Shown: piece after piece, positions 1-64,000 of the stretch
How the letters are laid out: every line of letters begins with the position of its first letter
Position numbering within the stretch: position 1 is the stretch's first letter
Assembly (NCBI GenBank): GCA_964019335.1
Contig: OZ025684.1
Coordinates: 434,001 to 498,000, forward strand
Reading direction: 5' to 3'
Source: Diplonema japonicum
Taxonomy: Eukaryota; Protista; Euglenozoa: Diplonemea
Length of the DNA: 64,000 nt
Translations under genes and position numbers: made by a program
The notes under the pieces: model-generated
What the model was told of the DNA's origin: nothing
The model's database searches: none
Seen by the model: only the letters and a program-made list of their open reading frames with translations

Positions 1-15
1 CTCTGCGTGCGGCAT
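1..15 (-). CDS. First five codons (MPHAE) of a paralog of the CCCH zinc-finger gene; rest lies left of the window
   Basis: 1-15 ctctgcgtgcggcat is identical to 8963-8977, and the upstream T/G-tract flank resembles 8978-9030. Confidence 0.7.
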
Positions 16-672
16 GGTTTTTTTTTTTGGGGGGTTTTTTTTTTTTTTTACTTTTTTTTTTAAACCCTGGGGGGGGGGGGGGGGGTCACATCGATTAATA
101 ATATGCATGTGTGTAATAAAGAACCCCTAATAAAAAAAAAAAAAAAAAGAAAAAGATGGAGGAAGAAGGGAAAGAGGGAGAGAGAGAGAGAAAAAAAAAA
201 GAAAAAGGCAGGATAACAAGGGGGGAAAAAAAAAGAAGAAAAAAAACTCCATAAGATTTCAGTTTGCCCGCTTTATTCAAGAAGAAATTCACGCTAATGT
301 TTTCACCGTTTCTGCAGTTGCTGTCTGGCGCCTGCGGTGGCTGTTTGTCACAAGATGGACGGCATCTGGGGCGAGAAACACAACCTCTGCATTGGAGTCG
401 TGATGGGGTCTCTTAAAAAAAAAAAGAAAAAAATGAGGGTGACAGGGGAGGGGTATATAGATATAGTACCGCAAGAGAATGGAAGGATAAGAGAGCATTT
501 TCTTTTTTTTTTCTTTTTTTTTTTTTGTTAAAGAACATAATGACGGAACAGAAATAGAGTAGGTGAGGTGAAAAGAGGGTGATGAAGAATTTCTTCTTCT
601 TTTTTTTTTTTTTTTTTTTTTTTCTTCTGGGCTTCCTATTTTCTTTATCAACAAGGCGAATTATGCTGTTTC

Positions 673-705
<33 letters not shown>

Positions 706-743
706 AACGCATTTTCAATTAGAGAAAAAAAAAAGAAGGAAAA

Positions 744-854
744 GAGGAACTGGCCGTTGTTTGTGCGTGCCGGGTAAAACCTGGAGAAGTTTGTGAACCC
801 GAAACACGTTGCCAACGTTCCCCTTTTGTTTAGACAAGTCGAAGACTCATTCTT

Positions 855-856
<2 letters not shown>
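744..856 (-). mobile_element. Short interspersed element, family A (~113 bp; other copies 19081-19180, partial 13316-13380, 2031-2110, 7792-7812)
   Basis: All copies share the end ga(g)gaact(g/a)gccgtt next to a plus-strand A-run. The two long copies also share the other end (ttcttgc then A-run). Orientation is inferred from the constant end. Confidence 0.75.
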
Positions 857-897
<41 letters not shown>

Positions 898-1159
898 ACA
901 GTTTTTTCTTCATTCGAATGCAAAAAAAAAACCTGTAGACTTGTCAAGTAAAGGATGTACTTTACAATATTATTTTAATTTTTGTTTATTATTAAAGGGG
1001 GGGGGGGGGGGGGCGAATAATTCCCTCCCAAATAATGTGTTTTTTCCCTAATAATTCTTTTTTTTTTTTTTTCGGGGACTTTTCCGCTCCAAATTTCCCA
1101 AATAATTTCCCGACCCCCTTTCTTTTTTTTTTGCTGGCGATTCAGACCTCCTGCCATTT

Positions 1160-1580
1160 TGGGTTAGGGGGGGCTGTGACATGCCCCAAACAGCCGAGGC
1201 GGGATGTTGGTTGATGACTGCCGTAGGTAGGGCAGGCAATTGAGAAGGTCATGCAACTGCTCAACACCTTTAGCTGTATGCAGTCTCGCGGCTACCTTCC
1301 AGGTAGTTCCGAGGAGACACAGCGGGATCAGCTAAGAGCACTTAGCGAAGTAAGCATTTTGAAGGAGTGGGACAAGGAGCCGGACTTTAGACAGTGCAGC
1401 ACAGAACGTTGTTGCGGGTGTGCCAGCCTCCCAAACCTTTGCAGCTTCTCAAGCCCTGACAGATTCTCAAGCCTCTCAGAGCCCCTGCACCCCAGCAACC
1501 ACCTAATGCCAAAACCAGGTGGTTTGTCTGCAACGTTTGTGGGTTCTCCACAGCCTGGGAGAACAACTGTTTAAAATTTC
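1160..1580 (-). pseudogene. Possible decayed relative of the LINE 3' region at 19526-20711
   Basis: Shares gggttaggggggg with the LINE stop region (19571-19583). Weak peptide likeness: LVLALGGCWGAGAL vs VELAIDFEWTTGKLL. Frames are broken. Confidence 0.25.
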
Positions 1581-1873
1581 CCTTAGGAAAAAAGGGCATG
1601 AAAAAAATCTTGGCATGATGGCATGTTAAAACTTCTGAAGTACTCTAAGCCCCGCTCTCTGCTTTCCATGTAACGTTGGCAGGCCCCCAGCCCAAACAAG
1701 TACAACCCAAATAAGTGTATTCTAAACAATTCTTTTTTTTTGGAGCCCAAACACTCCCCCCTCCACTGCCCAAATAAAGGGATTATTCGGGGGGGGGGGG
1801 GGGCCTTTATTATTATTATTTTTTTTTTTTTTTGCTTTTGCAGTGTTTTCCCACAGTATCAAGTTGAAAAAAA

Positions 1874-1914
1874 TTCAAAGTACAGGACAAGCCCCCCTGC
1901 TAGAGGGCCGCCCT
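1874..1914 (-). mobile_element. 41-bp, extremely 5'-truncated copy of the LINE 3' UTR stem-loop
   Basis: Aligns to 19526-19565 with the stem-loop preserved. Flanked by plus-strand A-runs on both sides. Confidence 0.75.
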
Positions 1915-2230
1915 AAAAAAAAAAAAAGAAATTGCGTGTTGGCCCTGTCTAGACCTGACCAATCACCAAAAATCGCAATAGAGCAAACACTACTTTTCCA
2001 CAAAAAAGAAAAAGAAAAAAGAAAAATAAAGAGAACTAGCCGTTGTGTGTTCGTTTCAAGGGTAATAATCTAGAGAAAGTTTTATAGCCCGTAAACCACG
2101 TTTGACAAGTTAAAAGAGTTGTGTGAAACAAAAAAAAAAAATCATTCCCCTCCCAGTCTCGCTAACGAAGGAAGGAATGACCCCTTATAAGGTTTTTCTT
2201 TTTTTCAAATTTATTTTATAAATATATATA

Positions 2231-2562
2231 CCGGATTTGTACCTTATTTTTGTTCAGTATTAATAATCTACTGGATTTTGGACCCAACTTGGGACTTTTT
2301 ACGGAAAACAATACAAAAAGAATTATTTTTATTACCAAGCCAGGTATGGGGGGGGGGGGGGGGGGGGGTGGTCTGCTTGTCCCGCGACAAAAATGGTGTG
2401 CTCTATGTAATCGCTGAGCGCCCCCCCTCCCCTCGTATTTTTTCAGATTCTTTTGTTGTCTTCTGTATCAAATCTTGGGATTTCTTTTATTTTTGTTTAC
2501 ATTTAAAAGTTTTTTTTGCCCAATTTGGGACTTTTTACATAACAAAATATGTACAAATCCGG
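2231..2562. mobile_element. MITE with terminal inverted repeats and TA flanks (Tc1/mariner-type target)
   Basis: TA|ccggatttgtac..tatttttgtt on the left, aacaaaata.gtacaaatccgg|TA on the right. Internal direct repeat ttgggacttttta. Confidence 0.75.
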
Positions 2563-3362
2563 TAGGTAGAAACCCCACAAAAAAAAGGAGAACAACCTCT
2601 TAACGAAGTGCTTATTACGCAAACAGATCTTTTTTTACGATAATCTTTTTTTTGGGGGGGGGCATAATTAAGAAAAAGTAAATACGATATAGTGTTTCAA
2701 ATTCATAGTAAATTATAAATATAAAGGATATAAAAAGAGTTTCTTTTTTTTTTTGATTGTAAACCTCAGGCCAAAAGAAGGAGAGAGCGGGGAGCCAATA
2801 GTTAAATACAGGCATGCTCATTTTCAGGGACAGACATTTTCATATTTGTCCACCCCCAAACAGGGGCCACGAGTTAATAGGGAAGAACGGATGAGTGAAG
2901 GAACACAAACTTATAAAAAAAAAAAAGGATTCCCTCTAACTTATAGACACAAGTGACTTTCACTGCCTATTGGCAAGAAAAGGGACTCACACAACAGAAA
3001 AAAAAAGAGGGAAAAAAAAAAAGCCTTTTTGTCCAGTAGTTTCCTGAATTATTCAGGCAGCTTTCTGGCTGGCTGCTGTAGACATTCTTCTCACCGGCTC
3101 ACTCACAGAACTGCTTATATTCGAGAAGTTTTAGTCCATAGTAATGAGGTCACTAGAGCAGTGCTATGGGACCTGTGGGAGACAATTTTTTACACCCCTT
3201 CGCCCCTCACAAAATTGCACGACTAAGCAACTCTCTCAAATAACGAAAAGGGTGTAGCAAAAAATAGTTTGGCACTTCGGAATTTTACCTAATAAAAAAA
3301 AAATTAGCTCATTACGCTGCCATCAACTAGTTTTTTTTTAGTCTCAACAATAATATCGTTAA

Positions 3363-5128
3363 CCCATAACACTCCAAGGCGCAAATATTTGTCGTTTTGA
3401 AAAATCGTTTTTTTCTCTAAGTACTTTTTCGTCCCCACGACCCCTGGATCTCCAAGAACGACTATACTGAGGAGTTATTTTCAACTGCAATTCATGTTGC
3501 ACTGCATCACTTTACCTTGTTATCCACCCACCAAGTGAGTCCCAAATCCGAGTGGATAGGCGAAAAAACGCAAAATAACGGGTGTGCAGACTGTGTCCAA
3601 AAAACGCAAAGGTAAAGCCAAAACAGCTACGGACGAGGTCCAACCTTCATGGGTAAGGGAATTGGTACCCATAGAGACCATAAAATAGGCCGGTGGGGGG
3701 GAAAAAAGCTGTCCCGTGGTACGCAGAAACCTGACGACGCAAAATGATTATTCCTTCGGTTTTTTTGATAAGAAGTTCACAGACGTCATCCAAGAAGAGA
3801 CAAACAAGCATAAGGACGCTGAGATTGATAAGATTTCGACCCAGGACTCCACCGCTTTCTCGGATTGAGCATTATAATGGGTTTGCGGCGTGCCCAGAAC
3901 TAGCAAACGTATTGGTCCACAGGACCCATGAAAATCCCCCTTTTCAGTAACACGATGCCCAGGAGACGCTACCAGGAAATTAAAAGTAGCCTCCACTTCA
4001 CTCACACAGAAGAGTCAAACGGTGATGTGTTGTGGAAGACACGAGGGTTTCTGGACAGAATTGGTAACAAGTGGGCAGTGCCAGGAAAATATTTAAGCAT
4101 TGACGAGACACTCGTACCGTCACGGGGCAATTGGGGGGGCTTGGGGTCTACTGTCCTCTCAAGCGTAAGAGATATGGCATAAAAATATACTGCCTAAACT
4201 GCGTGAGCACGGGTTATCTTTCGCGTTTTCACATCCACCAAAATCGAGGGGCACGCACTTGAAGATTTCAGTGTCGTGGAAAAGGTGGTGCTGGGGTTAA
4301 CGGGGAATTTTCGGGGAACGACAACACGGTAGTTTGCAATAACTACTTTTCGACTGTGGGTCTGGCCGAAGCCCTGTGAAAAAACTGTGAGGGGGCTTGC
4401 ATTTCGTTGGAGTGTTGCGGACTCTTCTGGTGGGCCCTAGAAGTGACAATAGTTAACTGCCTTGCACTTTAAATAAAATATGGTTAGGGTTCAGCCAAAG
4501 AGATACAAAACCCTGGCTGCTTTTAAAGAGCGCTTTCGAGAGAGCCTAAATGATGGGTCCAGCGTTGCAAAAACACCACTCCCGGCACCCAACTAGTGGA
4601 GCACACACACCCGACACCCCAGATTACACCAAACGTGACCACCAACCACTCAAAGGGGGCAACTCCAGGTTCTGCAGGTTGAAAGGATGACACAAAACGC
4701 ACAATCTACAAATGCTACACCTGTAACCAACACCTCTGTCCAAATAAGTGCTTTTTTCGTACCACTCTTCCATCACCCCAAAAAGGCTTCTTGACGATTT
4801 CGAGGCCGATATTCCACCCGCAAATAGGCACTTCTCTCGGTCTGAGACATCTGAGGGGTCCTGATGCTTTTTTTGTCCCAAGATGCTCAATTTACACCCC
4901 CCCGTGCACAACCCATTTTGACATGGTCGTTTTTGAGCACCCTACGGCCATTCAACTCTTCATCCCCTTTGTATTTTTATTAATTTCTGAGCTTTTTTTT
5001 AAGTTTTCCTGGTCCAAAAAACCCGTTTTACCTGCAAACGGGGGTTAAATGCTGCCATTTTCCCCGTCAAATTATGAAAAGGAGCAAAAAAGGGGCCCCA
5101 ATGTAGATAGGCCCCGGAGTGTTATGGG
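3363..5128 (+). mobile_element. Decayed piggyBac-like DNA transposon (1766 bp)
   Basis: TTAA at 3359-3362 and 5129-5132; 13-bp perfect TIR cccataacactcc. Frameshifted transposase remnants: FSNTMPRRRYQEIKSSLHF, YLSIDETLVPSRG, KRYGIKIYCLNCVSTGY, NNYFSTVGLAEAL, and C-terminal CYTCNQHLCPNKCFFSYH. Confidence 0.92.
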
Positions 5129-5207
5129 TTAAACAAAAAAAAAAAAAAAAAAAAAAAAAAGAAAACTGAAACTCGAGTTAATTTTTTATTTATTTTTTTT
5201 TTTCTCA

Positions 5208-5245
<38 letters not shown>

Positions 5246-5487
5246 TTGGTAATAATATCATACCTTGCTTCCTTGATTGCAGGCTACTTGTTAGGACCTT
5301 CCTAAAAAGAAAGAAGAAAATGCTAGAGGAGAGGATCCTACAAAATCCTAAAGGTTTTTTGCAAGGTATGTAATAGCTAAAAGATGCCTAAAAGGAGGAA
5401 AACAATGTTGCGGCTAAAAAAAAGAAAAAAAAGAGAAAAAAAAAAAAAAAAAACCAGCAGCTTCTGATCAAACCCGCATGTGTGCTT

Positions 5488-5563
5488 GTTGTTTGTTGAC
5501 ATAGCAGGGATGACCTGTAGAAGGATAAGCATAAGCCCAACAATGCTTACCACTACTCTTTTT
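5488..5563 (+). mobile_element. Short element family ending ...CCACTACTC(T)n (opposite-strand copy 32977-33045; end-only copies 43216-43255, ~61085-61095)
   Basis: The reverse complement of 5488-5563 aligns to 32977-33045. The T-run follows the element end in both orientations. Confidence 0.7.
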
Positions 5564-5881
5564 GGTGGTTGGCAAAAAAAAAAAATAAAAAAAAAAACCT
5601 TCCATTTTTTTTTCTTTTCTCTTTAAAAAAAAAAAAAAAAGTAGCTTGCTCCTAGTTCGGGTTTTTTTCTTTCTTGACCATGGGAAGTGAAGTCTCCCTT
5701 ACAAGGGACTTTTTTTTTTGTTCTCTTTTTTTTTTCTCTTTTTTAAAAAAAGCAATCCTAGAAGGAAAAAAAAAAGAAAAAAAAAAAAAAACCACGCACC
5801 GGAAAGATATTTTTACCAAAAAACCCAAGAACATATTTTTTTTTAATTATTTTTTATTTAATTCTGAGCAGCTCTCTTAAA

Positions 5882-6396
5882 GAATTTAGGCCGGAAGATA
5901 TAAATCAGGTTTCACATTATTTCACCCAGACCTGGGCGTGAAATATAGTATCTGATTTTTTCCTCATGTTTTTAAGCCAAACGTTGCTGGGCGTGAAAAT
6001 CAGGTATGGGAAGAAAACCGAAGGCGACCGGGAAGCGAGCCAAGGGCATCAGCCTCGAGAAAGAGGCCAAAGCTGTGATGGAAGACACGCTTCCAACGGC
6101 AAGCAAAATGGCCTACCCTGCAACACCCCCTCAGCCCTGCCCCTTCGACACAGCCCACTTCTTTAACAGTGCACAGAATCACGTTTGACATAAAAATCAT
6201 CAGTTCATCAATTCGCTGAATTGATCATACCAAACCCAGTACCGTGTTTAGTAAAGAGTCGCATGGTGCCGCTACAAGCAGGCAGCGAAGCCACACTCAG
6301 CACCCAAATTCTTTGCGAGAGCAGAGTTCATGATTAAATAAAATGCAGTATTGAATGAAATTAGGCCATCTGATTTTCATTTAATAAATAGCTATA
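5882..6396 (+). mobile_element. Possible Crypton-like (tyrosine-recombinase DNA transposon) relic
   Basis: Subterminal hairpin tatttcacccag-ac-ctgggcgtgaaata with tgggcgtgaaa repeated. Peptide EAKAVMEDTLPTASKMAY. Right end taaatagctat is shared with the hairpin element at 33281-33373. Family call is from recalled resemblance only. Confidence 0.3.
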
Positions 6397-6422
6397 TATA
6401 TATATATTTTTTTTTTTTATTT

Positions 6423-6545
6423 CCCAGCTGAAAACCGCGGTCCGCCTCCGAAGTTTCTCGGCTTTTGCTTATTTTTCTAGTTATTAATTCTTTATGGTGG
6501 AGTTTTTACTTCATACCGTCAGCGGAGGTTACTTTTGCAGCTGGG
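6423..6545. mobile_element. Small inverted-repeat element (candidate MITE)
   Basis: cccagctg-aaaa...cctccg on the left, cggagg...ttttgcagctggg on the right. Confidence 0.4.
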
Positions 6546-7556
6546 AAAAAAAAAAAAAAAAAAAAAAAAAATCTTCTTTTTTTGCAAACAAAGACTGGGG
6601 TGGGGAAGGGAGTGGAGGGAAAAAAAAAAAAAAAAAAAAAATCATAAAACGTTGGCTGTAGCATTTAGCATTGCATTCTTGGTCTAACTGAGGAAAAGGG
6701 AAAATTCCGGGGCCAAACAAGGTGGGGATGACGGCTTAGAATAGAGAGCCGGAGCTTTGAGAGCCACAGTGTTTCTTAAGAAACCCAGACCAATGTCGCA
6801 TATGCCTGTAAAGAAAAAAAAAGTATAAAAAAAAAAAAAAAAAAAAAAAAAAAGGGAAACAAAAAAAATATTGTCTTTCGGCTAAGAAAGGTTGAAATAG
6901 AAAGAAGAAGAAAAAAGAAAAAAACAGAACCAAAAAAGATAAATAAAAAAATAAATAGAGATGAGAGGTGGGGGGGGAGGGGGGGGAATGCTGTGACAAT
7001 GTGCAGGCTCTATAAATCATGTCCTTCAGCACCCTTAAAACCAACTACTTGTATCTAAGGGAACGGAGGAACATATTTCTGGCAGGTCACACACACGTGA
7101 TTTTTTTTTTCTTTTTTTTCTTTTTTGGGAAAAGAGCGGAAAGCTAACCATTTTCTAATTATTAAAAAAAAAAAAAAAAAAAAAACATTTTCTGCGCCAA
7201 CTCTTAGGATAGCGGGAAGGCCACAGAATAAGAAGCTACCCTCACGCGTTTCATTTTTTTCGCTCTTCCAACAACGCAGAGAAAATTCTTGGGCACAGCT
7301 TTCCTTTCACAAGGAAGGTCCAATGGACCTATGTAGCACGATAGAACATTCACTACAGGCGGACGAAGTGGTGAAGCACCCAACACAACAAAAAAAAAAA
7401 AAAAAAGAAAAATATAAAAAAGATTTTAAGAAATCAGGGATAACTTTTCTTTTTTTCCTCTTTTTTTCTGTCTCCGGGGAAATGAAATACACCATGAAAA
7501 GGGATAAGGGAAACAAAAAAAAAAGGTTGACTACGGTCCAACTAATAAAGAAAGAA

Positions 7557-7593
<37 letters not shown>

Positions 7594-8452
7594 AAAAGGG
7601 AAACCTCCTTTTCTTTTTTTTTTCTTTGCAGACAATAATTTAGCATTTCGAGCAGTTTCACTGTAGAGGCAACACAGCCCAACAGGGGCAAATTGTAAAC
7701 CGCGTTTTTCAAAAATAGAAGACGCATATTCACTGTTTGTGCGTTAAGTGGGTTTAACAGACTTTTTTTTTTTTTTTATACCCAATAAAAAGAGGAACTG
7801 GCCGTTGGGTGTGGCGCGAGAAAATATTTCATAATCCGTAAGTTTAAAAAAAAAATTGCTAGCAATGAACTTATGAAAAAAAAAAAAAAAGGAGGGGTGG
7901 AACCGATAATAAAAAAACGAATACTCTCAAAAAATGGGGGAGGGAAGGAGGGAAGGAGGGAAGAAAAAAAAAATGAAAAAGAAAAAGAAGAAAAAAAAGA
8001 TTTCCTTCTCGTGCTGGAAGGGCATTAATTTTCATCAATTTCCAAAGCTGTCCCTTCGTGAGTAAGTGGCACCCAGAAAAAAAAAAAAGCAGGGATAAAA
8101 AAAAGTGTGATAATCGCTCGCCCGTTCCTTTTTCTTATTTTCTTTTCTAAATTGGTTTTCCTTTTTTTTTCTAATTTTTTTTTTTTTTAAAAAAGCTCAT
8201 TTTTCTCTCATTTTCTCAAAGAAGGAAAAAAATAGGAGGAAAGGATATTAGAGAAAATGGACACAAATCCTCCACATATGCTTCCCTTGCCACCATTCCT
8301 TTTTGGCTGGGAGAAAAGAAATATTAAAAAAAAAATGGGGGGGGGAGGAAGAAAAAAAAAGGGGAAGAAAAAAAGTGAAAATATAAAAGAAAAAGGGCGG
8401 CACATTTTCACTGTTCTACATACAAAAAAAAAAAAAATCGGCAACATCTTTT

Positions 8453-8977
8453 TTAATGTCTGGCTACCTGCACACAAGCTTGCTCAGTACTGTAGGGGTC
8501 AAACCTGTAAACACTGCTTGACGGCGAAGGGGTGTTCCCAGGGGACAAAGGGGGGGAAGACAAAGCTGTGCACGAAGAACCATTGGAAGAGCCCCTTTCA
8601 AAGTCCAGAAGGGAGCTTTCAGACTGGACAGATGGCAACTGCTCTCTTGATGTGGCAGCGATGTTGCTTTCACCGTGGGCCTCAATCCTCTGCTGCAGGT
8701 TCCTCTTCCTGAAGTAGAGGTGCAGCTTCTCACACCTGTCCCCCTGCTGGCAGCTGCCCCTCACCCAGAAGGAGTTGCATCTCAAAGACTTCACCATTTG
8801 CGTGCTGGCCTTTATCTTGTTCTCGCAACCCCTGCACCTTATCGTCATCTGCCCCCTCACCACGCGCACATTGTCGTACCCGTTCACCTTGCACCCACAG
8901 CTCCTGATCAGCGCCTGCTGCGCCGCGCTCTCCCACTCAGCCATGTACGACGATGACGGGATCTCTGCGTGCGGCAT
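8453..8977 (-). CDS. CCCH zinc-finger protein with Ser/Pro-rich tail (174 aa)
   Basis: C-x8-C-x5-C-x3-H motif CNSFWVRGSCQQGDRCEKLH, an upstream CxxC, GC-rich coding composition, ATG after an A-run. Confidence 0.85.
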   Translation of the reverse strand: MPHAEIPSSSYMAEWESAAQQALIRSCGCKVNGYDNVRVVRGQMTIRCRGCENKIKASTQMVKSLRCNSFWVRGSCQQGDRCEKLHLYFRKRNLQQRIEAHGESNIAATSREQLPSVQSESSLLDFERGSSNGSSCTALSSPPLSPGNTPSPSSSVYRFDPYSTEQACVQVARH

Positions 8978-9537
8978 GGTTTTTTTTTTTTTTTTTCTTT
9001 TTTTTGGGGGGTTTTTTTTTTTTTTTTGGCTTTTTTATAAAGTATTGTACACATGAATTGTTATTGCTATAAAAATAAAACAAAATATAAAAAAAAAAGA
9101 AGGGAGTCGAGGCAGCTTTTTTTTTTTTTTTTTTTGTTCAGATTTTTTAACCTTCTGCAGGACTTTCAACTCAAACAAAAAAATCTATGCTAACTCGTTC
9201 CATGTCAACACCCCAGGGTGTTGCTTTACAACGTGATTGTAATGACTAATCATAAATTTAAACAAAAGCAAAAGAGAAAAAAAAAAAGAGGAATTAAAAA
9301 AAAAAAAAGAAAAGAAGCAGAAACTGTGGCTTCACCGGACCTTTAACTAGATGTTCCCAAGGAAATAACAAAAAAAAAAAACAAAAAAACAAAAAACAAA
9401 AACAAATATATGAGTTAAAGGAAGTCTTTGTGAGACGCCCCTTTGTTCTCTTCTTCTACCTGCACCTATCCCCTTTCAGCAGCGGTTTCTCCTCCTTTGG
9501 TGGTCTTGCCGGCCTTCTCCCCAGCCTGGCCGTTTAC

Positions 9538-9585
9538 GACCTGTGGGTTATGGGCCCACCGCGCTGACCACTGCGCCACTCTGCT
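9538..9585 (-). pseudogene. 5' 48 nt of initiator tRNA-Met(CAT), lacking the T-arm and 3' acceptor strand; head of a chimeric element 9410-9585
   Basis: AGCAGAG TG GCGC AGTGGTCA GCGC G GTGGG CCCATAA CCCAC AGGTC. Paired D and anticodon stems, with the AGCAGAG start and GGG/CCC anticodon stem typical of eukaryotic tRNA-iMet. Confidence 0.85.
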
Positions 9586-10059
9586 TCTTTTTTACAACAA
9601 AAGACGAAATCATTTCCTTTTTTTTTCCTCTACCTTTTTTTTTTTCCCCACTCCCTGCGAAAAGGAGAAGAAAAAGGAAAAAAGAAAAATTTTAACGAGA
9701 GCTATTTGTTTTAACCCTTTTTTTTGAAAGCCACCTCTCATAGCCAAAGTAAACTACCATAATACGGCAGTGTACAGGAAGAGAGGGGGGAAAAGGGGGG
9801 TGATGAATCTCAACCACCGGAAGGAAGAGAGTGAAAGTGGAAAGGATAAAAGAAAAGAAGCCCTTGCAGGCTTCTCCAGTTGGTGGGTACTGCTCCCGAA
9901 TTCCTATAAACGTGGGATTGAGAAGTTAACCAACCGTAAGAGGTTTTTACCTGTTGCTTGTTCGCTTGAAAACTTGATGTTCTAATATCTCGGGTTAATT
10001 GCAAACAAATAAAGGAACGGCCCTTTGTCATCAAGAAAAAGAAACACTCTGTCTGATGC

Positions 10060-12591
10060 CTAGGGTACCAGTGGGTGCACGCTTTGCTCCAAAGTGCTGT
10101 TCTCCACAATATTCAAGTTATTGCCAAGAGGATGGGAAAGTGTGCTTTCAGTTCGCAGCCAGTCTTCTGGAGTTGTAGGGCTAGTAGGGCATCTCCTGTC
10201 TGTGCGACAGCACAGCGGTACAGGAAGAGAGAGGAGCCCTTGCATGGCCTCGACGATGCCGGCAATGGAGGGGTCGGTGGAGGCAAGGCGTTGCAGCTCT
10301 GCGGTGTCCCCAGCAGCGTAGGCGTCGTGGTAGGAAGCGGACCAGGTCTCGGGGACTGCCCCGTCGAAGATCCCCCACACCCCTTGCAGGAGGGCGAAGG
10401 TCTCCAGGTTCAGTTGGTATATCCTCACCTTCGTTGTCCCCTCCCCCCAGAAGGCCACCTCCCGAAGGTGGGGGAGGAGCACCGGTTCCCGAACAGCCTC
10501 TTCGGTGTCCCCAGCCATCAAGCAGAACACCCCGAGGAGGCTCGCCCCGTCCGCCAGCGTCTTGCTCACGTCGATTGCCCGCCCGATCACAGCCACGAAA
10601 CGCTGCTTCGCCGTCCCCACCATCCCGTGCAAAATTGCCCCGCGGTGCACCCCGACAGTCACCATCCCGTCCCACTGCGTCCCCTCCAGTGCCCCCTTCA
10701 CGTGCGCCACATACTTCCCACTCTGGTACGCGTGCTGGGTGCACCCTTTGCTCAGGTTCCACCCTCCGATCACGTAGTCCCCGCAGAAGGTCACCACAAG
10801 CCCATCGTGCCGGTTCATCGCATCCAACACAGTTGTCACTACCGACGCCACCGCGTCCGCAGCCGCAGGGAACTCCTTCAAACGGGAGAAGCTCACCCGC
10901 GTCGTCACAATCGTCCCAGAGGCCGAGGACAGCTTGTTCCGTGTCATGCTCTTCATGAAGGTGGTGGTCGTCGGGGTCGCCAGCTGCTTTGACATCGTAG
11001 CCGATGACGCAGATCCCGAACGCAGGAGCTTCTTCCGTCCCCTCACCGTTTTCTCGATCTCCTGCTCCCTCTCCCGCAGCTTCATCGGAAGGAGGAGCTG
11101 CACTTGAACCCGCCCCATCCCCTTCATCTCCTGCTCTCCGATGTCCATCACAAAAGGGGACCCGACAGCCACCATGTCCCCCAGCTGCTCCAACACTTCA
11201 TCAGTCACACCGACACCACCCCCGACAGCTGCCGCCTCCACCCGAGCTGCCTTGTTCACCGTCGGTCCCATGTAGTCCGCCCGCGAGGTCACAGGGTTGA
11301 TCTCCAGCCGTGCGTGGCCAGTGTGGACCCCGATCCGGACACGAAGCCCCCGCCAACACCCGCCGCCCCCTACCCTGCAGAGCGGGTGTTCCAAAAGAGA
11401 AACAGGCCAATTCTGGACCACGAGCTTCTGCTGCACCTCCAAGGCGAACCGCACCCCCTCCACCGCAGTGTCAAAGGCCACCATGAAGGCATCCCCGATC
11501 GTCTTCACCTCGTACCCGTTGTGCTTGTAGATCAGCTCCCGCATCACAGCGTTGTGCAGATCCATCGCAACCCGCATCGCAGTCGTGTGCCTCTCCCAAA
11601 TATCTGTCGATGACTGGATGTCTGTGAAGACGATCGTCACAGAAGCGTCCATCGTGTCGCCCGTGCTGATCCCGGGGGGGTTCCCTCGTGTGGGGAACGC
11701 TGAGGTTTCCTCATCCTCCACGAAGAGGGCGTCGGGGAGGTAGGGACGGTACAGGCGGAGGTTCCCGATCAGAGAGATGAATGCACTGCTTAGTGACGAG
11801 TCGTTGGCCCTTCCCAAGTGGTAGGCTGCCGTGTCCAGGTCGAACTTCACAAGAGCGTCAGCAACAAGATTTGCCATCTCCACGTCATTCAGGCTCTTCT
11901 GCTGCTCCTTCCGCATCCCCATTGCGAACCTCCGCGTCATGACGAAGTCGGCAACGAAGACGAACACACGCAGCGAGAGCACGAAGACCAGCCAGTAGCC
12001 TCCTCTTGCCTCGTCGGGCCTGTCCCAAACGCCACGTTCAGGGATGAGGTCATAGATGCCAAAGAGGAAGGCTTCCTCCAGTGTTTTGACGATGAGGTAG
12101 ATGGTGACAGTGGCACAGGTCCAGAGAGCCATGCGCACCCTGCACCCAGTGAGGAGCAGCATGTCCATCATGAGGACGGCACCTGTCCAGGAGTCCAGGA
12201 GGCCGAAGGTCAGCAGGTCATCTGCAATAAACAACGTGAAACCGAATAGAAAGATAGTAACCTCTGCAAGCCACACAGGGATGCGTTTCTCTTTCAAGAC
12301 ATACCCGATGAAAGAGTAGAGGATCAAGGCACGGACACCAGAGTTGAACAGCCCCACATGCCAGCTTTCTGTGACACTGCTATAAACAGCGAGGAGGGTG
12401 TAAATCACTACCAGGACGATCGCAAGGGGAAAGAGGAGGGACTTCCTGACCCGTTCATCCACGTCATCAGAGTCTTGTTGCACGAGGGACATCAGCCGCG
12501 TGAAGCACCCGCTTTCAGGAAGTGTTGGTATATCTCTCCCGTTGTCGTCAAAAGGATAATCGAAGCCTGTGTCTATCGATGGGCCCTCCAT
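10060..12591 (-). CDS. Multi-pass membrane class III adenylate cyclase, paralog 1
   Basis: About 6 N-terminal TM segments; FTDIQSST, YEVKTIGDAFM, RVRIGVHTG, DYMGPTVNKAARVE; a second, degenerate cyclase-like domain. First ATG (MEGPS) at 12591. Confidence 0.92.
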   Translation of the reverse strand: MEGPSIDTGFDYPFDDNGRDIPTLPESGCFTRLMSLVQQDSDDVDERVRKSLLFPLAIVLVVIYTLLAVYSSVTESWHVGLFNSGVRALILYSFIGYVLKEKRIPVWLAEVTIFLFGFTLFIADDLLTFGLLDSWTGAVLMMDMLLLTGCRVRMALWTCATVTIYLIVKTLEEAFLFGIYDLIPERGVWDRPDEARGGYWLVFVLSLRVFVFVADFVMTRRFAMGMRKEQQKSLNDVEMANLVADALVKFDLDTAAYHLGRANDSSLSSAFISLIGNLRLYRPYLPDALFVEDEETSAFPTRGNPPGISTGDTMDASVTIVFTDIQSSTDIWERHTTAMRVAMDLHNAVMRELIYKHNGYEVKTIGDAFMVAFDTAVEGVRFALEVQQKLVVQNWPVSLLEHPLCRVGGGGCWRGLRVRIGVHTGHARLEINPVTSRADYMGPTVNKAARVEAAAVGGGVGVTDEVLEQLGDMVAVGSPFVMDIGEQEMKGMGRVQVQLLLPMKLREREQEIEKTVRGRKKLLRSGSASSATMSKQLATPTTTTFMKSMTRNKLSSASGTIVTTRVSFSRLKEFPAAADAVASVVTTVLDAMNRHDGLVVTFCGDYVIGGWNLSKGCTQHAYQSGKYVAHVKGALEGTQWDGMVTVGVHRGAILHGMVGTAKQRFVAVIGRAIDVSKTLADGASLLGVFCLMAGDTEEAVREPVLLPHLREVAFWGEGTTKVRIYQLNLETFALLQGVWGIFDGAVPETWSASYHDAYAAGDTAELQRLASTDPSIAGIVEAMQGLLSLPVPLCCRTDRRCPTSPTTPEDWLRTESTLSHPLGNNLNIVENSTLEQSVHPLVP

Positions 12592-13604
12592 CGGGCCAAC
12601 CCTCCTGTAATAGTTAAATATAAAGGTGAAAGAGTTGGGAATCAAATAAAGGGGGGGGGGAGGAGTATCGGATACGATTTCTTTCGTTATTTTTTCTTTT
12701 TTTTTTTCTATTCACCCCTTTCGTGTTAAAGCTTAAAGCTCCTTCCCCCCCCGAGTGCTTTAGTGCACTTGTGGTGAAAGTAGCTGTTTTTTGGGGGGGT
12801 GATTGAAAAGAAGAAAAAAAAAAAGAGAAAAGAAAACGATTCGCGTGATTCTCGACTTTGCTGAGAGTATCACCACTGGCTACTGCAACTATGGGTTTTC
12901 ATTTAAAGTGAAAGCACCACACCAAAAAAAAAAAAACATTTAAAAAAAAAAGATTTTGAGTGCGGTGCGAGGTGGTTCTCAGTTTTTCAGTTTCTATTTT
13001 TATCACGCTTTTTTTTTTTTAATTCAAGTGTTGTAAGTAAATACTTTTGAAAAAAAAAAAAGGAAAAAAAAAAAAAAAAGGTATGGACCGCATGAGGACA
13101 TACATACTATACTATCTAATTTTTTTCTTTGTCTCTCTTCAACACAGCAAAGTGGTTCCGTGTGCTCATGAATCAGGCTTCAAAGTGGGTGGCTGGTAGT
13201 CGCCCTGGCACAGACTGAAATGACTCGCATAAGAGGTGTCGTTACGCACCTAGACCCGGCCAAAGGTCTTGCTGCTATTTAGAGGGGGGGGGGGGGGGGG
13301 GAATAAGAAGAAAAAGAGGAACTAGCCGTTATTTGTACGTGCCAGGTAAAACCTGGAGAAGTTCACAAACTCGAAAACGCGGCTCAGAACCTCAATAATT
13401 TTTTAAAAAAAAGAAAATAGAAATAGAAAAGAGAGAGCAATTTCTTTTTTTTAAGGTATCAGGTGTACAAGGGTTCGAGGGATGGGTGACAAAAAACTGG
13501 AGAAAAAAAAAAAAAAAAAGAAAAAAAGAAAGAAAGAAAGCTACTAGACATTGGCTTTCTTTTTTATTAAAAGAATGGTATTCCTCATTTTTTGGCTTTT
13601 CCTC

Positions 13605-13638
<34 letters not shown>

Positions 13639-13830
13639 CCCCATTCGAAAAAAGTATTCCTTTTCCGTTTATTCTATGCCAGGGTTGAGAATAATAATAA
13701 TATATAAAAAATAAAAGAAATTAATCGCATTCTACTGGCATCGCAGGCTCTGAAAAATGGAACAGGACTTCGCCGACGCCCCCTTTCGACGAAGGCTCCA
13801 CTTTCGCTGTCTCCACCAAATAAGAAAAAA

Positions 13831-13910
13831 GAGTAGACATTTATGGGTACCTGCGGTATGTGGCAGGACGCCTGATAAAATTCCTATTGGCGCTCTTGCA
13901 GCGACAACAA
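13831..13910 (-). mobile_element. Short element family with cctgc/gcagg 3' hairpin (other copies 32084-32125, 32842-32870)
   Basis: Shared agacatt.a.gggtacctgcggtatgtg, always right after a plus-strand A-run and variably truncated at the other end. Confidence 0.7.
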
Positions 13911-14245
13911 ATAAAAAAATAATATTTAAAAAAAAGCGCGGAGGCGGGGGGAGGGTAAAAAAGCATTATTCCCCTTCCGTCACGCTATATACCATACGTA
14001 GGTCTTCGCCGCGCAAGCATGCGTTTTTCCTGTTTCCATCTTCCCTCTAGTTGCTTTGCACATTCTTGGGTGTTATTCATCCCAAGTTCCTTCTTTGCAC
14101 TGCTAGGCATGCACAGGCGAATCAAGTAGTGTATGGGAGATGCATGAGCAGAAGGGGGGGGGGGGGGGGGGAAGAAGAAAAAAAGGAGATTACCTTGAAT
14201 CTCGCCCGTGAGATTACTCGACGAGTTGAGGGGCTCTGGTGTGCT

Positions 14246-14290
<45 letters not shown>

Positions 14291-14449
14291 CGCGGGTTTG
14301 GGATAATAATCCCAAAAAGAAACTCCAATGTGCCCAGTACAATGTGCCCATTCATGAGGCGGGGGAGGTTTAAACTTTTTACGTGCAACCGCCAGAAATA
14401 GAAATAAAAGCTAGCGTTGGTTGCATGATGGTTTAAAAAAAAAAAAAAA

Positions 14450-14772
14450 TGGGGCTTTAATTGCACTAGGTGGCGTTAAGCGTGCAATGAAGCACGAACT
14501 ACCTACTTGATTACAGGGGGCGCTCCTCGGCCGAGCAGTAGCTTCTTCTGCGTTCCGCGTCGTGTCCTTAATGCGTGCGGTGTGCTCAACCCTAGCCGGG
14601 GCGTCCCGGGTAACCAAGATTCTGCGCTCGTGCAGTTTGCTGCCTGTTCGTCACCCTGAGCATCTGCGTTACGTTCTTCCACTCGGGCGCTACCGGTGAT
14701 GACCGACGAGGAGGTCAACAGCGAACAACACATCTGATGTACTTCTTATATTTCCATGTTATCCCCACCACC
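14450..14772 (-). mobile_element. Ribozyme-headed non-coding retroposon (SINE-like), copy 1
   Basis: Near-identical to 43370-43695. Similarity starts exactly at GGTGGTG and ends at gcccca followed by poly(T). Confidence 0.88.
14639..14772 (-). ncRNA. HDV-like self-cleaving ribozyme
   Basis: P1 GGUGGUG/CAUCACC; J1/2 hairpin GGAUAACAU/GUGUUGUUC; P2 GCUGUUG/CAG(G)CAGC; P3 ACC/GGU; L3 UCCUCGUC; P1.1 CC/GG; P4 CGCCCGAGU/GCUC(A)GGGUG; J4/2 ACGAA. Confidence 0.85.
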
Positions 14773-14810
14773 CAATAAAGTACAGAAACTGTAGCTTTAG
14801 AATCGTTGGT
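14773..14810 (-). ncRNA. Orphan, probably retro-copied, spliced-leader exon (diplonemid type)
   Basis: ACCAACGATTCTAAAGCTACAGTTTCTGTACTTTATTG (38 nt). It has the CAGTTTCTGTACTTTATTG end conserved in kinetoplastid/diplonemid leaders and is not followed by the SL intron. Confidence 0.9.
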
Positions 14811-15663
14811 AAAAAAAGAAGAAAAAAAAATCAACGTGAATAAAAAGAAAAAAGAAAAGCAGAAAAAAAAAAGAACGAAAACCCCGTGCGTACAAAGACT
14901 TTCCTTTCGCAAGAAACCTGACGCAATTCTTTTTTCCCTCGGGCGGGAGGGCGTAAAAACTTTTTTTTAAGCACTTGTTGTAAATTTGCTTCGTCACCAA
15001 ACATGAAAATATTCACGAGAACAGAATACCAACACTTTTTACAGATTCGTGCTGCTGGGCTGAATTACAGGACAGAAGCGGTGCCAGGAACACCGTCCTC
15101 CTGCCATCGCAGGTCCTGGGCACCTTTCTTTTTTTTTTTTTTACGACAAAATTAAGAGATTCAAAAAGAAAAACGTTTTTAACAGAAGAGAATAATAAAA
15201 AAAAAATAAAAAAAATAAAAAAAAAGGTAGGGAGAAAACAACACACTGCGCAGTCATCTATAGTCTGCCTTGTTTCATGGCGCTGATCAGAACACCAAAG
15301 CCCGAACTTCCATGCCAACCATTGTAACTCTAATTCTTCTTGTTCCCATTTAAATCAACACACGCTGCCCAAAGGAATTCTTAACATCTAGGGTAAACAC
15401 CTTGTCAAGGGCAAGTACGGCAAAAAGGCAGACACCCTGCGCAGTTGTTTTGAAGTAAAGAAAACTGCGAAACGAAGAAGGGATTAAACCCATACACATC
15501 ATAGATAACATAGAGAATATAGAAAGGTTGAAGAAAGAGGGAAAGAGGGAAAGGGAGATAAAAATGCTACACGCGTAGCATAATAACAGATAAAAGAATT
15601 AATTGAAATGGGCAGAACCTGACCAAATTCACTCTGAACAGCTTGTGTGTATCCAGCTAATAA

Positions 15664-18207
15664 CTATGGTCCGCTGCTCATCCGCCGCAAGTTGGCCTCC
15701 CTCACGAAGGACGGAGAGAGAGGGGACACCGGATCGTTCCGTACTTTTGGAGACTGCAGAAGGTAGTCACCCTTCCTCAGCCAGCCCAGGGGTGTGGGGG
15801 GTGCCTTGTCGTCCCTTCGGAAGCACAGCGGTACAGGAAGAGAGAGGAGCCCTTGCATGGCCTCGACGGTGCCGGCAATGGAGGGGTCGGTGGAGGCAAG
15901 GCGTTGCAGCTCTGCGGTGTCCCCAGCAGCGTAGGCGTCGTGGTAGGAAGCGGACCAGGTCTCGGGGACTGCCCCGTCGAAGATCCCCCACACCCCTTGC
16001 AGGAGGGCGAAGGTCTCCAGGTTCAGTTGGTATATCCTCACCTTCGTTGTCCCCTCCCCCCAGAAGGCCACCTCCCGAAGGTGGGGGAGGAGCACCGGTT
16101 CCCGAACAGCCTCTTCGGTGTCCCCAGCCATCAAGCAGAACACCCCGAGGAGGCTCGCCCCGTCCGCCAGCGTCTTGCTCACGTCGATTGCCCGCCCGAT
16201 CACAGCCACGAAACGCTGCTTCGCCGTCCCCACCATCCCGTGCAAAATTGCCCCGCGGTGCACCCCGACAGTCACCATCCCGTCCCACTGCGTCCCCTCC
16301 AGTGCCCCCTTCACGTGCGCCACATACTTCCCACTCTGGTACGCGTGCTGGGTGCACCCTTTGCTCAGGTTCCACCCTCCGATCACGTAGTCCCCGCAGA
16401 AGGTCACCACAAGCCCATCGTGCCGGTTCATCGCATCCAACACAGTTGTCACTACCGACGCCACCGCGTCCGCAGCCGCAGGGAACTCCTTCAAACGGGA
16501 GAAGCTCACCCGCGTCGTCACAATCGTCCCAGAGGCCGAGGACAGCTTGTTCCGTGTCATGCTCTTCATGAAGGTGGTGGTCGTCGGGGTCGCCAGCTGC
16601 TTTGACATCGTAGCCGATGACGCAGATCCCGAACGCAGGAGCTTCTTCCGTCCCCTCACCGTTTTCTCGATCTCCTGCTCCCTCTCCCGCAGCTTCATCG
16701 GAAGGAGGAGCTGCACTTGAACCCGCCCCATCCCCTTCATCTCCTGCTCTCCGATGTCCATCACAAAAGGGGACCCGACAGCCACCATGTCCCCCAGCTG
16801 CTCCAACACTTCATCAGTCACACCGACACCACCCCCGACAGCTGCCGCCTCCACCCGAGCTGCCTTGTTCACCGTCGGTCCCATGTAGTCCGCCCGCGAG
16901 GTCACAGGGTTGATCTCCAGCCGTGCGTGGCCAGTGTGGACCCCGATCCGGACACGAAGCCCCCGCCAACACCCGCCGCCCCCTACCCTGCAGAGCGGGT
17001 GTTCCAAAAGAGAAACAGGCCAATTCTGGACCACGAGCTTCTGCTGCACCTCCAAGGCGAACCGCACCCCCTCCACCGCAGTGTCAAAGGCCACCATGAA
17101 GGCATCCCCGATCGTCTTCACCTCGTACCCGTTGTGCTTGTAGATCAGCTCCCGCATCACAGCGTTGTGCAGATCCATCGCAACCCGCATCGCAGTCGTG
17201 TGCCTCTCCCAAATATCTGTCGATGACTGGATGTCTGTGAAGACGATCGTCACAGAAGCGTCCATCGTGTCGCCCGTGCTGATCCCGGGGGGGTTCCCTC
17301 GTGTGGGGAACGCTGAGGTTGCCTCATCCTCCACGAAGAGGGCGTCGGGGAGGTAGGGACGGTACAGGCGGAGGTTCCCGATCAGAGATTCAAACGCGCT
17401 CCTCAGAGAAGAGCTGCTTGCCCTTCCCAAGTGGTAGGCTGCCGTGTCCAGGTCGAACTTCACAAGAGCGTCAGCAACAAGATTTGCCATCTCCACGTCA
17501 TCCAGGCTCTTCTGCTGCTCCTTCCGCATCCCCATTGCGAACCTCTTCGTCAGCACGTAGTCGGTGACAAAGATCAAAACCCGCATCAACATCACAGTGT
17601 ACATCCACCTGGTGCCCTTCGCCGCTTCAGGGGAATGCTCCCGTTCAGGGATGAGGTCGTAGATACCCAACCTGTACGCCTCCTCGATAGTCTTAACGAC
17701 TAGGTACACCGCAACAAAGCCACAGGCGAAGGTTGCTATGTTGTTCCTGCACCCAGTGAGGAGCAGCATGTCCATCATGATGACGGCACCTGTCCAGGAG
17801 TCGAAAGCACCGAAGTAGAGCAAGTCGTCGGCGATGAACAGTGTGAAGCCGATAGCGATGATGGTCACTTCTGCGACCCATACAGGAGCCCGGCGGGTCT
17901 TTAGAATGTTAGCAAGGAAGCAAAAGAGGATCAGCACACGGACTCCGGAGTTGAACAGGCCGTCGAAAACAGACACGATCATGGTGTTGGCGATGAAAAG
18001 GATGGTGTAAATAACGGCCAGGAAGATGCCCAACGGGAAGAGGAGCGACTTCCTGACACGCTCGTCAGTATCATCGTCGTCCCTGTACACGAGGGACATC
18101 AGCCGTGCGAAGCACCCGTTGTCATTGCTGTCCGGTAGTGTTGGTATGTCCTCCACAGGGTCTTCGAAAGGATCCTCAAAGTACAGGCTCGTGGCCCTGG
18201 AGGACAT
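15664..18207 (-). CDS. Multi-pass membrane class III adenylate cyclase, paralog 2 (847 aa)
   Basis: Same catalytic motifs; cytosolic part essentially identical to paralogs 1 and 3. Confidence 0.93.
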   Translation of the reverse strand: MSSRATSLYFEDPFEDPVEDIPTLPDSNDNGCFARLMSLVYRDDDDTDERVRKSLLFPLGIFLAVIYTILFIANTMIVSVFDGLFNSGVRVLILFCFLANILKTRRAPVWVAEVTIIAIGFTLFIADDLLYFGAFDSWTGAVIMMDMLLLTGCRNNIATFACGFVAVYLVVKTIEEAYRLGIYDLIPEREHSPEAAKGTRWMYTVMLMRVLIFVTDYVLTKRFAMGMRKEQQKSLDDVEMANLVADALVKFDLDTAAYHLGRASSSSLRSAFESLIGNLRLYRPYLPDALFVEDEATSAFPTRGNPPGISTGDTMDASVTIVFTDIQSSTDIWERHTTAMRVAMDLHNAVMRELIYKHNGYEVKTIGDAFMVAFDTAVEGVRFALEVQQKLVVQNWPVSLLEHPLCRVGGGGCWRGLRVRIGVHTGHARLEINPVTSRADYMGPTVNKAARVEAAAVGGGVGVTDEVLEQLGDMVAVGSPFVMDIGEQEMKGMGRVQVQLLLPMKLREREQEIEKTVRGRKKLLRSGSASSATMSKQLATPTTTTFMKSMTRNKLSSASGTIVTTRVSFSRLKEFPAAADAVASVVTTVLDAMNRHDGLVVTFCGDYVIGGWNLSKGCTQHAYQSGKYVAHVKGALEGTQWDGMVTVGVHRGAILHGMVGTAKQRFVAVIGRAIDVSKTLADGASLLGVFCLMAGDTEEAVREPVLLPHLREVAFWGEGTTKVRIYQLNLETFALLQGVWGIFDGAVPETWSASYHDAYAAGDTAELQRLASTDPSIAGTVEAMQGLLSLPVPLCFRRDDKAPPTPLGWLRKGDYLLQSPKVRNDPVSPLSPSFVREANLRRMSSGP

Positions 18208-19080
18208 GGCTTTTTGTGTATTTTCTTTTTCTTTTTTTGTTTTTTGTTAAGAAAACCCCCCCCCCCCCCCCCCCGCGACCTCCCTCCCTCCCCCTTCGAG
18301 AGTGAATAAAAATTACATCTGCGTATAAAAGGGAAAAAAAAAAAAAGAAAAGAGGAAAAACTTGATGTTTCAGGTGCACAAGGGTACTGTTGATCAAACA
18401 ACAGGGAGTCTGTCAGATATCTTTTGTCAACGGTCGTCCCAGATTGAAGAAAAAAGAAAAAAAAGAAAGAGGTGAAAAAAAAAAAAAAGGAGCTGTAAAA
18501 TAAATAATACACAGAAGAGAATGGTTAGAAAGAATAGATAGCTTTTTGCACCCCCCCCCCCCCGTTTGTGCAGGGCGCCGCCAACACCGGCCTCCTTATC
18601 TCTCATATTTCTTTTTTGTTTTTTGGAGGTGTTTGAAAAAGTGGCAAAGATATCCGAACACGGTATTTTTTTTACACTTTGTTTCATTTCCTTCATTAGG
18701 GCCAGGGTGCCTCGGTATTGCTACGCTGCCCTGTTGAGGGAAATAAGAGGTTCCTAAACCCCTTCAAAAAAAAAAAATTTTTTTTTTTGAATAGCTGGAA
18801 GAAAAAATTAAAATTAAATCCTGCTCCCTTTCTTGAAAACAAAAAGAGAGGCAGGTAGGGGGCAAAAAAAAAAGAGGTGAGGTGTTCTTTTATAATCAAG
18901 CAAAAGGTGAAAAGAATTGAAGAAAGGGGGTGCCCCACTTGTTGTTCATAATTATTAAATTTATTTAACAATTATGAACAAGTGGAGCACCCCTTTTCTT
19001 AACGAGATTCACATTACATGAATCACTGTTCTGTGAAGGTGTGAAAAGAAAAAAAAAAAGAAGAAAAAAAAAAAGAGAAA

Positions 19081-19180
19081 GAGGAACTGGCCGTTGTTTG
19101 TGCGTGCCCGGAGAAGTTTGTGAACCCGAAACACGTTAACGTTCCCCTTCTGTTTAGACAAGTCAAAGACTCGTTCTTGC

Positions 19181-19211
<31 letters not shown>

Positions 19212-19400
19212 AGAGAGAGAAAACTCGATAAAACTTCAGTGTGCAAGGGGTGCTCACTGTTTTGGAAGAAACAAATATATAAAAAAAAAAAAAAAAAAAG
19301 AAATGAGTTAAGGGGAAATTAGCAGCCATCGGTGGTCTTGCCAGCTGTTTTTCCTCTTCTTGTGCCTCGACACTCACCGTCTTCTGAGTTTCCTCCCCTA
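19081..19400 (-). mobile_element. Stack of three different short elements separated by A/T-runs
   Basis: 19081-19180 is family A. 19219-19270 matches 44281-44345. 19303-19400 shares ggtggtcttgcc and the atgagttaa end with 9410-9510. Confidence 0.7.
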
Positions 19401-19525
19401 GCTGAAAAAAAAGGCCAATGAATTCGGTATTGAATCTAAATTATTTTCAAGTAAAAAAACACTGTTTTTCTTCTTGACAAATACCGTATCTTAGCGATGG
19501 GTAACCATTTAAAAAAAAAAAAAAA

Positions 19526-20711
19526 CTCAAAGTGCAGGACAAACCCCCTCATGGAGGGCCGCCCTTGGGTGGGTTAGGGGGGGTTATCTTTTTATACTCC
19601 CCTTCTGGAGCATTGCTTTCGTTCCAATCGAGGCCTTGAGCGTCTTGCGGAGTCGTGTGATGCGGTCTCGCTTGTAAGCGGCTTTCAGTTCCATCAGCTT
19701 GTCGTGAGTGGTGTGGGTGGCGAAGATGGGCCTCCTGGCGAAACCCATAGCCGTCTTCCCACCTATTGCGATGAGGGACTTCACTCTCTTCTGTTCATCT
19801 GCTGGGAAGGGGCGTGGCTTCTTCCGTGCCCTGCATGCCGCGTTCAGCTTTCTTATCAGTGCTTTGATCTTGCGAGCCCTATCTTCCAGCAGACCCCCCA
19901 GTAACTTGCCTGTCGTCCATTCGAAGTCGATGGCCAATTCCACCGCTGACACTTCAGAGCTGGTGTCCTCCTTCACCCATCGTAGCTGTGACAACCACTG
20001 CAGCAGCGGGTTCAAGAATTCTGCGACGATTCCTCCCACTCCTTCGAGCTCCCCCGCCGTTGGCACGAGGCATCTCCTTCCCTCCACATTGCGTACCCAC
20101 GGCAGCGGCTGTGTGCTGGCGTTGTCTATTTGCATGAGCTCCACATCCCGTTTCCCGACCACCACAGCCATGTATCGCTGCAGCTTCTCCAGGTGTGCGA
20201 AGACATGCCCCCTCGGCAGTATCGCGTGCAGCTCCAGACATAGGGGCCATCCTGATCTGTTGCGCAACGGCTCCATTCCGTCTAGTGCCAGTTCCTCTTG
20301 TGCACAGGCGCACTCATACAGCTGATGGCGGAGTAAGGTCACCGTGTCCGGGTGTGGAGACTTGCACAGGTCGCATCTGAATCCTTGCGTGTGCGATACC
20401 TCCGTCGTTGGTGCCTGGCCCATGTTCTCCTCGTCACCGTTGTCGTCACCTTCAGGCGCCAGTGGGACGCTCTTTCGCTTCGCATTTGCGTGCGGGTTTA
20501 GGTAGGGAACCCCTCCTGCGATCACTCGTCTCAGGCTGTAGGACATGAGCGGGTCCTTGGCCGTCCTCCATAATCGGTTCGTCTTGGGGTCCGCCCCCGG
20601 CTCTATCCCGCTTATCGTGCTCCTCTCGACCGCCAGCGTCCTACTTCGGGCCTTCCTCACCACCTCTCTAAAGATGTGTCCGCGTTCGGCCCAAGATGTG
20701 TTGCAACCCAA
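19526..20711 (-). mobile_element. 5'-truncated non-LTR retrotransposon (post-RT region, CCHC zinc knuckle, 3' UTR)
   Basis: Open frame 19584-20711 begins directly at a T-run with no ATG there. Motifs CDLC-x12-H-x4-C, LRRVIAGG, SAVELAIDFEWTTG. The 58-nt 3' UTR with stem-loop recurs at 1874-1914. T-runs on both sides. Confidence 0.7.
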
Positions 20712-21185
20712 AAAAAAAAAAAGGGCTTAAATTAGAGACGTTTAGTACTTACTTGCAAACTAGCCCGTCTGGCATATTCACCCAGTCTGCTGAATGAAAT
20801 GGTTTTAAGCTCGATTTGAGCTTTACCCCCCCCCCCCCCCCAAATAAAAGCTCGGCTTGAAGGAATAAAGCATAAGAAAAGCACATAAGGCCTGCACGAG
20901 TAAATCCTTACTAGGCACAAAGAAGAGGGAGAAGAAAACAGTATAAATTATATAGCTCAACATGACCACTTGACGCTGATCACTTTAATACCTGCTGGGA
21001 TAGGGGGGTGAAACTAAACCTATAAGGCAACATGCAAGCCAGCTGTGCAATGGGGGACGAGTGGCATAACATAGTTAAGGAACGTAACGGAACAAATATG
21101 ACTTGCGACATGAGACATCGCAAAGGTAATCACTAAGAAAAGAAAGGAAATTCTAATCACTCTAAATAGCTTATTCAGCTAATAA

Positions 21186-23729
21186 CTATGGTCCGCTGCT
21201 CATCCGCCGCAAGTTGGCCTCCCTCACGAAGGACGGAGAGAGAGGGGACACCGGATCGTTCCGTACTTTTGGAGACTGCAGAAGGTAGTCACCCTTCCTC
21301 AGCCAGCCCAGGGGTGTGGGGGGTGCCTTGTCGTCCCTTCGGAAGCACAGCGGTACAGGAAGAGAGAGGAGCCCTTGCATGGCCTCGACGATGCCGGCAA
21401 TGGAGGGGTCGGTGGAGGCAAGGCGTTGCAGCTCTGCGGTGTCCCCAGCAGCGTAGGCGTCGTGGTAGGAAGCGGACCAGGTCTCGGGGACTGCCCCGTC
21501 GAAGATCCCCCACACCCCTTGCAGGAGGGCGAAGGTCTCCAGGTTCAGTTGGTATATCCTCACCTTCGTTGTCCCCTCCCCCCAGAAGGCCACCTCCCGA
21601 AGGTGGGGGAGGAGCACCGGTTCCCGAACAGCCTCTTCGGTGTCCCCAGCCATCAAGCAGAACACCCCGAGGAGGCTCGCCCCGTCCGCCAGCGTCTTGC
21701 TCACGTCGATTGCCCGCCCGATCACAGCCACGAAACGCTGCTTCGCCGTCCCCACCATCCCGTGCAAAATTGCCCCGCGGTGCACCCCGACAGTCACCAT
21801 CCCGTCCCACTGCGTCCCCTCCAGTGCCCCCTTCACGTGCGCCACATACTTCCCACTCTGGTACGCGTGCTGGGTGCACCCTTTGCTCAGGTTCCACCCT
21901 CCGATCACGTAGTCCCCGCAGAAGGTCACCACAAGCCCATCGTGCCGGTTCATCGCATCCAACACAGTTGTCACTACCGACGCCACCGCGTCCGCAGCCG
22001 CAGGGAACTCCTTCAAACGGGAGAAGCTCACCCGCGTCGTCACAATCGTCCCAGAGGCCGAGGACAGCTTGTTCCGTGTCATGCTCTTCATGAAGGTGGT
22101 GGTCGTCGGGGTCGCCAGCTGCTTTGACATCGTAGCCGATGACGCAGATCCCGAACGCAGGAGCTTCTTCCGTCCCCTCACCGTTTTCTCGATCTCCTGC
22201 TCCCTCTCCCGCAGCTTCATCGGAAGGAGGAGCTGCACTTGAACCCGCCCCATCCCCTTCATCTCCTGCTCTCCGATGTCCATCACAAAAGGGGACCCGA
22301 CAGCCACCATGTCCCCCAGCTGCTCCAACACTTCATCAGTCACACCGACACCACCCCCGACAGCTGCCGCCTCCACCCGAGCTGCCTTGTTCACCGTCGG
22401 TCCCATGTAGTCCGCCCGCGAGGTCACAGGGTTGATCTCCAGCCGTGCGTGGCCAGTGTGGACCCCGATCCGGACACGAAGCCCCCGCCAACACCCGCCG
22501 CCCCCTACCCTGCAGAGCGGGTGTTCCAAAAGAGAAACAGGCCAATTCTGGACCACGAGCTTCTGCTGCACCTCCAAGGCGAACCGCACCCCCTCCACCG
22601 CAGTGTCAAAGGCCACCATGAAGGCATCCCCGATCGTCTTCACCTCGTACCCGTTGTGCTTGTAGATCAGCTCCCGCATCACAGCGTTGTGCAGATCCAT
22701 CGCAACCCGCATCGCAGTCGTGTGCCTCTCCCAAATATCTGTCGATGACTGGATGTCTGTGAAGACGATCGTCACAGAAGCGTCCATCGTGTCGCCCGTG
22801 CTGATCCCGGGGGGGTTCCCTCGTGTGGGGAACGCTGAGGTTGCCTCATCCTCCACGAAGAGGGCGTCGGGGAGGTAGGGACGGTACAGGCGGAGGTTCC
22901 CGATCAGAGATTCAAACGCGCTCCTCAGAGAAGAGCTGCTTGCCCTTCCCAAGTGGTAGGCTGCCGTGTCCAGGTCGAACTTCACAAGAGCGTCAGCAAC
23001 AAGATTTGCCATCTCCACGTCATCCAGGCTCTTCTGCTGCTCCTTCCGCATCCCCATTGCGAACCGCTTCGTCAACACGTAGTCGGCATTGAAGACTATC
23101 ACGCGCATCAACATCACAGTGATCATCCACCTGGTGCCTCTCGCCTCATTAGGGGTATACTCACCTTTAGGAAAGAGGTCGTAGATACCCATCCTGTACG
23201 CCTCTTCAACCGTTTTCACCATTAAGTACAACGAAATGAAGACGCAGGTACAGGTTGCTGTGGTTTTCCTGCACCCAGTGAGGAGCAGTATGTCCATCGC
23301 GATGACGGCACCTGTGTACGAGTCGAAGACACCGAAGTAGAGCAAGTCGTCGGCGATGAACAGTGTGAAGCCCATTGCGAGGACGGTCGCTTCTGCGACC
23401 CATACAGGGATACGGCGGGTCTTCAAAGTGTAAGCAAGGAAGCTGTAGAGTATCGAAGTGCGGACACCTGAGTTGAAGATGGACTTCATTACAGATTGTG
23501 TAAGGAGACTCGAAACAAAAAACCCGGTGTAGATAACGGCCAGCATGATGCACAGAGGGAAGAGGAGCGACTTCCTGACACGCTCGTCAGTATCATCGTC
23601 GTCCCTGTACACGAGGGACATCAGCCGTGCGAAGCACCCGTTGTCATTGCTGTCCGGTAGTGTTGGTATGTCCTCCACAGGGTCTTCGAAAGGATCCTCA
23701 AAGTACAGGCTCGTGGCCCTGGAGGACAT
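21186..23729 (-). CDS. Multi-pass membrane class III adenylate cyclase, paralog 3 (847 aa)
   Basis: Same motifs; N-terminal ~58 aa identical and cytosolic region near-identical to paralog 2. Confidence 0.93.
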   Translation of the reverse strand: MSSRATSLYFEDPFEDPVEDIPTLPDSNDNGCFARLMSLVYRDDDDTDERVRKSLLFPLCIMLAVIYTGFFVSSLLTQSVMKSIFNSGVRTSILYSFLAYTLKTRRIPVWVAEATVLAMGFTLFIADDLLYFGVFDSYTGAVIAMDILLLTGCRKTTATCTCVFISLYLMVKTVEEAYRMGIYDLFPKGEYTPNEARGTRWMITVMLMRVIVFNADYVLTKRFAMGMRKEQQKSLDDVEMANLVADALVKFDLDTAAYHLGRASSSSLRSAFESLIGNLRLYRPYLPDALFVEDEATSAFPTRGNPPGISTGDTMDASVTIVFTDIQSSTDIWERHTTAMRVAMDLHNAVMRELIYKHNGYEVKTIGDAFMVAFDTAVEGVRFALEVQQKLVVQNWPVSLLEHPLCRVGGGGCWRGLRVRIGVHTGHARLEINPVTSRADYMGPTVNKAARVEAAAVGGGVGVTDEVLEQLGDMVAVGSPFVMDIGEQEMKGMGRVQVQLLLPMKLREREQEIEKTVRGRKKLLRSGSASSATMSKQLATPTTTTFMKSMTRNKLSSASGTIVTTRVSFSRLKEFPAAADAVASVVTTVLDAMNRHDGLVVTFCGDYVIGGWNLSKGCTQHAYQSGKYVAHVKGALEGTQWDGMVTVGVHRGAILHGMVGTAKQRFVAVIGRAIDVSKTLADGASLLGVFCLMAGDTEEAVREPVLLPHLREVAFWGEGTTKVRIYQLNLETFALLQGVWGIFDGAVPETWSASYHDAYAAGDTAELQRLASTDPSIAGIVEAMQGLLSLPVPLCFRRDDKAPPTPLGWLRKGDYLLQSPKVRNDPVSPLSPSFVREANLRRMSSGP

Positions 23730-23893
23730 GGTTTTTTCTCTTTTCTTTTTTTTCTTTTCTATATTCTTTTTAAAAAAAAGAAAACCTTGAATGGAATTGT
23801 GTCGAAGGGTGGAAAATATAGGTGTTTTTTTTTTTTTCTTCTTCTTTTAGTGCGTCAAACAAGTCTAAAAGAAATGTAAATTTCCTTTCTTTC

Positions 23894-24682
23894 TCATTTA
23901 GCACCCTTCACACGCAATTTCTTCAGTTCAGCAACGTGGGCACACCGTTGGGTTATCCGCTGCTCGATCAAGTGGAGCTCTTTGAGCATTTCCTTCTGTT
24001 GCTCAGGGGTGAACAGCCCCTTTCGTGATTGCCGGGCCGCGTTGCGTATCTCAATCCTGAGAAGTTTCTCCTCCCTTCGAATCTTCGTCCTCCCTGTTTC
24101 CTCGCCGTCTGTCGGTGGCCGAACAGGCTCAGCTGGTGTAACAATACGGTGAATGGGGTGAACATTTCCAGCGGTGAAAGGAAACGGCACCGATAGCTTA
24201 TCCCACACAGTCAGAGGCCACTCACCCGACATCACGGAAGTTTCGAAAGGGTACAACCCCTGAAGTGTGGCCACACGAGGTAAAGGTAGTGGTGGTAATG
24301 GGTGCTCGAGGACATGGTTGGTTTGTATTATATAAGTTTCCACCCTGCACAGGTACCTGTCGGCCCAATGGGGTTTTGATAAATATTCGGGGATGTCGGG
24401 TTTCTGGATTTCTAGGTTAGGCACTCCAGATGTTATCCAGTGTATGAGCATCCAGTTCCAGACCTTCCCCCCTGCAGTTCCGGATCTGAAGATGACGGCG
24501 TTTGTTGATTCTCCCGTTGCTAGCACTACTTGCTCGTTGGGTTCCTCAGGGCACCACATTGTCTTGATGTTGCGGTGCATCCTCGCGAGAATCTCTGCAA
24601 TCACCCAACCATGCCCTACTTCCTCCTTTCCTTTCATACGTTTGATGTATGTGAGCAACGCTTGCTTGAGGGTATGAGGCAT
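23894..24682 (-). CDS. Hypothetical protein (262 aa) with C-terminal basic coiled-coil-like segment
   Basis: Long open frame free of homopolymers, ATG after an A-run, same strand as its neighbours. No recognisable domain. Confidence 0.5.
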   Translation of the reverse strand: MPHTLKQALLTYIKRMKGKEEVGHGWVIAEILARMHRNIKTMWCPEEPNEQVVLATGESTNAVIFRSGTAGGKVWNWMLIHWITSGVPNLEIQKPDIPEYLSKPHWADRYLCRVETYIIQTNHVLEHPLPPLPLPRVATLQGLYPFETSVMSGEWPLTVWDKLSVPFPFTAGNVHPIHRIVTPAEPVRPPTDGEETGRTKIRREEKLLRIEIRNAARQSRKGLFTPEQQKEMLKELHLIEQRITQRCAHVAELKKLRVKGAK

Positions 24683-25689
24683 TTTTTTCCCCCTCCCCCC
24701 CCTTTTTTTCTTTTTTTTTGTATTTAGGAAGGAAAAAAAAAGAAAAAAAAATGCACGAAGTATCTCTCATCTTTGCAGCTCCTCCAGGTGCTGTTCTTAT
24801 CAGGCAAGAGGCACCCTTTCAAAAAAAAAAAGAAGATGAAGAAGAAGAAAAGCTTTTTCATAGGAAGAAAAAGAGGGGAGGGGGGGAAAGGCCCGCCTGT
24901 CAAAAAGATAATATTTTAAGTGGCGTGTTTCCAGTGATGTCACTTTCTTTTCCATTGCTTTCCCTCTTTTGCCCTCCTTTCTTTTTTTCGTTTTTTTTTC
25001 ACCCCCCCCACTTATTTCAGATTTTAGACTTTATCTTTTAACTGACATTTCTTTGTTCTGCTAAGTCCGGGTAACAGAACCAGAAAACGGGTTTTTTTTT
25101 TGACGAAAAGTTTTCTTGTTAGTGTATTTCTATCCCGTAGCGCATTCCCGTTTGTCTGCTCTCTCTCTTTTTTTTTTTTCTCTTTTTTCTTCCTGACTAT
25201 CATAGAGGGGAGCGTGGGGAAAAAAAAAAAAAAAAGGGCTGCTTTCTTTTTCTCTCGGTTTTTTTTTTTTTTTTTTTTTTTTTTTAGCAGTTTGTTCAAA
25301 GAAGAAAAAAAGGGGGGGGGTAGAAGGGGACCAAGATGGGGAAGTGAAATAGTGGGGACTGACTTTGACTTTCTAGGGAAACAAACAGACAAAATAACAC
25401 AACTGTGACAAAGACATAGACAGTTTAGCTTCCCCGTTTTTCTTTTTTTTTTTGTTTTTTTTTTTTATATAGAGATAACCCCTAAAGGGCGAGAGCTTAC
25501 TTTTTTTTGAAGGGTAGCACCCGTTGTTACCGAAGAGCTTTGGCGCCCCCTTTCAACAACGGTTTACAAAAAAATCTCTCTTTCTAGCGAAAAAGAGACA
25601 CACCGAGCAAGAGAGAAATAAAAAAAAAAAATAAAAAAAATCAAGCCGATCAAGTTGGAAAAAAACCAAGTCAAAAATAGAAGAGAGAA

Positions 25690-26253
25690 CATAGACCGAA
25701 GCCATTATGAGTCATAGGCTGATTGCCAACAAAGTCGACCAGACCAAGGAGTTATATTATAGGCAGATTGCGGGGCCCGAGTGGAAACAGGGCAAAAATA
25801 TCACCCTCTGTGACATCTACTTCTTCTTCACGCGCTCCCTGTGCTGGATAGTTCAGTAGGCAGGCTCTTGAAGGCCCTCTGGGCTGACTTGCGAATCCAT
25901 GTCAGGCTTTATCCAGTGTTCGTCACACAGGGCCCATCAGGTCCTTGTACTATCTTGTCCCCCTGGTTCCCGGGATTTCCGGTGGTGGCCTGCGGCAGGT
26001 ATTGCCTCTCTGCGGCAAAGCATGTCGGCCCAGTTGGTGGAAAACGAAACAGTGCTTCCAAAGTCCACGAGATTTATTTTCCGGAGCTTCTACAAGGTGC
26101 GGAGACAGGCATACCCGGCTATCTACCCAGGCTATCCCTTTCCCTACCCCCACCCAAGCAAAAAAACGGGGGTCCTGCTTAAGAAAAACTCCCTATAATT
26201 GGCAGATTGGGCCGATTATGACTCTATGACTCATAATATGACCTAGGTCTATG
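25690..26253. mobile_element. Non-autonomous TIR element (564 bp) with CATAG termini and 6-bp flanking direct repeat
   Basis: Left catagaccgaagccattatgagtcatag vs right reverse complement catagacctaggtcatattatgagtcatag; agagaa on both sides. Confidence 0.7.
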
Positions 26254-26426
26254 AGAGAATAAAAAAAAGGATAAAGAAATAATAAAAAAAAAAATAAAAT
26301 AAAAAACACTGCGCAAAGAATAGTCGTTCAGTACTGACAACATGTCATATTGTTAATACAAAAGAAAAAAATACAAAATGAAAAGAAAGAATGCAACCAT
26401 CATGTCATGACGCATCATGTTGATAA

Positions 26427-28094
26427 CTAAGTCGAACGTGAAGGCAGCAAATCCAAACCACTATTTGACTCAGGCCCCAGAACACACTCCCCATCACGAA
26501 GCGGGATGCCTGACCTATACTCCATGTTCCACTCCCTGTTGGCAAGAAGGTGGTAGGGTGGCGTTGGGATTGCAGTCCCTACTACATTCCGCGCCCCGAC
26601 CAGCAACGTACAGTTCTGATAGTTGATACTAAAGCCACGGCAGGAAGGGACCGAGAAGCAGTGGTTACAGCAAGCCTCGGTCGTGTTCACCTTTGGAGCC
26701 TCTGCTAGCTCCATTAGGTTCACCCGTCTCACCCTTGTTGTAGCTGTTGGGGTGTATTTGAAGTTCGCTTCCACGAAACACGTGCCACGGGCAATATCCA
26801 CAAATTTCACATTGTCGGAGATCGCTGCTCCCAGCTGTCTGAACCGCTTCCGCAGTACCCTCAAAAACCGTACAGCCGAGAAGCTGATAGTGCTGTCCAG
26901 CTCGATGAGCCTCAACGGTGCCCTGAACCCACGCTTGCTGTCCGCCTTGTTCCCCGCTTTCCTTGCGTAGTACTGCATCGACTTCATCCCGTAATGGTTG
27001 TACCCAATACCCCCCGCACAGCAGTCGGGTGTGTACTCCCTTGGCCGCTTCGCCCCGCCTCCTGATGTCGCCCACCGGTTGCACGAGTTGTCATCGTTCC
27101 TCCCTGCTTTGAAGACACACTTGTCATGTTTCCAATGCGACGACAAGCCAGGCGACTTCGCCCAGCTTCTACCGTGGTACTCTGGTCTCCTTGCGTTCCT
27201 CGGGTCCTTCCACTCCGTTGTGTTCACAGGCCAGTGGATCCACCCTGCATGATCTAGCTTCGCGCATTCTGTGTTGTAAATCACCTTGGTGTGCCGACAC
27301 TCTCCGCAGTAGGAGTACGGTGTGCTGGCACAGTGCCCGCGTGTGAAGATGCGGTCAAACATCGGTGTCTTAGCACACCCACCACCAGAGGAGAGGAAGT
27401 TCTCCATCATGAGACCGTGGGGGTGCATCTCAAAGCCGTTCGACCCGAACCGCTCCCAACGGACAAGGATGTGGGACTGGTCAGGGTTGCAGTGGTTCTT
27501 GATGTGCTCCTTCAGAGAGCAGCCGTTGTGGGGGAAGATGAACTCGTCGGTGTCGGCGAAGAGGAGCCACTTCACATGAGGCGAGGCGTGTTCGAAGCAG
27601 TGCTTCACAGGGGCGCAGTTGTGTCTCCCCTCCTTTCCGCGGAGGAGCGTGCACTGCTCGTGACGGGAGGGCATCGTCCCAGGGATCACTGTCACGTAGC
27701 CAAGCTCCTCGTACTGCTTCAGGACACCCGCAGTGCCGTCGCTGCTGTTGGCTGCGTTGTCGTTCACCACCCACAGGTGGTCCACACCTGTCGCGAGCTG
27801 TATCTCGATCCACTCCCGCATCCATGCACCGCTTCCCTTTGTGCCCGTGCAGGTTCCTAGGAACCAAGGGCCCTCCTTCTGAACTGCGATCCGTCCCTCG
27901 TACGGGTTCAGACGGGACGGGACTTCCTGTACTATCGGTGGTTCCGGCTGATCTTTTGTTGACCCTATGCTACAAAGAATAAGACCGGGTGTCGTAACGG
28001 GTGCCTTGCCCTTGTCAGTGTTTCCTTCCCACTTCATAGTAAGGAAGACTATCACCAGGAGGCATAATGTGGTAGACACGCCTCTCGAAGACAT
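26427..28094 (-). CDS. Type II membrane glycosyltransferase (GT92/GT2-like) with C-terminal PAN/apple-like Cys domain, paralog 1
   Basis: N-terminal signal anchor; MREWIE..ATGVDH; WLLFADTDEFI (DxD); C-terminal CCxxC...CxGFS...C pattern. ATG (MSSRG) at 28094. Confidence 0.8.
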   Translation of the reverse strand: MSSRGVSTTLCLLVIVFLTMKWEGNTDKGKAPVTTPGLILCSIGSTKDQPEPPIVQEVPSRLNPYEGRIAVQKEGPWFLGTCTGTKGSGAWMREWIEIQLATGVDHLWVVNDNAANSSDGTAGVLKQYEELGYVTVIPGTMPSRHEQCTLLRGKEGRHNCAPVKHCFEHASPHVKWLLFADTDEFIFPHNGCSLKEHIKNHCNPDQSHILVRWERFGSNGFEMHPHGLMMENFLSSGGGCAKTPMFDRIFTRGHCASTPYSYCGECRHTKVIYNTECAKLDHAGWIHWPVNTTEWKDPRNARRPEYHGRSWAKSPGLSSHWKHDKCVFKAGRNDDNSCNRWATSGGGAKRPREYTPDCCAGGIGYNHYGMKSMQYYARKAGNKADSKRGFRAPLRLIELDSTISFSAVRFLRVLRKRFRQLGAAISDNVKFVDIARGTCFVEANFKYTPTATTRVRRVNLMELAEAPKVNTTEACCNHCFSVPSCRGFSINYQNCTLLVGARNVVGTAIPTPPYHLLANREWNMEYRSGIPLRDGECVLGPESNSGLDLLPSRST

Positions 28095-28890
28095 AGAAAC
28101 CCTTTGTTTGTGTTGGGAATAGAAGGACAGGCGGGAGTGGAAATGAAGACTGTTAATAACGAATTTTATGGCGTTGAGAGAGCACAATCGTAGACAGAAA
28201 GCTTTTTTTTTAAAAGGCATCTATTCCACTTCGAGAAGGGGGGGGGGGGGGGGGGAGAATGTTTTTATCCCACTTGTGTTCAGCCTCTTGGTGGAGATTA
28301 AAAAGAATAGTTGTAAAAAAGAACAGCTTACCATTGGTTTATGGTCATTGGAAATCCGGAGGATGGAATAATCCTCGGGATAGGGACACCCTTGGTATTT
28401 TCAGTCTGCACTGCACCCCCCCCCCCCCCCCCCCCCTCTTTTAAGGGTTGAAACGAATAACGATAGTGCCATATTTATAAAAGGACAGACCGGTTTCCAA
28501 AAAAAAGAAAAAAAAAACGCAAGGTGCGAGGTGGGGGACCCCTCCCTTCTACCATTCCCATGTGGAAAGGGTCAAGGGGGGAGGGGGGAGTGAGGGGTAT
28601 GTCTTTCCCCCCCCCCATTTTTATTTTTTTCTTTGAAAAGAAATTCACTATGATAGAAAACGAAATAATTAGCAACGGCCCACAAAAAAAAAAAAGGAAA
28701 ACTACAGAACGGCCCAGGGTAACTTTAAGGTTTTATTGTTTTTTTTTTTTTTTTTCGTTTTTCCACCATCGTGTACACTTTCTTCTTCTGTGTCCCGCGT
28801 CCTGTCCTCTGCTCCGCCCGGATCTCTACCAGGTGGTCAGGAATCCTGATGTTCGGAAGAAAAAAAGAGGGGGCGGAATGTAAAGTACAA

Positions 28891-30585
28891 CTATCTCGGG
28901 GGGGTTTGTGTCAACCCAGTAGAAGTACCCGGAAGACACTCTCCCTCACGGAGTGGGATGCCCGACCTGTGCTCCAGCTCCCATGTCCTGTCAGCAAGAA
29001 GGTGGTAGGGTGGCGTTGGGACAGACGTTCCGAGAATTCTTACAGCTCCCAGAAGTAACGAACATTCACTATCTGAGACACTGAAGCCACGGCAGGAAGG
29101 GACGGCGAAGCAGTGGTCGCAGCAAGACTCGGTGGTGTTCACCAGCACCCGTCTCACCTTTGTTGTAGCTGTTGGGGTGTATTTGAAGTTCGCTTCCACG
29201 AAACACGTGCCACTGGGTCCGTCTAAAAATTTCACATTGTCGGAGATCGCTGCTCCCAGCTGTCTGAACCGCTTCCGCAGTACCCTCAAAAACCGTACAG
29301 CCGAGAAGCTGATAGTGCTGTCCAGCTCGATGAGCCTCAACGGTGCCCTGAACCCACGCTTGCTGTCCGCCTTGTTCCCCGCTTTCCTTGCGTAGTACTG
29401 CATCGACTTCATCCCGTAATGGTTGTACCCAATACCCCCCGCACAGCAGTCGGGTGTGTACTCCCTTGGCCGCTTCGCCCCGCCTCCTGATGTCGCCCAT
29501 TGATTGCATGTCTCGAAGTCATCGGCTTCTGTTTGGAAGACACACTTGTCATGTTTCCAATGCGACGACAAGCCAGGCGACTTCGCCCACACACGGTTGT
29601 TGTACTCCGGCTTCTTTGCGTTCCTCGGGTCCTTCCACTCCGTTGTGTTCACAGGCCAGTGGATCCACCCTGCATGATCTAGCTTCGCGCATTCTGTGTT
29701 GTAAATCACCTTGGTGTGCCGACACTCTCCGCAGTAGGAGTACGGTGTGCTGGCACAGTACCCGCGTGTGAAGATGCGGTCAAACATCGGTGTCTTAGCA
29801 CACCCACCACCAGAGGAGAGGAAGTTCTCCATCATGAGACCGTGGGGGTGCATCTCAAAGCCGTTCGACCCGAACCGCTCCCAACGGACAAGGATGTGGG
29901 ACTGGTCAGGGTTGCAGTGGTTCTTGATGTGCTCCTTCAGAGAGCAGCCGTTGTGGGGGAAGATGAACTCGTCGGTGTCGGCGAAGAGGAGCCACTTCAC
30001 ATGAGGCGAGGCGTGTTCGAAGCAGTGCTTCACAGGGGCGCAGTTGTGTCTCCCCTCCTTTCCGCGGAGGAGCGTGCACTGCTCGTGACGGGAGGGCATC
30101 GTCCCAGGGATCACTGTCACGTAGCCAAGCTCCTCGTACTGCTTCAGGACACCCGCAGTGCCGTCGCTGCTGTTGGCTGCGTTGTCGTTCACCACCCACA
30201 GGTGGTCCACACCTGTCGCGAGCTGTATCTCGATCCACTCCCGCATCCATGCACCGCTTCCCTTTGTGCCCGTGCAGGTTCCTAGGAACCAAGGGCCCTC
30301 CTTCTGAACTGCGATCCGCCCCTCGTACGGCTGTTCTTGCTTCCCTTCAGGGTGTGACTGGGACTGGCGGGACGGAGCTGGCTGCTGGTCTTGCTTTCTT
30401 ACGGGGTCTTGCACAACTGTGGGGTGCTCCTCCCAGGCTTGGGTTTTGTCCAGATCCTGAAGCACCTCATGGATGGTTTTCTTTGTTGGGCCATTGCCAG
30501 AGTCCAGGAACTTAAGGCAACAGACCAACAGCACCAACAACAAGAGGGCCGTGTTGCGGTTGAAGCGGTTCATAGCCCATGGCAT
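28891..30585 (-). CDS. Type II membrane glycosyltransferase (GT92/GT2-like), paralog 2
   Basis: Catalytic region near-identical to paralog 1; different anchor and stem. Confidence 0.8.
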   Translation of the reverse strand: MPWAMNRFNRNTALLLLVLLVCCLKFLDSGNGPTKKTIHEVLQDLDKTQAWEEHPTVVQDPVRKQDQQPAPSRQSQSHPEGKQEQPYEGRIAVQKEGPWFLGTCTGTKGSGAWMREWIEIQLATGVDHLWVVNDNAANSSDGTAGVLKQYEELGYVTVIPGTMPSRHEQCTLLRGKEGRHNCAPVKHCFEHASPHVKWLLFADTDEFIFPHNGCSLKEHIKNHCNPDQSHILVRWERFGSNGFEMHPHGLMMENFLSSGGGCAKTPMFDRIFTRGYCASTPYSYCGECRHTKVIYNTECAKLDHAGWIHWPVNTTEWKDPRNAKKPEYNNRVWAKSPGLSSHWKHDKCVFQTEADDFETCNQWATSGGGAKRPREYTPDCCAGGIGYNHYGMKSMQYYARKAGNKADSKRGFRAPLRLIELDSTISFSAVRFLRVLRKRFRQLGAAISDNVKFLDGPSGTCFVEANFKYTPTATTKVRRVLVNTTESCCDHCFAVPSCRGFSVSDSECSLLLGAVRILGTSVPTPPYHLLADRTWELEHRSGIPLREGECLPGTSTGLTQTPPR

Positions 30586-30876
30586 TTTTTATTCTTCTTA
30601 ATTTCTTCTCCCTTTTGTTACGCCTGATGGTTTTTTTTTTTTTTTTTTTTTTTTTTTCCTCCAGAGGGACGATTGACAACAACAAGAAAAGAAAGGGGGA
30701 CAAGAAGGAGAGAGAACAAAAAAAGTAACGCTGAAAGGAAAACAAAAGGGGAGAAAAAAAAGAGGAAAAAAAAAAACATGGGTAAGAAGTGCTAACAACG
30801 ACCCCCCCAAAAAAAAAGAAAAAAAGAAAGGACGTGGAGGGGAGGAAGAAACTACGTGCGAGAGCAGCGAGGAACG

Positions 30877-30907
<31 letters not shown>

Positions 30908-31002
30908 CCAGAGAAAAAAAAAAATGAGATAATAATTTTTTCTAAGGGGGGTTTTTTTTTCAGGAGAAAAAAAAAAAAAAATTGCATTCCCTTTTTTTTT
31001 TT

Positions 31003-31572
31003 TTATTCCTCGAATTTCATGTTCTCAGGTTTCATGGCATCTCTGAACTCATCTTTTGAGCCTTTGCCCTTTTTGAAGCTTTTTGGGAGGAACATGATGG
31101 GAATACGGAACTTGCGGGCTTGAACGACTTTCGTTGCATGTTCGTCAAAATCCTCTGCACAGCAAATAAGGTAGTCCACCGACTTTGTCAGGGTAGATGA
31201 GGTGTGCGCACCGAAAGATTCAATGACTGAGGAGATGTCACTGTTGCTGCCGAATGTACCACAGCGGGCGAAGAATTTTGACTTTATGGTCATGGGCTTG
31301 TGTCTCTTTGCCTTGGGGCCTTTGATCTTCTCCTCGGAGTCGCTGTCGCTTTCCTCTTCGACCCTTCTGACGGCCCTCTGCAGCTGGTCATCGTCTGATC
31401 GGTACTGGATCATGTTTTTGAAATCGATGACATATTTATCACCCGTTATCTTCACAGTCTTCTTCTTCTTGTTGTAGGCCTCCTCGATCTTGTTGTTCTC
31501 TTTCTTTGTGTACGCGGTCCAGGACTTCTCCTCATCGTCACCGAAACGTAAGTCACTTTTCCAAGCCCACGA

Positions 31573-31575
<3 letters not shown>
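31003..31575 (-). CDS. WWE domain plus BRCT domain protein (190 aa)
   Basis: WAWK...WTAY...NKIEEAY...YVIDFKNMIQY...QRAVRR (WWE); GTF...IESFGA...LTKSVDYLIC...KVVQARKFRIPI (BRCT). Confidence 0.85.
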
Positions 31576-31607
<32 letters not shown>

Positions 31608-32556
31608 CCTATGGTGTGCCGTAGAAAGCAGTAGAAAAAAAAAAAAAAAGAAAAAGGAAAAAAAAGAATTTAGGAAAACAAATAAAAAAAAGGAAAGAGT
31701 TGGAGAGGGGGAGGTACTTACGCATTTAGCCGCTGTTTTCATTTTTCCTTTTTTTTTTTTTTTTTTTCTTTCCTTCCCTCCCCCTCTCCATTCTCTTTTT
31801 AAAAGAAAAGACGGCTGCGCTCATCGCAACTATTACCTGGCAAGAACAGGGTAAGAATAAAGGCACAGGATATCAGAGCTCGATAGAAATGTAAACTAGG
31901 TATATATATCACAAGGGTGGGGTGGGGTGGGGGCATCTCACTACTAGCCGGTTAAACCATACAGTCTAGAATGCGACGTGCCACTACTTTGCTTGATTTG
32001 TGCTAGCTAATAGTGACTTGGGAGTGAGCGAGGATGGGTCACTCTAGGCCATAAGTGCAAGGTAAAAAAAAAAAAAAAAAAAAGAGACATTTAAGGGTAC
32101 CTGCGGTATGTGGCAGGAAGGCCTGAAAAAAAGAAGAAGAAAAAAAAGAGAATGGTGGCTTTGTGTGCTGCCGGTTAGTTAATAAAAGTATCTTCTTAGG
32201 ACCCACGTTAGCAAGAAAAAAATTAAGAAAAGAAAATATCACAAGTAAAAGAAAGAGTCGTGCCAGCCTCATTGTGTAAACTCTGTAGGTGTATGTGAGA
32301 CAATCGTTTAAAAAAGCCTTTTCAATTAACAGGCTGCTTTCAAAGAATGAGGAGGGACAGAAGAAGAGGATCGTGTTGGTGTGGGGGGGGGGGGGGGGGG
32401 AAGATCTGGGTTCTAGAGAAAAATTAAAAAACTCCCACCAAAAAAAAAAAAAGAAGAAGAAAGAAGGGAACAAAAAGCGTTTTTTATTTTTTTCCCCCTT
32501 CTTTTTCTTCCATTTTTTTTTTAAATTCAACGAAGGAATCCGGTCATCGTTACTTT

Positions 32557-32617
<61 letters not shown>

Positions 32618-33280
32618 TCCTCTCAATTTTACTTCTTTCAGCTTGTGCCTGATCAAGCTCGGTTCGTATATTGGGGTGGGGACCCCTATTTTGCAAATTA
32701 AGTGTTATATCTCCTCCATTTGTTGATTTTTTTCTCATTAGGCATACTGATTGAAGTAAAATTGAAGAGAGTAAAATAAAACCACTTATTCATGCCCAAG
32801 AACTTACTGTCACTCTCCCGGGGGAAAAAAAAAAAAAAAAAGAGACATTCAAGGGTACCTGCGGTATGTGAAAAAAAAAATAAAAAAAGAAACTCACTAG
32901 AGTTTTCATGCATTTCTTTTTTTTTTTTTTTGCATGAACAAGAAAAACAATATATTGATAATGAATTGTTATTGCTAAAAAGAGTAGTGGTAGCATTGTT
33001 GGGCTTATCCTTCTACAGGTTAATCCCGGCTGTGCACAAACAACTCTTCAGAAATTACCCCAAAAGACTTCAAAAAACCGAAGCAGCAGAAAAAAAGGAG
33101 CCAGCGGCCGCGCCAGGTATGGGAAGGCCTGATTAGAGATGGTGCCAGCGACAGCGGCAGCTCTTAGTCAACAAAAGGAGGAAAAACAACTTGTATTGTA
33201 ACCTTTGTAACCCCTCTCTTGTTGTACCCCTTGTCACCCTGTTGTGCCCCTCGTGGTGAAGTAATTTCAGAGTGTCGTGA

Positions 33281-33373
33281 AATAAAACCACTTACCTACC
33301 GCCAAGTAATGCTTTACCGACCTCTCGAGGTAACGGTAAGGTCATTACTTGTTGGCAGTAAATAGCTATTTTT
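33281..33373. repeat. Long imperfect palindrome, likely a mobile-element end
   Basis: caagtaatg-ctttaccg-acctc pairs with gaggt-cggtaagg-cattacttg; aaataaaaccactta also occurs near 32774. Confidence 0.6.
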
Positions 33374-33926
33374 ATTATTATTCCACCTCAAGTAGCAGAA
33401 AGTTTATAGTTCGTTGTGAAAAAAAAGAAAAAGAAATATTAGCTAGCACCCTTCAGATCCGAAAAGTGAGTGACAGATAATCTATATGACGCTCGATGAG
33501 CCCTGGTCATATTTAAATCCATTCCAGCCCTTTAAAAAAAAAAAGGAATTAGAAATTACATTCAACTACGATGTCATGTTGCAGGCGGTGATCAGACACT
33601 TTTACGGATCTGAAGGGCTATTTTTTTTTTTTTTTTTACTACTACTACAAAAACTCGATACTCGAATTGAAAACAAACAAAAAAAATATAGGAAAAAAAA
33701 AAGGGGAAAGAAAAAGATAAATAACCTCCCCATGAATAGCCATTTTTTTTTAAAAAAGATTCTCCCCCCCCCCCCCCCCCCCCCTCATACCCACAGCAAG
33801 CTTTTAAGAAAAACAATACTTGTGAAATCCCTACCTTACATCACCAAGTAATTTAAAGGTCATCTTCCGTGACCACATATCGTCCTTCCCTCTAAAAAAC
33901 AATTTCTTTTTTTTTCTTTTTTTTTT

Positions 33927-34760
33927 TTATCCAACAATTTTCCACTTCTTGACTTGCAGTGCTGCTACCCTGAAATTACACGTTTTTACAGAAGCAAAAA
34001 TGCTATTCAAGGTAACGGTTGCACCAAGATCCATCAGCAGCAGGGCAGTGTCCCTCCTTCCTGGCGAAGCCAGCGCCTTAGTAAGCAAGTCCCCACTGCT
34101 GTTGATATCAGCCCCAGACATCACCAGGGTTCGAATAGTGGCCGATCTATTCCTCGTTATTGCATAACAGAGCGGGTCCTGCCCATGCTTGTCGCGCACT
34201 AAAGGGCTAGCTCCAAGACCAATCAAGGCAAGAACCAAAGGGTTGTTCCCCGTCATCGCGGCCTTATGGAGCGCTGTCACACCGAACCTGTCCTGTGTAT
34301 TCGGGTCGCAGCCCAGCGAGACTAATAGCTTCACGCACTCCTCAGTTAAGTTCGATATGTGTAGTGGTGAAACATATGCCTTAGGGAAAAGAGGGATGCC
34401 TGCTTTGTACAGCATAGAGATTCCCCAGCAGTCAGATGTGGATAGTGCTGTTAGCATGCTTTGATTGTCCAATGTGTACCCTGCTTGTTCCAGTTCCTCT
34501 CTGATCTCCAGGCGTTGGGACATACGTACAGTGAGCTCTTCTGCGTTGACGAAGCCCAGCCCTGACAGGCAGCGGTCGTCGTCGTCTTCAGTCAGTACGC
34601 CGTGCTGGGACACCACTTCAAAGCACTCTAGGTTAGGGACTCCTATCTCTTTTCGGATCGCCTCGCGCAGATCCTTCACTTTGCTGCTTTGGGGTACCTC
34701 CACAGCTTGCCACTTCCCCGACCCCCTTACGTTGACGTTAACCAACAGTGTTGGGGCCAT
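33927..34760 (-). CDS. Ubiquitin-like domain plus ankyrin repeats (277 aa)
   Basis: VEVPQSSKVKDLREAIRKEIGVP (Ubl-like); GVTALHKAA and GQDPLCYAI ankyrin motifs. Confidence 0.85.
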   Translation of the reverse strand: MAPTLLVNVNVRGSGKWQAVEVPQSSKVKDLREAIRKEIGVPNLECFEVVSQHGVLTEDDDDRCLSGLGFVNAEELTVRMSQRLEIREELEQAGYTLDNQSMLTALSTSDCWGISMLYKAGIPLFPKAYVSPLHISNLTEECVKLLVSLGCDPNTQDRFGVTALHKAAMTGNNPLVLALIGLGASPLVRDKHGQDPLCYAITRNRSATIRTLVMSGADINSSGDLLTKALASPGRRDTALLLMDLGATVTLNSIFASVKTCNFRVAALQVKKWKIVG

Positions 34761-35103
34761 CGTTCTTTTGTTTCTCTCTTTTTTTCTCTCTCCCCCCCTC
34801 CCCTCCCCCTATGCCACCAACCTGATGATGTTTGAGAAAAAGCCGTCGGCGTCGGGGAAACAAAGAAAATCAGTTTTTTTAAAGAAATACAATCGGAGAG
34901 GAGATGGGGAACGAGGTCGTATTAAATCTAGGGGGAGGGGGCGGGGGAAGAACCGGAGAATTTTGTTATACAGGAGAGCTGGGGGGAGGGGGGAGAAATA
35001 ACAAACACGTAGAAGAAAAAATGGGGGGGGGAAGGGGTGAATAAGGACAGGGGGGGGGGGGAAGAAAACATCTAACAGTCTTAATTATCAACTTCTTCTT
35101 TTT

Positions 35104-36170
35104 TTACCACCTTCTTGGGCTCAATTGCCTCGTATCCGCATCTGTGTGTGTGAGGTCCTTGAGGGCCCGCTGCAGGCCGACAATAGCGTCATTCACGGTT
35201 TTTCTGCGGGGGGGTTTATTATTTTTATTCTTTTAATTCTCCCTTCCCCTCCCCACCCTCCTCTCTCATACTTGCGCGTAGGATTTGAAGGTGTTGTAGG
35301 CAACGGAACAGCAATGGGCGCAGCAACAATGGGCGTAGGAAGGAGTGCTGACGTCAAGCCCAACTCGTCTCGCGGTGTAAAGTCCCTTGTGGAAGATCGC
35401 TGTGGGGAGCTGACAGCTGCGGAGAATCGTCTTCTGTACGACGGTGTGACGGGAGCAGGTTGGGGCAGAGGTATGTCATGGGCTGGCACGGAAACAGGCC
35501 ACACCGGCAAGGCGACAGGTGAGGATAGAATGGGAGCGGGCTGCGATGTCCCGCTGGACCGCCGCCGAACGTTGAGCACACCGTTGCCGTTGCCTTCTCT
35601 GTCAGCGTTCGGTGAATGCAGCGCCGGGACACATGACAAGGCAGCGGTGGGGAACCAGGCCTCCTGCCCACCCATGAAGCGCACCCTTGCCACGCCCTTG
35701 TCCTTTTCTGTAATGGTGCCAACCTTTCCAAGCATGTTCCCCTTGCTCTCACGCCATTCTGTGGTGCACTCCTTGCACAGCTCGATGACATGTTGCTTGT
35801 TGGGATGCACACTGACACGCATCCCTGGGTGCACGTCGTCAGGGTCGGGGGACACAACGCGTGTAGCCGTTGCTGGTGCTGGTGCTGGTGCTGGTGCTGG
35901 TGCTGGTGTTGCTGGTGTGTTCAGCACACCGTCTAGTGGGTCGAAGGTTACACGCGATTTCCTATTTAAAGCCTCCTGCGGTGTTGTCACCATCCCCATG
36001 ATGGAGGTGTCGTAGACTGGTGCCGTGTCCCGCGACTCTGCCTCCTGATAGGCGGCCACGTCTATGCAGTCGTCAGGCTTCACCCCGTTCAAGGACTCGA
36101 GATACGCCACTCGCTTGCTGAGCGTCAGTACAAGCCTTTCGAGGGCCTCCATGCGCTCGTCGGGGCGCAT
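35104..36170 (-). CDS. Pro-rich protein with SH3/KOW-like beta domain; two exons (36170-35272, 35203-35104)
   Basis: Removing the 68-nt GTATGA...GCAG intron (35204-35271) replaces a low-complexity tail with in-frame KKTVNDAIVGLQRALKDL...RRW*. Confidence 0.75.
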
Positions 36171-36471
36171 AGAAATGTCGGCCCTGACTTTTCTCTCCCC
36201 CTTTGGTTAGAATTAGAATGTTTTTTTTTTTTTTTTTTTTTTGTTAAACCCCTCCCCTTTTTTTCTTCCTGCTCACCTCCAGCCAAACCTAGCATATTGC
36301 GGTTGAGCAAAGAAGCTGCAATGATTGCACAACCAGCTCATACCAGGTTTGATGCAGGTAGTCACGATTCTTTTTTGCTCAAATAATCAAAAACAAAATA
36401 AATTTCGAACTACCAAAAAAAAAAGAAAAAGGTGTTGACATTTTTAATCCAGACGTTCTCATAGGGGGGTG

Positions 36472-36948
36472 TTAGTAAAGCTTCTGCAGCTGCTCTGCTG
36501 TCAGCTTGCAGTTGACCCAGGTAGGATCGAGAATCGCCTTCTTTGCTGCATAGAAGTCTTTCGCTAATTCGTTCCATTCCAGCACTTGCCATTCCAACCT
36601 ACTGGCACTGCGCTCCTTGGCTGTTCGTGCTACTTCTTTGAAGATCAGGCTGCCCACACCCTTACCACGGGAATTCTGCGTTACAGCAAAGTCTTCCAGG
36701 TACATTGTTGCCCCTTTCCATGTGCTATATCTCGCGTAAAACAGCCCAAAGCCCAACAGCTTCCCGTTTGACTCTTCTTCTGCCACTACTACTTCAAAAA
36801 GTTTGTTCTCAAAATCTCGCTCTAGCATATCGACGGTGACAGCCACTTCCTTTTCTTCCTTCTCATACACAGCGAGTTCTACTATCAATTCTAAAACCTG
36901 CTTCATATCACCTACGACAGCATGGCGCACTCGGACCCCTTCTGGCAT
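36472..36948 (-). CDS. GNAT acetyltransferase, spermidine/spermine (diamine) N-acetyltransferase-like
   Basis: LIVELAVYEK, YSTWKG, YLEDFAV, RGKGVGS, WQVLEWNELAKDFY. ATG (MPEG) at 36948. Confidence 0.9.
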   Translation of the reverse strand: MPEGVRVRHAVVGDMKQVLELIVELAVYEKEEKEVAVTVDMLERDFENKLFEVVVAEEESNGKLLGFGLFYARYSTWKGATMYLEDFAVTQNSRGKGVGSLIFKEVARTAKERSASRLEWQVLEWNELAKDFYAAKKAILDPTWVNCKLTAEQLQKLY

Positions 36949-37445
36949 TTCTTTTTTTTTTTTTTCTCCTTGTTTTTCTTTTTCCCCGTACAAAACGACA
37001 GCCAGACAAAAAAGAGTTTCTTCTTTCTTTTCTTGTAGGGATGAGTGCGGGGGAAGGGGGTAAGAATGGCAAGAAGAAGAAAAAAAAAAACACAAAAGTT
37101 TTTTTTTTTTTTTTTGCTTTTTTGTTTTTTTTTTTTGTTTTTTTTTTAAGGTGTATTTCTTTTTTTTTCGTTAAAAATGGAAAGGGGGGGGGAAGGTGCT
37201 TAGTGGGAAAAAGGGTTGGGAAAGAAGGGGGGAAAAGAAAAGAGAGGGAAAAAAAAGATTACTTTTTCTTCCTTTTTTTTTCTCTCTTTTTCTTTCTTTC
37301 TTTTTTTTTTCGCACACCGCCTGAAAAGAATACATTTCTTTTGTTATCGGGGGGGGGGAGGTAAACCATTTCTTTTTCTTTTTTTCCAGAAAACACTAAA
37401 AGAAAAAAAGAAAGGATTTTTTTAAAAACTATATAAAAAGAAAAT

Positions 37446-40400
37446 CTAGACATCTGACCTCATGTCGGCGTCGGATTGCTGTGTTTGTGTTAATACCCTT
37501 GTAGCCCGTTGCCCCTTTAATACCATTGCAAGCTCAATGTCCCCACCATCAGAAGTAGGTTCCATGCCACCAATGTCGTCGAGATGCCCTTCAGAGCGTG
37601 CGGTGCCTCTATAGGAGCTTGATGACTTCCTCTTGGAGAGGTACATGCCAAGGGCAATGAGAAGGACGAGGATCACGACAATGATGACAATTGCAATAGT
37701 CATACTGCTGTTGCTGCCTGATGACGACGACGGGGCAGCAGTGGGCGATGTGGTCGGTGCTGCTGTATCGGGGGCGTCAGACGAGCGGGCAGCGGGGTCC
37801 ACTGCATTTGTCACACCGTTGTCCTTCAGAACTGTGCTGCTCTGATTTTTCGCAAGTTCTTCCACTTGCAGCTTCAGCGCAGCGTCGTTAGGATCGCTTG
37901 CAGACTGCCCATGGTTCACCACAAGCCTCCCTTGCACGCTTGCGTCTGTCGTGTTCACTGCCAGCACCCCTGCCGACCTGAACTCCTTGTCGACCGCCTC
38001 GCACACAGCAGGGTCCAGAAGGTCCTCCTTCGTAATCCCTGCAACCGCCCTCCCCTTCGGCACTGCGCACAGATGCGACATGATGACCTTCACAATGTTG
38101 TGCCCTGCCTTTTGCAGCAGCACCCCGTACTCTTCCACAACGGCCGCCGCGGTCTGCTGCCAGCTCCCTGTCACGCCGCCGCCAAAAAGCACAGTCATTT
38201 CGACGGACGACGTGCGCGGCACGAAGAACTCCCGCACTTGCCACATCTCCGTCGCGATCGCTGCATTCATGTTCGCAAGCAGCGTTGTCTCGTCCACACC
38301 CGCCGGCAACGAGAGCTCCAACTCGACGAGATCCGTGCACTCCCCGCTGGCGCACACCACCTGCTGGTAGTACGCGATGCGAGGGTCCTCTACTTGACAC
38401 CTGTCGCTGGCTCGGTCCTCATTGAGGATACCTGCCAGCAACCTGACGCTGGGAATAGAGCACGTGTGGCCCACCAGCAAGCTCTTGAAGTCGACGTTTT
38501 GCGTAGTCAGCCAGGTGGACATTGCGAATGCTAGATCAGCATTCTTTTGGGGCGTAGCCGAAAGGACTGCAAGGAAGGTAAGGAGGGACTGTGCCGGAAC
38601 GGGTGTGTTCTTAGGGGTTTCTGTGAGCGGCGCGTTAGTTTGTGGCGCGTCGGTGGGCTCTGCTGTAGGGGGCGTTGTGGGCTCCGCAGTGTCATTTGAA
38701 ATGTTTGTGTCAGGTCCCACGGTGGGTTCCATCGTAGTCGGCATGGTAGGCGCCTCCGTGTCGGGCGCGCTGGTGGGCTCCGCCGTGTCAGGGGCAGATG
38801 TGGGGGCAACCCTTAAGGGGAACAACTTTGAGACAATGATGGGGGCCAAGCCTGCTGCTGTGGCCTCTAGCTCAACGATGACCGAGCTGGAAGCCTGCGC
38901 CGGGGCTGTTGTGAGTGTCAGCTGATCGGCAATCAGCTTTGAGATGTCGACGCAGCTACCTTGGAAGGCGATGCTGTCCATCCCGTCCAGCATCCCTCCG
39001 ACGACAGACACCTTGACCCCCAGGTGCGGCACTGTCGAATGGCACCCGAGAATTCCTTTGAGCTTATGTGTAACATCCACTTCAACAGTAGGCGTTATAA
39101 AGAACTGCAACCACGAGCTGCAGGGCGGTGTGTACCCAATAACTACCTGCAAGTCGGTGAGGGGAGCTGGTGTAGCGCATGTCGCTGTTGGCTTCGTGGA
39201 AGCGTCGTACCCCACGGTCCCCGCGTCGCAGGTCGCTCCTGTCAACGGCGGGAATATCGTCGCGGTATCTGGCAGTCCTGCCCAGCCTGAGCCGAAGGCA
39301 TCGGCGAGCACAATTCTGATGTTCATGGTTGGCTCGTGGATAGGCGGGACGCACAGACCCTCGGGGAAGTAGCTCAGGCAAGTGAGCAAAGCCTGCATGT
39401 TGATTTCCCCGGCGGAACTCAGCAGCGATTTGAAAACAGCATCATAATCGTACGGCAGCTTGTGTTTGACGGTGTTCAGCTCGCCACAGTGGCCCCTCGC
39501 ATTGACGCAGCCCTTCACCGACTCTTGGAAGTTGTTCACATTGACGTAGTTATTAGAAGGGAAGCACGTCTCGAGGTCAGCCGTGCCAGCCTGCACACGT
39601 ACCACCGTAAGCGAGTACGTACCGGGGGGGGCTGGAGTGTCCGGAGCTGTTGTAGGCTCGCTGGTCACATCTGGGGTGTTGGTCACTTTTGGGGCAGCTT
39701 CTAAGAGCACTGTAGTTTTCAAAATAACTTCGGGGAACCTCAGCGTGTGAGCCTGTATCTCAAGGTCGGCACTGGCGCCGTCCGGCAGGTCGGGGCGATT
39801 GAGCAGCCACGCACCAATCTCGTTCGACAAGTGTTCAGCATTCCCAGTGAAGCTAGCCTGTGCCGTCCCAAGCTTGACAGTGGCGTCGATGGACTCCTCT
39901 GCAGATGCGAGCATGAAGTACCCCGTCACGGTCTCCGTCGACAGGTTACCGACAAGCGGGCGGTTGGCGCTGTCGGTGTGGAGTCGTAGCCAGTGTTCCC
40001 CGCACAGGTCCCACGTAATGACGATCTGCAGATCAACGCTGGTCTGTGTTACAGGGCACTCAACAGTTTGGGCTGGAAGGATGTATGGCCACCCATCGCT
40101 CGTACAAGTTGGCGCCTGCCATCCTGTGGTGACCCCGCTTACGAAGACGAAACGTGTGGACATCGGCATCGTAGCGTTGATAGCTGCCGCGCACGTGGCA
40201 AGAGGGTAGTCCTTCAGGCACAGCGCCAGGGCATCAACATCCACGTCCATTGAGGACAGTCGCTCGATGCCGGGCAGCGGCATATCGACGACGTCAGCAT
40301 CGCAAGCAGAGCTGCACGCTGCCCACCCGTCCACAAAGTACAAAGACTCATTACTGATGGTATTTACAGGGAAGCAGTCCAGCAAGAGTTCCCCTGTCTG

Positions 40401-41273
40401 TGCAGCCGAGGTGGTAGACACCATGGGCGTGTTAACGGTGGGCGCGGGCGTGGTGACATTGAAGGTGGCCAGCATCGCAGGGCGCGTGGCATGGACGAGC
40501 CGTATGGTGACGAGGGCATCTTGCAAGTTGCTTGGCAGGGAGATGCGGTGGGATGCGAGCAAGGCATTGTTGCCCGCGGCAGTTGCCGGCAAGAAGACAT
40601 CGGGTGCGCCCCCTGTGGTGTTCTCAAGCTTCGCACCAACAGGAAGGTCGAATTCTATGGCGAAGTCGTACGGTGTAAAGATTCGCATTTCAGAGAGCTC
40701 GAGCATGTTGTTGTCCATGTTGCTTGTGAGATTGCCAGGAAGGTAGATGGTGGCCCAGTTCACGGGTGCCAGTCCTGTCGAAACAATGAACTGAACGTCC
40801 ATGTTGGCAGCAGGCTGCTCGGTGCAAGCGATGGCCGTCTGAAGGGGCGGGTTAGCGCTCGCCGTAACATTGTTGTTGCAGAGCTCCTCGCCGGGCTGGA
40901 GGAGGGGGACCATCACAGAGGGCTCCTCCGCAATGATGAACCGCAACTTTTGTGATGGCCATGTATCGACCGCAGGGATGCACTCATTGGAAGGGTAGAG
41001 CTTCAAGCAGTTGAGCACATCTGTTGCCGAAAGTGTCTCAGACTGGATCTTCGCTACGAACGAGGAAGCGGATTCTGGCACAGTGTCTACGACACCACCT
41101 GTTTCCCCGCACCCCGCGTTGGCCACAAACCCCATCACCGTCACGTCCTCTGTGGCAGGGTAGCATGCCAGGTTCTTATTTCCCCATTGTGATGCATCAA
41201 GGGAAACAATTTCCACCAACCCACAACAGCCTAGCTGCGCCACCGCTAGCACGGTTGCTAGACGGCTGAACAT
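37446..41273 (-). CDS. Large type I membrane/surface protein (1275 aa) with internal domain repeats and T/A/P-rich linkers
   Basis: Signal peptide; three related Cys domains (ACYPAT, DCFPVN, TCFPSN); two related membrane-proximal domains; TM IAIVIIVVILVLLIALGMYL. Confidence 0.88.
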   Translation of the reverse strand: MFSRLATVLAVAQLGCCGLVEIVSLDASQWGNKNLACYPATEDVTVMGFVANAGCGETGGVVDTVPESASSFVAKIQSETLSATDVLNCLKLYPSNECIPAVDTWPSQKLRFIIAEEPSVMVPLLQPGEELCNNNVTASANPPLQTAIACTEQPAANMDVQFIVSTGLAPVNWATIYLPGNLTSNMDNNMLELSEMRIFTPYDFAIEFDLPVGAKLENTTGGAPDVFLPATAAGNNALLASHRISLPSNLQDALVTIRLVHATRPAMLATFNVTTPAPTVNTPMVSTTSAAQTGELLLDCFPVNTISNESLYFVDGWAACSSACDADVVDMPLPGIERLSSMDVDVDALALCLKDYPLATCAAAINATMPMSTRFVFVSGVTTGWQAPTCTSDGWPYILPAQTVECPVTQTSVDLQIVITWDLCGEHWLRLHTDSANRPLVGNLSTETVTGYFMLASAEESIDATVKLGTAQASFTGNAEHLSNEIGAWLLNRPDLPDGASADLEIQAHTLRFPEVILKTTVLLEAAPKVTNTPDVTSEPTTAPDTPAPPGTYSLTVVRVQAGTADLETCFPSNNYVNVNNFQESVKGCVNARGHCGELNTVKHKLPYDYDAVFKSLLSSAGEINMQALLTCLSYFPEGLCVPPIHEPTMNIRIVLADAFGSGWAGLPDTATIFPPLTGATCDAGTVGYDASTKPTATCATPAPLTDLQVVIGYTPPCSSWLQFFITPTVEVDVTHKLKGILGCHSTVPHLGVKVSVVGGMLDGMDSIAFQGSCVDISKLIADQLTLTTAPAQASSSVIVELEATAAGLAPIIVSKLFPLRVAPTSAPDTAEPTSAPDTEAPTMPTTMEPTVGPDTNISNDTAEPTTPPTAEPTDAPQTNAPLTETPKNTPVPAQSLLTFLAVLSATPQKNADLAFAMSTWLTTQNVDFKSLLVGHTCSIPSVRLLAGILNEDRASDRCQVEDPRIAYYQQVVCASGECTDLVELELSLPAGVDETTLLANMNAAIATEMWQVREFFVPRTSSVEMTVLFGGGVTGSWQQTAAAVVEEYGVLLQKAGHNIVKVIMSHLCAVPKGRAVAGITKEDLLDPAVCEAVDKEFRSAGVLAVNTTDASVQGRLVVNHGQSASDPNDAALKLQVEELAKNQSSTVLKDNGVTNAVDPAARSSDAPDTAAPTTSPTAAPSSSSGSNSSMTIAIVIIVVILVLLIALGMYLSKRKSSSSYRGTARSEGHLDDIGGMEPTSDGGDIELAMVLKGQRATRVLTQTQQSDADMRSDV

Positions 41274-42391
41274 CTTTTCCTTTTTTCTTTATAGTGGTGT
41301 TTCGCTCCTTTGTTTTTTGAAGTTTTTTGTACGCACTCAAAGCCGTTGAGTTGGGATGGCACCGTTTCCAGGTCGTCCTTCTCCAGTCACTCTTCGCTGT
41401 CCTCTTCCTCTAGTTGGTGTCCGCTGTGGGCTTATGCAGGAGACTCCCGCCGGTGAATGGTGGGGCCCATAGGATGACCGTGTTTTTCTCGTTGTCAACA
41501 TCTTAAGTGTTAAGAAAGAAGAAGAAGAAGAAGAAGAAGAAGAAAAAAGAAAAAAACACCACCCACTCCTCAGAGTCAAAAGCGCTTAAACCCTTGAGGG
41601 TTCGGCTTGGCTGCAGAGGAGGGAAGGTGTAGGGGGGGGAGGAGTACGGGAAAAAAAATTGTGGAGGAATGACACTTCTTTTTTTCTTAGTTCTTTCTTT
41701 TTTTTTTTCATTACAGGCCTCCTGGATCTGAGTTTTTTTTGGGGGGGGGAGGGAACAACATTCTATGCAAAACACAATTCTTTTTTTTGAGATGTAGTGT
41801 CCCATTCCTCTAAAAACAAAAATAGAGGGCTCTGGTAGAAGGAAGCAATGGGGGGGGGGGGGTCTGGTAGGGCTCTGGTAGAAGGGGGGGGGGGGGGGGG
41901 GTCCCCTCTCTTCTTCACGGCGTACTTTCTTTTTTTAATTTTCTTTATTATTTCTGCCTTTTAAAAAAAAGAGGGGTGAAGTGGGGTGGAAAAATTGTCT
42001 TCTCTTTTTATCAAAAAAAAAACACGAATGACTGGAAAAAAAAAAAAAAAGGAACCGGGCTTGCAAGTGGTTTTAAAAAATAAAAAAAAGAAGAAAAAGC
42101 CGGTGAAAGGGTCTTTTTTTTTTTTCCGTTTTTCTTTTTTTTTTTTTCTTTTTTTCCGAAGCCACTGCAAATGCCAACGGCAAGCAACCAACTGTTATTT
42201 ATAATTTATAGTTTTTAAAAAAGAAAAAAAAATATATATATATGAGTTTTAAAAAAAAAAATAAATAAGAGGAGACGGCTGGGGGAAATAAAGAGGGCGG
42301 AGTCCTTAGAAGGGCGCCATCCCCCCCCGTTCAGCCTATTTCTACTATTTTTTTGTTCTTTTTCTTTTTTTTTTTTTTCTTGAGAAAAACC

Positions 42392-42587
42392 GCTAAATTG
42401 ACCCTAAGTTCGGAGATAAGTTTAAAAACCAACCCCCTTTAAGAAATGCTCTCTGTCAATTTTCAGGGGGGAAAAGTTTCTGACCCGGTCCCCAAGTTTC
42501 ATAAATCTCAACATTATACCCCCAAGGTCTGCTTTCTTCTGGGGGGAGGCGATTTATGAGTACTTCGAAAACTTGGGTCAAGTTAGC
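42392..42587. mobile_element. Small foldback/TIR element
   Basis: gctaaattgaccctaagtt vs reverse complement gctaacttgacccaagtt; inner inverted pair tcataaatc/gatttatga. Confidence 0.5.
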
Positions 42588-43340
42588 ACTCCACCTTTTT
42601 TTCTTTTTTTTTTCGGATTCTTTTTTTAGTTCTAAGACAAAGAAGTCTCAGACAGAAGGAACTTGGGGCGGGTGATAGATGGATGAATATCAGGGGAAAA
42701 AAAAAAAAAAAAAAAAAAACAGAAAAGGTAACATTGTAGCACCTATAAACATACTGTCAAAGGAAAGGAACACCTTACCCTTGACCCAACTGAAAGAAAA
42801 AAGATTAAATAAATAAATAAATGAATAAATAAAAAAAATAAAAAAATTAAAAAAAAGAAAGAAACACGTCACGAAGAACTGTAACCTCTTCTTCTTTTCC
42901 GACACCGCTCCCCTCTGGGCCTCCCAGGTTCCCCTGACAGAGAGTCTCTCAGGATCGCTCTTGGGCCATGTTTCCGTGAATCTGCCACTTTTTTTTTTTT
43001 TTTCTTTTTAATGCAAAGCCGGGCGATGTTTGAGGTTCGGGAGCCTAAAAAGTACTCAAAGGAAACACATAATTTTAAACAAAAACATACTATAAAACTA
43101 CTATGTTCTCGGGTATAGGTGGTTTAGGGGGGAAAAAAAAGGGGAAAAAAAAAAAGAGAAAAAAGAGTCGGTTTTTAGCATTAGTTTGCGCACACGGCAT
43201 CTTGGGATAAATACTGCATGCTACCACTACTCTTTTTTTTTTTTTTTTTTTTTTTGCTCTTACAAGAAACTGTTTCTTAAATGCAAGAAAAAAAAGCCAC
43301 CTCTCATTTTTCTTTTACCCGCAAACCCGGGTTTGACCTC

Positions 43341-43369
<29 letters not shown>

Positions 43370-43372
<3 letters not shown>

Positions 43373-43695
43373 GGCTTTGATTGCAACACTAGGTGGCGTT
43401 AAGCGTGCAATGAAGCACGAACTACCTACTTGATTACAGGGGGCGCTCCTCGGCCGAGCAGTAGCTTCTTCTGCGTTCCGCGTCGTGTCCATAATGCGTG
43501 CGGTGTGCTCAACCCTAGCCGGGGCGTCCCGGGTAACCAAGATTCTGTGCTCGTGCAGTCTGCTGCCTGTTCGTCACCCTGAGCATCTGCGTTACGTTCT
43601 TCCACTCGGGCGCTACCGGTGATGACCGACGAGGAGGTCAACAGCGAACAACACATCTGATGTACTTCTTATATTTTCATGTTATCCCCACCACC
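43370..43695 (-). mobile_element. Ribozyme-headed non-coding retroposon, copy 2 (no spliced leader)
   Basis: Near-identical to 14450-14772. Long T tail on the sense strand; 5' flank TTTTTTTA. Confidence 0.88.
43562..43695 (-). ncRNA. HDV-like self-cleaving ribozyme, copy 2
   Basis: All helices and core nucleotides identical to 14639-14772; the one difference seen lies in the J1/2 loop. Confidence 0.85.
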
Positions 43696-44280
43696 TAAAA
43701 AAACAACTAAGGATAGTCAGGGCCCCCGGTTCAAAATGGGTTTTTTTCGATAGACCTGCGATACTTTTTGGCCAATTTTTTGACCCTTTTTTTTTCGAAA
43801 GAAAATAAAAATAGGGGGGTGAACATTAATTGGGCTCCCCGGCCACACTGTGAACACTTTTTTTTTTTTTTTTTCTCACTGAACGTTTGTGCCACTCCTC
43901 CAGAATCATGAAACCGTCTTATGACGCAACTGATGAAGTCTTCACTCGGAACATCTGCCCCCTCCGTGCTTATCACCAATAGACGGTTCAGTTCTCAGGT
44001 TCAATTGATGTCCTGAGCTTTGTGAACACGAGGCGCAGCTTGCTGAACTGCGTGTAGAAGGCAGCTCCACAGTGACCTCAGGACGCTGCGTAGACCGGCG
44101 ACGCTTTCAAAAAGAATTGCTTAGACGGCGATTGCCGGTCTATCCCCACCTTACCGGAGAGCCTGGGATAGTGGAGAAGGAACAGAAGATAAAAAAAAAA
44201 AAAAAAACAAATAAAACAAAAAAAGGATCGCATGTAAAAACTTCATTGAAAGCAAAAAAAAAAAAAAAAAAAAAAAAAAA

Positions 44281-44488
44281 GAAAACTCGATAAAAATTTC
44301 AGTGTGTATGGGGGTGGGGGGGGGGAGCTCACTGTTCAAGAAGAAAGAAAATTCACTGATGATAGGATTAGCAACGGACCACAAAAAAAAAAAAAAAAAA
44401 AAAAAAAACGTAGTTTGGCGGGATTTACGCTGCCATCAACTAGTTTTTTTTTTTAGTCTCGACAATTAATATTGTTAAAACAAAAAAA
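44281..44488 (-). mobile_element. Stack of short repeats, including the empty-site version of the piggyBac target
   Basis: 44281-44382 matches 19219-19270 and 28641-28683. 44425-44488 matches 3312-3362 joined to 5133 onward. Confidence 0.7.
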
Positions 44489-44528
44489 GGCGGTGGGGGT
44501 GTTCCTATGTTTAACCTCAAGGCAACAG

Positions 44529-47500
44529 CTAAGACCACATAACCTCTGTGGAAGTGCCGTCAAGATGCAGCACAGGGACATGAGTCGATTCCTCTTCCGT
44601 GACCAAGTCAGTGAGGATGACGGCAGGCGATAGGACACTCGCACGGGACAGAGGCGTCAAAGGGTTGGGGGTGCGCTCAGGTGTGAGAAGGTCAGGCGTG
44701 TCCTCTTTCTTATTCTTGGGCTTCTTAACCTTCTCTTTGTTGACAACTTCTTGCTGTTGTTGTTGCTGCACACGAGGGACAGGGTTCACGGAGTCGTAAG
44801 CATTTTCCGCATCCAGTTCTACAGGTGTAGTCTTCTTGTTGCAGTGTGGCAAGCAGCACCACAGCATCGCAAACCCGCATAGTGCCACCAGCAGCCCCGC
44901 TCCTAAGGCTATGTATGTTTCATTCTCATACAATTCGGAGGTCTTCAAGGGGCTGCCCTCGGTCAGGCAGGTGATGTTCACACTGAGCCCCTCGACCACG
45001 CCCTGCGCGTGCATCTCGATCGCACTCTTCTGCTGGCTGCACGACGTACTGTCTGCGTCCACGTTCGCCACCACCGTTGCCAGCCCCGACTGGTCTGTGC
45101 AGTCCCAACACTTCACCTTCACGCCCTTGTCCTGCAGTGTCTGTACTGTGTTCTCGCAATCCTTTTTGATCGGGAACTGCAAAAAGCTCCTTCCTTTGCA
45201 TTTACTCGGAGATGGCGTTACTGTTTATAGTTGACCAACAACCCTTTGTTCATACCAGGTGGTGCAGGGGTAGCAGGGGCATCTGTGTCAGGTGCTCGTG
45301 TGTCAGGTGCTGTTTTTTTTGTTTTTGTTTTTTTTGTTTTGTTCTCCCCCTTTTTTTTTGTTGCTCCTTTCGGTTTTTCTGCGTTTGGCTACACCCCGAT
45401 TTTAGTTCTTGAAAATGCATAGGGCACCCAACAGAGCTCACCCTGCAGGGTGGTGCAGTGACCCACTGGAGAATAAATATCGGCATCCGCTCAACAGAGT
45501 GCCGCGTTCTACTCAAGACTCTTTACTCTTACCAAAAACAGTTTAAGAATTACACACCTGGAGTATCCGGTGCCGGTGTGTCAGGTGCTGGAGTGTCAGG
45601 TGCCGGTGTGTCGGGTGCTGGAGTGTCTGGTGCCGGTGTGTTAGGTGCTGGGGTATCAGGCGCTGGGGTGTCAGGTGCTGGTGTGTCGGGTGCTGGAGTA
45701 TCGGGTGCCGGTGTGTCAGGCGCAGGTGTATCGGGCGCTGGTGTGTCTGGTGCTGGGGTATCAGGTGCCGGTGTGTCAGGTGCTGGAGTATCAGGTGCCG
45801 GTGTATCGGGCGCTGGAGTGTCAGGCGCCGATGTGTCGGGCGCTGGGGTGTCGGGTGCTGGAGTATCCGGTGCTGGAGTATCGGGAGCTGGAGTGTCTGG
45901 TGCTGGAGTATCGGGTGCCGGTGTATCGGGCGCTGGGGTATCGGGTGCCGGTGTATCAGGTGCCGGGGTGTCGGGTGCCGGTGTATCGGGCGCCGGAGTA
46001 TCAGGTGCTGGTGTATCAGGTGCCGGTGTATCGGGTGCTGGAGTGTCGGGTGCTGGAGTATCAGGTGCTGGTGTATCGGGTGCCGGTGTATCGGGCGCTG
46101 GAGTGTCGGGTGCTGGAGTATCGGGTGCCGGTGTATCGGGCGCTGGAGTGTCGGGTGCTGGAGTATCAGGTGCCGGTGTATCGGGTGCTGGAGTGTCGGG
46201 TGCTGGAGTATCGGGTGCCGGTGTATCGGGCGCTGGAGTGTCGGGTGCTGGAGTATCAGGTGCTGGAGTATCGGGTGCCGGTGTATCGGGCGCTGGGGTA
46301 TCGGGTGCCGGTGTATCAGGTGCCGGGGTGTCGGGTGCCGGTGTATCGGGCGCCGGAGTATCAGGTGCTGGTGTATCAGGTGCCGGTGTATCGGGTGCTG
46401 GAGTGTCGGGTGCTGGAGTATCAGGTGCTGGTGTATCGGGTGCCGGTGTATCGGGCGCTGGAGTGTCGGGTGCTGGAGTATCGGGTGCCGGTGTATCGGG
46501 CGCCGGTGTATCGGGCGCTGGAGTGTCGGGTGCTGGAGTATCAGGTGCCGGTGTATCAGGTGCTGGAGTATCGGGTGCCGGTGTATCGGGCGCTGGAGTG
46601 TCGGGTGCTGGAGTATCAGGTGCCGGTGTATCGGGTGCTGGAGTGTCGGGTGCTGGAGTATCGGGTGCCGGTGTATCGGGCGCCGGGGTGTCGGGTGCTG
46701 GAGTATCAGGTGCCGGTGTATCAGGTGCTGGAGTATCGGGTGCCGGTGTATCGGGCGCTGGAGTGTCGGGTGCTGGAGTATCAGGTGCCGGTGTATCGGG
46801 TGCTGGAGTGTCGGGTGCTGGAGTATCGGGTGCCGGTGTATCGGGCGCCGGGGTGTCGGGTGCTGGAGTATCAGGTGCTGGTGTATCAGGTGCTGGAGTA
46901 TCCGGAGCTGGGGTGTCGGGTGCCGGTGTATCAGGTGCTGGGGTGTCGGGTGCTGGAGTATCTGGTGCTGGTGTATCAGGTGCAGGAGTATCGGGTGCTG
47001 GGGTGTCGGGTGCCGGAGTGTCGGGCGCAGGTGTATCAGGTGCCGGTGTGTCGGGTGCTGGGGTGTCGGGTGCCGGTGTATCGGGCGCTGGGGTGTCAGG
47101 CGCCGGTGTGTCAGGAGCTGGTGTTTCAGGCGCTGGGGTGTCGGGTGCCGGTGTATCAGGTGCTGGAGTGTCGGGCGCTGAGGTGTCGGGTGCCGGTGTA
47201 TCGGGAGCTGGGGTGTCGGGTGCCGGAGTGTCAGGAGCTGGTGTATCAGGCGCTGGGGTGTCGGGTGCTGGTGTGTCGGGTGCCGGTGTATCGGGCGCTG
47301 GGGTGTCAGGCGCAGGTGTATCAGGTGCCGGAGTTTCGGGCGCTGGAGTGTCGGGTGCTGGAGTGTCGGGTGCCGGTGTGTCAGGTGCCGGGGTGTCGGG
47401 TGCTGGGGTGTCGGGTGCCGGTGTATCAGGTGCTGGAGTGTCAGGCGCCGGTGTGTCAGGAGCTGGTGTATCAGGTGCTGGAGTATCGGGCGCTGGAGTG

Positions 47501-48603
47501 TCGGGTGCTGGAGTATCAGGCGCAGGAGTAGGGGGGTCAGGCCACGTGCATGCCGTGTAGTCAGTTGACGACAGCCAGTTCCCGCCCGATGCACACGTGA
47601 TCAGCCCGGGACTCACCTGAGTTCCTTTATTAGAACATTTGTACTGGCACTGGGTACCTACCTCAGTGAAAGTCGCGCAGGGAGGAGCGACGCCGATCAC
47701 ATTGGTGTGGATGCCCGCCATATTTCCAATGGACGCAGAAGGCAGCTCACAGACTTCAGAGCTGGTGCACGTGAAGTAGTTGCTCCAGCTGGCCGTGCCG
47801 TCCCCGTTGTCTTGGCAGACAATCTTACCGACTTTGTTGTGCAAAGCGTTGCACTGCACATGGCAGACAGTGCCTGCATAGATGTCATAAGAGGAACCGT
47901 CGCAGCCGATGAGTGAGGACGAGACAGTGTTAGCGAGGAGTGAGGCGGAAGGGGTGGAAGTGCACTTGGAGCTAGAAGTGATGACACTGATATCGAAATA
48001 CCAGTGATTGCTAGAGGACAGGCCGCATGGGAGGTAAGAAGAACCACCTGGGGCGAGGTTGATGTCGGTGTCGGTGGTCCATGTTTCATAAGTCCCACTG
48101 CCGTCGATGGCATTGGGGAGCACGACCATGTACCAGTTGTTGATTTTGTTGGTGTAGCAGCTTGAAGGGGTTTGCGAGCCGATGCGACCTAGTGCGGTGT
48201 TTGCAGGCCCGTTCGTGTCCCTGTTGTAGCACGTCACCACGCTGTCTGAGAACAGGGCAGTGTTGCCGTCCCTGTCCTGTGTCCCTAAGCAGTGATGCTT
48301 CAGGTGGGAAGTGAATTCGTCATTGGTGTTACTCCCCGTCATGGTTTGAACAGAACTAGACACATCGCAAAAGTCACCAAAGGATGCACTCACTACTGTT
48401 CCCGTCGGTGCTTTGATGTAGCCAGTCCCGGGCACCACCCCACCTACCCCAGGGGAAAAATGGTACGTTCCCAACCACAACGTGAAAGCTCCTGGTGTCT
48501 GCGGTGAGCTGCTGCTGCACACTACCTGTAAGTGCCCATCAGCTTCCCGTATTAACACCGATAAACATAAGAAAACGACAAAGGCTGTACGCACGAAGTA
48601 CAT
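44529..48603 (-). CDS. Mucin-like type I membrane glycoprotein; exons 48603-45558, 45309-45256, 45220-44529
   Basis: Signal peptide (MYFVRT...), Cys-rich sushi-like modules, ~131 PDTPA repeats. Two phase-1 GT-AG introns (248 and 35 nt) join it in frame to a juxtamembrane domain, TM (IALGAGLLVALCGFAMLW) and cytosolic tail. Confidence 0.85.
45558..47530 (-). repeat. Coding 15-bp tandem repeat (PDTPA)n, about 131 units
   Basis: Directly visible; variation almost entirely synonymous; 45901-46140 recurs at 46261-46500. Confidence 0.97.
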
Positions 48604-49778
48604 TATTCCATACTTATAATTGTAAAGAAAAGGGAATGAGAGGAGGGGAGGAAGGAATAATGGAGGTATGCCTGGAGGGGGGTTTCTTTTTATTGGGGGG
48701 GGGTGTGTCAGTCCTTCCCAAACTGTTCCGGGAATTGAACCTAACAGGTTCTCAAAGGGAAAAAAATGCATAAACTTGCCATTGAGTGCAAGGGGTGACA
48801 ATTTTCCAAAAAGACGGAAGGGTTGGCTCTTGCATATGGAACGCTTGAGAAAGTCCTTCCCGACCAACCTTTAATTTTCCTTTAAGCAAGTCCAGTATTT
48901 ACCAGACTGGTTTAGAGATATGGGCCACGGAGAGCACAATGAGCCTTCCCCTGGTTTTTCGAAATCGAAAAGGGTCCACTATTTACGATATTTCCATATA
49001 CCATAGAAATGGATCATTTCTTTTTTTTTTTTTTTTTTTTTTTTTTGAAAACGCGATATTTGTAACAAGAAAAATAGAAATACCAATTTACCGCCAAAAC
49101 AAAAGTAAGGAGCACAAAATTAAGGGGGGACTATAAGGGGTGATACAATGGGGAAGCAAGAGAGCGGGGGGGAGAAGACAACAAGTAAATAGGGTTGAAC
49201 TTGCCATAGCACATCTGCTGACCTTCAGCTCTACCTCTTGCGCACGTTTCCCGAAAAGAAAAAAAAAGGGGGGGGTGCAGTGTGTTGCCTTTTTTAACGA
49301 TTCTGGTTTCCATATTTAAAGAAAATATTTTTTTTTTTTTGTATTCTTTTCTTTTTCCGTTTTCCTTTTACTCGGGGGAAAGAAAGAAAAAAAGATCGGA
49401 GTTGGGGGAATGCCAAAGAGAGAACAACAAAGAGTGAGCTGATAAGGTGGGGAATCACAACGATGGGGGAAGTGTGCTAGCAACGAAAAAAAACCCCACC
49501 AAACAAAAAACAAAAAAAAATATCGCCCTTCCCCCAGAAAATAATTGAAATATTAATCAAAAAAAAAAAAAAACACAAAGAAGCATCAAAGAACTTGTGC
49601 CGTGAGATTTCTTTTTTTGTGGCAACAACAACACATCAAGATTATAAAAAGGGAGAAGTGGGGGGGGGGCTTATACTGAGGGAACATAAATACAAACAGG
49701 TTTTTCTTGATTCTTATTTTCTTCCAAATTCTTTCACAAACAAAAACAAATTTAAAAAAAAAAAAAAAAAACTACGCT

Positions 49779-52298
49779 CTATGTCAACACCACCTTACCC
49801 TGTGTAAGGTCTATTTCTACACGTTTGTATGACGGGGTGGTGTTGCTCCCTATAACTGCCTGCCGAGGAGAGCGACGAAACTTTGTAGGGCTACTACTAC
49901 TGGCTAAACTAGGTGAAGGTTGATTCTGCTGGTAGCGATAGGCACTGGTAGGCAACACCCGCCTCCTACCGCTGCTGATCACGGAAGCTTGCCCTGTGAC
50001 CAGCTCGTGTTGCGGGATCTGAGGTTCCGGAGAAGCAACTTCATACTCCCCTTCAAAAACCGGAGTGGGGTCCATAGGTGGCCCACCTACAGCCACATAT
50101 GGCGGTCGTTGAATTAGCTTTTGGTTCTGCTGAGTCTCTCGTAGGCTCCCTAGTAAAGTACAAAGAAGCTCTTCTGTCCTCGTCTGCCTGTCAACCAGCT
50201 GTGCCACTGCATGCATGATGGTCCCATAGGCACCGCCTGTCCCGCTGTTGTACACTTCGACAGGTGCTTCTTCATCGCTTGTTGTTTCAAGTTGCTTTTC
50301 GGGAACAGCAGACACTTCCTCCACCACATACCCTTCGTCGATGGTGCTAGGAGGGACGGACGGCGGGGGTGGGGGGATGCTGTCGCGTTGGCGATTCGCA
50401 TTTGACGTTTTCGCCACAGATGACTGCGGTGGGGGCAATGTGGATGGCTGCGGCTCCTCCTCAAACCGCACGCAGATCTCGCCTCCTATTCTCGTCAGCT
50501 CCATGTACTCCCGCACCGTGTACACAGGGTGGTCGCCGATGTGCGTTATTTTTCGGTTCAGATACTCGCCCACCCCAGCACGATCCGCCGCACCCCCTGC
50601 ATCGAAACCCGCAACCTTGAAATGCTCCAAATGAATCCCAAGTTCCTCGCCAGCAGTTTTTGTAACATACAACGTGTCCCTGTCGTTAGGGGTCGGTGGG
50701 GGGAGCTTTGGCTGGGAGGCTTGGTGTGGGGGAGGCTCTTCTATGCGGTCGGGGTTCACAGCGGGGATGGGTTGCGGTGGTGCCGAGGCGGTGACGGTGG
50801 GCGGCAGGGACGGTGGGGGCGGAGGGACCTCGGGTTCGCTCTCCTCGTTTCGGAGTTTCAAGACAAACTTCTTCTTATCTTTCATCATGTTCACCACATC
50901 GGCATAGGTTGCAACCTTCGCACTGTCAACTGCAACGATGGTCTTCCCCACCAGTTGCTGGGGGTCGAGCCCTTCCTCGCGGACGATGGGCGCAGCAGCA
51001 CTGACATTCATAATTTTCAAGTATTTCAAATCGATACCGAGCGGAACCGCGGCGTTCTCCCTGTCGACTCTCACGAGGATCTCATTCTTCTCTAGTTTTT
51101 CGGTGGTCTCCTGTTGATTTTCCGACTGCTTGGCGGCGGCTACATCATTGGTCTTCACACTCGGGTTATTCTTCTTGTCGGCTGCTCGCTGTGCGGAGGG
51201 AAGCTCGGACATCATAAGGACCAGACGTTCCTTCCCCTCGCACTCCTTGACTAGGTGCGTCTCGTTCGCGACCTCTTTGCCGTCAACATGGGTGATGTAT
51301 GTTTTTACAAACCCCAACCCGCCCGCCCGCGCTGCGGGTGAGTGTCGTTCTACTCCTGATAACTGGATGCCGCTTGAAGCGGTTGATGTGAAATCGATGC
51401 CAAGCGGTTCTTCTAAGGAGCGTGTGATGATGAGCCTGTCTCGGAGGCCAACAGTAGCTTCGACCTGTTTCGACTCCCCCACAATCTCCATGACGTCGCG
51501 TGTGAAAGCAACGGGCCTCCCAGACACCTCAATGAGCGACAGCCCTCTGTATTTTTCAATCCCCGCGGCCTCCGCAGGACTCTTTGGAACCCCACCCTTG
51601 ATGACAAGGCCTTTCATGTCTATTCCAAAACTGGACGATGAGGACGCCCTTGTTAAGGTTAGTTGGAATGGCGGGTCGCCTGCCACGTGTGCGGGCTTCT
51701 TAAAGACGGGTTCGGGCGGCACGGGTGGTGGGTCCGACCGTACTTCGTGTAGCTTTCCAGACTCCAGTTTTTTCTTCGGTGTTTTGTACGCGCTCTTGTT
51801 GTGGTTCCCAGCGTTCCGAAGTGCGTCCATCGTCGGGTACTTTACCAAAGGGAGCAAGGTTGTCCGAAACCGCCCCCTGATGTCATTGAGAACCCCACAG
51901 ACCTTCCACACATTCTCTGACGGTGGATGGCACGGATGGTTCATTGGTTCCCAGACGAGTGATATCTCAGAGGTGTCTCTGAAGGAGGCCATGAAGCGCA
52001 TAGATGTGCCTGCCTGAAAGTATCCCAGGGACTCTATATCAGAAGCATGCACCGCTCGGCTCACTGATCCGTTTTCCCTGCACAGCAACACTCTGTTCAT
52101 GAATATCACCAGCACCCTCTTCGCGAGCTTCTGCCGCGTGCTCACCTTGTTCACGTACCGTACAAGGCACACCTTCGCCGTAGCTGACTTTGGATTGAAC
52201 TTCGATAACTCCGACGGCACAGGCTCCAGGACAGGCATCTTTGGCTGCGGCATCGTTGTTTCCCCTGGCCTGGGGCCTTGGTACTCGCCTGACGCCAT
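49779..52298 (-). CDS. Scaffold protein with N-terminal PH-like domain and about four PDZ-like domains
   Basis: VNKV...KRVLVI...LLCRENGSVSR; SFGID, PLGID (twice) and ELGIH loops, several followed by SPA/AA...G motifs. ATG (MASG) at 52298. Confidence 0.8.
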   Translation of the reverse strand: MASGEYQGPRPGETTMPQPKMPVLEPVPSELSKFNPKSATAKVCLVRYVNKVSTRQKLAKRVLVIFMNRVLLCRENGSVSRAVHASDIESLGYFQAGTSMRFMASFRDTSEISLVWEPMNHPCHPPSENVWKVCGVLNDIRGRFRTTLLPLVKYPTMDALRNAGNHNKSAYKTPKKKLESGKLHEVRSDPPPVPPEPVFKKPAHVAGDPPFQLTLTRASSSSSFGIDMKGLVIKGGVPKSPAEAAGIEKYRGLSLIEVSGRPVAFTRDVMEIVGESKQVEATVGLRDRLIITRSLEEPLGIDFTSTASSGIQLSGVERHSPAARAGGLGFVKTYITHVDGKEVANETHLVKECEGKERLVLMMSELPSAQRAADKKNNPSVKTNDVAAAKQSENQQETTEKLEKNEILVRVDRENAAVPLGIDLKYLKIMNVSAAAPIVREEGLDPQQLVGKTIVAVDSAKVATYADVVNMMKDKKKFVLKLRNEESEPEVPPPPPSLPPTVTASAPPQPIPAVNPDRIEEPPPHQASQPKLPPPTPNDRDTLYVTKTAGEELGIHLEHFKVAGFDAGGAADRAGVGEYLNRKITHIGDHPVYTVREYMELTRIGGEICVRFEEEPQPSTLPPPQSSVAKTSNANRQRDSIPPPPPSVPPSTIDEGYVVEEVSAVPEKQLETTSDEEAPVEVYNSGTGGAYGTIMHAVAQLVDRQTRTEELLCTLLGSLRETQQNQKLIQRPPYVAVGGPPMDPTPVFEGEYEVASPEPQIPQHELVTGQASVISSGRRRVLPTSAYRYQQNQPSPSLASSSSPTKFRRSPRQAVIGSNTTPSYKRVEIDLTQGKVVLT

Positions 52299-52320
52299 GC
52301 TGCCCCTGTTGTGGTAGTTC

Positions 52321-52359
<39 letters not shown>

Positions 52360-52734
52360 TTGGTAAAACATAAATATATATGGGTTAAAGGAAGTTTTTT
52401 GTTGAGATGCCCCCTCGTTCTCATCCATAAAAAAAATAAAAAAAACAAACTTTTTTTTTGTCGTTTTCGGGATTTCTTCCTTTTCCCGATTATTTTAGAA
52501 CAATGAAAAAAGAAAAAGACAAACGTTTGATGGGGGGGGGGGGGGGTGCTTATTAAACAAAATTACGACACTTCTCTCCCCCCCCCCCCCCCCTCCCCCC
52601 CCAATCCTAAAAACACCATGAGAAAAGAGAGAAAAAAAAGGGCGGGGTTTAAATCAAAAGCATAGGTGTTGCCCAGATTTCTTATTTTTCCCTTCCTTCT
52701 TTTTTTTAAAATTCCTCCTTAATACCCACCCCCC

Positions 52735-53979
52735 TCACAATTTCTCAGCCTGCCTTAACGCCTGTCGTGCGGCAAGATCGATCAAGATCTCCTCCGACCC
52801 ACCGGGGACCGCGATGGCACGGACCCTACGGTACATCCGTTCTACTATGATACCCTTGCCCTCTTTTACAATGGAGGAGCCGCCAAAGATCTGAGAGGCT
52901 TCTCTGGCGCAGTACTCCATACACTTGGTGCTTTGGACCTTAAGAAGAGCACATTGCATGCCGAGCTCTTGGTCAGGTACACCTTTCGAGAAGAGGAAAG
53001 CGACACGCTCTGTAAAGTCCTGCGTCGCCTCAATCTGCTGCACCATGCAAGACAGCTTGAAACGGACCATCTGGTGGTCGATTAAACGCTTTCCGAAGGT
53101 TTTTCTTGTCATGGAGTACTTAAAAGCTTCCGTGTAGCATACACGTGATGACCTTGCCGCCTCGACCGCAAGCACGAACCGTTCATGGTTGAAGTTGTAC
53201 ATGATGTACTTGAAACCTTTGTTCTCCTCGCCGATGAGGTACGCCTTGTGCACCCTGACGTTGTTGAAAGTGACGAATGTGGTAGAGTTTGCGGAGTCGA
53301 ATTGTGTGGGCATTTTACGGACGGAGATCCCAGGGAGCTGTCTGTTGATGCAAAGCAACGAGACGCCATTCATGCCCTGTGCTCCTGTCCGAACAAGGGT
53401 CGTGAAGTAGTCCGCCATCATCCCGCCAGTGATCCATTTCTTGTAACCAGTGACCACATAGTAGTCCCCATCCATAGCAGCTTTGCATTGAATGTTGCCA
53501 ACATCTGAACCTGCCCCGGGTTCTGAAATCGCTAAACAAATATTCTTCTTGCCGTCGCATACATCAGCATACACCTCGTTCTTTAACTTCTGGCTTCCGT
53601 AGTGCAATATAGGGGGCAGTGCCATGCTGTTGATGGCGAGCTGTTCGAGGATGTTTCCCCCGCCGACCCTTGCGATTTCGTCCAAGGTGATCAGCTCGTA
53701 AAACTGGTCGAAGTCGTCAGTCCCGCCCAGTTTTTTTGGTACCCTCACCAGGCCTGCCTTCCTCGCCTTTTGGTGGAGTTCCTTGTAAGGATACTCACCT
53801 TTCTTGATCCATTCTTCCGCGTGCGGCATGATTTCAACTTCGCAGAAGTCCCTCACGGTCGCCCTGTGTTCCCTGTGCTTGTTTGTGTAGTACGGGCTCG
53901 GCGACCCTTGGTACCATGACGGCTCTGCGAAAGGAGTCTGGTCACCAAAGCAGTCGCGTTTTGCCAGCGGCTGTGCCAT
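52735..53979 (-). CDS. Acyl-CoA dehydrogenase (414 aa)
   Basis: CLAISEPGAGSDV, GYKKWITGG, FNHERF, RKTFGKRL, QIFGG, GGSEEI. Confidence 0.95.
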   Translation of the reverse strand: MAQPLAKRDCFGDQTPFAEPSWYQGSPSPYYTNKHREHRATVRDFCEVEIMPHAEEWIKKGEYPYKELHQKARKAGLVRVPKKLGGTDDFDQFYELITLDEIARVGGGNILEQLAINSMALPPILHYGSQKLKNEVYADVCDGKKNICLAISEPGAGSDVGNIQCKAAMDGDYYVVTGYKKWITGGMMADYFTTLVRTGAQGMNGVSLLCINRQLPGISVRKMPTQFDSANSTTFVTFNNVRVHKAYLIGEENKGFKYIMYNFNHERFVLAVEAARSSRVCYTEAFKYSMTRKTFGKRLIDHQMVRFKLSCMVQQIEATQDFTERVAFLFSKGVPDQELGMQCALLKVQSTKCMEYCAREASQIFGGSSIVKEGKGIIVERMYRRVRAIAVPGGSEEILIDLAARQALRQAEKL

Positions 53980-54370
53980 TTTTTTTTCTCCTTTTTTTTC
54001 TTTTTTTTGTTAGCCCGCCCACGGAGGATGCAGGAAAAAAAAAAAAAAAAAAAAAAAAAAAAGAAGGAAAGTACGATAAACACGAGACAGAAAGAAGAAA
54101 GAAAGGGGGGGGGGGGGGGGGGGGTAAGTGAGCGGGGGTAAGGATTCTCCAGCTGAGCATTACCTACCAAGTAGTAAATGCGTTTTTTTTTTTTTACCCT
54201 TGGTTTCATTTGTAATCAACTACATTGTGGTTCACGGAATTTTCTTTTTTTTTTTTTGCCGTGGAATTGTGGCGGTCTACGATGTTAAGATGATGGCGGT
54301 GCTCAGAGAAACGTTGTAATCAAAAAAAAAAAAGATAATTCTTGCGACTTATGTCTTTGTTGGTCGCACG

Positions 54371-54412
<42 letters not shown>

Positions 54413-54420
54413 TTAGAAGA

Positions 54421-54457
<37 letters not shown>

Positions 54458-54595
54458 TCTAAAACTTTCAGCTCGGCACACAAAGTTGCCATAAGATACT
54501 TACCAAAAAAAAAAAAAAAAAAAAAGTTTTCCGCCGCAAAAGCAGGCTTGAATATGGGTTTTTTTTTCTTTTTTTTTTTTTTAATTTTTTCTTTA

Positions 54596-55708
54596 TCACA
54601 TCAGAAATTTCGCATAAGCCATGGCGGCTGCAAGCGCAAACGCAGCAAGCCCCACAATGGGCTTCCTGTAACACGCGTACACGAACACATGGCGGCTCGC
54701 CATCATGGGCAGCACCAGGAGCACCCAGAAGGGCTTCGTGTACACCAAGCGGGGGCACAACCTCGTCCAGAAATCAAAGAAAACGGCATCGGCCCCGACG
54801 AGGATACGCGTGCTGTTCTTCGCAACACCTGTGAGGATGATATTCGCAGCCTCAGGCGCAGTGACAGGTGCACGCTCCTTGAACAGCTTCCCAGCTAATA
54901 CACGAAGCTCGGCATCGGTAGTGGTCTCATCGAACTTCATCCCAGCAACACGGAGCAGCGCACAGACTCTTGATCGGTTTTGCTTGGCGGCATCGGAGTT
55001 CGGATCTATCCTGTCTGCAATGGTACTGGACGACAAGATATCAGTCCCAACATGCCCCGGGTGGACACAGGTCACAACGATGTTGGGATTGCTGGTAGCA
55101 AGCTCTACCATCAGCGATTCGGTAAATCCCCGCACAGCAAACTTCGCTGCAATATAAGGGTGGTTCGGTTCTGTTAGAGAGATGCACGATAAAAACCCGT
55201 TCAAAGAGGACAAGTTGATGATACCAGCTTCTTCAGTAGCAGGGACGTTTAAGACGAGTGGTATCCATTGCCTGACAGTGTTCACCACACCGTGGAAGTC
55301 GACATTGAAGACTTTGTCCCAAAGCTCCTTGGAGGTGGTGAGGAAGCCTTTCCCTCCTGCTATGCCCGCGTTGCACACCATGAAGTGGAGGTCGGTGCGG
55401 TTGTGGTTGACCTTGTACTCCTCCGCCCACTCTTTTAGTTGTTCTTCCTTAGTCACGTCCACTATTCTTGTGGTGATTTTGAACCCGTCGATTTTTGTCG
55501 TCTCCATGTTGCACAGTGTTACAGTGTCGGCGAGGCCTTCAGCGTTCATGTCACAGATGGTGATGTCCTTCACACCGCTTCTTGCCATTAAGATGGCCAT
55601 CTCACGCCCCATTCCTGCTGCCGCACCTGTTATCATGGCCGATTTGCCCTTGAACTTCCTCTCCAAGATTGTCTTGTTGGTCCTGAATATGTTGAAAATG
55701 CAATCCAT
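54596..55708 (-). CDS. Short-chain dehydrogenase/reductase with hydrophobic C-terminal anchor
   Basis: TGAAAGMG, NAG, INLSS, YIAAK, VHPGHVGT. ATG (MDCIF) at 55708. Confidence 0.93.
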   Translation of the reverse strand: MDCIFNIFRTNKTILERKFKGKSAMITGAAAGMGREMAILMARSGVKDITICDMNAEGLADTVTLCNMETTKIDGFKITTRIVDVTKEEQLKEWAEEYKVNHNRTDLHFMVCNAGIAGGKGFLTTSKELWDKVFNVDFHGVVNTVRQWIPLVLNVPATEEAGIINLSSLNGFLSCISLTEPNHPYIAAKFAVRGFTESLMVELATSNPNIVVTCVHPGHVGTDILSSSTIADRIDPNSDAAKQNRSRVCALLRVAGMKFDETTTDAELRVLAGKLFKERAPVTAPEAANIILTGVAKNSTRILVGADAVFFDFWTRLCPRLVYTKPFWVLLVLPMMASRHVFVYACYRKPIVGLAAFALAAAMAYAKFLM

Positions 55709-56946
55709 TTTTTTTTTTTTTTTTTTTTTTTGCTCCTTGGTTTTTTTTTTTTTTTTTTTTTTAAAGAAAAGTTGGGGGGGGGGGGAAGGAATAAGTGAAA
55801 AAAGAAAAAGAGGGAGATGAAAGAGAAAAAAAAAAAAAAAAAAGAGGGCTGCGCCCTCCCCATGTGTTAGATAAGATTGTTTCTTGCCAAAGAAAATAAG
55901 AAAAATGGAATGAAGAAAGCAGTTTTTTTTTTTTTTTTTTGAAATTGTATTTTTTTTATTATACGAGGAGGAGAGGCGCTTGAGGGCATAAAAAGAAATC
56001 GTAATGAAGCTATAATCTAGATTCAAAAGAAAATAAATGGGAGGAAGAGAAAGCATTAAAAAAGAAGAGAAAGAAAAAAAAAGAAAAAAGAAAAGGGAGG
56101 GTTTTTCAAGGCGTCACACTCGTGTATCTACGCTGAGCTAAGAAAGAAAGGAGAAGGGGGAAATAAGCCACAGAGGGGGTGAAAACGAATGACTTTTTTC
56201 ATTTTTATTTATTATATTTTTTTTTTTTTAAAGTTTTTTTCCCCCTTCTCGTTCTCCCCTAACACGCGCTCTTCTCGGAGTGGATACACCCTGAAAAATG
56301 GGAGTGGAAAGGCTTAATAATACCCAACATTTTTTTTTTTTTTTCTTGACATTGAATTTGACAAAAAAGAGCAAGAAAAAAAAAAGAATGCTGAAATGAG
56401 TCAGCCTCGAAGTTGAAGTAACGCAAGGGAACACCTTGCGGTGCAGGGACAATGCGCAAACTGGGGTAATCCGAACCAAACCCTAGGAAGGGAAAGAAGG
56501 GGTTACGATTTTGCTAATTTTTTTTCTTCTTTTTTTTTCCTAAATTTTTCGAAGCTCGCCAAAAAAAAAAAAAAAACAGCCAAAAAAAAAAAAAAAAAAA
56601 TGGAAGGGCAATTTCTTAAGTGGAAATTCCAACAGTTCCAGTCTACTCCCCCTCTCGGGCCCCCCCACTCCCCCTCTCGGGCATTAAAGGGGGTTTTTTT
56701 TTTCTTTTAGAATAATAAGAGGACAAAAAAAAAGGATACACGATCTTTGGTGATGCTGGTGTTGAAATCTTATTCACTGTCGGGGGGGGGGGGGGGGGTC
56801 CTTTTAACTCACGTTTCATTGCTGGTGTTCGAGTTTTACCCCCCCCCCCCCCCCAGGCGAACAACGAATGGCAAAAAGTGAAACAAAGGAGCAGAAAGGG
56901 AGGTACGAGTAGAACAACAATGTGCGACTACCAGGCATCAGACTGC

Positions 56947-58068
56947 TCACACAACTGTTATGGGGGTGGGGGTGCTGACAGTTTTTTCCAACTCAACTAC
57001 CTCCACAGGGATCGACACCACACCAGGAAGTCTTTTGTGGTCCACAGGCAATCGCAGTGACAAGTTGTAAAAAGCAATGCCCAGCACGCAGATGGAGCTG
57101 CCTAAAACAATAAACAAAACGATCGCCCACTTCGGAAGGGACTCCACAGACCCCGACTGTGCCCTGTCCCTGCAGTACACCCTGCTGCAGCACTGCGAGC
57201 TCACCACACACGTCCCTGTCCTCAGCTCCGTCGCCGTACATGGTGGGCCCTGCACTTTGTCAGACGGGCACACTGCCGCACTGGCACAGCATGGGACCGA
57301 AGCCTTCACACACACGATGCTCTTCCCGCACCGTTGCCTTGTGTAGCACCCCACATCTTGGGGGCACTCGTACGGGACAACAGAATCGCCTGCGTCACAG
57401 GTTGGCATTGGGCATGTTGTGTTTTCACATATGACCTGAAGGCACGGTGGGGTCACACAAGTGTCGGGTGCGGGGACGCAGACTGTCCCCACAGGGCATG
57501 TCGCAGCAACGCAAGGGTTGCCTCCACGCCAGCAGAAGATGGTCTTCCCGCAGAGCGACTCCGCCATGCAGTTCCCAGACTTCATATCGAAGTCGCTGCA
57601 CTCCCCTGCTGGCATGTACCCCATAGCACACTTGGGGTGCGCTTCGCAGTTGACATCCGGAAGCGGTTTGCACGTAGGCAGCTTTGCAGTCCCAGCAGCT
57701 TTTGCTTCACAATACTCTGTCTTGGAACATGAAGGGGTGCAGAGGTTCGGGCAGTTGCAGGTCGGGATTTTCATGATAGCAGTGGTCTCCACAGTACACA
57801 TCCCTTGACCAAGACACATCACAGAGAACCCACCGAACGGGTCCGTCTCTGCGAAGGTACAGATGTTGGTGACGCTCCAGTTGCTTAGGTGCGAGCAGGT
57901 GTTTACAGGAAATGATGCGGTCCGCACTGTGTCGGGACCTAAGCACTGCAACTTAGTGCGCCTCACGTCAACCGATTCATGATAGATGTGCGAACACCCC
58001 ACTCCACAAAAAGGCAGATTGCACCCATGCGCCACGCCCACCATCATGGCAAGTGCTAACATCTTCAT
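56947..58068 (-). CDS. Cys-rich type I membrane protein, paralog 1
   Basis: Signal peptide MKMLALAMMVGVAHG, repeated short Cys modules, TM WAIVLFIVLG. Confidence 0.85.
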   Translation of the reverse strand: MKMLALAMMVGVAHGCNLPFCGVGCSHIYHESVDVRRTKLQCLGPDTVRTASFPVNTCSHLSNWSVTNICTFAETDPFGGFSVMCLGQGMCTVETTAIMKIPTCNCPNLCTPSCSKTEYCEAKAAGTAKLPTCKPLPDVNCEAHPKCAMGYMPAGECSDFDMKSGNCMAESLCGKTIFCWRGGNPCVAATCPVGTVCVPAPDTCVTPPCLQVICENTTCPMPTCDAGDSVVPYECPQDVGCYTRQRCGKSIVCVKASVPCCASAAVCPSDKVQGPPCTATELRTGTCVVSSQCCSRVYCRDRAQSGSVESLPKWAIVLFIVLGSSICVLGIAFYNLSLRLPVDHKRLPGVVSIPVEVVELEKTVSTPTPITVV

Positions 58069-58839
58069 TTTCTTGTTGCTTCTTCTTTTTTGACAGTTGA
58101 ATTTGGGATGAGGGAAGAATGAAAGAAAATTAAAGAGAGAGTGAGAGAGGTAGAGGAGTGAGACCAGTGAAAAGAGACACAATTTACGATGACACGGAAC
58201 AAGTACTGCCAGGCAGGGGGAGGGGAGCTACTGGCGGAGCAACCATTTTTCATTGTTTTCTTCTCCTTTTTCGTTGTGGAATCACCTTTTTTTTAAAGGG
58301 GGGGGGGAGAAAGTAGTTCAACAGAAATCGTAGAAGGACGCGCGTGTGTATTACGTGCACGTTTTATTTCTTTTCTTCTTTTTTCCCTCCTCTTTGAAGA
58401 AACAAAATTTAGAACTTCTAACTTTCACATGAGATCTAAAGCATCACACCAGTGTACCTCTCTCTGAGTCTCTGAGTTACACCGTAAAGGATGGAGGATG
58501 GAGAGGGATGGGGGATAAGGGATAGAAAATGGGCAAATACTACCACTACTTCAAAAGAATCTGATAAGAAAAGAAATCTCGTTCTATTTTTTTTTTTTTT
58601 TTTTTTTTTTTTGTTTGCGGTGCTGGTTGGTGTCCACACCAGTGAACGGAGCATCGAAGGAAAAAGGAAACGAAAAAGAGGGGGGAAAAACAACTCAAAT
58701 ACTGCGAGAAATACGAACGAGCAATATGCCGAACGGTCCGACCAACCCTCCCGGAAAGCCCTCCAGCAAAGCATGGGCAGTAAAGAAAAAAGAGAAGGAG
58801 AAAAAAATGGCGTGATGGGACAAACCATGTTCCTCATTA

Positions 58840-59973
58840 TCACACAACTGTCATCGGGATAGGTTTTTCAATTTCAGGTTTGAAGGCACCATCTGTGGGA
58901 CTCCTCATCACAGGCACAGCACCATGACAAGCGCCGGTACTGTAGATAGGTTTTCGCGCAGATCTACAGCACAAGTAGAAGATCGCAATGCTCAATATAA
59001 AAACGACAACCCCTAAAGAAACCATTACAACGATCGCCCACTTCGGAAGGGACTCCACAGACCCCGACTGTACCTTGTCCCTGCAGTACACCCTGCTGCA
59101 GCACTGCGAGCTCACCACACACGTCCCTGTCCTCAGCTCCGTCGCCGTACATGGTGGGCCCTGCACTTTGTCAGACGGGCACACTGCCGCACTGGCACAG
59201 CATGGGACCGAAGCCTTCACACACACGATGCTCTTCCCGCACCGTTGCCTTGTGTAGCACCCCACATCTTGGGGGCACTCCAAAACAACAGAATCGCCCG
59301 CGTCACAGGTTGGCATTGGGCATGTTGTGTTTTCACATTTGTGGCACAGCGACTTGGTACAAGTGTCGGGTGCGGGGACGCAGACTGTCCCCACAGGGCA
59401 TGTCACGGCATGGCAAGGGTTGCCTCCACGCCAGCAGAAGATGGTCTTCCCGCAGAGCGACTCCGCCATGCAGTTCCCAGACTTCATATCGAAGTCGCTG
59501 CACTCCCCTGCTGGCATGTACCCCATAGCACACTTGGGGTGCGCTTCGCAGTTGACATCCGGAAGAAGTTTACACGAAGACACCTTTGCAGTCCCAACTG
59601 CTTTAGTTTCACAGTACTCTGTCTTGGAACATGAAGGGGTGCAGAAGTCCGGGCAGCTGCAGTACGGGATTTTCATAGTGACAGTGGTCTCCACAGTACA
59701 CCTCCCTGTAGCAAGACACACCACAGAGAAGGTACCCATGGCATTCGTCTCTAATAAGGCGCAAGCTTCTGTCACGACGCCCCAGTTGCTTAGATGCGAG
59801 CAGGTGTTTACAGGCAATGATGCGGTCCGCACTGTGTCGGGACCTAAGCACTGCACCTCAGTGCGCCTCACGTCAACCGATTCATGATTGAAGAGCAAAC
59901 ACCCCACTCCACAAAAAGGTAGATTGCACCCATGCACCACGCCCACCATCATGGCAAGTGCTAACATCTTCAT
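58840..59973 (-). CDS. Cys-rich type I membrane protein, paralog 2
   Basis: Tandem paralog with long identical blocks. Confidence 0.85.
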   Translation of the reverse strand: MKMLALAMMVGVVHGCNLPFCGVGCLLFNHESVDVRRTEVQCLGPDTVRTASLPVNTCSHLSNWGVVTEACALLETNAMGTFSVVCLATGRCTVETTVTMKIPYCSCPDFCTPSCSKTEYCETKAVGTAKVSSCKLLPDVNCEAHPKCAMGYMPAGECSDFDMKSGNCMAESLCGKTIFCWRGGNPCHAVTCPVGTVCVPAPDTCTKSLCHKCENTTCPMPTCDAGDSVVLECPQDVGCYTRQRCGKSIVCVKASVPCCASAAVCPSDKVQGPPCTATELRTGTCVVSSQCCSRVYCRDKVQSGSVESLPKWAIVVMVSLGVVVFILSIAIFYLCCRSARKPIYSTGACHGAVPVMRSPTDGAFKPEIEKPIPMTVV

Positions 59974-60066
59974 TTACTTATTGGATCTTTGGACGGTTGT
60001 GCCCCTCTTTTTTTTCTTCTTCTTTTTTTAATTATGCTGAATGCCCGGAAAGGGAAGGAATATCGC

Positions 60067-60159
60067 GTGAACACTGTGAACACTGTGAACACTGTGAACA
60101 CTGTGAACACTGTGAACACTGTGAACACTGTGAACACTGTGAACACTGTGAACACTGTG
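60067..60159. repeat. Perfect 9-bp minisatellite (gtgaacact)x10
   Basis: Directly visible. Confidence 0.97.
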
Positions 60160-60581
60160 GAGTGTTTCCGGGTGGGGGCAGCGGAGGAGAGGGCGGAGAC
60201 GGAGCTGGCGGAGTCGGGACGGTCACCCGCCCGAACCCTGTTCCGCGTGTTAGATCTTTCGGAAGAATGTGGAGGACAGCAAACAAGGCTAAGCTGTAAG
60301 TGGCACTGCGTCCCTTTTCATTTCTTGTTCTGCTGGCGGGAAACGGCAATATTGTTGGCAAACCCTGCTACGTTGCGTATAATAATATAAAAAAAAAGAG
60401 AAGAAGACTGATACAAGGGAACAAATGTGAAGGGGGGGGGTAGGGGGAGAAAAGACGAAAAGCAAGAATCACATACGGCAAGAAAAGGAAAGGGGCTTTC
60501 CTTCAGAAGAAAAAAGAGAGAGAAAAAAAAAGAGGTAAGAAGAGGGGGGGGGAGGGGGAAAACCCTTGTTATTGTTGTTAA

Positions 60582-60684
60582 CCCTTAAAGACATTTTCAG
60601 AAAATTTAATTCAAAACACCCTCACGCATGCAACCACAGGAAAGCGCTTCATGCCATATATTACTGTCCCCGTCCTTTAAGGGG
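60582..60684. mobile_element. TTAA-flanked piggyBac-type MITE (103 bp)
   Basis: TTAA|cccttaaagac ... gtcctttaagggg|TTAA. Confidence 0.65.
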
Positions 60685-61343
60685 TTAACAGAAGAAACTT
60701 ATTTGGAAAAGAAAAAAAAAAGGTGAAGACGAGGACTTTGTGAGCTGCGTAGAGAGAGAAACCTCGAAAAAAAGAAAACCGTACGTGCGCGAAGACAAAT
60801 CAACACTGTTTTTTTTTTTGGATCGTTTCTCAAAAAGAGCATTACTTAGGTGGTTCTTTTTCTTTTTTTTCTTGTCCCCTTCTATTTTCTTTTGTAGTTC
60901 TATTATTCCACAAGATGAGAAAAAAAACCCTCCCACTGTATTCGACACTTCACCATTCGGCATGAAGTCGATGCCAACTAAGGGAAGAAAAGAAGGAATA
61001 AAATATCGGAAAAGATATCAAAAAAAAAGAAGAAAAAGAAGGGGGAGTAGTCTCCTGAAAGGAGGTTAGGAAACACCCACTGCCGCCACTACTCTTTGTG
61101 GCTATGACAATATTTTGTTGAGTGCAAACGCAAAGAAGTGGATAGGCAAAAAAAAAAAAAAGAAAAAAGAGGAAAAAGAAATATGAGCTTGTCCCGAAAA
61201 AGAATCTAAAAGTCTACATCTTTTTTATGGTTTCTCTCTTCAAGTTTGCTACCAACCCAACAGGGAAAGGCACAATAAGAAGGGGGCGTAAAAAGAATAC
61301 ACAGAGGAAAAGATGGAGAGGCACCAATAAACAAAATATATAT

Positions 61344-62910
61344 GGTCACCTCTCCGCTATTTGTCACAAAGTACTGCCCGCAAATTTCATATTTCTTTAA
61401 GTGTAAAAATCAAAAGCCGTGCCTGGGTTTGCTCCAGAAGTGGAATAAAATTTTGAATAAGAAAATCATGGCTAGGTGCTGTCATTTTTTTTTACTTTCT
61501 TTAAACCCAGCGAAAATTAAGCAGGATTTACACTACTTTTCCCTTTAATTCCATGTCAAAGTTGTGCAAACTGTGTTCAGACGCCACGAGAACCGGTACC
61601 TTGTTATCCAGCTTCCCTCAGGCCATGCAGTCGAAGCTGTTGGGGTCACACACTGTGAAGTCGTGAAGCCCTTCAAGGGTAGTGACTTCAGAGCAGTCAG
61701 TGCAGCCGATACGGCGCATAGCGGCGTTGTGGGCTTCTAAGAAATATCGGGTTTGGGTGTGGGTCTTGCATCAGCACCTCGGTGTCTGTGAGAACTGGCA
61801 AGGTCCCTGGGACCTGGGGGACCTGGGTACCAAAAGATTTTCTGGAGACCCACACACATTTGGCACCCCAAAAAACAGACTTTATTTTTTTTTTTTCTGG
61901 GGCCACCTGGCTGGTGTCCCAGTAGGGGCCCTACCAAGGCTGATTTTGCCATTTTTTGGAATTTTTCCATTGGGAAATTTGGCCTGATTTGTCTCGGGCG
62001 TTTCTTCAGGTGGAGTAGCCAACTACATCAGCACCCGAGCCCAGGTACTGTACGTGGAACTCATGAAAAGTGCCTTGGACGTAACGCAGCCCAATGCGTT
62101 GATCACTCACGGGAGAAACACGAATTGTTCTGCGACTTTGATGCAGAATCGATTCATTTTGCCACCACAATAGTGCAGGCTATGCCTGTCGACAATGCAT
62201 CAGAACGCGTTTTCCCTGCAGGGGACTCTCGTGTTCTGTAACACAAACGCGTGTCGCTGTTGTCCAAGGAAAAGAACTTGATGATGTCCTTCGGGTCGAC
62301 ATGTCCAAGAAGGGCTGTTCTGAACCACCGTTTCTCCCACCGAATTCATCCGGCTCTTTGCAGTAGATGCCGAAAAGCCGCTGCAAGAGTCCCAACAGCA
62401 CCCCACAAGTACCTCATGGTGTTTGCTGGGCCAAAAGAGCACTCTGAAGCACTTAGAAGTGTCGCTGTAGAAATCTGATTTTATTGCCTGAATCAGGAGG
62501 GCCAAAAACGGGCCAAAAAACGCACACAAATTGGCTCACTAGTGCCCACCGAAGATCGTACAGAGACAAAAGCACCTTCCAGTGGGACCCCTCTTTGGCT
62601 GCAGATTGTCAATAAAATTTTGAATAAGAGATCTATGGTTAAATGCTGCGCGTTTCTGGGTGAATAAATCGGGATTTGCTGCATTTCCCCCGTTTTCGTG
62701 ACAGCCGAATTTCGGTTCATTTTTATGTTTCATCCCTCCACATTGTATTTTTTTCTCAAAAGCAAGCCCTTTAACGGAGTTTTCGGGACTATTTACATGT
62801 TTCTTTCATACTTCCTGTGGTTGCATGCTGCCCCTTTTTTGTGAAAATTTAAAAAAGCGTTTTTTTCGCGTTTTTCGAAAAAAGCATTGACAAATAGCGG
62901 GGAGGTGGCC
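61344..62910 (-). mobile_element. Decayed TIR DNA transposon, probably ISL2EU/Harbinger (IS5-like) group
   Basis: 23-bp TIR ggtcacctctccgctatttgtca with 2 mismatches, flanked by (AT)n on both sides. Broken minus-strand remnants YCGGKMNRFCIKV, QGTFHEF and SLHNFD resemble DDE_Tnp_4 motifs. Confidence 0.7.
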
Positions 62911-63110
62911 ATATATAAAAAAAAAAAAAAAGAGATGAGATAAAGGAGGTTCCTGTTTGGAACGTCCCCCTTGTCTCTACTTACACCCCTTTAAAAAGAA
63001 AAAAAGTAATTCGTACTTTAAATATTGCTATATTCTTCCCGGACAAAACTCATACAATTAAAAGAAGAAGGGGGGGGGGGGGGGGGGGATTTTGAAAATA
63101 ATACGCCTGT

Positions 63111-64000
63111 TTATTCCATTACAGGGATGTCCTGCTCCGCGACTGTCGCAGAAGCTTCTGCACCGACCCAAGGGGCCGAGAACCCGACTGGCCAAACATG
63201 CTTGGGGGAGGCGTGCTCGGGGGTTTCGGGTTCGAACTTCTTAGGGACGTTCATGGTAGTGACGTGGGATCGGCGGAGCTGGGCAGTGGACCGGATGTCG
63301 ATGGCGAGACGCATCCAGCACCGTCTGCGAACGAACCTACTAGGCCCGGACTTAGCAGACCACTTTCGTATCCCATGCCAGTTGCCTCTGTGCTCCCACT
63401 CCCCGTAAAACCACGGGCATGCCCACACCCACTCTGCGTCCTTACAAGATGCCTCGTCGTCCGGTCTCGGCATGGTCACGCCATCCTCTGTGGACCACTC
63501 GGTCCTGTCTGTTGGGAGCAGCGCCCCGCCACTATACTCCCCAAACGGTACTCTCCTATGGTTCTGGTAGCATTCCACAACCCTCCACACCAGCGGGGAC
63601 GCCTCTGCTGTGTTAAGCACCACCATGTCATTCAGTGCTGCGTCGTATTGGATAGCCGACGGCCTGCAGCACTTCGCGCATAGATGCAGCCCTGTCTCGG
63701 GCTCGGGGTGCACCACGCTCGTTGCCTCTGTGTTCCCCGTCTGCTTGGACTTGTTCAGCCATTCCCGAAGCTTCATCACGCCGTTGTGTGTGCAGTCTGG
63801 GCACACGGGATGCCCGCACCCTAGCACCAAGCACCCCAACACGCCGCAGATCACGCACGTCGTCGACTCCTCTGTGGGCATGGGGGCCAGGTGTGACTTG
63901 ATCCGAAGCGAGTGTCTCGTCAAAATCGTGTTTTGGTGTTTTATAAGCGAAGCAACATTCGCAGCACCGGGCACCTGCCAGTCGATGTGCCGCGAGGGGC
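63111..64000 (-). CDS. 5'-incomplete protein with RING-like Cys cluster and DysF/peroxin-like domain
   Basis: CVIC...CGHPVCPDC...CAKC; ECYQNHRR, LLPTDRTEWSTEDG, EWVWACPW, FVRRRCWMR. Frame is open to the window edge. Confidence 0.8.
   Translation of the reverse strand, partial: PSRHIDWQVPGAANVASLIKHQNTILTRHSLRIKSHLAPMPTEESTTCVICGVLGCLVLGCGHPVCPDCTHNGVMKLREWLNKSKQTGNTEATSVVHPEPETGLHLCAKCCRPSAIQYDAALNDMVVLNTAEASPLVWRVVECYQNHRRVPFGEYSGGALLPTDRTEWSTEDGVTMPRPDDEASCKDAEWVWACPWFYGEWEHRGNWHGIRKWSAKSGPSRFVRRRCWMRLAIDIRSTAQLRRSHVTTMNVPKKFEPETPEHASPKHVWPVGFSAPWVGAEASATVAEQDIPVME

Follow-up and report, generated by a model that had tools for sequence, protein, structure and literature searches.

In the genome of the marine protist Diplonema japonicum, a SINE-like non-coding element headed by an HDV-like ribozyme fold carries the spliced leader (SL) of its host, without the SL intron, fused base-exactly to its first nucleotide. 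With a probability of about 0.78, this locus is a retrotransposed copy of an element RNA to which the SL had been trans-spliced and which had not cleaved itself. According to this reading, the copy is a DNA fossil of a trans-spliced element RNA that escaped self-cleavage, and it is one of about a dozen. The reading is built on junctions, flanks, target-site duplications (TSDs), copy counts and the fit to the ribozyme fold, all of which are demonstrated in the genomic DNA. Ribozyme-headed retroposons and SL-bearing retrocopies are each known already; new are their conjunction and the pattern in which the leader is kept.

The leader/element junction

The window, i.e. the whole stretch of 64,000 nucleotides analysed (contig OZ025684.1, positions 434,001 to 498,000), contains a leader-bearing and a leaderless copy of the element. 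The features of the two loci are as follows, in window coordinates.

14811..14817, minus strand: T7 run adjoining the 5' end of the leader; it forms the upstream half of the T-rich target and is the probable TSD
14773..14810, minus strand: SL exon nucleotides 2-39 (38 nt), with the same sequence as the exon in the SL RNA genes of L029 and L011
14772, minus strand: G1 of the element, adjoining the leader base-exactly
14639..14772, minus strand: HDV-like ribozyme fold starting from G1 (14772), with all listed pairs checking out and a descriptor match
14450..14772, minus strand: whole SINE-like non-coding element, 323 nt, in a family of typically 326 nt
14435..14449, minus strand: T15 run at the 3' end of the element, downstream half of the T-rich target (TSD)
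43370..43695, minus strand: copy 2 of the element, leaderless, with the 5' flank TTTTTTTA directly before GGTGGTGG

On the minus strand, the locus reads ...ttcttcTTTTTTT / ACCAACGATTCTAAAGCTACAGTTTCTGTACTTTATTG / GGTGGTGGGGATAAC..., corresponding to T-run, leader and element head, and the bases 5' of the leader are ...ttcttc-T7. The base-exact fusion of a T-run, a 38-nt leader and G1, which had been pointed out in an earlier note on this DNA, was read at 14817-14811, 14810-14773 and 14772, respectively; copy 2, read at 43695-43370, has TTTTTTTA before GGTGGTGG in the place of the leader, as the same note had stated. In copy 2, the A of the flank and G1 of the element form an AG acceptor behind a polypyrimidine tract. 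The T7 and T15 runs probably play the role of the TSD at the window locus, and a short U-tail may have contributed to the 3' T15 run. The 19-nt tail of the SL has one exact match in the window and none in 100 shuffles, and the 23-nt head of the element has no match in 100 shuffles either.

The SL RNA gene is organized in tandem units of about 352 bp in L029 and is present as one unit in L011. It reads ...GGGAGGTTA / ACCAACG...TTATTG / GTACCCAATCTGATCC..., with a conserved upstream part and an intron that ends in a T-run. Comparison with these genes bore out that the SL intron is absent from the window locus and that only the first A of the 39-nt leader is missing, as the earlier note had stated. 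A BLASTN comparison of window positions 14001-15600 with L011 and L029 resulted in a single non-homopolymer match of 39 nt, consisting of the 38-nt exon and one G that is both G1 of the element and the first base of the intron; neither promoter-side nor intron homology to the SL RNA gene was found around the window leader in this comparison. Homology of the upstream flank to the SL RNA gene repeat, which the earlier note had named as a sign of an SLACS/CRE-type insertion, was not found; the match ends with the exon. The genome paper for D. papillatum reports an SL exon of 39 bp and leaves leader-headed repeats unmentioned (PMC10161547). No paper with the leader sequence was found in the literature search, and no SL family in Rfam matched the window locus at the gathering score or at E<=10.

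In Logan contigs from three studies (X1, X4, X5), whose library type is not stated and which cannot display RNA 5' ends, the unique 5' flank continues from 15117 to 14788-14790, which is 21-23 nt into the leader and below the threshold of 31 letters set for bridging, because the graph branches in the repeat. The join between flank and leader is thus present in independent data, and these contigs end before G1. A 63-nt contig from X4 crosses an SL/element junction with one gap, corresponding to the form with one G fewer. A search for an empty allelic or paralogous site with the window 5' flank returned the flank itself and low-complexity matches only.

All ORFs of at least 200 aa in the window that do not overlap a longer minus-strand ORF are encoded on the minus strand, like both copies of the element. 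The element therefore appears to lie in a transcription unit, in the same orientation as its neighbours, and to be transcribed in sense. Two minus-strand ORFs of equal length (847 aa; 15664-18207 and 21186-23729) lie 5.5 kb apart and are probably a tandem gene duplication. On the same strand, the element is followed, at a distance of 150-290 nt, by an A-run of about 40 nt (14240-14290) and a C-run of about 20 nt (14150-14185); a long A-run is likewise found about 100 nt behind copy 2.

The element family and its ribozyme fold

The 323-nt element gave 1412 first-look candidates in the genome, and the 41 matches that were scored have 94-100% identity, in most cases 98-99%. The exact 15-nt head of the element occurs 717 times. 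Copies are 323-326 nt long and non-coding, about 99% of them start at G1, and they end with ...AAAGCCCCA, followed by a T-rich run of variable length in every copy examined. Dispersed high copy number and TSDs (in L070, L074 and L104) are found as in non-LTR SINE-like retroposons, and the A-rich 3' tail expected of such retroposons is absent, the T-run following the 3' end. It is proposed that the element is a high-copy, recently active, non-autonomous retroposon that inserts into T-runs. The genome has at least 625 candidate RVT_1 domains, of which 150 loci were listed individually, and many of them lie in open frames of 1430-2036 aa. Metagenome scans with the SL/element junction and with the ribozyme core, conducted separately, gave 0 matches each.

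About 11% of the exact element heads are located in tandem arrays. In L135-L137 (e.g. L137:3381-4740), tandem arrays of older element-like units were observed. Each unit starts with GGTGGTGGGG, preceded by ...ATATATCATTCA or ...TTCCAAA, and CpG-to-TpG/CpA decay is heavy in them. This decay hints at cytosine methylation of repeats. As the copies in these old arrays are CpG-decayed, not selected, their covariation carries no information on the fold.

The first 134 nt of the element fit the nested double pseudoknot of HDV-type ribozymes, with P1, P1.1, P2, P3 and P4 in canonical order from the cleavage-site G1. In element positions, the parts of the fold are as follows.

P1: 1-7/72-78
P2: 51-57/127-134
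P3: 58-60/69-71
P4: 83-122
P1.1: C62,C63/G80,G79
L3: UCCUCGUC
J1/2: hairpin 8-50 (43 nt)
J4/2: C123-G-A-A

The catalytic C is present in J4/2, the sequence C-G-A-A of which is the same in HDV and CPEB3, and the C-rich L3 pairs with the GG after P1. A G1-U wobble closing P1 was not found; G1 pairs with C78. An HDV descriptor with its anchor at G1 is matched by the native sequence and by none of 20,000 dinucleotide shuffles. No curated covariance model in Rfam matched at the gathering score or at E<=10, for which the 43-nt insert in J1/2 may account. Plain MFE folding of the element yields z = +0.9, the pseudoknot fold being outside what MFE captures. Based on this model, the ribozyme is predicted to cleave 5' of G1; the start of about 99% of the copies at this base and the association of a kept leader with G at -1 or a damaged core are indirect evidence for such cleavage. 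Applied behind all 90 sampled SL sites of the genome (see below), the descriptor matched in this SINE family only, apart from one spurious poly(A) match, and the SL/ribozyme conjunction is thus specific to this SINE in the 90-site sample.

Leader-bearing sister copies

The window copy is not unique. About 12 copies of the element bear the SL, each at a different site with different flanks, and SL-headed retroelements are common in the genome. Eight copies have exact SL/element junctions, comprising five with SL+GTGG, in which the element starts at G2 (C1, C2, C13, C24 and C33), and three with SL+GGTGG, in which it starts at G1 (C10, C44 and the window). Variants of the junction are found in L074, L086, L087 (leader+TGGGG) and C4:777086, in the last of which the leader is mutated. 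At least two subfamilies (C319 and T319, with or without G287) include leader-bearing copies.

The TSDs of sister copies lie outside of SL and element, namely TTTCTTT on both sides in L070 and (A)TTTTAT in L074. Because these duplications enclose leader and element together, the leader was part of the inserted cDNA. Accordingly, the family shows what is expected of SL-bearing retrocopies, with the SL exon at the exact 5' end, lacking its intron, inside the TSD and next to flanks unlike the SL gene. Retrotransposition of an SL-capped RNA of the element, as claimed in the earlier note, is supported by the exon-only leader starting from nucleotide 2, the missing SL-gene flank and the TSDs enclosing SL and element.

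Trans-splicing as the probable source of the leader

The standard acceptor for trans-splicing consists of a T-run and a following AG. Among 83 dispersed leaderless flanks, which were counted by eye, the base at -1 is A in 59 (71%), T in 16, G in 7 and C in 1. Genome-wide, 513 copies have [A/C/T]A directly before G1, and 18 have a T-run with A(A)G in this position. Since the element lands in T-runs and G1 is preceded by A in 71% of these flanks, its copies have a polypyrimidine tract with an AG that overlaps the cleavage site. At leaderless 5' junctions, T-run and G1 are separated by one or two additional bases, for the most part A, AA, CA or TA; leader-bearing copies have no extra bases before SL nucleotide 2. 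The extra A or AA could result from non-templated addition at a blunt 5'-OH end or could be templated.

Splicing at A(-1)G1 predicts a leader followed by GTGGTGG, splicing at an AG in front of G1 predicts a leader followed by GGTGGTGG, and both products are found. In the SL+G2 form, the last G of the leader takes the place of G1, which restores the complete ribozyme sequence with U at -1. The SL+GGTGG form of the window requires a source copy with an AG that ends at -1. Of the possible sources of the leader, ordinary trans-splicing at an AG that overlaps the cleavage site has the best support. The earlier note had calculated that splicing at an AG of the copy 2 type leaves one G fewer than observed in the window, and the five exact SL+GTGG copies are precisely this predicted product. 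From among the origins it had listed, trans-splicing at an AG abutting the cleavage site in a source copy fits best, the 18 copies with T-run and AG before G1 providing such sources. Its suggestion of two alternative 5'-maturation routes at one nucleotide holds literally for these rare sources only; in the majority of source copies, splicing cuts one nucleotide further 3' than the ribozyme.

The following sequence of events is proposed. The element of about 326 nt would insert into T-runs, at the window locus co-oriented with the surrounding genes, and new copies would nearly always consist of T-run, A (or AA, CA, TA) and G1, hence carrying an acceptor that overlaps the cleavage site. Read-through transcripts would normally be cut 5' of G1 by the HDV-like ribozyme, with the spliceosome occasionally being ahead of it. 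Splicing at A(-1)G1 would then lead to SL-G2 RNA (GUGGUGG after SL nucleotide 39), in which the last G of the leader recreates G1 with U at -1. Splicing at a flank AG ending at -1 would lead to SL-G1 RNA (GGUGGUGG after SL nucleotide 39), the form of the window, with G at -1. Uncleaved RNAs carrying the SL would be reverse-transcribed by a LINE-encoded enzyme up to SL nucleotide 2 and inserted into another T-run. The stop at this nucleotide would be an effect of a heavily modified cap-proximal first base, for which the kinetoplastid cap4 is a model. As G at -1 slows HDV ribozymes, SL-G1 RNAs would survive preferentially, which would explain why the window copy has an intact ribozyme and still kept its leader. 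In this scheme, we infer the activity of the ribozyme in vivo, the timing of splicing versus cleavage, the acting reverse transcriptase and the cap-proximal stop. The junction would show that element RNA arises from read-through host transcripts, a setting in which a 5' ribozyme is useful.

Alternative origins of the junction

The leader might never have been joined to the element RNA if reverse transcription had switched templates. In this case, the cDNA would have reached the cleaved G1 end and jumped to an RNA ending with the SL exon, namely the free exon that arises as an intermediate in trans-splicing. Within the element family, templates are indeed switched at G1. In L104 (G000:C30, about 484,000, minus strand), a T-rich flank is followed by leader nucleotides 2-39 with the complete intron to ...GAGACACTTTT, by AAA, by the full element and by TTTCTTT...; the intron runs to its terminator T-run, the ribozyme of the element is intact, and all of this lies inside one T-rich TSD. 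Judged by its sequence, L104 looks like a U6/L1-style template switch from the G1 end of the element onto SL RNA. In L004, SL RNA is likewise fused to the head of a LINE, and both loci appear to show cDNA synthesis reaching a free G1 end and jumping. Furthermore, some SL junctions in other families, e.g. L079 and L082, have no upstream AG in the parent, and SL+G1 is commoner than the frequency of AG flanks before G1 predicts.

However, the real chimeras carry the intron and extra A's, whereas 11 of 11 SL-exon junctions have neither. When the absence of extra A's in 11/11 of these junctions is compared with the A at -1 in 71% of ordinary 5' junctions, P is below 1e-6 under the most generous assumption. 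In addition, the free SL exon is a rare and transient species, and a template switch neither predicts five or more SL+G2 junctions that match the A/G1 acceptor exactly nor explains the ribozyme lesions of the SL+G2 copies (see below). As the SL-exon junctions are devoid of intron and extra A's, a junction made in RNA by the spliceosome is favoured, and a template switch is an improbable origin of the window junction. Template switching, which the earlier note had considered as a source of the leader, does take place in the family, as L104 indicates, but its product is different, namely whole unspliced SL RNA plus AAA.

It is quite improbable that the leader was inherited from an SL-bearing master, in which case one early copy would have gained the leader, the DNA-encoded SL would have been propagated, and the window copy would record no fresh trans-splicing. 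The window and C44 copies share the T319 variant, and the SL head looks inherited in the LINE families of this genome. Against this, the SL-bearing copies of the element span at least two subfamilies and have three junction types, and a single SL-bearing master or DNA duplication therefore fails as an explanation; the three SL+G1 copies share no private variant. The transcript of a DNA-encoded SL would also have to begin exactly at nucleotide 2 every time, and it would lose its leader to an intact ribozyme. Re-splicing at AGs within the leader would leave relics; a relic leader behind a new leader, as seen for other families in L017, L026 and L083, is present in 0 of the 8 copies with exact junctions, and only the leader of C13 is 5'-truncated.

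Site-specific insertion beside a pre-existing leader, be it of the SLACS/CRE type in an SL gene or next to a relic, and an assembly chimera are both extremely improbable. The 3' end of the leader, TTTATTG, is T-rich like the targets of the element, but homology to the SL gene stops at the exon, TSDs lie outside of SL and element, about 12 loci have unrelated flanks, and contigs from three studies have the flank joined to 21-23 nt of leader. Insertion of the SLACS/CRE type within an SL RNA gene was rejected, as only the exon matches and neither the promoter region nor the intron is present. Joining of the leader to the cleaved 5'-OH end is the least likely of the three origins put forward in the earlier note, and we know of no enzyme route for it.

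Possible footprint of ribozyme activity

With equal contributions from all source copies, the SL+G1 form should make up about 3% (18/531) of leader-bearing copies. It was observed in 3 of 8 copies with exact junctions (P = 0.002) and in 4 of 11 when variants are included (P = 0.0004), an enrichment that unequal activity of the source copies could alternatively have caused. In HDV ribozymes, G at -1 lowers cleavage about 17-fold relative to U (PMC4114689). At this position, G is found in leader+G1 RNA and U in leader+G2 RNA.

The ribozyme core corresponds to the consensus in all three exact SL+G1 copies, with C10 having a single C>T in P4. The over-representation of SL+G1 with a consensus ribozyme fits the known handicap of G at -1. 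In contrast, lesions are present in all SL+G2 and T6 copies; in four of these copies, they are deletions by which core helices are removed or truncated.

C1: 23-nt deletion of L3/P3'/P1'/P1.1
C2: 1-nt deletion at the base of P4
C3: 7-nt and 13-nt deletions
C13: G66A in L3 plus an insert
C21a: 22-nt deletion of P4
C21b: G1-G4 missing
C24: G85A
C33: G129U in P2

The contrast between SL+G1 and SL+G2/T6 copies is only suggestive (Fisher P 0.05-0.07). The leaderless comparison set for lesions was picked by similarity and is hence biased; the exact 30-nt core is found in only about 41% of the copies with an exact 5' 15-mer, according to two listings cross-matched by eye.

Tentatively, the SL copies may be regarded as the record of a race between ribozyme and trans-spliceosome for nearly the same bond. 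The element may tolerate losing this race, as splicing at A(-1)G1 would recreate an intact ribozyme, which would shed the leader and regenerate 5'-OH RNA. This interpretation is possible, with considerable doubt attached. If it is true, leader retention reports failure of the ribozyme, due to G at -1 or to a damaged core, and the copies provide a natural in vivo read-out of the efficiency of an HDV-type ribozyme and of its nucleotide preference at -1. The dozen leader-bearing copies constitute a small natural experiment in cells, in which junction type can be set against the -1 base and the integrity of the core.

Relation to known retroelements

The element resembles L1Tc and NARTc (and ingi/RIME and SIDER) of trypanosomatids in being a euglenozoan non-LTR retroposon, or a short non-autonomous derivative of one, whose RNA 5' end is set, or in the present case predicted to be set, by an HDV-like ribozyme. 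In the former, this is the ribozyme L1TcRz in the Pr77 hallmark, which frees the element from polycistronic co-transcripts (PMC3185411, PMC4035085). Unlike L1Tc, the present element has no similarity to Pr77, carries a 43-nt insert in J1/2, targets T-runs and lacks a poly(A) tail. Transcripts of L1Tc are described as unspliced, and a leader at the cut site of a genomic L1Tc copy was not encountered in the literature searched.

In dinoflagellates, retrogenes contain relict spliced leaders from reverse-transcribed trans-spliced RNAs, with stacked relics arising via re-splicing (PMC5585692, PMC6050394). Like these, the genomic copies described here begin with the SL, and stacked relics are found in L017, L026 and L083. 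The dinoflagellate retrogenes, however, derive from protein-coding mRNAs with the 22-nt DinoSL, whereas a non-coding, ribozyme-headed SINE with a 39-nt SL is concerned here, in a euglenozoan.

SL exon sequence also abuts retroelements in the case of SLACS, CRE1 and CZAR in the SL RNA genes of trypanosomatids. These elements insert inside SL genes between exon nucleotides 11 and 12 and are flanked by gene sequence. In contrast, exon nucleotides 2-39 lie inside the inserted unit in the present case, and the flanks are unrelated T-runs. Chimeras of U6 and L1 and of other snRNAs and LINEs, which result from template switching, are resembled by L104 and L004 in having a whole small RNA on the 5' end of a retroelement; the window junction differs from such chimeras in consisting of the spliced exon alone, with neither intron nor added A's. 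No paper with a ribozyme head and an SL retrocopy on the same nucleotide was found in the literature searched.

Spliced-leader retrocopies across the genome

The 19-nt tail of the leader occurs 217 times, dispersed across contigs, and 90 distinct sites were sampled. The intron is present at 4 of these 90 sites, 2-3 of which are SL RNA genes and two of which are chimeric retrocopies. At the remaining sampled sites, the leader is fused to other sequences, mostly from nucleotide 2 or 3; most sampled leaders start at ACCAACG (nucleotide 2), and a minority has T/C/G-CCAACG. Fusion partners are the heads of RT-encoding LINEs, with L007, L105 and L004 lying 3.6-3.8 kb upstream of RVT_1 matches, as well as subtelomeric families and tiny units of leader and poly(A). 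The window copy is one case of a general process in which leader-carrying RNAs are reverse-transcribed; throughout this diplonemid genome, spliced-leader RNAs are habitually written back into DNA. For Euglenozoa, such writing back was not found reported in the literature searched, and it is not mentioned in PMC10161547.

In L017, L026 and L083, stacked relic leaders consist of a leader, TTTCTGTACTTTATTG and the body, an order that seems to show re-splicing at the CAG of the leader itself. Stacked or relic leaders, or two leaders 54-84 nt apart, are located on GTCGTT/GTCGTC families in these three loci as well as in L114, L018 and L024; stacking on these families indicates repeated rounds of trans-splicing and reverse transcription.

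Several further arrangements were observed among the sampled sites. L004 (G000:C2:150576, plus strand) contains the SL exon and intron (to ...GGAGAGGAACT) fused via 'agg' to GGCTGGATATTGGG, the head of an RT-encoding LINE, and an RVT_1 match lies 3.8 kb downstream. L100 and L105 have a spliced leader on the same LINE family. L077, L084 and L127 are mini-retrocopies in which the leader is followed by 10-20 nt (…GGGAAGGCT) and then by a long poly(A) run. At contig ends, leader-headed GTCGTT elements adjoin repeats of the (CCCGCAAA)n type in L096 and L125, and many of the 217 leader sites are located within 10 kb of a contig end.
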